Positions 1 to 35,692 of a DNA stretch of 35,692 nucleotides are shown here, piece by piece. The first letter of the stretch is position 1. Each line of letters opens with the position of its first letter. The translations under genes were made by a program, and so were the position numbers. Source of the DNA: Burkholderiales bacterium (GTDB lineage Bacteria; Pseudomonadota; Gammaproteobacteria; Burkholderiales; Ga0077523); NCBI GenBank assembly GCA_044370825.1, contig JBILUV010000003.1, positions 1-35,692 on the forward strand, read 5' to 3'. The notes beneath the pieces are model-generated. The model ran no database searches, was not told the origin of the DNA, and saw only the letters and a list, made by a program, of their open reading frames with translations.

Positions 1-466
1 TGTGGGCGCCGAACTGTCGGTGGCGCAGTGGCGGGCCGTGCTGCGACAGCTGGTGGCGCGCGGCATTCTGCGCGCCGAAGGTGAGTTCAACACCCTCGAG
101 CTGACCGAATCGGCCCGGGCCGTGCTGCGCGGCGAGGTGTCCGTGATCGTGCGGCGCGTCGAGCCGGCACGTCACGTCTCCGCACGCGAGCCGAGCGCGC
201 GGAAGCGCGCCACCGAGCTCGAACTGGATGCAGACGGCCAGCGCGCCTTCGAGGCGCTGCGCGCCTGGCGTGCGCAGGTCGCGAAGGAACACGGGCTGCC
301 CGCCTACGTCGTGTTCCACGACGCCACGCTGGCGGAGATCGCCCGGCGCCAGCCGGGCACCCTCGCGGCGCTTGCGGGTGTGCAGGGCGTCGGAGCGACG
401 AAGCTCGAGCGCTACGGTCCGCAGATCCTCGACGTGCTGGCCGAGTTCGCTCCGGAGGCTGGATGA
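1..466 (+). CDS. recQ: ATP-dependent DNA helicase RecQ, C-terminal part (RQC winged helix + HRDC); 5' truncated by window
   Basis: WRAVLRQLVARG..L.LTE.ARAVLRGE (RQC end), then FEALRAWR..VAKEHGLPAYVVFHDATLAEIA..GVGATKLERYG (HRDC). Confidence 0.92.
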   Translation, partial: VGAELSVAQWRAVLRQLVARGILRAEGEFNTLELTESARAVLRGEVSVIVRRVEPARHVSAREPSARKRATELELDADGQRAFEALRAWRAQVAKEHGLPAYVVFHDATLAEIARRQPGTLAALAGVQGVGATKLERYGPQILDVLAEFAPEAG

Positions 467-879
467 GTCGCGACCCGGTGCGGCCAGCGGTCGGGACGGC
501 GCCGCCAGCCTCCCTGCGCCGCGGCTGGATGGCCTTCGGGTGGCTCGGCGTATGCGCCGTCGTCTGGTACTCGCTGATCCCGGATCCGCCCCAGCTGGAC
601 ATGAAGCAGGGCGACAAGCTTCAGCACCTCATCGCCTATGGCGGGCTGATGGGCTGGTTCTCGCAGATCCGGCTCGGTATTGGCGAGCGCCGGCTGACCG
701 CGGCCTTGCTCGTCCTCATGGGGGTGACGCTGGAGTTCGCCCAGGCCTTCACCGGGTATCGATACCTGGCTGCGGACGACATGCTGGCCAACACTGCAGG
801 CGTCGCACTGGGCTGGCTGCTGTCCCCACCGCGCGTGCCCGACCTGCCCCGCCGGCTGACGACCATCAGGCGACGCTGA
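463..879 (+). CDS. VanZ-like membrane protein
   Basis: DKLQHLIAYGGL, LEFAQAFTGYR and DMLANTAG motifs with hydrophobic segments; ATGA overlap with recQ stop. Confidence 0.85.
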   Translation: MSRDPVRPAVGTAPPASLRRGWMAFGWLGVCAVVWYSLIPDPPQLDMKQGDKLQHLIAYGGLMGWFSQIRLGIGERRLTAALLVLMGVTLEFAQAFTGYRYLAADDMLANTAGVALGWLLSPPRVPDLPRRLTTIRRR

Positions 880-1009
880 GTCGGCCCGTCGAAGCCACCG
901 GGGGCTTGCCGGGGTCCGATCCATACCACCGTGCGCAATCGCATCGAACGCATCGCGGCAGACGCGCTCAAAGCCCACACAACCGGCTTGACAGCGGGTG
1001 GACGCCTGG

Positions 1010-1038
1010 TTGACGCCGCCCGTCTGTTTTCTCACCAT
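1010..1038 (+). promoter_or_regulatory. Possible sigma70 promoter for the binding-protein gene
   Basis: TTGACG (1010-1015), 17 bp, CACCAT (1033-1038), about 105 bp upstream of ATG 1145; -10 is weak. Confidence 0.3.
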
Positions 1039-1144
1039 CGACTCCGCGCCGTCGGATGCCGGCACGCAGGCCGCAAGGCCCCGCCAGACTCCAGGCACCC
1101 CGGGTGAAGACACCCCTGACCCAACCCCCACAGGAAATCCGCTC

Positions 1145-2038
1145 ATGAAGTCTTCCTCCAGACGCTCGCTGCTCGGCGCCGCTGCGGCCGCCTCCACCCT
1201 CGGCCTGCTCCCGATTCCGGCCCGGGCGGCGGTGGTCACCATCGGCAACGTCGATCTTTCCTTCTACGAGGTCACGGCCAACGTGATCCAGTTTCTGTTC
1301 GAGCGCAAGGGATGGAATGTAGCGGTCGACACGGGCAGCCATTCGACGATGTTCCCCAAGGTGGCCTCGGGACAGGTCGACGTCTTCGTCGCCGCCTGGC
1401 TGCCCGACGCTCACGCGGTCTACTGGAAGGAGTACGGACAGAACCTCGTCGAGGTGTCCACGCTCTACGAGGACGCCCAGCTGTACTGGGCGGTGCCGGA
1501 CTACGTCGACGCCGGTGTGCGCAGCGTCGCCGACCTGCTGCGTCCCGCAGTGGCTGAAAAGATGGCCAAGACCATACGCGGCACGCCGGCGGATTCGGGC
1601 CTCATGATCGGCTCGCGCAAGGTGTTCGAGCACTACAAGCTGGCGGGAGGCGGCTACGAGCTGACGCCGGGGCCCGCGAAGGAATGGATCGCCAGCATCG
1701 AGGCACGCATCGCCGCCAGGGAGTGGTTCGTCACGCCGCTGTGGCGACCCCAGTACCTCAACCGCGCCCATCGCTTTCGTGTGCTGTCCGAACCGATGAA
1801 GTTCCTCGGCGGACCCAACCGGGCGGTCCTGGTCGTGAACAGCGGTTTCTGGAGTGGCCTGAACAAGGCCCAGCGTTCGATGCTGTCGCGGATCGAACTC
1901 TCGCTCAAGGCCGTCACCGAGATGGATTACTGGGTGAACGCGGAGCGCATGAGCACGCGCGACGCGGCACGCCGCTGGGTCGGTTCCAACCCCAACACCG
2001 TCAGCTACTGGATGGCAGATCCCGCAGAGGACGAGTGA
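1145..2038 (+). CDS. Glycine betaine/choline-type (OpuAC/ProX family) substrate-binding protein with Tat signal peptide
   Basis: MKSSSRRSLLGAAAA..ARA twin-arginine signal; G.VDVFVAAWLPDAH, W.VPDYV, WFVTPLWRPQ motifs. Start chosen at ATG 1145 after AGGA. Confidence 0.85.
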   Translation: MKSSSRRSLLGAAAAASTLGLLPIPARAAVVTIGNVDLSFYEVTANVIQFLFERKGWNVAVDTGSHSTMFPKVASGQVDVFVAAWLPDAHAVYWKEYGQNLVEVSTLYEDAQLYWAVPDYVDAGVRSVADLLRPAVAEKMAKTIRGTPADSGLMIGSRKVFEHYKLAGGGYELTPGPAKEWIASIEARIAAREWFVTPLWRPQYLNRAHRFRVLSEPMKFLGGPNRAVLVVNSGFWSGLNKAQRSMLSRIELSLKAVTEMDYWVNAERMSTRDAARRWVGSNPNTVSYWMADPAEDE

Positions 2039-2100
2039 CTGGGCTTGCGAGCCAGCCTCCTGCGCATCGTCAGGCCTCAAACGCCAACCTCGCGATGCGC

Positions 2101-2133
2101 AGAAATGAAACAGGGCACCCGAGGGTGCCCTGT
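2101..2133 (-). terminator. Intrinsic terminator of the minus-strand GMC operon (hairpin may also serve the convergent gene)
   Basis: Minus strand: ACAGGGCACC-CTCG-GGTGCCCTGT perfect 10-bp stem followed by TTCATTTCT, about 20 nt after the GMC stop. Confidence 0.8.
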
Positions 2134-2154
2134 CGCGTTGTCAGCCGCGGCTGA

Positions 2155-3708
2155 TCAGAGATTGCGTGCGCCCATCTGCTCGGCGATGTACTCCGCCTGA
2201 CGGATGGCCAGCGCCACGATGGTCAGCGTCGGGTTCTCCGCCGCACTCGTGGTGAACTGGCTGCCGTCGGAGATGAACAGGTTCGCGATGTCGTGCGTCT
2301 GGCCGAAGCCGTTGCACACGCCCGAGCTCGCGTCGCTGCTCTGGCGGCAGGTGCCGAGGTTATGGGTGGAGGAGAAGGGCATGCGCGTGTAGACCTTGCG
2401 CGCGCCCACCGACTCATACAGCGCAGTGGCCATCTTCCAGGCGTGCTCGCGCATCGCCTTGTCGTTCGGATGGTCCTCCTTGTGCACGTGGGCCACCGGC
2501 ATGCCGTGCTGATCCTTCCTGGTCTTGCTCAGCGTGACGCGGTTGGTCTCCTGCGGCATGTCCTCGCCCACGATCCAGAGGCCAGCCGCGTGACGGTAGG
2601 CCTCGATGTCGCGGGCGTATTCACGGCCCCAGCCACCCGGCTTGGCGTAGGCCGGGTAGCCCGGCATGCCGAATGCCGGCAGGGTCTCGAGCTCGTAGCC
2701 GGCGACGAAGCCACGCTTCGGATTGAAGAAGGACTCATCGCGGATGATGCCCGCCATCTGGGTGCCGCGGTGCAGGTTCACCTCGCCCGGCATGACCGCG
2801 TAGACCGCACCGGTGAGGTGGGGCATGTAGTTGCGGCCGACCTGACCGGAGGAGTTGGCCAGACCATCGGGGAACATGCTGGAAGCGGAGTTGAGCAGCA
2901 GACGCGGCGACTCGATGGAGTTGCCAGCCACGCACACGATACGCGCCTTCTGCTCGTGCATCGCGCCGCTGGCATCGGAGTACACCACGCCGGTGGCGCG
3001 GCCACTGGCGTCGTGGTTGATGCGGATCACCATGGACTCGGGCCGCAGCTCGTAGTTGCCGGTCGCCTCCGCCCTGGGCACCTCGGTGTAGAGCGTGGAC
3101 CACTTGGCACCGATGGCGCAGCCGCTCATGCAGAAACCGATCTGGCGGCAGGCGGGCCGGCCATCACGGACCTGCGAGTTGATGGCCATGTTGCCAGTGT
3201 GGTATTCCTTGTACCCGAGCTTTTTGGCGCCAGCGGCGAGTACCTTGTAGTTGCTGCTGCCCGGCAGGCGCGGAATGCCGTGCGTGCCGGTGACGCCCAT
3301 CTTGTCCTCGGCGCGATGGTAGTAGGACTCCAGGTCCTCGTAGGAGATGGGCCAGTCGTCGAGGTTGGCACCCGGCAGACGACCATAGGTGGACAGGGCC
3401 TTGAACTCGTGCGGCTGGAAGCGCAGGGACGCGCCGGCCCAGTGCACCGTGGTGCCACCGACGGTCTTGCAGATCCAGGCCGGGAAGTTGGGATCGAGAT
3501 CGCCGGAGCCTTCGCGCGTGTCGAGCCAGGAGATCTTGGCGAACATCTCCCCGCCGTTGGTGATGTCGCCCAGCGTCAGACGCTTGCCCGCCTCCAGACA
3601 GACCACCTTGATGCCCTTCTGGGCGAGTTCGTTGCCCAGCGTTCCACCGCCAGCACCGGAACCGATGATGACAACGACGGAATCGTCGTTCAGATCGAAT
3701 TTGGCCAT
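2155..3708 (-). CDS. GMC-family FAD oxidoreductase, catalytic subunit of a gluconate/sugar dehydrogenase-like enzyme
   Basis: VIIGSGAGGG FAD motif, VGGTTVHW, CRQIGFCMSGC Cys cluster, HNLGTCR, ENPTLTIVALA; RBS GAGGA before ATG 3708. Confidence 0.9.
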   Translation of the reverse strand: MAKFDLNDDSVVVIIGSGAGGGTLGNELAQKGIKVVCLEAGKRLTLGDITNGGEMFAKISWLDTREGSGDLDPNFPAWICKTVGGTTVHWAGASLRFQPHEFKALSTYGRLPGANLDDWPISYEDLESYYHRAEDKMGVTGTHGIPRLPGSSNYKVLAAGAKKLGYKEYHTGNMAINSQVRDGRPACRQIGFCMSGCAIGAKWSTLYTEVPRAEATGNYELRPESMVIRINHDASGRATGVVYSDASGAMHEQKARIVCVAGNSIESPRLLLNSASSMFPDGLANSSGQVGRNYMPHLTGAVYAVMPGEVNLHRGTQMAGIIRDESFFNPKRGFVAGYELETLPAFGMPGYPAYAKPGGWGREYARDIEAYRHAAGLWIVGEDMPQETNRVTLSKTRKDQHGMPVAHVHKEDHPNDKAMREHAWKMATALYESVGARKVYTRMPFSSTHNLGTCRQSSDASSGVCNGFGQTHDIANLFISDGSQFTTSAAENPTLTIVALAIRQAEYIAEQMGARNL

Positions 3709-3715
3709 GTTGTCC

Positions 3716-4264
3716 TCACTCCTTCGGCAGCCAGCTGATGTCGTCGAATCCGCGCTCGAGGTAGCCGCCGTGCTCCACGGAGGAACCCTCATAGCCGAAG
3801 ATCTTCCAGATCTCGGGGTTGCCATACAGGCCGCCCAGCGTCTCGCCGTACATAAAGCCGAAGAACGGGGACTTCTCCACGGTCTTCAGGATGCGCACGC
3901 GGTTCTTCTCGGTGAGCTGCGCGAACGACTGGTTGTCGAAGTTCTTGCGCGCCAGACGCTCCACCTGGGCGACGCCGTCGCTCACCAGCTTGTGCGTGTC
4001 GCCGCTGGCACTTGCCTTGTCGTCGATGCCGTTGACCACGACGCCGTAGAACGAATCGGCCAGGAAGTCATGGGGAAACAGGGTGCGGGCGAACGCCAGC
4101 AGCGCGTGCCCTTCGTCCTCCGTGAGCGCCTTCATGTGATGGGCAGACCACGCGTTCGTCGTAAACATCGCGAGACCCGTTCCGGCCGCGAGCGACATGA
4201 AGGCGGACCCACCGGCCACCTTCAGGAACTCACGCCGACGAAGCTCCAGTTCCTCGTTCAGCAT
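3716..4264 (-). CDS. Tat-signal small subunit (gluconate 2-dehydrogenase subunit 3-like)
   Basis: LRRREFLK Tat motif, ARTLFPHD, LYGNPEIWKIFGYEGSS..GGYL.RGFDDI.WLP; RBS GGGAGGAG; 7 nt upstream of the GMC gene. Confidence 0.82.
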   Translation of the reverse strand: MLNEELELRRREFLKVAGGSAFMSLAAGTGLAMFTTNAWSAHHMKALTEDEGHALLAFARTLFPHDFLADSFYGVVVNGIDDKASASGDTHKLVSDGVAQVERLARKNFDNQSFAQLTEKNRVRILKTVEKSPFFGFMYGETLGGLYGNPEIWKIFGYEGSSVEHGGYLERGFDDISWLPKE

Positions 4265-4741
4265 CACTCCTCCCAACTTTGTTTGTGATGAAACCGGACG
4301 GACATCCCCGCAGCACGGGGCGACCGTCGATCCATGTGCGCGGGCAGGGAACCCGCCGCAGTTGATGATTAGAGGGACATCGCCATGACTCGTCAAGAGC
4401 CGTTTTTCCCTTCCTGACATGGGTCCGTTCCAAGGGCACACCGCCATTGCACCGCAACAAATCAAGGTTGGGCCCGGCGCACCAAAGGCGATCCCGGGGC
4501 GCGCCGGAATGCTGCGCAGCAGTCTGCGGCACTTCCGCTGCATTGCATCAAGCGTGATGCATGAACCGTGAAAAGCGGTCGCCGGGGATCACGACGCTGC
4601 CGCGGCATGCGCCCGCGGCTTCGCGCGGTTCGACGGGATGTCCGATCCCGTTGTGTCGTCGACCGTTTCCGACCACCCTGCGATCCGCGTACAGTGAAAG
4701 GACTTCTCCCCGCGCGGGCAATCCACGCGAAGGCCACCACC

Positions 4742-6598
4742 GTGAAGAACGACCGCAAACTGCACTGGAACGCCGGCTACTGGCTGCTGGCACTGCTGGC
4801 GCTTCTCACCCTCCAGAATCTCTGGCAGGCACAACGCACCACCGAAGCCGTTCCCTACAGCGAATTCGAAAACGCCCTGGCCCAGGGACGTCTCGCCGAG
4901 GTCATGATCGGCGAGACCGTGGTCACCGGCAAACTGCGCAGCCCGGACGCCGGGGGCAAGACCATGATCGTGGCGAACCGTGTGGAGCCGGCGCTGGCCG
5001 ACCGCCTGTCGCAGTATCGCGTGCCTTATTCGCGCGTGGTCGAAAGCACGCTGCTGCGTGACCTGCTGTCCTGGATCCTGCCGGCGCTGGTGTTCTTCGG
5101 TCTGTGGTTTTTCGTCATCCGGCGCTTCGCCGAGCGCCAGGGCATGGGCGGATTCATGAATGTCGGCAAGAGCCGGGCACGGGTGTATGTGGAGCGCGAC
5201 ACCGGCGTGACCTTCGCCGACGTCGCCGGGGTGGACGAGGCCAAGGCCGAACTGCAGGAAGTGGTGTCCTTCCTGAAGGATCCGTCGGGGTACGGACGGC
5301 TGGGGGCGCGAATGCCCAAGGGGGTGCTGCTGGTCGGCCCCCCCGGCACCGGCAAGACGCTGCTGGCCAAGGCGGTCGCCGGCGAAGCCAGCGTGCCCTT
5401 TTTCAGCATTTCCGGCAGTGAATTCGTCGAGATGTTCGTGGGGGTGGGCGCGGCCCGCGTGCGCGACCTGTTCGAGCAGGCGCGCACCAAGGCGCCGGCC
5501 ATCATCTTCATCGACGAGCTCGATGCACTGGGGCGCGCGCGCGGCGCGGCGGGTCCGATCGGCGGCCACGACGAGCGCGAGCAGACACTCAACCAGCTGC
5601 TGGTGGAACTGGACGGGTTCGACAGTTCATCCGGGCTGGTGCTGCTGTCGGCCACCAACCGCCCGGAGATCCTCGATCCCGCGCTGCTGCGGGCCGGTCG
5701 CTTCGACCGGCAGGTGCTGGTGGACCGGCCGGACAAGACCGGGCGTGTGCAGATCCTGAAGGTACACGTGAAGCGTATCCGGCTCGCGCCGGACCTCGAC
5801 CTCGAGCGCGTCGCCGGACTGACCACCGGCTTCACCGGTGCCGACCTCGCCAACCTGTGCAACGAGGCGGCGCTGGCGGCCACCCGGCGCGACGGGCAGG
5901 AGGTCACACTGGACGATTTCACGGTGGCCGTGGAACGCATCGTCGCCGGGCTGGAGAAGAAGAACCGGGTGCTCAATCCCCGCGAGCGCGAGATCGTCGC
6001 ATATCACGAGATGGGCCACGCCCTGGTGGCGCTGAGCCTGCCGGGGACCGATCCGGTGCACAAGGTGTCCATCATCCCGCGCGGCATCGGAGCGCTGGGC
6101 TACACCATCCAGCGGCCGACCGAGGACCGCTTCCTGATGACGCGCGAGGAACTGGAAAGCAAGATCATGGTGCTGCTCGGCGGACGCGCCGCGGAGAAGC
6201 TGATCTTCGGCCACCTGTCCACCGGCGCTGCGGACGATCTGGCCAAGGTGACGGACATCGCCCGCGACATGGTGATGCGCTACGGCATGGTCGAGGCACT
6301 CGGCTACGTGGCCTACGAATCACAGCCGCCGCGCTTCCTGGACATGCCCACGGTGGGCCATGGCGGCTGCCCGGTCGGCCCCGAGACCCGGCAGGGCATC
6401 GACGCGGCCGTACGCGGCATCATCATGGATGCCTTCGGCCGGACCATCGCGTTGCTGTCGCAGCACCGCACCACGCTCGAGACCTGCGCCCGCGAATTGC
6501 TGGCGCGCGAGACCCTGGACGAGGCCGCCCTGGCGGCGCTGACCGCAGGCCTGCGGCAGGCGTCGGCCCCCGCAGCCCCGGCCGCGCAGCCTGGATGA
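4742..6598 (+). CDS. ftsH: ATP-dependent zinc metalloprotease FtsH (probable secondary paralog)
   Basis: Two TM segments, VTFADVAG, Walker A GPPGTGKT, Walker [36 protein letters not shown] start at 4742 is inferred. Confidence 0.95.
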
Positions 6599-6603
6599 AG
6601 CCG

Positions 6604-6918
6604 TCAGCGCCCGGCGATGACCTTCTCGGTCATGGCGTAGAACACGCAGTCCTCGAGGGCCTCGACGTCGTGGAACTCGCCAGCACCGGTGTGGTGGTAG
6701 TCCCCGGCGCACAGAACCGCGTCGCCCAGGCGCATGCTGCCGCTCACCATCAGCACCTCCTCGCGGCCGATGTGACCATGGTTCTCGATGGTCGAGCCCC
6801 TGGCCATGCGGATGAGCTGGGTGCGGCCTCCGCCCTCCTCGTCGCGGAGCATGACGCGCTCCACGCCGGACTGCCGGCCCGGGGTCCACTGACGGTCTGC
6901 GACGCTGATGGCGATCAT
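6604..6918 (-). CDS. Cupin-domain protein (ChrR-like/Cupin_7)
   Basis: W.P...GVER..L, HGHIGREEVLMVSG, GDYHHT..GEFH motifs; RBS GGAGG before ATG 6918. Confidence 0.8.
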   Translation of the reverse strand: MIAISVADRQWTPGRQSGVERVMLRDEEGGGRTQLIRMARGSTIENHGHIGREEVLMVSGSMRLGDAVLCAGDYHHTGAGEFHDVEALEDCVFYAMTEKVIAGR

Positions 6919-7148
6919 GATGTCCTCCCGAAAAGGCTGATCCAAAGGGGCCGCATGATGGCACGACTTCGCGTCACGGCGCGATCGTCACGGATCGGGT
7001 AGGCTCCGGTGGAGGTGGATGTGGAGGCTTCGGCGGATCGATTCCGTCCGAGGGCCCGCTCCGGCACGGCGCGTGAAACACCCGGTATCGTCCGACGCCG
7101 GCAGGCACGCCGGATCCATCGCCCCCCCCGAATTTGCGAGCAGTCCCC

Positions 7149-8435
7149 ATGCCGAAAGTCCAAACAGCCTCGTACGCCGGCGCCGTCGCCGTGATCGGCG
7201 GAGGTCCTGCCGGCCTCATGGCCGCCGAGGCGGCCGCCATGGACGGGGTGACGGTCGACCTGTTCGACGCCAGACCCTCGGTGGGACGGAAGTTCCTGCT
7301 GGCCGGCCGCGGCGGGCTGAACCTGACCCACGCGGAGCCCTTCGAACGCTTCGTCGATCGCTACGGCCCGGAAGCCCGTCGCCTGCAGCCGCTGCTCGAG
7401 CGCTTCGGCCCGGACGCCCTGCGCGCCTGGGCCCACACGCTCGGCATCGACACCTTCGTCGGCACCTCCGGCCGGGTGTTCCCGACCGATTTCAAGGCCG
7501 GCCCCCTGCTGCGCCGCTGGGTGCAACGGCTGCACGCACTCGGGGTGCGGTTCCACGTGCGCCACCGCTGGAGCGGTTTCGGGCCTGACGACGACCTGTT
7601 GTTCGATACGCCGGCCGGCGCACTCAGGCTGCGGCCCAGGGCCTGCGTGCTGGCGCTCGGCGGCGCGAGCTGGCCTCAACTCGGCTCCGACGGGGCCTGG
7701 GTGCCCTGGCTGCGCGCACGCGGCATCCCGGTCGCGACGCTGGCGCCGGCCAACTGCGGCTTCGAAGTTGCCTGGAGCGCCCACGTGCGCGACCGCCACG
7801 CCGGCGCGCCGGTCAAGTCGGTCGTCGGCCGGGCCCGCGCGCCCGATGGGGGCGTGAGCATCCAGACCGGTGAATTCGTGGTCACAGCCAGCGGCGTCGA
7901 GGGCGGTCTCGTGTATGCCCTGTCCAGGCCGCTGCGCGAGGCGCTGGCGGCCGACGGCTGCGCCACCCTCGAACTGGACCTTGCCCCGGGGCGCACGCTC
8001 GAGCGGCTGCGGGCTGAGCTGTCCGTGTCGCGTGGCAGCCGTTCCTTGTCCCAGCACCTCAAGCGGCTGGCGGGCATCGATGGGGTCAAGGCGGCGTTGC
8101 TGCATGAGTTTTCCAGCCCGGAACAACGCGGCGACCCGGCGCGGCTGGCGGCCCTGATCAAGGCTCTGCCCATCCCGCTGGCCGCCACCCGGCCGATCGA
8201 GGAGGCCATCAGCAGCGCGGGTGGCGTCGCTCTGGATGCGCTGGACGACGACCTGATGCTGCGCTACCTCCCGGGCGTGTTCTGTACCGGCGAGATGCTC
8301 GACTGGGAGGCGCCGACCGGCGGCTACCTGCTGACCGCCTGCCTGGCCACGGGTCGGCACGCGGGCGCGGCAGCGGCGGCCTGGGCGTCCGCCCGCGGGG
8401 ACGGACCGCCCGCGAACGCCGGCCACGCCGGCTGA
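7149..8435 (+). CDS. HI0933/BaiN-family flavoprotein (TIGR03862-like)
   Basis: VIGGGPAGLMAA, GRKFLLAGRGGLNLTH, GRVFP, GEMLDWEAPTGGYLLTAC. Confidence 0.9.
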   Translation: MPKVQTASYAGAVAVIGGGPAGLMAAEAAAMDGVTVDLFDARPSVGRKFLLAGRGGLNLTHAEPFERFVDRYGPEARRLQPLLERFGPDALRAWAHTLGIDTFVGTSGRVFPTDFKAGPLLRRWVQRLHALGVRFHVRHRWSGFGPDDDLLFDTPAGALRLRPRACVLALGGASWPQLGSDGAWVPWLRARGIPVATLAPANCGFEVAWSAHVRDRHAGAPVKSVVGRARAPDGGVSIQTGEFVVTASGVEGGLVYALSRPLREALAADGCATLELDLAPGRTLERLRAELSVSRGSRSLSQHLKRLAGIDGVKAALLHEFSSPEQRGDPARLAALIKALPIPLAATRPIEEAISSAGGVALDALDDDLMLRYLPGVFCTGEMLDWEAPTGGYLLTACLATGRHAGAAAAAWASARGDGPPANAGHAG

Positions 8436-8664
8436 CAGCCTCGGCTGGTCGCGCGGTTTCACCCTCCGCGCGGGGCCCCATGACCCGGCCACAGCGGACG
8501 GCATCGGCGCGGCGGGCCGGGGTCACCACGAGGCCGGCGGTGGCGCACGTGATGCGCCGGCGGTAAGGTTCGGGTCGTGACATCACGCGGTTGCGGGCAG
8601 GTGTTCTCCCGCGTCCTGGCCTGCGCGTGACACCCATTCGTCGAAACGCTGGAGGTGATGCGCC

Positions 8665-10113
8665 ATGCCCCTGCCCGGAATGCTGCGCGGCGCCGTGTGC
8701 ACCGCACTGCTGGCTCTGCCGCTGACTGCCTGGGTGGCGACTGCGCCGTCATTGCCGGAATCGGTGCTGTCGGGCGGCAGCATGACCCACCCCGACGACT
8801 CGGAGCGCGCCCTGACCGTCCCGGTGCCCACCCTGGACGAGAAGCAGGGCGCATTGTTCGCGCTGGGGCGGCGGATGTTCGAGAATCGCTGGGCCTTCTT
8901 CTGGTTCGAGAATGCGGAGTTTGGCCGCGGCCCGATCTCCAACGCCCAGGCCTGCACCACCTGCCACGCCAACAACGGCCGGGGGCTGGTCGATGGTACG
9001 CCTGCCCTGCCATCGGTGGCGGCGCCGGGCGAGGCCCGGGACCACCACATCACCGTACCCTTCGAGCCGGCACCCAATCTGGTGGTGCGGCTGTCGCTGC
9101 CCGGGACCGATGCCCACGGCGGCCCGCGCGTCAATCCGGAGTATGGCGACCAGTTGCAGATCTTCGGCGTCAAGGGGGTGGTGCCCCCCGAGGGCAGCTT
9201 CAGCGTCGACTGGACGGAACGGCTGGTGACGCTGGCCGACGGCGATACCGTCCGGCTGCGTCAGCCGGTGCTGCGCGTGGTGCAGCTCGCCTATGGCCCG
9301 CTGGGCCAGGGCGCCATGACCACGCTGCGACTAGCGCCGGCGCTGGTGGGACTGGGTCTGCTCGAGGCCGTCCCCGACCAGACCCTGCGGGACCTCGCCG
9401 CGCGCCCCGCGGTGGACGGCATTCGCGGCCGGGTGAACGAGGTCTGGGACCCGAGCCAGCAGCGCGTTGCGATCGGGCGCTTCGGTCTGAAGGCCAACCA
9501 CGGCAGCCTGCGCGAGCAGGTGGCGATTGCCTTCCTCAACGACATCGGCCTGTCCTCGGCGGTGTATCCGGAGCAGAACTGCCCGGCCTCGAGCCAGACC
9601 TGCCGCGAGCAGCTGGCGGCCGGCAGAATCGAGATCACCGATCTGAGGCTCGCCGCGACCGAACTGTACCTGCGCGCGCTGGCCGTGCCGGCGCGGCGCC
9701 GGGTGGACGATCCCGTGGTGCGGCAGGGGGAAGCCTTGTTCGCCCAGGCACGCTGCAGCGTGTGTCACGTGCCGGAACTGCGCACCGGCGACCACCCCGC
9801 CTTCCCGCAGGCGGCGCGCCAGACCATCCGGCCCTACACCGACCTGCTGCTGCACGACATGGGCGAGGGCCTGTCCGATGGCCGGCCGGACTTCCTGGCC
9901 AGTGGCAGGGAGTGGCGCACCGCGCCGCTGTGGGGCATCGGTCTGGCAAGGCGCATCAACGGCGCCGACGGTTTCCTGCACGACGGCCGCGCGCGCGATT
10001 TCACCGAGGCGATCCTGTGGCACGACGGCGAGGCCCGCGTGTCGCGGGAGGCCTTCGCCGGCATGATCCGGTCCGACCGGCAGGCGCTGCTGGCCTTTCT
10101 CGACTCGCTCTGA
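8665..10113 (+). CDS. Secreted di-heme cytochrome c oxidoreductase (DUF1111/'thiol oxidoreductase' family)
   Basis: Signal peptide; CTTCH and CSVCH heme motifs; YGDQLQ, GRFGLKA, YTDLLLHDMG, WRTAPLWGIG, LHDGRAR..EAILWH. Confidence 0.88.
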   Translation: MPLPGMLRGAVCTALLALPLTAWVATAPSLPESVLSGGSMTHPDDSERALTVPVPTLDEKQGALFALGRRMFENRWAFFWFENAEFGRGPISNAQACTTCHANNGRGLVDGTPALPSVAAPGEARDHHITVPFEPAPNLVVRLSLPGTDAHGGPRVNPEYGDQLQIFGVKGVVPPEGSFSVDWTERLVTLADGDTVRLRQPVLRVVQLAYGPLGQGAMTTLRLAPALVGLGLLEAVPDQTLRDLAARPAVDGIRGRVNEVWDPSQQRVAIGRFGLKANHGSLREQVAIAFLNDIGLSSAVYPEQNCPASSQTCREQLAAGRIEITDLRLAATELYLRALAVPARRRVDDPVVRQGEALFAQARCSVCHVPELRTGDHPAFPQAARQTIRPYTDLLLHDMGEGLSDGRPDFLASGREWRTAPLWGIGLARRINGADGFLHDGRARDFTEAILWHDGEARVSREAFAGMIRSDRQALLAFLDSL

Positions 10114-10146
10114 GCGGGGTGCCCGGCATCGCCGTGAACCCCGCAC

Positions 10147-10171
10147 GCGTCCCCGCCTGGGCGCGGGACGC
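10147..10171. terminator. GC hairpin between convergent genes (possible terminator)
   Basis: GCGTCCC-CGCC-tg-GGCG-c-GGGACGC imperfect stem; no U-tract. Confidence 0.3.
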
Positions 10172-10176
10172 CTGGA

Positions 10177-11604
10177 TCAGCCGGTCTCGCGCGCCCAGAG
10201 AACCGGATGCAGGGTGCCGACCTCGCGCTCCACCGCCTCCATGGCATCCAGGATCAGGTCCTCACGGTAGCGCCGGCCGACGATCTGCACCCCTGCCGGC
10301 AGCCCCTCCACCAGGCCCACGGGCAGCACCCCGGCAGGCAGACTCAGGTAGTTGATGCCGTAGCTGTAGATGGCGGCGTCGAACAGATCCCGGGTCTGCT
10401 CGAAGCCCTGTGCGTCGTAGTCCCAGTCGTAGGTGGGGCGCATCAGGAAGGGCGTGAGCACCAGCGGATGCGTGTCCAGGAACACGTTCCAGGCACGGGT
10501 CATGCGGGTGCGGGCCGCCAGTCCCGCCAGATAGGCCGGGCCTTCCGCGACCTCGCCCATGCGGTAGTACCAGTCGAAGATCTGCTGCACGCGTTCACTG
10601 CCGTACTGACGCGCCAGCGGATCGAGGGTGGCCCGGATCTCCGCCAGTGCCACGGACATCCAGCCGGCCGCGGGCTCGGTGATGGGCGGCGGCTCCACCT
10701 CTTCCACGGCGTAGCCGGCCCGCTCAAGGGCGACGGCGGCACGGTCGACCAGCGCGGTGATGCCGGGGTGCATGGGGTAGCCGTGGGCATTGCGCGTGAC
10801 CGCCACGCGCAGCGGCGCCGGCAGGGGCGCTCCCTGGAAGGGCACCGGTACCCACCAGGGGTCGTGCGGGTCGCCACGCATCATCACCCGGGTGGCGAGA
10901 CGTACATCCGACACCTCCCGGCAGATGGCACCCTGGACCGACATGAGCTGCGCGAGCAGACCGCGCTCGGCGCTCGCCGACGGGTTGTACACGGGGACGC
11001 GCCCATTGGTCGGCTTGAGAGTGCACACCCCGTTGGCGAAGGCGGGGAAACGCAGCGAGCCGCCGATGTCGTTACCGTGGTGCAGCGGCCCCATGCCGGC
11101 CGCCGCGGCCGCCCCCGCCCCACCTGAAGAACCACCGGGCGAGGCCTCGGGGTGCCAGGGATTGCGGGTGCGTCCGTGCAGCGGGCTCTCGGTGGTGGCC
11201 CGCATGGAGAACTCCGGGGCCGTGGTTCGGCCGATGAGGATGCCGCCGGCGTCGCGCAGGTTGCGCACCAGCGGCGCATCCGCGGGCGCCACCACGCCCT
11301 CGAAGGCAGACACGCCATTGGGCGTGGGCATGCCGGCGACGTCGACGTTCTCCTTGATGGTGAAGGGTACGCCGTGGAGCGGGCCGCGGAACTCGCCGCG
11401 CGCGGCGGCGGCATCCGCCTCGCGCGCCTCGCGCCGCGCGTCCTCGAAGCAGGGATAGACGATCGCGTTGAGCCCGGGGTTGCAGGCGGCCACCCGCCCA
11501 AGCACGGACTCCAGGGCTTCGCTGGCGGAACACGCGCCGGCGCGGATGCCGTCAGAGAGTTCGCAGGCGCTCCACTGCCACAACGGCTTGTCGGGAAAGG
11601 ACAT
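10177..11604 (-). CDS. Amidase-signature family amidase
   Basis: GPLHGVPFTIKEN, PGGSSGGAGAA, GNDIGGSLRFPA, GLPAGVQIVG. Confidence 0.92.
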   Translation of the reverse strand: MSFPDKPLWQWSACELSDGIRAGACSASEALESVLGRVAACNPGLNAIVYPCFEDARREAREADAAAARGEFRGPLHGVPFTIKENVDVAGMPTPNGVSAFEGVVAPADAPLVRNLRDAGGILIGRTTAPEFSMRATTESPLHGRTRNPWHPEASPGGSSGGAGAAAAAGMGPLHHGNDIGGSLRFPAFANGVCTLKPTNGRVPVYNPSASAERGLLAQLMSVQGAICREVSDVRLATRVMMRGDPHDPWWVPVPFQGAPLPAPLRVAVTRNAHGYPMHPGITALVDRAAVALERAGYAVEEVEPPPITEPAAGWMSVALAEIRATLDPLARQYGSERVQQIFDWYYRMGEVAEGPAYLAGLAARTRMTRAWNVFLDTHPLVLTPFLMRPTYDWDYDAQGFEQTRDLFDAAIYSYGINYLSLPAGVLPVGLVEGLPAGVQIVGRRYREDLILDAMEAVEREVGTLHPVLWARETG

Positions 11605-11631
11605 GACGGACCTCGGCGGATGAAGGAAAGT

Positions 11632-11652
11632 CGGACCGCGGACCGCGGACCG
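11632..11652. repeat. Three perfect tandem copies of CGGACCG
   Basis: CGGACCG at 11632-11638, 11639-11645 and 11646-11652, about 28 bp upstream of the amidase start. Confidence 0.85.
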
Positions 11653-11740
11653 GCACACCCCGATGTTACGGCGCCGGGCGGCGGCACGGACGCGCGCCGC
11701 GCACCACGCATGCCCGCTGCAGCGGGCGGCCCGCCGGGCC

Positions 11741-12922
11741 TCAGATCACGCGGTCGCGCGCCAGGGCGTCGATGCGCTCGTTGCTGTAGCCCATCCCGCG
11801 CAGGATCTCGCGGCTGTGCTGCCCGGACTCGGGCGCGGGGTGCCGGACCTCGAACTCGTAGTCGGACAGCTTGAGCGGTGGCGCCATCTGCAGCACCTCG
11901 CCCGCGGTCGGATGCTGCGTGCGGACGAACATGCCACGCGCCGCGTGTTGCGGGTCGTCGACCAGTTCGTCGAAGCGCCGCACCGGCGAGACGCAGCAGT
12001 CGCGACCGCGGAACGCCTCGACCCACTCGTCCTGGGTGCGCGTGGCGAACACCTCGCGCAAGGCCCGCACCGCAACCTCCGGGTCGCCGCCGTGCTCCCA
12101 GTGATGGGGCTCGAGGTCGGGCCGCCCGACCACCTGGCAGACCTGGTGCCAGAACTTGCCCTCCAGCGCGCCCACCGCCATGTGCCGGCCATCGGCGGTG
12201 CGATAGATCTGGTAGCAGCCCTCGCGCCCGGACAGCAGATCGCCGCCACGGGGCGCCACCGAACCGGTGCGTGCGGTCGCAGACAGGGCCTGCACGTTGT
12301 GCGCCAGCACCCCCTCGGTCATGGCCACGTCGACGTGGCGGCCACGACCGGTGCGCTGGGCGTCGAACAGGGCGGCCAGGATGCCCATGGCGGGCACCAC
12401 GGCACCGCCGAGGATGTCCGCCACCTGGAAATTGGGGATCACCGGGTCGGCCTCGCGGTCGCCGTTCTGGTCGGTGAAGCCGGCGTATGAGCAGTAGTTG
12501 AGGTCGTGACCTGCAAGTGGTGCATAGGGGCCGGTCTGGCCATACCCCGAGATGGCGCAGTAGACGATGGCGGGGTTCACCGCCCGCACAGCCTCGTAAC
12601 CGATGCCGAGCCGGTCGACCACGCCGGGACGGAAACCCTCCACCACCACGTGCGCACTGCGTGCAAGATCCAGAAACGCCTCGACGCCCGCGGGCTGCTT
12701 CAGGTCCAGGCGCATGCCCAGCTTGTTGCGGTTGATGGCGAGGAACACCGGCGCGGTGTGGCCGTCGGGCATGCCCAGCGTGCGGGCGTAATCGCCGGCA
12801 CCGGTGTCCTCGATCTTGATCACCTCCGCGCCGAGGTCTGCGAGGTGCAGGGTGCACATCGGCCCGGGCAGCAGGCGGGTGAGGTCCAGGACGCGGACAC
12901 CGGAGAGCGGTTTGGAGGACAT
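11741..12922 (-). CDS. CaiB/BaiF family III CoA-transferase
   Basis: PLSGVRVLDLTRLLPGP, LADLGAEVIKIE, NRNK, EGFRPGV.DRLGIGY, GHDLNY (catalytic Asp). Confidence 0.92.
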   Translation of the reverse strand: MSSKPLSGVRVLDLTRLLPGPMCTLHLADLGAEVIKIEDTGAGDYARTLGMPDGHTAPVFLAINRNKLGMRLDLKQPAGVEAFLDLARSAHVVVEGFRPGVVDRLGIGYEAVRAVNPAIVYCAISGYGQTGPYAPLAGHDLNYCSYAGFTDQNGDREADPVIPNFQVADILGGAVVPAMGILAALFDAQRTGRGRHVDVAMTEGVLAHNVQALSATARTGSVAPRGGDLLSGREGCYQIYRTADGRHMAVGALEGKFWHQVCQVVGRPDLEPHHWEHGGDPEVAVRALREVFATRTQDEWVEAFRGRDCCVSPVRRFDELVDDPQHAARGMFVRTQHPTAGEVLQMAPPLKLSDYEFEVRHPAPESGQHSREILRGMGYSNERIDALARDRVI

Positions 12923-12975
12923 GGGCGCTGGCGTTGGTGAGTCGGGGAGGTCGGCGACGACGGACGTGCCGGGCG

Positions 12976-13530
12976 TCAGGCTGGTCTGGCCCACTGCGGC
13001 CACTTGCGGCGCACCAGTTCGCCGTCGGCGGCGTACATGTGGCAGGTGTCGATCAGGGCCGGCCGCCTGCCATCGTTTCCCGCCGGCTTGGCCCGCTCCC
13101 GCGCTCCGTACAGGGTCTGGTAGACGGTAGTGGCGACCGGTCCGAGCAGTTCCACCAGATGGGTGCATCCCTGCACGCCGCCGAGCAGTTCGCGCGTCTT
13201 CTGGGTGAAGCCGGGGCGGATGTGCAGTCCCTTGAGCACCTGGAAGTTGGGCGTGACGCCGGGGCACCCGTAGTACGGGCCTGCGTCGGTCACCACCTCG
13301 ACCTCGTGGATCAGCAGGTCGAGGTCGACGGTCAGTCGGATCCACATGTCGTGCATGGGCTGGCCCGCCACCAGGGTCCCGCCCGGACGGTCCATGTTCG
13401 GCACGTCAAAGGGTTTGGTATCCGTCAGGTGTCCCTCGATGTCCCAGAGGCCGTCGTCGCGGTGATAGCCGCGGCATTCGACGGTGCGGGTGTGCTTGGG
13501 GTGGCGGGGAACTGGTGGGGAAAGCGGCAT
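12976..13530 (-). CDS. DUF2889 family protein
   Basis: HTRTVECRGY.RDDGLWDIEG.L.DTK, HDMWIRLT, GCTHLVELL, LIDTCH. Confidence 0.85.
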   Translation of the reverse strand: MPLSPPVPRHPKHTRTVECRGYHRDDGLWDIEGHLTDTKPFDVPNMDRPGGTLVAGQPMHDMWIRLTVDLDLLIHEVEVVTDAGPYYGCPGVTPNFQVLKGLHIRPGFTQKTRELLGGVQGCTHLVELLGPVATTVYQTLYGARERAKPAGNDGRRPALIDTCHMYAADGELVRRKWPQWARPA

Positions 13531-13571
13531 GGCGTGATGACCTCGGGGCACGGCGGCCCGGCGATGGGGAA

Positions 13572-13778
13572 TCAGGTTGAGGCGCTGGCGCGGCGGCCTG
13601 GCAGCTGCCGCAGCACCGCCCGTTTCTGGTCGGGGGAGAAAGCGGACCAGCGGGCGATTTCGTCCAGGGTGCGGCTGCAGCCACGACACAGGCCGGAGGC
13701 GCTGTCCATGACGCACACGTTGACGCAGGGGGAAGGGACGTCGGTCACGGTGGCCCACGGGCTCGGCATGTTCGTCAT
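13572..13778 (-). CDS. DUF1289 small Cys-rich (putative Fe-S) protein
   Basis: VPSPCVNVCVMD..SGLCRGCSRTLDEIARW; ATGA overlap with the HMG-CoA lyase stop. Confidence 0.88.
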   Translation of the reverse strand: MTNMPSPWATVTDVPSPCVNVCVMDSASGLCRGCSRTLDEIARWSAFSPDQKRAVLRQLPGRRASAST

Positions 13779-14707
13779 GCGCAGGCGGCCTCGCGACTGC
13801 GGCGCGCGGAGATGGCGCGTCCGGCCCGCGAAGCGTTCGGACGCCCGACGGCATCGCAGATGAACCGGCCGGCCTCGACCACGGCGTCCAGATCGACACC
13901 GGTGTCCATGCCCATGCCGTGCAGCATGTAGAGCACGTCCTCGGTGGCCACGTTGCCCGTGGCGCCCGGCGCGTAAGGGCAGCCTCCCAGACCGGAGACG
14001 GAGCAGTCGAAGGTCGCCACGCCGAGCTCCAGCGACGCCAGGATGTTGGCCAGAGCCTGCCCGTAGGTATCGTGGTAATGCCCCCCCAGCCTGTCCACCG
14101 GGACGTGCCGGGCCACCGCCTCGATCATGCGCTGCGTCCTCAGCGGTGTGCCGACACCGATGGTGTCGCCGAGGGAGACCTCGTAGCAGCCCATCTCGTG
14201 CAGCCGCCGCGACACGTGGGCCACCGCCTCCGGCGCGACCTCGCCCTCGTAGGGGCAGCCCAGCACCACCGACACGTAACCGCGCACCCGCAGCCCCGCG
14301 GCAAGCGCCTGCTCGCACACCGGGGCGAAGCGGTCCAGCGACTCGTCGATCCCGCAGTTGATGTTGCGACGGGAAAAGGACTCCGAGGCAGCCCCGAATA
14401 CCGCCACCTCGCGGGCGCCAGCGGCCAGCGCCCCCTCCAGCCCCTTGAGGTTGGGCACAAGCACCGGATAGTCCACACCGGGCTTGCGACGCAGCCTCGC
14501 CATGACCTCCGCCGCATCCGCCATCTGCGGCACCCAGCGGGGCGACACGAAGCTGGTCGCCTCCACAGCCGGCAGGCCGGCGTCGGCCAGGCGCTCGATC
14601 AGCGCCACCTTCACATCGGCCGGGACCATCACCGGCTCGTTCTGCAGTCCGTCGCGCGGGCCGACTTCCACCAGTCGCACGCGTGCGGGCATCTTCATCG
14701 TCGTCAC
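13775..14707 (-). CDS. liuE: Hydroxymethylglutaryl-CoA lyase
   Basis: VEVGPRDGLQNE, TSFVSPRWVPQMAD, HYHDTYG, GLGGCPYAPGATGNVATED; start may be ATG 14698 or 14692. Confidence 0.95.
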   Translation of the reverse strand: MTTMKMPARVRLVEVGPRDGLQNEPVMVPADVKVALIERLADAGLPAVEATSFVSPRWVPQMADAAEVMARLRRKPGVDYPVLVPNLKGLEGALAAGAREVAVFGAASESFSRRNINCGIDESLDRFAPVCEQALAAGLRVRGYVSVVLGCPYEGEVAPEAVAHVSRRLHEMGCYEVSLGDTIGVGTPLRTQRMIEAVARHVPVDRLGGHYHDTYGQALANILASLELGVATFDCSVSGLGGCPYAPGATGNVATEDVLYMLHGMGMDTGVDLDAVVEAGRFICDAVGRPNASRAGRAISARRSREAACA

Positions 14708-14756
14708 GTCACTTCCCGAAAGGACGCGCCGCGGCTGGCCCCGGCGCGGTTGCCAC

Positions 14757-16769
14757 TCATTGCGTCCCGACCTCGAACTCCAGAAGGGTCACGCCCTCCT
14801 GCACCTGGTCACCGCGGACGAAGAAAACCTCCTTCACCACCCCGTCCGCCGGCGCGGCGACGGTGTGCTCCATCTTCATGGCCTCGATGAGCATCAGGGC
14901 CGCTCCCTTCTCCACCCGATCGCCAGCCCGAACCAGGACCTCGATGACGGAACCCGGCATGGGCGAGACCAGCGAGCCGGCGTCGCCGACAGCCTCGGCC
15001 GCCTCCGGGGCCTCCAGCCGCAGGGTGTGGCTGCGACCATCGCGAAACACGGTGAGTTCGTCGCCGCGCCGGATCACCTGCGCCATCACCCGCGCACCGC
15101 CCAGGTCGGCGGTCACGCGACCTTCGGCGTCCATCGTCGCCACCGCCGTGATTCGCCCGCCAGGCAGTTCGAGCTCGTGACCACCGCGACGGAAGTGGAC
15201 GGTGACGGAAACCCTGCCACCGCCGTCCAGGAAATCCACGACGTGGAAGTTGTCCTGGTTCAGGCGCCAGCCGCCACCGTCGTGCCATGGCGAGTGCGGG
15301 TCCGTGCTGGAACGGGCGCGCTCCCGGGCCTCACGGGTGGCGCGCAGCAGTTCCACCAGCGCCGCCAGCGCCAGCGTGGTGTCGTCGGCCGGCTGCGGCT
15401 CCGGGATGAGCTCGGCGGCGTGCCGCTCGATCAGCCCGGTGTCCAGCAAAGAGGGGTCGCGGTGCGCCTCGGCGAAAGCACGGTGCGACACCACCGCCGA
15501 CAGGAACTGGAGGTTGTTGGCGAGGCCGGCCACCTGGTAGTCGGCCAGGGCCTGCCGCATCCGGCGCAGCGCGGCGTCACGGTCGGTGTCCCAGCAGATC
15601 AGCTTGGCGATCATCGGGTCGTAGTGGACGCCGATCTCGTCGCCCTCGCGCACGCCGGTGTCGACCCGCACATGGGCCGAGGTGACGGGCTCGCGCAGAT
15701 GTTCCAGCCGCCCCACCGCCGGCAGGAAGCCGCGCGCCGGGTCCTCTGCGTAGACACGCGCCTCGATGGCGTGACCGCGAATGGCGAGCTGCTCCTGGGC
15801 CAGAGGGAGGGGCTCGCCGGCGGCCACCCGCAACTGCCACTCCACCAGGTCCAGCCCGGTGATCATCTCGGTCACCGGGTGTTCGACCTGCAGCCGGGTG
15901 TTCATTTCCATGAAATAGAACTGGCCCGAGGCATCAACGATGAATTCGACCGTGCCCGCACCCACGTAATCGACGGCGCGGGCCGCGGCCACCGCGGCCG
16001 AACCCATCTGCCGCCGTCGCTGCGCCTGCATGCCTGGCGCAGGCGCCTCCTCGAGCACCTTCTGGTGACGACGCTGCACCGAGCAGTCGCGCTCGAACAG
16101 GTGCACGCAGTTGCCGTGGGTGTCGGCGAACACCTGGAGCTCCACGTGCCGCGGCCGCTCGAGGTATTTCTCGATCAGCAGCCGGTCGTCGCCGAACGAC
16201 GACGCGGCCTCGCGCTTCGCAGAGGCGATGGCGGCCGGCAGCTCGGCGGCTGCGCGCACGATGCGCATGCCCTTGCCACCACCGCCGGCGGAGGCCTTGA
16301 TGAGCACCGGATAGCCGATGCGCTCCGCCTCGGCAGCCAGCAGCACTGCGTCCTGCGCCTCGCCGTGATAGCCGGGCACCAGGGGCACGCCGGCGGTCTC
16401 CATCAAGGCCTTTGAGTTGCTCTTGGAGCCCATGGCACGGATGGCTGCGGGAGGCGGGCCGATGAACACCAGCCCGGCATCGGCGCAGGCCTGGGCGAAG
16501 GCTTCGTTCTCGGACAGGAAGCCGTAGCCCGGGTGCACCGCCCGGGCGCCGGTAAGTGCCGCGACCTCCAGGATGCGGTCGATGCGCAGATAGCTTTCGC
16601 GCGCAGGCGCCGGACCGATCAGATGGGCCTCGTCGCAACTCGCGACATGCAGCGCACCGGCATCGGCCTCCGAGTACACGGCGACGGTGCGGATGCCCAG
16701 GCGTCGGGCGGTCCGGGCGACCCGGCAGGCGATCTCGCCCCGGTTGGCAATCAGGATCTTGTCGAACAT
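14757..16769 (-). CDS. liuD: 3-methylcrotonyl-CoA carboxylase alpha (biotin carboxylase/carrier) subunit
   Basis: MFDKILIANRGEIA, HPGYGFLSEN, GGGGKGMR, RDCSVQRRHQK, EMNTRLQVEHPVTE, biotin site EAMKME; liu context. Confidence 0.93.
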   Translation of the reverse strand: MFDKILIANRGEIACRVARTARRLGIRTVAVYSEADAGALHVASCDEAHLIGPAPARESYLRIDRILEVAALTGARAVHPGYGFLSENEAFAQACADAGLVFIGPPPAAIRAMGSKSNSKALMETAGVPLVPGYHGEAQDAVLLAAEAERIGYPVLIKASAGGGGKGMRIVRAAAELPAAIASAKREAASSFGDDRLLIEKYLERPRHVELQVFADTHGNCVHLFERDCSVQRRHQKVLEEAPAPGMQAQRRRQMGSAAVAAARAVDYVGAGTVEFIVDASGQFYFMEMNTRLQVEHPVTEMITGLDLVEWQLRVAAGEPLPLAQEQLAIRGHAIEARVYAEDPARGFLPAVGRLEHLREPVTSAHVRVDTGVREGDEIGVHYDPMIAKLICWDTDRDAALRRMRQALADYQVAGLANNLQFLSAVVSHRAFAEAHRDPSLLDTGLIERHAAELIPEPQPADDTTLALAALVELLRATREARERARSSTDPHSPWHDGGGWRLNQDNFHVVDFLDGGGRVSVTVHFRRGGHELELPGGRITAVATMDAEGRVTADLGGARVMAQVIRRGDELTVFRDGRSHTLRLEAPEAAEAVGDAGSLVSPMPGSVIEVLVRAGDRVEKGAALMLIEAMKMEHTVAAPADGVVKEVFFVRGDQVQEGVTLLEFEVGTQ

Positions 16770-16788
16770 GGTCTCGGCTCCCGCCGGT

Positions 16789-17586
16789 TCAGGAGCCGCC
16801 GGCCATCCAGGCCGGAGCACGCTTGTCGAGGAAGGCACCGATGCCCTCGCGCCCCTCCGCCGAAGCGCGGGCGCGGGCGATGCGTGCCGCCGTGTCGTCG
16901 GTGACCGCGGTGTCGATGGGACGGTCGGCCACCGCCTGGATCAGGTCCTTGGCGGCGGCCTGCGCATGGGGCCCGCCCTTGAGCAGCTCACCCACCAGGG
17001 ACGCCACTGCGCCATCGAGGTCCCCGGCAGCCGTGACCGCCGTCACCAGGCCGAGGCGCAGCGCCTCGCGCGCATCGAAGCGCTCGGCGGTGAGGAAATA
17101 ACGACGCGCGGAACGCGCGCCCATCGCCTGGATCACGTACGGGCTGATGACCGCGGGGATGAGCCCGAGACGCACCTCGGACAGACAGAACAGCGCTGCC
17201 TCCGAGGCCACCGCCATGTCGCAGCAGGCCACCAGTCCGACCCCGCCACCGAAAGCCGAGCCGTGCACCCGGGCGATGGTGGGCTTGCGCATCCGATCCA
17301 GGGCGCGCATCAGTCCGGCCAGATGCCTGGCATCGTGCAGGTTCTCGGCCTCCGAGTACTGCGACATGCGCTTCATCCAGTTGAGGTCGGCGCCGGCCGA
17401 GAAGCTGCGGCCGTGCCCGCCGAGCACCACCACCCGAACCGCAGGGTCCTCATCCATTTGGCCCAGCGTGTCGGTGAGCTGCGCAATCAGGGCTTCGTCA
17501 AAGGCGTTGTGCACTTCGGGCCGGTTCATCATGAGGGTGGCCACGCCGTCACTGCTCACCCCGAGTTCCACGATTGCGTCATTCAT
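16789..17586 (-). CDS. liuC: Methylglutaconyl-CoA hydratase (crotonase family)
   Basis: NRPEVHNAF, FSAGADLNWM, GGGVGLVACCD, LSEVRLGLIPAVISPYV; lies between the MCC subunits. Confidence 0.9.
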   Translation of the reverse strand: MNDAIVELGVSSDGVATLMMNRPEVHNAFDEALIAQLTDTLGQMDEDPAVRVVVLGGHGRSFSAGADLNWMKRMSQYSEAENLHDARHLAGLMRALDRMRKPTIARVHGSAFGGGVGLVACCDMAVASEAALFCLSEVRLGLIPAVISPYVIQAMGARSARRYFLTAERFDAREALRLGLVTAVTAAGDLDGAVASLVGELLKGGPHAQAAAKDLIQAVADRPIDTAVTDDTAARIARARASAEGREGIGAFLDKRAPAWMAGGS

Positions 17587-17875
17587 CCGCCCGAGCCCTC
17601 GCGCGCAGGTCATCCTTGAGTTTTCCGGGAAGCCGGTTCCAGTGCAGGTCCATGAGCGCCCCCTGCAGGGCGTAGAGCACCACCGGAGTCACGTTGTAGC
17701 CGTGCTTGCGCATCAGCCTGAAGGCGGCGACCGCGCCCAGGTCCTGCAGGTCCTTGCGCGTGGCGATACCCACCGCCGCCAGCCACTTGGCCGACTGCGG
17801 ACCGATGTTCTTGAGCGACGCCACCGCCGCTTCCGGCGCGATGGCACCCTCCCTGGGAGGACTGGGGCTGGCCAT
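17579..17875 (-). CDS. TfoX C-terminal domain (helix-hairpin-helix) protein
   Basis: LKNIGPQSAKWLAAVGI.T..DLQDLGAVAAF...LYALQGAL.DLHW..L; 8-nt overlap with the liuC start. Confidence 0.82.
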   Translation of the reverse strand: MASPSPPREGAIAPEAAVASLKNIGPQSAKWLAAVGIATRKDLQDLGAVAAFRLMRKHGYNVTPVVLYALQGALMDLHWNRLPGKLKDDLRARARADE

Positions 17876-17889
17876 GTCGGGCTCTCCGG

Positions 17890-19497
17890 TCACATGCGGA
17901 ACACGCCGAAGCGCGTGTCCTCGACCGGCGCATTGAGCGCGGCCGACAGACCCAGCCCTAGCACCATGCGGGTGTCGGCCGGATCGATGACGCCGTCGTC
18001 CCAAAGGCGGGCGCTGGCGTAGTAAGGGTGACCCTGATGCTCGTACTGCTCGCGGATCGGGGCCTTGAACGCCTCCTCGTCCTCGCGCGGCCAGTTGCCG
18101 CCGCGGGCCTCGATGCCGTCGCGGCGCACCTGAGCGAGCACGCTTGCCGCCTGCTCCCCGCCCATGACGGAGATCCGGGCGTTGGGCCACATCCAGAGGA
18201 AGCGCGGACTGTAGGCGCGGCCGCACATGCCGTAGTTGCCAGCCCCGAAGCTGCCCCCGAGTATGACCGTGAACTTGGGCACCCGCGCCGTTGCCACCGC
18301 GGTGACCAGCTTCGCGCCGTCCTTGGCGATGCCGCCGGACTCGTACTTGCGCCCCACCATGAAGCCGGTGATGTTCTGCAGGAACACCAGCGGCACGCCG
18401 CGCTGCGCACAGAGTTCGATGAAGTGCGCGCCCTTGAGCGACGACTCCGAGAACAGGATGCCGTTGTTGGCCACGATGCCCACCGGATAGCCGTGCAGGC
18501 GGGCAAAACCGCACACCAGGGTGGTGCCGTAGTTCTGCTTGAACTCGTCGAGTACGCTGCCATCGACCACGCGGGCGATGATCTCGCGCACGTCGAAGGG
18601 CTTGCGGGTATCGGTGGGAACGACGCCATGCAGCTCGTCGGTGGCGTACAGCGGCGCCTCCGGTGGCCGCAGGTCGAGCCCGACGCGCTTGACGCCGTTC
18701 AGGCTACCCACGATGCGCCGCGCGATGCGCAGTGCGTGGCGGTCGTTCAGGGCGTAGTGGTCGGCCACGCCGGAGACACGGGTATGGACGTCGGCGCCGC
18801 CGAGTTCCTCGGCCGACACCACCTCGCCCGTGGCGGCCTTCACCAGCGGCGGCCCGCCCAGGAAGATGGTGCCCTGATTGCGCACGATGATGCTCTCGTC
18901 CGACATGGCGGGCACGTAGGCGCCACCGGCGGTGCAGGAGCCCATCACCACCGCGATCTGCGCGATGCCCGCGGCGGACATGTTGGCCTGGTTGAAGAAG
19001 ATGCGCCCGAAGTGATCCCGATCGGGGAAGACGTCGTCCTGGTTGGGCAGGTTGGCACCACCGGAATCGACCAGATAGAGGCAGGGCAGACGGTTCTGCT
19101 GCGCGATCTCCTGCGCCCGCAGGTGCTTCTTGACCGTCACGGGGTAATAGGTGCCGCCCTTGACCGTGGCGTCATTGGCCACGATCACGCACTCCCGGCC
19201 GGCGACCCGGCCGATGCCCGTGATGATTCCGCCACCCGGACACTCGCCACCGTACATGTCCCAGGCGGCCAGTTGCGACAGCTCCAGGAAGGGAGAGCCC
19301 GGATCGAGCAGCTGCCGCACCCGCTCGCGGGGGAGGAGCTTGCCGCGGGCGACGTGCTTGTCTCGCGCCGCCTGCCCGCCCCCAGCGGACACCTGCGCGA
19401 CCCTGGCCCGCAGGTCGGTGACCAGCGAGCTCATGGCGTCGGCGTTGCGCCGGAACTCGTCGGAACGCGGATTGATGCGGGACTGGATGGCAGTCAT
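17890..19497 (-). CDS. liuB: 3-methylcrotonyl-CoA carboxylase beta (carboxyltransferase) subunit
   Basis: [64 protein letters not shown]-terminus. Confidence 0.96.
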
Positions 19498-19516
19498 GGC
19501 AGGCGTCCTCCGTGTC

Positions 19517-19924
19517 TCAGCCGTGCGGGTGCGCGGCGCGCTGTGCCACCGGACCGCCGGTGGCCTTCCAGCCATTGAACCCGCCGTCGATGTGACAGAC
19601 CGGTTCAAGCCCCATGTCCTGCACCGCCGCCGTAGCCAGGGCGGAGCGCCATCCCGAGGCGCAGTAGAAGACGAAGCGCCGTCCCGACCCGAACACCTCC
19701 TTGAAGTACGGACTGGCCGGATCGACCCAGAACTCGAGCATGCCGCGCGGCGCGTGGAAGGCGCCGGGGATCATCCCGTCACGCTCCAGCTCGCGCACAT
19801 CACGCAGGTCAACAAACTGCACGCCGGGATCGTCGAGCAGGGCCTTGGCGGCCTCGGCGGACAGGGTCTCGATACGCGTGCGCGCCTCCTCGACCAGCGC
19901 CTTGCATCCCTTAGTGATCGGCAT
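19517..19924 (-). CDS. Single-domain rhodanese-like protein
   Basis: VDLRDVREL...[20 protein letters not shown], active-site loop FYCASGWRS. Confidence 0.9.
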
Positions 19925-20049
19925 TGCAGTGTGCTCCGTTTCATGCTGCGGCGGTCGGCTGGCGTGCGTCCCGGTCAACAGCGGGTTTCCATGTGATCCA
20001 GGCGGGCGGGGATCGACACGCATCGGCCGGACACTTGCCCTCGTACCCC

Positions 20050-20661
20050 TCACGCCTGCGCCTCCGTGATCCAGCGCGGACCTTCCGGCGCCCGGTAGGC
20101 ACGCAGGGCAGGCACCAGCGCCTCGGGCGTCGCCACAGCGCCAACGATGGCGCGGTGAGCCGGACTGACGAATCCCTCCGCGGCGGCGTGGTCCATCGCC
20201 TGGAGCAGCGGACCGAAGTAGCCGTGCAGGTCGACCAGCACGCAGGGCTTGCGGTGCATGCCCAGCTGCGACCAGGTCACCACTTCGAAGAATTCCTCGA
20301 AGGTGCCGAAGCCGCCGGGCAGCATCACGAAGGCGTCGGCGAGATCGGCCATCATCTGCTTGCGCTGGTGCATGGTCTGCACCACGTGCATGGTGCTGAG
20401 ACCGGGGTGGGCGCGCTCGAGCCGCATGATGGCCGAGGGGATCACGCCGGTGACCCGCCCGCCGGCCTCCAGCGCACCGTCCGCGACCGCCCGCATCATG
20501 CCGCCGCCGCCCCCGCCGTAGATCAGTTCCAGGCCCGCGGCCGCGAGCGTGGCCCCGACGCGGCGGGCCGCCTCGACGTGGCGCGGATCACGACCCGGGC
20601 TCGAGCCGCAGAAGACGCAGACGCTGCGCAGGACGCGCGGGATGTCCGGGCTGCTTTCCAT
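20050..20661 (-). CDS. LOG-family nucleotide phosphoribohydrolase (TIGR00730)
   Basis: VCVFCGSSPG, MHQRK, LPGGFGTFEE, W.QLGMH.KP. Confidence 0.92.
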   Translation of the reverse strand: MESSPDIPRVLRSVCVFCGSSPGRDPRHVEAARRVGATLAAAGLELIYGGGGGGMMRAVADGALEAGGRVTGVIPSAIMRLERAHPGLSTMHVVQTMHQRKQMMADLADAFVMLPGGFGTFEEFFEVVTWSQLGMHRKPCVLVDLHGYFGPLLQAMDHAAAEGFVSPAHRAIVGAVATPEALVPALRAYRAPEGPRWITEAQA

Positions 20662-21264
20662 TCAGAACCCGCCGGTCTCCAGCCAGCGCTCGACCTGATC
20701 GAGCCGGTCGCCGCCCCAGAAGGGCTCGTCGTCCACGAAGATGAAGGGCGAGCCGAACACGCCACGCGCGATGGCCGCCTCGGTCTCGGCCTTCAGCCGC
20801 GCCTTCACCACCGGATCCTCCAGCGCCGCCGCGACCGCGGCCGCGTCGTGCCCGAGCGAGGCGGCAACCGCCACGGTGTCCGAGGGATTGGAGATGTTCA
20901 CGTCGTCCACGAAGTAGGCGCGGTACAGCGCCGCGGCCAGCTGGCGCGCCGCCTGCGGATCACGGTCCGACAACCAGTAGAAGGCCCGGGCCGGCGCCTG
21001 GGACGAAATCGGGAACACCGTCGGCAGGCGGAAGGGGACGCCATGAAAACGCGCGCTGCGCAGCACGTCGCGCGCCGAGTACTCACCCTTCATCGGCACC
21101 GTGGGCAGCGGCGGCAGGCCGGTGATCTTGAAGGTGGCGCCGAGCAGGAAAGGCTTCCAGAGCACCTCGCGCCCGTGGCGCGCGGCGATTGCGTCGATCC
21201 TGTGGCTGGCGATGTAGCCGTAGGTGGAGGAAAAGTCGAAATGGAAGACGATCGGGTTGGCCAT
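20662..21264 (-). CDS. 2-hydroxychromene-2-carboxylate isomerase / kappa-class GST-like protein
   Basis: FHFDFSSTYGY, WKPFLLG, RGVFGSPF..VD.EPFWGGDRL. Confidence 0.9.
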   Translation of the reverse strand: MANPIVFHFDFSSTYGYIASHRIDAIAARHGREVLWKPFLLGATFKITGLPPLPTVPMKGEYSARDVLRSARFHGVPFRLPTVFPISSQAPARAFYWLSDRDPQAARQLAAALYRAYFVDDVNISNPSDTVAVAASLGHDAAAVAAALEDPVVKARLKAETEAAIARGVFGSPFIFVDDEPFWGGDRLDQVERWLETGGF

Positions 21265-21276
21265 GGGAGTCGTTCC

Positions 21277-22188
21277 TCAGGAGTCGGAAGGCAGCTTCAC
21301 GCCGTTGAGGCTGGCCTGTGCCTGCACCAGCGCCGGGAGCATGTGGTCGGGTCCGCCGAACCCCAGTGCCAGGGCCTGGGTGAGGCTCTGGTGCACGGCG
21401 GCGGTGACCACGCCGGCCACCTGCGCCTGGCTGGTCTCGCCGACGAAATAGCGGATGTCCTTGGCGGCATTGCGCAGCGCGAACTTCATGCGGTCGAATT
21501 CGCCCGCCACCGCGCCGCCGGCGACCATCTGGAACATGTTCGAATTCACCGGCCCGACGCTCACCAGCCTCACCAGCTGGGCCGGATCGAGGCCGAGCTT
21601 GACGCAGGACACGAGGGCCTCGGCGTACAGCGCGACACTGCCCACCGCGAGGAAGTTGTTCACCAGCTTCAGCGTATGGCCCGCGCCGACGTCGCCGACA
21701 TGGAACACGTTCTCGCAGAAGGCTTTCAGGATCGGCTCGAGTTCGGCGAAAGTGGCCGCATCGGCACCTGTGAGGGTGTTGAGCCGACCCTGCTCGGCCT
21801 CGGCCGGGGTGCGCGTCAGCGGCGAGTCGACGAAGCGCACGCCCCGCGCCGCGAAAGCCGCGGCCAGCCTGACGGTGGAACCCGGCTGGCTGGTCGAGGT
21901 GTCGACCACGATCTGTCCTCCGCGCGCGTGGGCGAGGATGCCGTCAGGCCGCAGCGCGAGGTCCTCGACCTCAGGCGTCCCGGTGACGCAGAGGAACACC
22001 ACGTCGGCCCCGTTCACAAGTTCGGCGACGTCGGCCGCCTCGCGAGCGCCGCGTGCCGCCAGGTCCTCGACCGGCGCGCGGTTGCGGTGTCCGAGCACCG
22101 ACACCGGCCAGCCCTTCTCCAGCAGGTTCTTCGCCATCCCGTGGCCCATCAGGCCGACGCCGATGAATCCGATGCGCTTGCGTGTCAC
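21277..22188 (-). CDS. NAD(P)-dependent beta-hydroxyacid dehydrogenase (3-hydroxyisobutyrate dehydrogenase family)
   Basis: IGFIGVGLMGHGMA, VDTSTS.P, GAGHTLKLVNN, KDIRY; GTG start. Confidence 0.88.
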   Translation of the reverse strand: MTRKRIGFIGVGLMGHGMAKNLLEKGWPVSVLGHRNRAPVEDLAARGAREAADVAELVNGADVVFLCVTGTPEVEDLALRPDGILAHARGGQIVVDTSTSQPGSTVRLAAAFAARGVRFVDSPLTRTPAEAEQGRLNTLTGADAATFAELEPILKAFCENVFHVGDVGAGHTLKLVNNFLAVGSVALYAEALVSCVKLGLDPAQLVRLVSVGPVNSNMFQMVAGGAVAGEFDRMKFALRNAAKDIRYFVGETSQAQVAGVVTAAVHQSLTQALALGFGGPDHMLPALVQAQASLNGVKLPSDS

Positions 22189-22249
22189 GTCGTCCCCAGG
22201 CGGCTTGGTGACTGAAAGGGCGATGCGCCGGATCGGTCCGTCCGCGCGC

Positions 22250-23431
22250 TCATGCGAGCTCGATCGCCAGGGCCGTGGCCTCGCCGCCGCCGATGCACAG
22301 CCTGGCGACGCCGCGCTTCAGGCCGCGCCGGCGCAGCGCCCCGATCAGGGTGACGACGATGCGGGCGCCCGAGGCGCCGATGGGGTGCCCGAGCGCACAC
22401 GCGCCGCCGTGCACGTTGACCTTGTCGTGCGGCAGCTCCAGCTCGCGCATCGCCGCCATGGCGACCACCGCGAAGGCCTCGTTGATCTCGTAGAGATCCA
22501 CCGATTCGGCCGACCAGCCAGTGCGGCGCAGCAGCTTCGACATGGCCCCCACCGGCGCCGTCGTGAACCAGCTTGGCTCCTGGGCGTGTGTGCTGTGGCC
22601 GACGATGGTCGCGAGCGGACGCAGGCCGCGTCGCGCGGCTTCCGAGGCCCGCATCATCAGCACTGCCGCCGCACCGTCGGAGATGGAGCTGGAGTTTGCC
22701 GCCGTGACCGTGCCGTCCTTGCGGAACGCCGGCTTGAGCTGGGGGATCTTCTCGAGGTTGGCCTTGGCCGGCTGCTCGTCCTGATCCACCACGCGCTCGC
22801 CCTTCCCCGAGCGCACCGTCACCGGCGCGATCTCCCAGGCGAAGCCGCCATCGCTGCCGGCCAGCCGTGCCCGCTCCAGGGAAGCGATGGCGAACGCATC
22901 CTGCGCCTCCCGGGTGAAATCGAACTTCTGCGCGCAGTCCTCGGCAAAGGTACCCATCAGCCGGCCGCGGTCGTAGGCGTCCTCCAGGCCGTCCAGAAAC
23001 AGGTGGTCCAGCACCTGCTGGTGGCCCATGCGATAGCCGGCGCGCGCCTTGGGCAGCAGGTAGGGCGCATTGGACATGCTCTCCATGCCACCGGCGACCA
23101 TGACGTCGTTGCTGCCGGCCAGCAGCAGGTCGTGGACGAACATGATGGCCTTCATGCCGGAGCCGCACATCTTGTTCACCGTGGTACATCCGGCGGACAG
23201 CGGCAGGCCCGCGCCCAGGCTCGCCTGGCGGGCCGGCGCCTGTCCCTGACCGGCGGACAGCACGCACCCCATCACCACCTCCTCGACGTCCGCGGCGGGT
23301 ACGCCGGAACGCTCGACCGCGGCCCGTATGGCCACAGCTCCGAGTTCGGCGGCGGCGAGATCCTTGAAGTCTCCCTGCATGCCGCCCATCGGCGTGCGGG
23401 CGGCGGAAACTATGACTACCGGGTCGGTCAT
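22250..23431 (-). CDS. Acetyl-CoA C-acyltransferase (thiolase)
   Basis: NKMCGSGMKA, NSSSISDGAAA, EINEAFA, GHPIGASG, LCIGGG; RBS AGGAG. Confidence 0.95.
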   Translation of the reverse strand: MTDPVVIVSAARTPMGGMQGDFKDLAAAELGAVAIRAAVERSGVPAADVEEVVMGCVLSAGQGQAPARQASLGAGLPLSAGCTTVNKMCGSGMKAIMFVHDLLLAGSNDVMVAGGMESMSNAPYLLPKARAGYRMGHQQVLDHLFLDGLEDAYDRGRLMGTFAEDCAQKFDFTREAQDAFAIASLERARLAGSDGGFAWEIAPVTVRSGKGERVVDQDEQPAKANLEKIPQLKPAFRKDGTVTAANSSSISDGAAAVLMMRASEAARRGLRPLATIVGHSTHAQEPSWFTTAPVGAMSKLLRRTGWSAESVDLYEINEAFAVVAMAAMRELELPHDKVNVHGGACALGHPIGASGARIVVTLIGALRRRGLKRGVARLCIGGGEATALAIELA

Positions 23432-23537
23432 GATGCGCACTCCTGAAGAAACGCGCCGGCGCTGGGCCGGCGGGAAATGATTCTCTCATGGGCACCGCGA
23501 CGGACCGGGTGCGGGCGCAGGGCGGGGGCCACGGGCT

Positions 23538-25307
23538 TCACGCCCCCCCGCCCGCGGGAAAGCGGGCGGCAAAGCGTGCCGCCGCGGGGTACGGATAGAC
23601 GTCCTCGATGAAGCCCTCCTCGATGCGCTGCTTGGTCTGGTTCCAGAACCCCACGTCGAGCAGATCCTCGTGGTGCTCCAGGAAGGCCTGGCGCACCACC
23701 TTGCCGGACAGCAGGAAAGGGGCGAACTCCTCGGGGAAGATGTCGTTCTGGCCGACCGGGTACCAGGGCTCCGCGGCCATCTCGTCCTCCGGCGTGCGAG
23801 GCGGCGGGATGCGCCGGAAGTTGCACTCGGTCATGTAGACGATCTCGTCGTAGTCGTAGAACACCACCCGCCCGCCGCGGGTCACACCGAAGTTCTTGAA
23901 CAGCATGTCGCCGGGGAAGATGTTGACCGAGCACAGCTCCTTGATCGCATTGCCGTAGTCCACCACCGCCGCCCGGGCCTGGTCCTCAGCGGCCTCGTCG
24001 AGGAAGAGGTTGAGCGGCTGCATGCGACGTTCGATGTACAGGTGCTTCACGACGATGGTGTCGTCGCCCTCCTCGACCAGGGAGGGTGCCTCGCGCCGCA
24101 GCTCGTCGAGCAGGGCGTCGGTGAAGCGCGATCGCGGGAAGGCCACGTCGGCATACTCGAGCGTATCCGCCATGCGGCCGATGCGGTCGTGGCGCTTCAC
24201 CAGCATGTACTTTTCCTTGACGATCTCGTGCGTCACCTCCTTGGTGGGCGAGATGCGGTCGCGGATGACCTTGAACACGTAGGGATACGACGGCAGCGTG
24301 AACACGATCATCACCAGACCGCGGATGCCGGGCGCCAGGATGAAGTCGTCGCTGGAGTGCTTCAGGTGATGGAGGAAGTCACGGAAGAACAGCGTCTTGC
24401 CGTGCTTCTGCAGGCCCAGCGAGGTGTAGAGCTCGGCCTTGGGCTTGCGCGGCAGCATGTGGGCAAGGAAATCCACATACGCCGAGGGCACCTCCATGTC
24501 GACCATGAAGTACGCGCGGCTGAAGGCGAACAGCGGGGCGATCTGTGACGGCCCGAGCAGCAGCGCGTCGAGCATCAGCCCGCCCGACCCGTCGTGAACG
24601 ATGGGAATGGCGAAGGGGAGCTCGATCTCGCCGTTGACCAGCACGCCGATGAGGTAGCAGCGCTTGTTGCGGAAGAACAGCGAGGACAGCACACGGATCT
24701 GGTGGTTGGCCTCGACCCGGAAGGGGCGTCCGAGCGCGGTGCGCGCCACCTTCAGGACGCAGGCGAGATCCCGGTTCGCTTGGCAGAACGGCAGCGTGAG
24801 CCCGGTGTCGGCGAGGATGCGTCGCAGCACCGCCCTGAGGCCATCCTTGCCCGGGTAGTAGCTGCGGTAGGACGGGGTGTCGGCGTCGAGGTGTTCGGTG
24901 GACACCGCCGGCCTGACGAAGATGTAGTCGTTGTGGTAGTAAGCCCGGTGCAGCAGCTTGCAGCTCACCGAGTTGAAGAAGGTCTCGGCGAGTTCGGGCT
25001 GCATGTGGTCGGTGAGCAGACCGACATAGTGGAGCTTGATGTGTGTCCAGAGGGCCTCGGGCAGGTGCTCTGCGTCGAACTCCCGGATCAGCCGCTCCGC
25101 CGACTCCATGACGCGCTGGTCGTAGAAGGCGATGCGTTCGGCGTGGGCGCGATGCACCGCCGGCCAGTCCGCCGACTCGAAGCGCACCCGCGCGTCGCGC
25201 GAGATCTCGCGGAAGATGCGGTAGTGACGATCGAAACCCTCGAGCAGGGCGAGGGCGATCCGCGCAGCCTGGCCGGGCGGATCGCTGACGGTGTCCTCGG
25301 CGTTCAT
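23538..25307 (-). CDS. aceK: Isocitrate dehydrogenase kinase/phosphatase
   Basis: ELAETFFNSV, APGIRGLVM.VFTLPS, HDRIGRMAD, NIFPGDMLFKNFGVTR.GRVVFYDYDEI. Confidence 0.97.
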   Translation of the reverse strand: MNAEDTVSDPPGQAARIALALLEGFDRHYRIFREISRDARVRFESADWPAVHRAHAERIAFYDQRVMESAERLIREFDAEHLPEALWTHIKLHYVGLLTDHMQPELAETFFNSVSCKLLHRAYYHNDYIFVRPAVSTEHLDADTPSYRSYYPGKDGLRAVLRRILADTGLTLPFCQANRDLACVLKVARTALGRPFRVEANHQIRVLSSLFFRNKRCYLIGVLVNGEIELPFAIPIVHDGSGGLMLDALLLGPSQIAPLFAFSRAYFMVDMEVPSAYVDFLAHMLPRKPKAELYTSLGLQKHGKTLFFRDFLHHLKHSSDDFILAPGIRGLVMIVFTLPSYPYVFKVIRDRISPTKEVTHEIVKEKYMLVKRHDRIGRMADTLEYADVAFPRSRFTDALLDELRREAPSLVEEGDDTIVVKHLYIERRMQPLNLFLDEAAEDQARAAVVDYGNAIKELCSVNIFPGDMLFKNFGVTRGGRVVFYDYDEIVYMTECNFRRIPPPRTPEDEMAAEPWYPVGQNDIFPEEFAPFLLSGKVVRQAFLEHHEDLLDVGFWNQTKQRIEEGFIEDVYPYPAAARFAARFPAGGGA

Positions 25308-25335
25308 GGGTCCGTCGTCGGCGCGGGGAGGCGGG

Positions 25336-26544
25336 TCAGACGGTGTCGGCGAACAGTTCGCGGCCGATCAGCCAGCGGCGGATCTCCGAGGTGCCGGCGC
25401 CGATCTCGTAGAGCTTGGCGTCGCGCCACAGGCGCCCGGTCGGATAGTCGTTGATGTAGCCGTTGCCCCCCAGGCATTGAATGGCCTCGCCCGCCATCCA
25501 GGTTGCCTTCTCGGCGGAGTACAGGATGGCACCGGCTGCGTCCTTGCGCAGCGCCCGTACCGCCTCGGGGTGGTGAGCGTGGTCGCAGGCCCGTCCCACC
25601 GCATACGCGTAGGCGCGGCAGGCCATCATGGTCGAATACATGTCCGCCAGCTTGCCCTGCATCAGCTGGAACTCGCCGATCGCCTGGCCGAACTGGCTGC
25701 GCTCGTGCAGGTAGGGCAGGACCACGTCCATGCAGGCCGCCATGATGCCCAGCGGCCCGCCGGACAGCACGGCGCGCTCGAAGTCGAGGCCGCTCATCAG
25801 CACGTTCACGCCGCGGCCGACCTCGCCCAGCACGTTCTCCTCGGGCACCTCGCAGTCCTGGAACACGAGTTCACAGGTGTTGGAGCCGCGCATGCCGAGC
25901 TTGTCCAGCTTCTGGGCGGTGGAGAAGCCCTTGAATCCCTTCTCGATCAGGAAGGCGGTGATGCCGCGCGGCCCGGCGGCGGGGTCGGTCTTGGCATAGA
26001 CCACCAGCACGTCGGCGTCCGGACCGTTGGTGATCCACATCTTGTTGCCGTTGAGGACATAACGGTCGCCGCGCCGGTCGGCTCGGAGCCGCATGGAGAC
26101 GACGTCGGACCCAGCCCCGGGTTCGCTCATGGCGAGGGCACCGACACTGCTGCCGTCCACCAGTCCGGGAAGGTAACGGGCGCGCTGCGCATCGTTGCCG
26201 TTGCGGCGGATCTGGTTCACACAGAGGTTGGAGTGTGCCCCGTAGGACAGTCCGACCGAGGCGCTGGCGCGGCTGATCTCCTCCATGGCGACGATGTGGG
26301 CCAGGTAGCCCATGGCGGTGCCGCCGTACTCCTCCCCAACGGTGATGCCGAGCAGGCCGAGGTCGCCCATGCGGCGCCAGAGGTCCATGGGAAACTGGTT
26401 GCTGCTGTCGATCTCCGCCGCCCGGGGCGCGATCTCGGCGGCGGCGAAGTCCTGCACGCTGGAGCGCAGCATCTCCAGGGTCTCGCCGAGCCCGAAGTCG
26501 AGGCTGGGAAAGCGCTGCAGTGACACGGGGGAGGCACGATCCAT
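25336..26544 (-). CDS. ivd: Isovaleryl-CoA dehydrogenase (LiuA)
   Basis: [67 protein letters not shown]. Confidence 0.96.
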
Positions 26545-26585
26545 GGAGCTCTCCTGAAGCAGGGGACACGGAAATGGGACCACGA

Positions 26586-26614
26586 AATCTATCTGCCGTT
26601 GACGTCAACGTCAA
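26586..26614 (-). promoter_or_regulatory. Sigma70 promoter of the ivd operon
   Basis: Minus strand TTGACG (26614-26609), 17 bp, TAGATT (26591-26586), about 40 bp upstream of the ivd ATG. Confidence 0.7.
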
Positions 26615-26615
26615 T
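26598..26615. promoter_or_regulatory. LiuR operator palindrome
   Basis: g-TTGACGT-ca-ACGTCAA-t, a perfect 7-2-7 inverted repeat matching the known LiuR TTKACGT-NN-ACGTMAA-type motif. Confidence 0.88.
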
Positions 26616-27063
26616 CAGAGCGCACCGTGCCCCGCGTGCGTGCCCCACCACGCGGCGCCGGGGCGCCCTGATCGAGCAGGCGCTTGCACTGGCTCTCGAA
26701 GGCGCGGATCTCGGACAGCGTCGCCTCGATGTCCTCGCGCTGCTGCTCCAGCGCCTCGCGGCGCTTGCGCAGGGTCACGAGGAACTGCGCCAGCTGCTCG
26801 CTCTCGTCATGGGCGGCATCGTAGATGTCCAGCAGTTCCCGGATCTCGGTCAGCGGCAGACCGAGGCGCTTGCCGCGCAGGGTGAGCTTGAGACGTACCA
26901 GGTCGCGCTTGTCGTAGACGCGGTTTCGGCCCCGCCGGGCAGGGGCGAGCAGGCCGTGGTCCTCGTAGAAGCGGATGGTGCGGGTCGTGATTCCGAACTC
27001 GCGCGCAAGATCGGTGATCGTGAAAGTGGTCTTGGAGACGTCGCTGGTCCCGGTTCGTGTCAT
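26611..27063 (-). CDS. liuR: MerR-family regulator LiuR
   Basis: FTITDLAREFGITTRTIRFYED.GLL.P.R.GRNRVY..RD..RLKLTLRGKRLG..L.EI; immediately upstream of ivd. Confidence 0.9.
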   Translation of the reverse strand: MTRTGTSDVSKTTFTITDLAREFGITTRTIRFYEDHGLLAPARRGRNRVYDKRDLVRLKLTLRGKRLGLPLTEIRELLDIYDAAHDESEQLAQFLVTLRKRREALEQQREDIEATLSEIRAFESQCKRLLDQGAPAPRGGARTRGTVRSD

Positions 27064-27066
27064 GTT

Positions 27067-27082
27067 TTGTGCGCTGCAACAA
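27067..27082. promoter_or_regulatory. Candidate PhaR-type operator (TGC-N3-GCA)
   Basis: TTG-TGC-GCT-GCA-ACAA in the 89-bp divergent gap between liuR and the MBL-phaC operon. Confidence 0.4.
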
Positions 27083-27152
27083 TCGGCTATCATGCGAGTA
27101 TAGGTAAAGAAACGCGCCGCGGCCGCGGTGTTCCCGAAAGGATTCTTTTTCC

Positions 27153-28214
27153 ATGTCGCAAACCTCCCCCGGGCAGCCCGCCGCGCCGGCCGCCTCCGAC
27201 GACTTGTCCTTCCCCCACCCCGTCGTGCCCGAGCCCGGACAGTGGCTGGAAATTCACCCGGACGTGCGCTGGATCCGCATGCCCCTGCCCTTCGCGCTGA
27301 ATCACATCAACCTGTGGCTGCTCCGCGGTCCCCGGGGCTGGACCATCGTCGACACCGGCTACAACAGCAGCGCCACCCGCCAGGCGTGGGAACAACTGCT
27401 GCCGCATCACCCGGAACTCGAGCAGGTGCTGGTCACCCACTACCACCCCGACCACCTTGGCCAGGCCGGCTGGTTCTCCCGCGAATTCGGGCTTCCGATA
27501 CTCATGAGCGAAGCCGAGTACCTCTCCGGCCACGCCGCCTACGAGGGAACATCGGGGTTCGGACCCGACGGGCTGGCCGCCCTCTACCGCTGCCACGGCC
27601 TGGACGAGGAACGCATCGCCGCCGTCACCGCGCGCCCCACCGGCTTCCGCAACGCCATCACGCCGCCGCCCACCGCATTCCGCCGCATCCGCCACGGCGA
27701 CGTGCTGCGCCTGGGCCATCACGAATGGCGGGTCATGGTGGGCCACGGCCATGCACCCGAGCACGTCTCGTTGTATTGCGAGACCCTGGGGCTGCTGATC
27801 TCCGGCGACATGCTGCTGCCCAAGATCAGCACCAACACCAGCGTCCCCTCGACGCAACCGGAGACCGATCCGGTCGGGCAGTTCCTGTCGTCCATCCGCG
27901 AGTACCTGGCCCTCCCGGCCGATACCCTCGTGCTCCCATCCCACGGCCTGCCGTTCCGCGGCATCGCGTCGCGCGTGCAGGCGCTCGAGAACCACCACCG
28001 CGACCGGCTCGACGAAGTGATGGGCGCCTGCGCCGAGCCCAGGACGGCGGCAGACATCATGCCGGTGCTGTTCCGCCGCGAGCTCGACATCCACCAGCTG
28101 TTCTTCGCCATGGGCGAGGCCATCGCGCATCTCAATCACCTGTTCCAGCAGGGCCGCGTCACCCGCACCACCGGACCCGATGGCGTGCATCGTTTCCAGG
28201 CATCCCCCACCTGA
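27153..28214 (+). CDS. MBL-fold metallo-hydrolase
   Basis: RMPLPFALNHIN.WLL, VDTG, THYHPDH, GHAPEH, SGDMLLP.IS, LVLPSHG.PF. Confidence 0.92.
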   Translation: MSQTSPGQPAAPAASDDLSFPHPVVPEPGQWLEIHPDVRWIRMPLPFALNHINLWLLRGPRGWTIVDTGYNSSATRQAWEQLLPHHPELEQVLVTHYHPDHLGQAGWFSREFGLPILMSEAEYLSGHAAYEGTSGFGPDGLAALYRCHGLDEERIAAVTARPTGFRNAITPPPTAFRRIRHGDVLRLGHHEWRVMVGHGHAPEHVSLYCETLGLLISGDMLLPKISTNTSVPSTQPETDPVGQFLSSIREYLALPADTLVLPSHGLPFRGIASRVQALENHHRDRLDEVMGACAEPRTAADIMPVLFRRELDIHQLFFAMGEAIAHLNHLFQQGRVTRTTGPDGVHRFQASPT

Positions 28215-28230
28215 CCGCAGGAGGACTCCC

Positions 28231-30852
28231 ATGGCTGAGCCGCAACCCGCGAAGGCGATCGACCCCCAGGAACTGCAGCAGGCCTTGGCGCGCATCGCCG
28301 AGCGCTCGGCGACCGTGGCGGCAAAGTTCCTCGAGAGCCAGCCCCACGTGGACATGGCCCGCAACATCGGTGACCTGGGCATCGACAAGGCCTTCGCCGA
28401 CCTCGGTGCCCGGCTGCTGTCCGACCCGGCGCGGCTGGCCCAGCTGCAGATGCGCGCCTGGGAAGACTTCCTCAAGCTGTGGACCGCCACGCTCACCCGG
28501 GTCCAGGGCGGGACGGCGCCCGCCGTGAAGGAACCCGCCCGCGGCGACAACCGCTTCCGCAGCGAGCTGTGGCAGAACAACTTCGTGTTCGACTATATCA
28601 AGCAGTCCTACCTGATCGCCGCCGAGCACATCCAGCGTGTTGTGGCCGACACCGCAGGGCTCGACGAAGCCAGTGCCCGCAAGGTGAAGTTCTTCACCCG
28701 GCAATACATCGACGCCCTGTCGCCGACCAATTTCGCCCTCACCAACCCGGACGTGCTGAAGGCCACCGCCGACTCGGGCGGCCGCAACCTGCTCAACGGG
28801 CTGAACAACCTGCTCACCGACCTCGAACGCGGGCGCGGCAAGCTGTCCATCCGCATGACCGACTACGACGCCTTCCGTCTCGGCGACAACGTCGCCGCCT
28901 CACCGGGCAAGGTGGTGTTCCAGAACGACCTCATGCAGCTGCTGCAGTACACGCCCACCACCGCCGAGGTGCATCGGGCACCCCTGGTGATCTGCCCGCC
29001 GTGGATCAACAAGTACTACATCCTCGACCTGCGGCCGAGCAATTCCTTCATCAGGTGGGCGGTGGACCAGGGCCACACGGTATTCGTCATCTCCTGGGTC
29101 AACCCGGACGAGACCCTGACCCACAAGACCTTTGACGATTACCTCTTCGAAGGCCCGCTCGCAGCGATGGAGGCGGCACGCCAGGCCACCGGCGAGGCCT
29201 CGGTGAACCTCATCGGCTACTGCCTCGGCGGCACGTTGACGGCCTGCCTGATGGCGTGGCTGGAAGCCCGCGGCCAGGCCGACAGGGTGAAGAGCGTGAC
29301 CTACTTCACGACCATGATCGACTTCACCGACCCCGGCGAACTCGGTGTGTTCGTCGACGAGCCCACGGTGGATCGCCTGGAGAAGCGCATGGCCGCCCGC
29401 GGCTACCTCGAGGGCGAGGAGATGGCCGGCACCTTCAACCTGCTGCGCGACAACGACCTGATATGGTCATTCGTGGTCAACAACTACCTCATGGGCAAGG
29501 AGCCCTTCCCGTTCGACCTGCTGTACTGGAACTCCGACGCCACGCGCATGCCGGCGAAGATGCACACCTTCTACCTGCGCAACATGTACATCCGCAACCT
29601 GCTGACGCGACATGGCGAGCTGCAGGTGGGCGGGGAGCCGATGGACCTCGCGACCGTGACCACGCCGACCTACTTCATCTCGACGATGGAGGATCACATC
29701 GCGCCATGGCGCTCCACCTACGCCGGGGCGCGCCTGTTCTCCGGCCCCGTGCGCTTCGTGCTCGGCGGCTCTGGACACATCGCGGGTATCGTCAACCCGC
29801 CGGCGGCCAACAAGTACTGCTTCTGGACCAACGAGGCGATGCCGGAGGCGGCGGCGGACTGGCTCACGAGCGCCGACCGGCACGAGGGGTCCTGGTGGAA
29901 CGACTGGAACACCTGGATCTCGGCCTTCTCCGGCGGCAAGGTGCCCGCGAGGACGCCTGGCGACCGCGCCCTGCGCGTGATAGAGGACGCCCCGGGCGCG
30001 TTCGCGAAGGTGCGGCTGGACGGCGCCGGCAAGGCGGCGACAGAGGGCGCGCGGAACACCACCCCGCCGGCAGCGACCCCTGCCCCGGCGCCGACATCCG
30101 TCGCATCATCGACGATGCCGGCGGATGACGCACCCGCGCCCCGAAAGACAGCGGCAGCCGCGCGGACAGCGCCGTCGGACGCGGTGTCGACCGCCCCAGC
30201 CGCACCCGCCGGGTCCGCGGCAGACAAGCCGACCGCCCGACGCAGTGCCAGGCGCAAGCCCGCGGCGACGGTCTCTGCGCCGGCGCCCGCCCGTGCACCG
30301 AGCGGCGGCGGGACGACGACGGCAGCCCGCGTCACGCCCCCGAGCCCGGCGACCACGCCGCGCGTCCCGGCACGCCCGAAAGCCGGTGCGACCGGGTCGG
30401 TCGCCAAGGCCGCACCAGCCCCCGCCAGACCCAAGCCCGCACCGCAAGCCGCCAGCGGCGCCACCGCTGCGATCACGCGCAAGCCTCGAGCCGCGGGCGC
30501 CGCCGCGGCGACGGCGCCCGCAACGACGGGATCGACCGCCGGGACGAAACCCGTTACCGCCCGGCCTGCCACGACCAGGACCCCGCCGGCTGCATCACCG
30601 ACCATCGGCAAATCGGCCGTGAAACCAGTCAGCGCGCCTGGCAGAACGCGGTCGAAACCCGCCGCTGCGCCGGGCAGGAGCCCTGCGCCCTCCGCCACCC
30701 CGCCCTCCGGCGCCGCAGGCATGATCAGCGAGCTGTTCCGACAGCAGGGCAAGCCGGGTAGCCCGCGCCCCGGCCAGACGCCCCTGGCGCCCACGCCTGT
30801 CCCGGCGAAAGGCAAAGCCAAGACCAAGGCCGGCAAGGCGAAGCGCAAGTGA
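28231..30852 (+). CDS. phaC: Class I polyhydroxyalkanoate synthase with ~276-aa low-complexity C-terminal extension
   Basis: DNRF, SPTNF..TNP, PPWINKYYILDL, lipase box GYCLGG, FDLLYWNSD, EDHIAPW, SGHIAGIVNPP, GSWW.DW..W, EDAPG; RBS AGGAGG before ATG 28231; frame open to TGA at 30850-30852. Confidence 0.95.
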   Translation: MAEPQPAKAIDPQELQQALARIAERSATVAAKFLESQPHVDMARNIGDLGIDKAFADLGARLLSDPARLAQLQMRAWEDFLKLWTATLTRVQGGTAPAVKEPARGDNRFRSELWQNNFVFDYIKQSYLIAAEHIQRVVADTAGLDEASARKVKFFTRQYIDALSPTNFALTNPDVLKATADSGGRNLLNGLNNLLTDLERGRGKLSIRMTDYDAFRLGDNVAASPGKVVFQNDLMQLLQYTPTTAEVHRAPLVICPPWINKYYILDLRPSNSFIRWAVDQGHTVFVISWVNPDETLTHKTFDDYLFEGPLAAMEAARQATGEASVNLIGYCLGGTLTACLMAWLEARGQADRVKSVTYFTTMIDFTDPGELGVFVDEPTVDRLEKRMAARGYLEGEEMAGTFNLLRDNDLIWSFVVNNYLMGKEPFPFDLLYWNSDATRMPAKMHTFYLRNMYIRNLLTRHGELQVGGEPMDLATVTTPTYFISTMEDHIAPWRSTYAGARLFSGPVRFVLGGSGHIAGIVNPPAANKYCFWTNEAMPEAAADWLTSADRHEGSWWNDWNTWISAFSGGKVPARTPGDRALRVIEDAPGAFAKVRLDGAGKAATEGARNTTPPAATPAPAPTSVASSTMPADDAPAPRKTAAAARTAPSDAVSTAPAAPAGSAADKPTARRSARRKPAATVSAPAPARAPSGGGTTTAARVTPPSPATTPRVPARPKAGATGSVAKAAPAPARPKPAPQAASGATAAITRKPRAAGAAAATAPATTGSTAGTKPVTARPATTRTPPAASPTIGKSAVKPVSAPGRTRSKPAAAPGRSPAPSATPPSGAAGMISELFRQQGKPGSPRPGQTPLAPTPVPAKGKAKTKAGKAKRK

Positions 30853-30915
30853 CCCGCGGCCGGCGGGTGGAGCGCTGACGTCGTCTGCATCCGGCCCAGG
30901 GGTAGCCCGGCATCG

Positions 30916-32058
30916 ATGATCGACCCGAGGCTGATCGCGCTTTGCCTGGGCAATGTGGTCGTCGGTACGGGCACCATGGTCGTGCCGGGCACTCTGCCTG
31001 CCCTGACCCGGGGGTTGGGGATCGACCTCCCCGCCGGCGGGCGGCTGATCGCCGCCTTCGCGGCAACAGTGTGCGTCATGACGCCGCTTCTCGCCGCGTG
31101 GCTGAGCCGGATGGACCGCCGGGTCCTGCTCACTGCCGCCCTACTGGTGTTCGCCGCCGGTCATGCCGCCTCGGCGCTGGCCGCCTCCTACGAGTCGATG
31201 CTTGCGACGCGCGTGGCCTCGGCCCTGGTGGCCGGGCTGTTCACCTCGCAGGCAGCCGGCGTCACGCGACTGCTGGTGCCACCCGAGAGGCAGGGCGGTG
31301 CCGTCGCCTTCGTGTTCCTCGGCTGGGGCATCGCCGCCGTAGCCGGAACACCCCTGACCGCCTGGATGGCCCAGACCGTCGGCTGGCGGGCCGCCTTCTG
31401 GCTGGTGGCCGTCGCCGCCGCCCTGCAGGCCGCCTGGGTGTGGCGCGGGCTACCGGCACGGCTGCACACGCCCGCCATCGACAGCGCGGCGTGGCGGGCT
31501 CTGGTCCGTGACCGGGCCCTGCCCGCCCTGGTGGCGCTGACGGCCATCCATTCCTGGGCGCAGTTCATCCTGTTCGCCTACCTCACGCCAGTGCTCGAGC
31601 AACGCACCGGCGCCGGCACCACCCTGGTGGCGCTCGCCCTGGGTCTGTTCGGTCTGTGCGGCATCGCCGGCAACGTCGTCGCCATGCGTCTGATGGACCG
31701 CATCAGTCCGCGACACGCGACCACGCTCGCCATCGGCTGCATGTTTGCGGGACAGGTGGTCATCGCCGCCGGGGGATTCGGCGCGCTGCCGATGCTGCTT
31801 GGCCTGTCTCTCTTGGGCCTGGGCTGCTTCTCCGCCAACAGCGCACAGCAGGCCCGCCTGCTGGCGGCGGCACCGGCACTGGCCTCGGTGTCGATCGCGC
31901 TGAATTCATCGGCCATCTACCTGGGGCAGGCAGCCGGCGCCGAGACCGGCGCCTGGATCATCGGCGTCGCAGGGATGGACTGGCTGCCGCGCGCAGGCCT
32001 GCCGGTGTTCGTCGTTGCGCTGGCTCTCAGTCAACGCGCGGGACGTGCTCACCGCTGA
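30916..32058 (+). CDS. MFS transporter (DHA1/AraJ-like)
   Basis: About 12 hydrophobic segments, SRMDRRVLL loop, GWRAAFW, ALNSSAIYLGQA.G. Confidence 0.88.
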   Translation: MIDPRLIALCLGNVVVGTGTMVVPGTLPALTRGLGIDLPAGGRLIAAFAATVCVMTPLLAAWLSRMDRRVLLTAALLVFAAGHAASALAASYESMLATRVASALVAGLFTSQAAGVTRLLVPPERQGGAVAFVFLGWGIAAVAGTPLTAWMAQTVGWRAAFWLVAVAAALQAAWVWRGLPARLHTPAIDSAAWRALVRDRALPALVALTAIHSWAQFILFAYLTPVLEQRTGAGTTLVALALGLFGLCGIAGNVVAMRLMDRISPRHATTLAIGCMFAGQVVIAAGGFGALPMLLGLSLLGLGCFSANSAQQARLLAAAPALASVSIALNSSAIYLGQAAGAETGAWIIGVAGMDWLPRAGLPVFVVALALSQRAGRAHR

Positions 32059-32091
32059 ATGACCAGAGCCGAGCCGGTGTCGCGGCAATGC

Positions 32092-32691
32092 TCAGCGGCT
32101 GTCGCGGGCGCGCAGTTGCTCGAACAGGGCGGCCAGCGCCTGGGCGCGATGACTGATGCCATTCTTGCGCTCCGCCGGCAACTCGGCTGCGGTGCAGCCG
32201 GAGGCGGGGAGGAAGAAGTGAGGGTCGTAGCCGAAGCCACCGTCGCCGCGCGGCTCGGCGACGATGGTGCCGTGCCAGCGGCCATGCGCGATGATGGGCT
32301 CGGGGTCATCGGCGTGGCGCAGCAGCACCATCACGCAGGCGTACCAGGCGGAGCGGTCGGCATGGCGCGCCAGCAGTGCGACCAGACGTTCGTTGTTGCG
32401 ACGGTCGTCCTTCGGCTCACCCGCGAAGCGCGCGGAGTGCACCCCTGGCTCACCGCCGAGGGCGGAAACGCACAAGCCGGAGTCGTCGGCGAGCGCGGGC
32501 AGACCGGTGACCCGGGCGGCGTGGCGCGCCTTGGCCAGCGCGTTCTCGATGAAGGTGCCGTGCGGCTCCTCGGCCTCGGTCACGCCCAGCGTCGCCTGCG
32601 GCAGCAGTTCGATGCCGAGGGGCGCGAGGATCTGCCCGATCTCGCGCAGCTTGCCGGCGTTGTTGCTGGCCACCACCAGCCGTGCGATCAC
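32092..32691 (-). CDS. rdgB: Non-canonical purine NTP pyrophosphatase (RdgB/HAM1)
   Basis: ASNNAGKLRE, TFIENALAKA, ADDSGL, PGVHSAR, GFGYDP, KNGISHR; GTG start 1 nt after the rph stop. Confidence 0.95.
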   Translation of the reverse strand: MIARLVVASNNAGKLREIGQILAPLGIELLPQATLGVTEAEEPHGTFIENALAKARHAARVTGLPALADDSGLCVSALGGEPGVHSARFAGEPKDDRRNNERLVALLARHADRSAWYACVMVLLRHADDPEPIIAHGRWHGTIVAEPRGDGGFGYDPHFFLPASGCTAAELPAERKNGISHRAQALAALFEQLRARDSR

Positions 32692-32692
32692 C

Positions 32693-33409
32693 TCACACCC
32701 CCAGCGCCGCGCGCTGTGCCCGCAACAGCGCGGCGATACCGTCCTGGGCGAGGTCAAGCATGGCGTCGAGTTCGGCGCGCGAGAAAGGCGTGCCCTCGGC
32801 CGTGCCCTGCACCTCGACCAGGCGGCCGGCGCCCGTCATCACCACGTTCATGTCTGTCTCGCAGGCCGAGTCCTCGGCGTAATCCAGATCCAGCACTGGG
32901 ACGCCGTCGACCACACCCACCGACACCGCGGCGACGAAATCATGCAGCGGCAGGCGCCCGACCCGGCCCTCGTCCAGCAGGCGGGTGAGCGCATCATGCA
33001 AGGCCACGAAAGCGCCGGTGATGCTGGCGGTGCGCGTGCCACCATCAGCCTGGAGCACGTCGCAGTCGATCTGGATGCTGCGCTCGCCCAGCCCCTCGAG
33101 GTCCACCACCGCGCGCAGGCTGCGCCCAATGAGCCGCTGGATCTCCTGCGTGCGCCCGGACTGCTTGCCACGAGCCGCCTCACGGTCCGAGCGCGTGTGG
33201 GTCGAGCGCGGCAGCATCCCGTACTCGGCCGTCACCCAGCCCTGCCCTCGCCCCTTCAGGAAGGGTGGCACCTTTTCCTCCACCGAGGCGGTGCACAGCA
33301 CACGGGTATCGCCATAGGCGATGAGCACGGAGCCCTCGGCATGCCGCGTGAAGCTGCGTTGGATGGACACGGGACGTAGTTCGTGGAAAGCGCGGCCGCT
33401 GGGTCTCAT
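32693..33409 (-). CDS. rph: Ribonuclease PH
   Basis: [61 protein letters not shown]. Confidence 0.98.
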
Positions 33410-33531
33410 GGAGTCTCGGGAAGTTGACGCGGGTGTCGGAGGGACGACGGGCGGCGGGTGGCAGGCCACATGCCATGGTATCGTTCGGTGCGGATTCTCG
33501 ACGTCAACCCTCCCCCTGTAAAGCACACCCC

Positions 33532-34398
33532 ATGATCTTCAGCATGACCGGCTACGCGGCCGTGACGCGCGACCTCCCCGTCGGCACCCTGACGCTGGAA
33601 CTGCGTTCGGTCAACCACCGCTATCTGGATCTGTCGTTCCGCGCCGCGGAGGAATTCCGGGCCTTCGAGCCCGCCATGCGCGAACTGCTGGTGGCGCGTC
33701 TTTCGCGCGGCAAGCTGGAGTGCCGGATCAGCCTAAACCGCGGCACGGCAGCACCCTCGCTGCTGGAGCTGAACCGCCCGCTGCTGGACAAGCTCGCCGA
33801 GCTCGAGGCCGAGGTACTCGAACGCCTGCCCGCCGCTCCGCGGCTGGGTGTCAGCGACGTGCTGCGCTGGCCGGGAATGTTCGGCGGCGACTCCCTGCCC
33901 ATGGAGGAATTGCGCGAGACCACGCTCGGGCTGCTGGCCATGGCGCTCGAGGACTTCAGTGCCAGCCGCGGCCGCGAGGGTGGCAAGCTCACCCAGCTTC
34001 TGCTCGAGCGCGCAGGGCGGATGGACGAGCTGGTGCGCGAAGTCGCACCGCGCATCCCGCAACTGGTGGCCGCGCAGCAGGAGCGCTTCGCACAGCGCAT
34101 GCGCGAGGCCGGCGTCTCGCTCGAGGAGGAGCGCATCCGCCAGGAGGTCGTGCTCTACGCCTCGCGCATCGACGTCGACGAGGAGTTGTCCCGCCTGAAC
34201 ACCCATCTTGCAGAGTTGCGTCGCGTCCTGACCAAGGGTGGTGCGGTCGGCAAGCGGCTCGACTTCCTCATGCAGGAGTTGCACCGCGAAGCCAACACAC
34301 TGGGCTCGAAGTCGGTGGACGTGGACGTGTCGCAGACCTCCATGGAGTTGAAGGTCCTGATCGAGCAGATGCGCGAGCAGGTGCAGAACATCGAGTGA
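33532..34398 (+). CDS. yicC: YicC/YloC family endoribonuclease
   Basis: [63 protein letters not shown]. Confidence 0.96.
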
Positions 34399-34659
34399 GA
34401 GTTCTCGAGGCCGCCGACAAAACCAGGCGGCAGCAAGATCGACGTGCCGCGACCGCCCGGCGCGTTGGGGCGCAGATCGGTCTGGACCGCGTCGTGCAAT
34501 GGACCGGCCGCAATAGCTCCGACCACCCGATGGTCGCTGCCCATGCTACCGCCGGGGTCATGCTCCACCACTCCGGAGACAGGCCTGCCGCCGGCGGCGG
34601 TGGTGTGCACACTTGGCCTCACGCGCAGTCCGCGCGTGACAACCCCATGGAGGCCTCGA

Positions 34660-34845
34660 ATGCACAGAACCCGGATAGACATCTCCACACGCGACCGCCG
34701 CCGGCGGCCGGCACTGGCCCACGCCGCACATGTGGCCGTCAGCCTGAGGACACACCGCCGTGCGGCAACTGCCGGTCACACGGTATCCGGCGACGGAGAC
34801 GAGCCCCTTCCGGATTACCTGTGGCCCGGGGTGCCGATGGGGTGA
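34660..34845 (+). CDS. Candidate 61-aa small protein of unknown function
   Basis: GGAGG (34649-34653) 6 nt before ATG 34660; about 75% G/C third positions by hand count; no recognised family. Confidence 0.4.
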   Translation: MHRTRIDISTRDRRRRPALAHAAHVAVSLRTHRRAATAGHTVSGDGDEPLPDYLWPGVPMG

Positions 34846-35040
34846 GCTTCTCAGCCCGGCGGACATGCGCTCGAACGATCGACGGGGCGGCGCGCACACA
34901 CAGCGCCCCGCGGTCGGGGCAGGCTGGCCCGCCGGGCGCTCTTCTGGCGCCGTCCGGTTCCGGGTAGAGTGACCCTGGTCGCGACCGGCGGCCCGAAGCG
35001 GCCTGCGGCGCGGTCCTCCAGCAACTCATTCCTACCGTCC

Positions 35041-35649
35041 ATGCCAGGCAAGCTCTTCATCGTCAGCGCACCTTCCGGAGCGGGCAAGACCACGCTGGTG
35101 CGCGCCCTGCTCAACGCCGATCCCGCCGTGCGCCTGTCGGTGTCACATACCACCCGGGCCATGCGCGCCGGGGAAATCGCGGGTAAGCACTATCACTTCG
35201 TCGGCGCGGCGGAGTTCGCGGCCATGCGTGCCGCCGGAGACTTCCTGGAGAGCGCCACCGTCCATGGCAACAGCTACGGGACCAGCAGGCACTGGGTCGA
35301 GAGCTGCATGGCGGAGGAGAGCGACATCCTGCTCGAGATCGACTGGCAGGGTGCACGGCAGGTCAAGTCGCTGATGCCCGACGCCGTCGGCATCTTCATC
35401 CTGCCCCCCTCTTTGGAAGCGCTGAGCCAACGTCTGTCGAATCGTGCCACCGACACACCAGAGGTGATCGGGCGCCGTCTGGCGGCCGCCCGCTCGGAGA
35501 TAGCTCATGTCTCGGAGTTCGATTACGTTATACTGAACAATGACTTCGATGAGGCCACCCGGGATCTCGTCGCGGTCGTCCGGGCAGAGCGGCTGCGGCT
35601 TCCGAACCAGCTGACGCGCCACGGCGACCTGATCAACCGCATGAAGTGA
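35041..35649 (+). CDS. gmk: Guanylate kinase
   Basis: SAPSGAGKTT, SVSHTTR..R.GE..G.HYHF, FLESA.VHGN.YGT, LEIDWQGA.QV, IFILPPS. Confidence 0.98.
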   Translation: MPGKLFIVSAPSGAGKTTLVRALLNADPAVRLSVSHTTRAMRAGEIAGKHYHFVGAAEFAAMRAAGDFLESATVHGNSYGTSRHWVESCMAEESDILLEIDWQGARQVKSLMPDAVGIFILPPSLEALSQRLSNRATDTPEVIGRRLAAARSEIAHVSEFDYVILNNDFDEATRDLVAVVRAERLRLPNQLTRHGDLINRMK

Positions 35650-35656
35650 GACATCC

Positions 35657-35692
35657 ATGGCCCGCATCACCGTTGAAGACGCCCTGCACAGC
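35657..35692 (+). CDS. rpoZ: RNA polymerase omega subunit, 3' truncated by window
   Basis: MARITVEDAL begins 7 nt after the gmk stop; canonical gmk-rpoZ order. Confidence 0.92.
   Translation, partial: MARITVEDALHS

Follow-up and report, generated by a model that had tools for sequence, protein, structure and literature searches.

A class I PHA synthase with a long basic disordered tail and a conserved motif near its end in a Burkholderiales genus: a candidate nucleoid self-tether

Results

The phaC locus and its class I core

The stretch of DNA analysed here (hereafter the window) comprises 35,692 nucleotides, namely positions 1-35,692 of the forward strand of contig JBILUV010000003.1 from assembly GCA_044370825.1 of a Burkholderiales bacterium (GTDB Ga0077523). 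The host is an uncultured lake bacterium, and its Burkholderiales genus is the only genus of its family. On the plus strand, an open frame extends from 28180 to 30852 and encodes a PhaC of 873 aa when read from the ATG at 28231 (Table 1). An in-frame ATG at 28180 is an alternative upstream start that would lengthen the protein to 890 aa; the methionine encoded at 28231 is nearly invariant as the start in our alignment A1 of 54 sequences. The core ends in ...EDAPGAFAKVRLD, after which the frame remains open for 276 more codons. Translation of the frame reproduced all the numbers of an earlier note on this DNA, namely the frame itself, the division into 597 and 276 residues, the residue counts and the terminal sequence.

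Table 1. Positions of the phaC gene and of the features of its product in the window
Feature	Residues	Positions	Strand	Basis
phaC coding sequence (873 codons + stop)		28231..30852	+	
Complete class I PHA synthase core (PhaC_N + alpha/beta hydrolase)	1-597	28231..30021	+	HMM, structure match
PhaC (lipase-like) box GYCLGG, catalytic Cys331	329-334	29215..29232	+	Sequence, alignment
Disordered polycationic C-terminal tail, 276 aa	598-873	30022..30849	+	Composition, pI, AF2
Proximal near-uncharged Ala/Pro/Thr/Ser linker (first tail quarter, net +1)	~598-666	30022..30228	+	Quarter charges
Sole predicted helix of the distal tail, AAGMISELFRQQG	828-840	30712..30750	+	AF2 DSSP
Conserved motif ISELFRQQ	832-839	30724..30747	+	19-sequence alignment
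Terminal Lys/Arg cluster KGKAKTKAGKAKRK	860-873	30808..30849	+	Translation

The whole-protein HMM TIGR01838 scored 761.1 bits over residues 64-593, above its cut-off of 622.65, which places the protein in class I, and a Pfam search gave matches to PF07167 (PhaC_N, 7.8e-72) and PF00561 (alpha/beta hydrolase, 1.6e-16). The solved full-length PHA synthase 9knj_A (596 aa) aligned to residues 42-604 of the query, and the core was modelled confidently by AF2. Positions G329, Y330, C331, G333 and G334 of the PhaC box were invariant in the 54 sequences, as were C331, D488 and H516, which we take to be the catalytic triad by C. necator PhaC1. From its core, the protein is predicted to be a true class I PHA synthase whose catalytic site is intact.

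Support for the core-tail junction

Three further lake or freshwater runs yielded contigs (X5, 29918-30663; X6, 29978-30559; X3, 29952-30146) that spanned the junction at 30019-30022 with 0 differences, which supplies the read support over the junction that the earlier note had called for. Since three independent contigs bridge it, the junction is genuine and no assembly artefact. The single 169-base contig from run X18 is no demonstration of transcription, and almost none of the sampled sequence words were present in the RNA runs X19-X22. The 276-aa tail is confirmed to be real and in frame, not read-through.

Composition, charge and disorder of the tail

The tail is dominated by seven residues (A76, P49, T35, G23, R22, S22 and K20), with 42 K+R, 6 D+E and no C, W, H or Y, and it finishes in ...AKGKAKTKAGKAKRK. 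Its net charge is +36 and its pI 12.0, as against a pI of 5.53 for the core. The third codon position is A at a frequency of 0.138 in tail codons, as against 0.039 in those of the core, and GC3 is 0.80 and 0.93, respectively. When the six frames of the 3.75-Mb assembly were searched for 200-aa windows with no C, W, H or Y, 12 or more K and no more than 6 D+E, just one of 8123 stop-free segments of at least 200 aa qualified, and this was the tail itself; its composition is therefore beyond chance. The earlier note had judged this composition to be other than random GC-rich read-through, and both the genome-wide count and the persistence of the composition throughout the genus (see below) bear it out.

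The four successive quarters of the tail have net charges of 1, 13, 8 and 14. The first quarter was also the least charged, or tied for it, in 16 of 17 tabulated relatives, where it ranged from -3 to +7. AF2 gave pLDDT values of 32-41 in the tail, which is thus modelled as disordered, as the earlier note had expected, save for a low-confidence helix at the motif described below.

Searched alone against Pfam and NCBIfam, the tail matched 0 families even at E up to 10, H1-like families included; a true H1-like member from a related genome scored 85.3 bits in the same test. The tail contained 0 copies of AAKP and 0 of PAKKA, the H1-like repeats sought, and Arg, Thr and Ser are abundant in it in place of a Lys/Ala repeat. 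In the strict sense, the likeness to Ala/Pro/Lys-rich histone-H1-like segments that the earlier note had drawn does not hold for this tail. A structural search with the tail gave no usable feature match, and its TM values of at most 0.22 carry no meaning where a region is disordered. The only tandem repeat found was a 7-base unit in 4 copies (score 37), so the tail was not assembled from DNA repeats.

Spread and evolution of the tail in the genus

Twenty-two of the 25 genomes in this one-genus family proved to have such a tail, and the remaining 3 assemblies are without that part of the gene. The 18 complete tails of the genus measured 122-276 aa, with a pI of 10.5-12.0 and a net charge of +16 to +39, so that the closest homologues do keep a basic tail of similar composition, the comparison that the earlier note had proposed. 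Those of the relatives are higher in Lys, with AKPAKV-type runs; AAKP occurred in 10 of the 18 genus tails, in 1-2 copies, and PAKKA in none of the 18. Comparison with the closest ortholog gave a dN/dS of 0.07 for the core and of 0.66 and 0.47 for two stretches of the tail, in which there was one in-frame 2-aa indel. These values fit the relaxed constraint that the earlier note had read from the A-ending codons. As judged from these alignments, the sequence and length of the tail drift and its basic disordered composition persists.

Outside the lineage, our script could parse 78 loci of the closest PhaCs, and in 72 of them the protein stops 0-26 aa past the core. Long tblastn matches past residue 600 in other lineages (L036, L060, L064, L066, L067, L070, L071 and L088) crossed stop codons and were rejected as spurious. 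A homologue search with residues 560-873 returned only 5 matches, its sensitivity being limited by low complexity. The best explanation of these comparisons would be a C-terminal extension that was added in this lineage and has been maintained by selection.

A conserved motif and a terminal Lys/Arg cluster

The most informative feature of the tail, which the earlier note had overlooked, is a short conserved motif near its end. Its genus consensus is I-S-A-[LI]-F-[RQK]-x-Q (relatives have, for example, ISALFRAQ), with I and F invariant and S, A and Q conserved in at least 90% of the 19 genus sequences; no other part of the tail has invariant residues. Among the 40 tails of at least 120 aa in alignment A1, 38 have the motif, always 21-44 aa before the end. 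It lies within the predicted helix, where a 10-residue block has an AF2 pLDDT of 52, as against about 35 around it. Lys and Arg are clustered at the end of every genus tail, for example as KRK, RRK, KKKRK or RGRR. In sister lineages, A-I-D-L-L-S stands at the place of the motif and R-x-Q is missing.

A profile of the motif and the terminal end (alignment A3, 19 sequences) gave 2 matches among 1.84 billion representatives, one an odd gene call bearing the tail end of a genus member and the other repeat-derived junk; at that sensitivity, the module is thus shared with no other protein family. As the most conserved element of the tail is a hydrophobic motif and not its charge, the pattern points to a specific protein partner. 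The motif fits poorly with beta-clamp binding, for which we take QLxLF to be the motif, and with only three hydrophobic residues it seems unlikely to be a membrane-targeting amphipathic helix.

Other PHA genes in the genome

The genome also encodes a phasin, PhaR, PhaB and a second PhaC, which is untailed. Since phasin, PhaR and this second PhaC are present, the protein is no one-protein system of granule initiation and segregation, as the earlier note would have had it. PF05597, the phasin domain of PhaF, had no match in the tailed PhaC or in the 88%-complete genome, which bears on the question of a separate phaF that the same note had raised. Composition scans of this genome (4 and 3 matches; 88% complete) showed no PhaM-like architecture. 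A DNA pattern encoding PAKKAAP was present in 12 of 61 genomes of the order, and the translated ORFs were H1-like proteins of the NF038053 type, SWIB-domain fusions, an SSB and others, and none of them was laid out like PhaM. A Burkholderiales H1-like protein of the NF038053 type is encoded in the present genome as well; with this protein and the phasin present, other tethers may exist.

Discussion

Comparison with known systems

The known PHB tethers PhaM, PhaF and PhaH are described as separate adaptor proteins, and PhaM, PhaF and the polyphosphate-associated AlgP as binding DNA through basic disordered or H1-like segments, in the part of a 2025 review used here (PMC13052382). The present tail resembles those of PhaM (Cupriavidus necator) and PhaF (Pseudomonas putida) as a basic disordered C-terminus, Ala/Pro/Lys-rich in those two, on a granule-bound protein. 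Unlike it, PhaM and PhaF are separate proteins that bind the granule through N-terminal domains of their own (PMC13052382); the present tail is part of the synthase polypeptide itself. The PhaM/PhaF-type repeats PAKKA and AAKP are both absent from the tail in the window.

With a disordered tail of 276 aa, a tail pI above 10 and an acidic core, the protein belongs with the class I PhaCs that have an extended C-terminus. In Cobetia and Halomonas PhaC2, such a tail has been speculated to bind DNA and to replace the absent PhaM as the nucleoid anchor (Christensen et al. 2021, Microb Cell Fact 20:225; PMC8686332, as consulted in part). The idea of a built-in tether was thus already in print, and what is new here is the lineage and the conserved motif. 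The two proteins share an acidic class I core and a long, mostly unordered, basic extension (pI about 10.3 in PhaC2) that is kept genus-wide, and for both tails the support is in silico (PMC8686332, same part). They differ in several respects: the PhaC2 tails measure 340-380 aa and give weak HC2/H1-like domain matches, whereas the present tail gives none; PhaC2 comes from Gammaproteobacteria (Halomonadaceae) and not from Burkholderiales; and its PhaC box is SYCIG (Table 3 of PMC8686332) in place of GYCLGG, so the present protein is not of the PhaC2 subclade. The same part of the paper describes no conserved terminal motif for PhaC2. The tail may have arisen independently of that of PhaC2. In haloarchaeal PhaC, an extended C-terminus with a helix-hairpin-helix (HHH_5) is said to be essential for PHA production (bioRxiv 10.1101/693432). 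It too is a putative nucleic-acid-binding module at the C-terminus of a synthase; however, it folds as an HhH domain and belongs to an archaeal enzyme of class III type (same preprint), and the tail described here is disordered and belongs to a class I enzyme.

A possible self-tether and its alternatives

We propose that the tail serves to anchor the synthase, together with its nascent granules, on the nucleoid, beside the phasin, PhaR and the second PhaC, and we give this reading a probability of about 0.5. Because PhaC remains covalently bound to the polymer chain during synthesis, the most likely target of a polycationic tail on the enzyme would be a polyanionic scaffold, above all the nucleoid DNA. 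The layout of the tail is, in order, a near-neutral Ala/Pro/Thr linker, an evenly polycationic disordered stretch, a helix-forming motif and a Lys/Arg cluster. The polycationic tail would bind nucleoid DNA electrostatically and, once bound, would hold the synthase and nascent granules there, taking over in cis the work of the separate adaptors PhaM (Cupriavidus), PhaF (Pseudomonas) and PhaH (Caulobacter), while the motif may be a docking peptide for a protein partner; the tailed enzyme would act together with the phasin, PhaR and the untailed PhaC. The tether is plausible, but DNA binding by the tail and a PhaM-like activation of the synthase would be pure analogy. For the tether speak the kept basic composition, the AAKP copies in 10 of the 18 genus tails, the short ends of most PhaCs outside the lineage and the lack of a PhaF-type phasin match in the 88%-complete genome; against it speak the absence of AAKP and PAKKA and of any H1-like family match in the tail of the window, its Arg, Thr and Ser content, the H1-like protein and phasin of the genome, and the fact that its most conserved element is hydrophobic. 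The proposed outcome would be that of PhaM and PhaF, namely granules on the nucleoid that are divided between daughter cells (PMC13052382, in part). Of the self-tethering PhaC put forward in the earlier note, the real, in-frame, basic disordered tail stands, and the one-protein system and the strict H1 likeness fall away. In the literature covered, from which subscription journals were largely absent, no basic PhaC tail was found to have been tested by experiment.

That the extension is a functionless read-through of GC-rich DNA, or an artefact of assembly or annotation, is extremely improbable. Long open frames are common in such DNA, a shadow ORF of 471 aa lies on the opposite strand at 29718-31133 and codon usage is less biased in the tail than in the core; however, the tail recurs in 22 of 25 genomes with a kept motif and in-frame changes only, independent contigs cross the junction and 20 Lys codons are retained although the DNA is 75-80% GC. 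It is rather unlikely that the tail is a polyelectrolyte brush or spacer, which would coat the granule, solubilise PhaC, set granule size and block fusion by steric and electrostatic repulsion, in a phasin-like way and with no tether; the motif would then make weak amphipathic contact with the surface of the polymer or with the PhaC protein. The free variation in length and sequence (122-276 aa) with composition kept, the relaxed dN/dS, the uncharged, linker-like first quarter and the failure to detect a DNA-binding family in the tail (Pfam/NCBIfam, E up to 10) would suit a brush, but a plain spacer has no need of the net +16 to +39 that all members carry, or of an invariant I..F motif with a K/R cluster at the end, and the genome already encodes a phasin. 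By the same charge argument as for DNA, the polyanion could be polyphosphate or RNA, which would link PHB and polyP granules; this is quite unlikely in our estimate, and its precedent by analogy is the H1-like AlgP of Pseudomonas, whose basic tail positions polyP granules (PMC13052382, in part).

An unlikely reading takes the disordered region as a leash for the conserved C-terminal peptide, which would dock onto a specific protein, possibly a partner of FtsZ (ZipA, FtsA or MinC), or else the phasin, PhaR, the second PhaC or the PhaC core. In FtsZ, a long disordered linker follows the globular core and leads to a conserved short helix peptide with the core motif I-P-x-F-L-R near the C-terminus, and then to a short basic end. 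The tailed PhaC resembles this layout, with a long disordered linker, a helix-forming I-x-A-hydrophobic-hydrophobic-R-x-Q and a basic end; this is a likeness of pattern, and homology is not claimed. The FtsZ of this genome ends in ...LEIPAFLRKQAD, and its IPAFLRKQ has I, R and Q in common with ISELFRQQ, plus A in the relatives and the hydrophobic pair (4 of 8 identities). The pattern I[PS][AE][FLIM][FLIM][RK].Q had 2 matches among the 1.36 million residues of frames likely to be coding, namely FtsZ and this tail, a ZipA FtsZ-binding domain was present in 25 of the 25 genus genomes and the invariant residues of the tail lie in the motif only. However, the pattern spanning both was composed post hoc with both sequences already known, Phe and Leu are swapped, Ser replaces Pro, the motif is set back from the terminus by 21-46 aa instead of standing at it, and its helix has a pLDDT of only 52. 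Because the sister lineages have A-I-D-L-L-S without R-x-Q, the FtsZ-like part is not ancestral. A complex prediction of the ZipA FtsZ-binding domain (25-row alignment) with PhaC residues 815-873 scored 0.00, which is uninformative either way, and no link between PhaC and the partners of FtsZ was found in the literature, with subscription journals largely outside the coverage. We hold it highly unlikely that I-S-A-L-F-R-x-Q mimics the FtsZ peptide and docks the PHB synthase and its granule onto ZipA, FtsA or MinC. Were it so, granules would be placed or shared out at the division site, with the basic stretch adding affinity for the nucleoid or the membrane, or abundant free synthase would compete with FtsZ, coupling carbon storage to division.

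Implications

The placement and inheritance of bacterial storage granules are only partly understood, and the determinant of granule spacing is still given as unknown in the part of the 2025 review drawn on here (PMC13052382). The occurrence of basic-tailed PhaCs in Cobetia, as published, and in this Burkholderiales family suggests, on sequence grounds, a convergent evolution of self-tethering synthases. The lineage would be a good test case for the proposed nucleoid tether, having a long tail that is family-wide and an untailed paralog in the same cell, and the eight-residue conserved motif offers a clean mutational handle by which charge can be separated from a docking peptide. For bioplastic engineering, this natural extension shows that a class I PhaC tolerates long C-terminal fusions.

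The tailed synthase is a complete enzyme

The coordinates of the features discussed here are collected in the table. Translation from the ATG at 28231 gives 873 residues, and this start is supported by its methionine, which is nearly invariant in A1, an alignment of 54 PhaC homologs whose membership was hand-chosen (44 listed proteins of at least 672 aa and 10 shorter ones). TIGR01838, the model for class I PHA synthases, matched residues 64-593 with 761 bits (cut-off 622.65), both PhaC_N and the alpha/beta-hydrolase domain were detected, and the PhaC box GYCLGG (329-334), D488 and H516 were invariant in A1. Since 9knj_A, a solved full-length PHA synthase of 596 aa, aligns to residues 42-604, the canonical enzyme ends at about residue 597-600; the tailed PhaC is thus a complete enzyme, and the tail is additional to it.

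The gene has a metallo-beta-lactamase-fold gene on one side and an MFS transporter gene on the other, with a thiolase gene 5 kb off. That thiolase belongs to a group with AceK (isocitrate dehydrogenase kinase/phosphatase) and an acyl-CoA dehydrogenase (window 22250-26583, minus strand, 5 kb upstream), so the synthase has acetyl-CoA and glyoxylate-shunt control genes nearby.

Features of the window, of other contigs of its genome (G000) and of public loci
Feature	Location	Strand	Basis
Open frame of the tailed phaC	28180-30852	+	tailed phaC frame
Tail, 276 codons	30022-30849	+	composition count
Motif copy ISELFRQQ	30724-30747	+	window translation
phaC-phaB-phaR cluster with untailed PhaC (L195)	G000 C414:4278-8300		
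Burkholderiales histone-H1-like protein, split over two contig ends	C433:1-348 and C343:1-429	- and +	sequence
H1-like Lys/Ala/Pro N-terminus with SWIB/MDM2-like C-terminal region (likeness by eye)	C58:9077-10219	-	
419-aa open frame, six PSRKAA(V/L)-type repeats near N-terminus, then globular region	C378:984-2243	-	
Public loci with a mini basic tip on PhaC	L056-L058, L060, L062, L064, L077, L080, L082, L083, L085, L098		

The tail is real and conserved in kind

The composition reported in the earlier note was reproduced exactly (42 K+R, 6 D+E, no C, W, H or Y, C-terminal end AKGKAKTKAGKAKRK), as was its excess of A-ending codons, third-position A being 0.138 in the tail and 0.039 in the core. 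Its view that such a composition is not random read-through was borne out: among 8123 stop-free segments of at least 200 aa in the six frames of the 3.75-Mb assembly, the tail itself was the only one with a stretch of 200 aa that lacks C/W/H/Y and has 12 or more Lys and no more than 6 acidic residues. A 471-aa ORF on the other strand is a shadow frame of the kind common in GC-rich DNA, and no DNA tandem repeats make up the tail. Contigs of three other lake or freshwater runs bridged the core-tail junction, including 30019-30022, with 0 differences (X5, 29918-30663; X6, 29978-30559; X3, 29952-30146). The junction also lies within a 169-base contig of an RNA library (X18), which shows 6 differences and is no proof of transcription. 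That the tail is an artefact is scarcely credible.

The family is represented in the genome collection by a single genus of 25 genomes. A PhaC ortholog bearing both the basic tail and the motif was found in 22 of them, so that relatives do keep a tail of like composition while its sequence and length drift. Eighteen of the 22 orthologs are complete ORFs and one is the window copy, from an assembly in 433 contigs that is 88% complete. Those of G008 and G010 are each split across two contigs, one of the G010 contigs bearing the core end and the whole tail, and that of G022 (L017, contig C4) is interrupted, in the assembly, by a frameshift after the core. At about 3018-3608 of this locus, the part of the tail that bears the motif is out of frame with the core, owing to a frameshift error or to a genuine change towards a pseudogene; P0007, a database protein of 794 aa, is an intact, near-identical counterpart. 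The contigs found for the remaining genomes, G004, G006 and G015 (91%, 79% and 86% complete), bear part of the gene or none. The last ~100 residues of P0123 (171 aa, representative library) are identical to the G022-type tail end but follow an unrelated N-terminus. A chimeric contig or a wrong gene call is the probable origin of this protein.

Tail length varied from 122 to 276 aa in the genome loci and reached 312 aa in one database protein. What is kept is a near-neutral first quarter (net charge -3 to +7), a cationic remainder that brings the whole tail to +16 to +39, the motif (S/T)-P-A-x-x-I-S-A-(L/I)-F-(R/Q/K)-x-Q, and a K/R cluster at the terminus; the pI of the tails is 10.5-12.0 against 5.53 for the core. 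I and F of the motif were invariant in 19 genus sequences and S, A and Q were present in at least 90%. The motif was found in 38 of the 40 A1 tails of at least 120 aa, always 21-44 residues from the C-terminal end in A1 (25-46 in the genome loci). AlphaFold2, run with the 54-row alignment, modelled the core well and gave the tail a pLDDT of 32-41, as expected of disorder, except for a helix at 828-840 lying exactly over the motif (about 52). Compared with the closest ortholog, that of G008, dN/dS was 0.07 over the 597 codons of the core, 0.66 at residues 598-667 (70 codons) and 0.47 at residues 681-873 (191 codons, one in-frame indel of 2 aa), small numbers that point to relaxed, not absent, constraint on the tail. 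The tail is an extension under selection, disordered and polycationic, that carries a motif of the docking type.

PhaCs outside the genus

PhaC ends could be parsed in 78 of the best 80 public loci, all but L027 and L068. For 72 of the 78, PhaC stops 0-26 residues past the ...APGSYxKxRLD core end; three of the other six are the genus itself, and L024, L025 and L026 have tails of 106, 72 and 32 aa. Apparently longer matches were rejected, as they run through stop codons. Among the best 120 database proteins, 41 have at least 700 aa, and the first 34 matches (58-94% identity, A1) all have 719-909 aa.

Because a related motif, A-I-D-L-L-S, precedes a basic end in sister lineages whose tails are shorter, the hydrophobic mini-helix and basic end predate the genus, whose own elaboration is the long cationic stretch. 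P0076, P0094, P0100, P0101 and L025 have tails of 72-145 aa with an (S/T)-A-I-D-L-L-S or L-D-L-L-A/Q-D-L-L-A variant and a basic end. Many untailed PhaCs, from sources that include Rhodocyclus, Dechloromonas, Azonexus, Sulfurisoma and unclassified Beta-/Pseudomonadota, end in a mini basic tip, ...RLD-x-Q-K-K-(K/A/S/V/P/E), which could be the seed of longer basic tails.

A possible tether

Class I PhaC stays bound to the polymer it makes. The simplest role for a cationic tail on such an enzyme would be to keep the synthase and nascent granules attached to a polyanion, in all likelihood the nucleoid, and we give the nucleoid tether a probability of about 0.5, by analogy with the basic segments that serve PhaM, PhaF and AlgP in this way (PMC13052382, available text). 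The tether proposed in the earlier note is partly supported: the observation of a real, selected, basic and disordered tail is confirmed, but AAKP and PAKKA motifs are absent from the window tail, as is any H1-like family match, and both absences count against the tether. So does the hydrophobic, not charged, nature of the best-conserved tail element. A tail acting as a leash that presents this conserved peptide to a protein partner is rather improbable. A polyelectrolyte brush at the granule surface we consider unlikely, and for binding of the tail to polyP or RNA the chances seem slim.

The tether idea for basic PhaC tails is already in print. The closest precedent, likewise in silico, is PhaC2 of Cobetia/Halomonas, described in the available text as a class I core with an unordered extension of 340-380 aa and a pI of about 10.3, which, its authors speculate, replaces PhaM as the anchor between granules and nucleoid (PMC8686332); that text does not describe the conserved motif and terminal K/R cluster present in the genus tails. 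Haloarchaeal PhaCs are reported to bear a helix-hairpin-helix C-terminus (10.1101/693432, available text). No experimental test of any basic PhaC tail was found in the literature searched, which lay outside supplements and most subscription journals. The present analysis adds a further, family-wide case from the Burkholderiales, together with the sharply conserved motif and terminal K/R cluster.

Other granule and basic proteins

The earlier note's one-protein system of granule initiation and segregation is too strong, since the genome also encodes a phasin, PhaR, a second PhaC and other Lys/Ala/Pro-rich proteins. The phasin (TIGR01841/Phasin_2) is on C92; a PF05597 (PhaF-type) phasin, which the earlier note gave as absent from the window, was not found in the 88%-complete genome either. 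The second PhaC, untailed and of 570 aa, scores 507 bits with TIGR01838, below the cut-off of 622.65, and is adjoined by acetoacetyl-CoA reductase and PhaR. The classic-looking cluster thus holds the untailed PhaC, and the bona fide class I (tailed) enzyme stands alone elsewhere. The two synthases suggest a division of labour or heterodimers.

Further Lys/Ala/Pro-rich proteins are the split H1-like protein and the SWIB-type protein. The former has AKKPAAPAKKAV repeats, which probably stopped the assembler at the two contig ends, and ends in ...AAWPFPVAGRPN; its homologs in related genomes score as NF038053. The closest counterpart found for the latter, L104, matches the C-terminal parts of two NCBIfam models (DNA topoisomerase III; topoisomerase I/SWI-fusion), and similar ORFs recur in L108 and L112.

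Resemblance to FtsZ

FtsZ consists of a core, a disordered linker, a short helix peptide and a short basic end, and the tailed PhaC has a like overall layout. The FtsZ of the same genome ends in ...LEIPAFLRKQAD, which shares with the PhaC motif I, R, Q and an adjacent hydrophobic pair, and A as well in relatives. A pattern covering both, written post hoc, had just two matches among the 1.36 million residues encoded by likely coding frames, namely FtsZ and the tail. However, Phe and Leu stand in the opposite order, PhaC has Ser where FtsZ has Pro, the PhaC motif sits away from the extreme C-terminal end, and R-x-Q is absent from the sister-lineage motif. The resemblance appears to be one of pattern only, and mimicry of the FtsZ peptide is very improbable. 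On C218 of the same genome, the zipA frame (4749-5744, minus strand), which the contig end truncates, has no stop for about 60 codons beyond the point where the ZipA C-terminal domain normally finishes, and it overlaps ligA (2869-5247, minus strand) in the start region of that gene.
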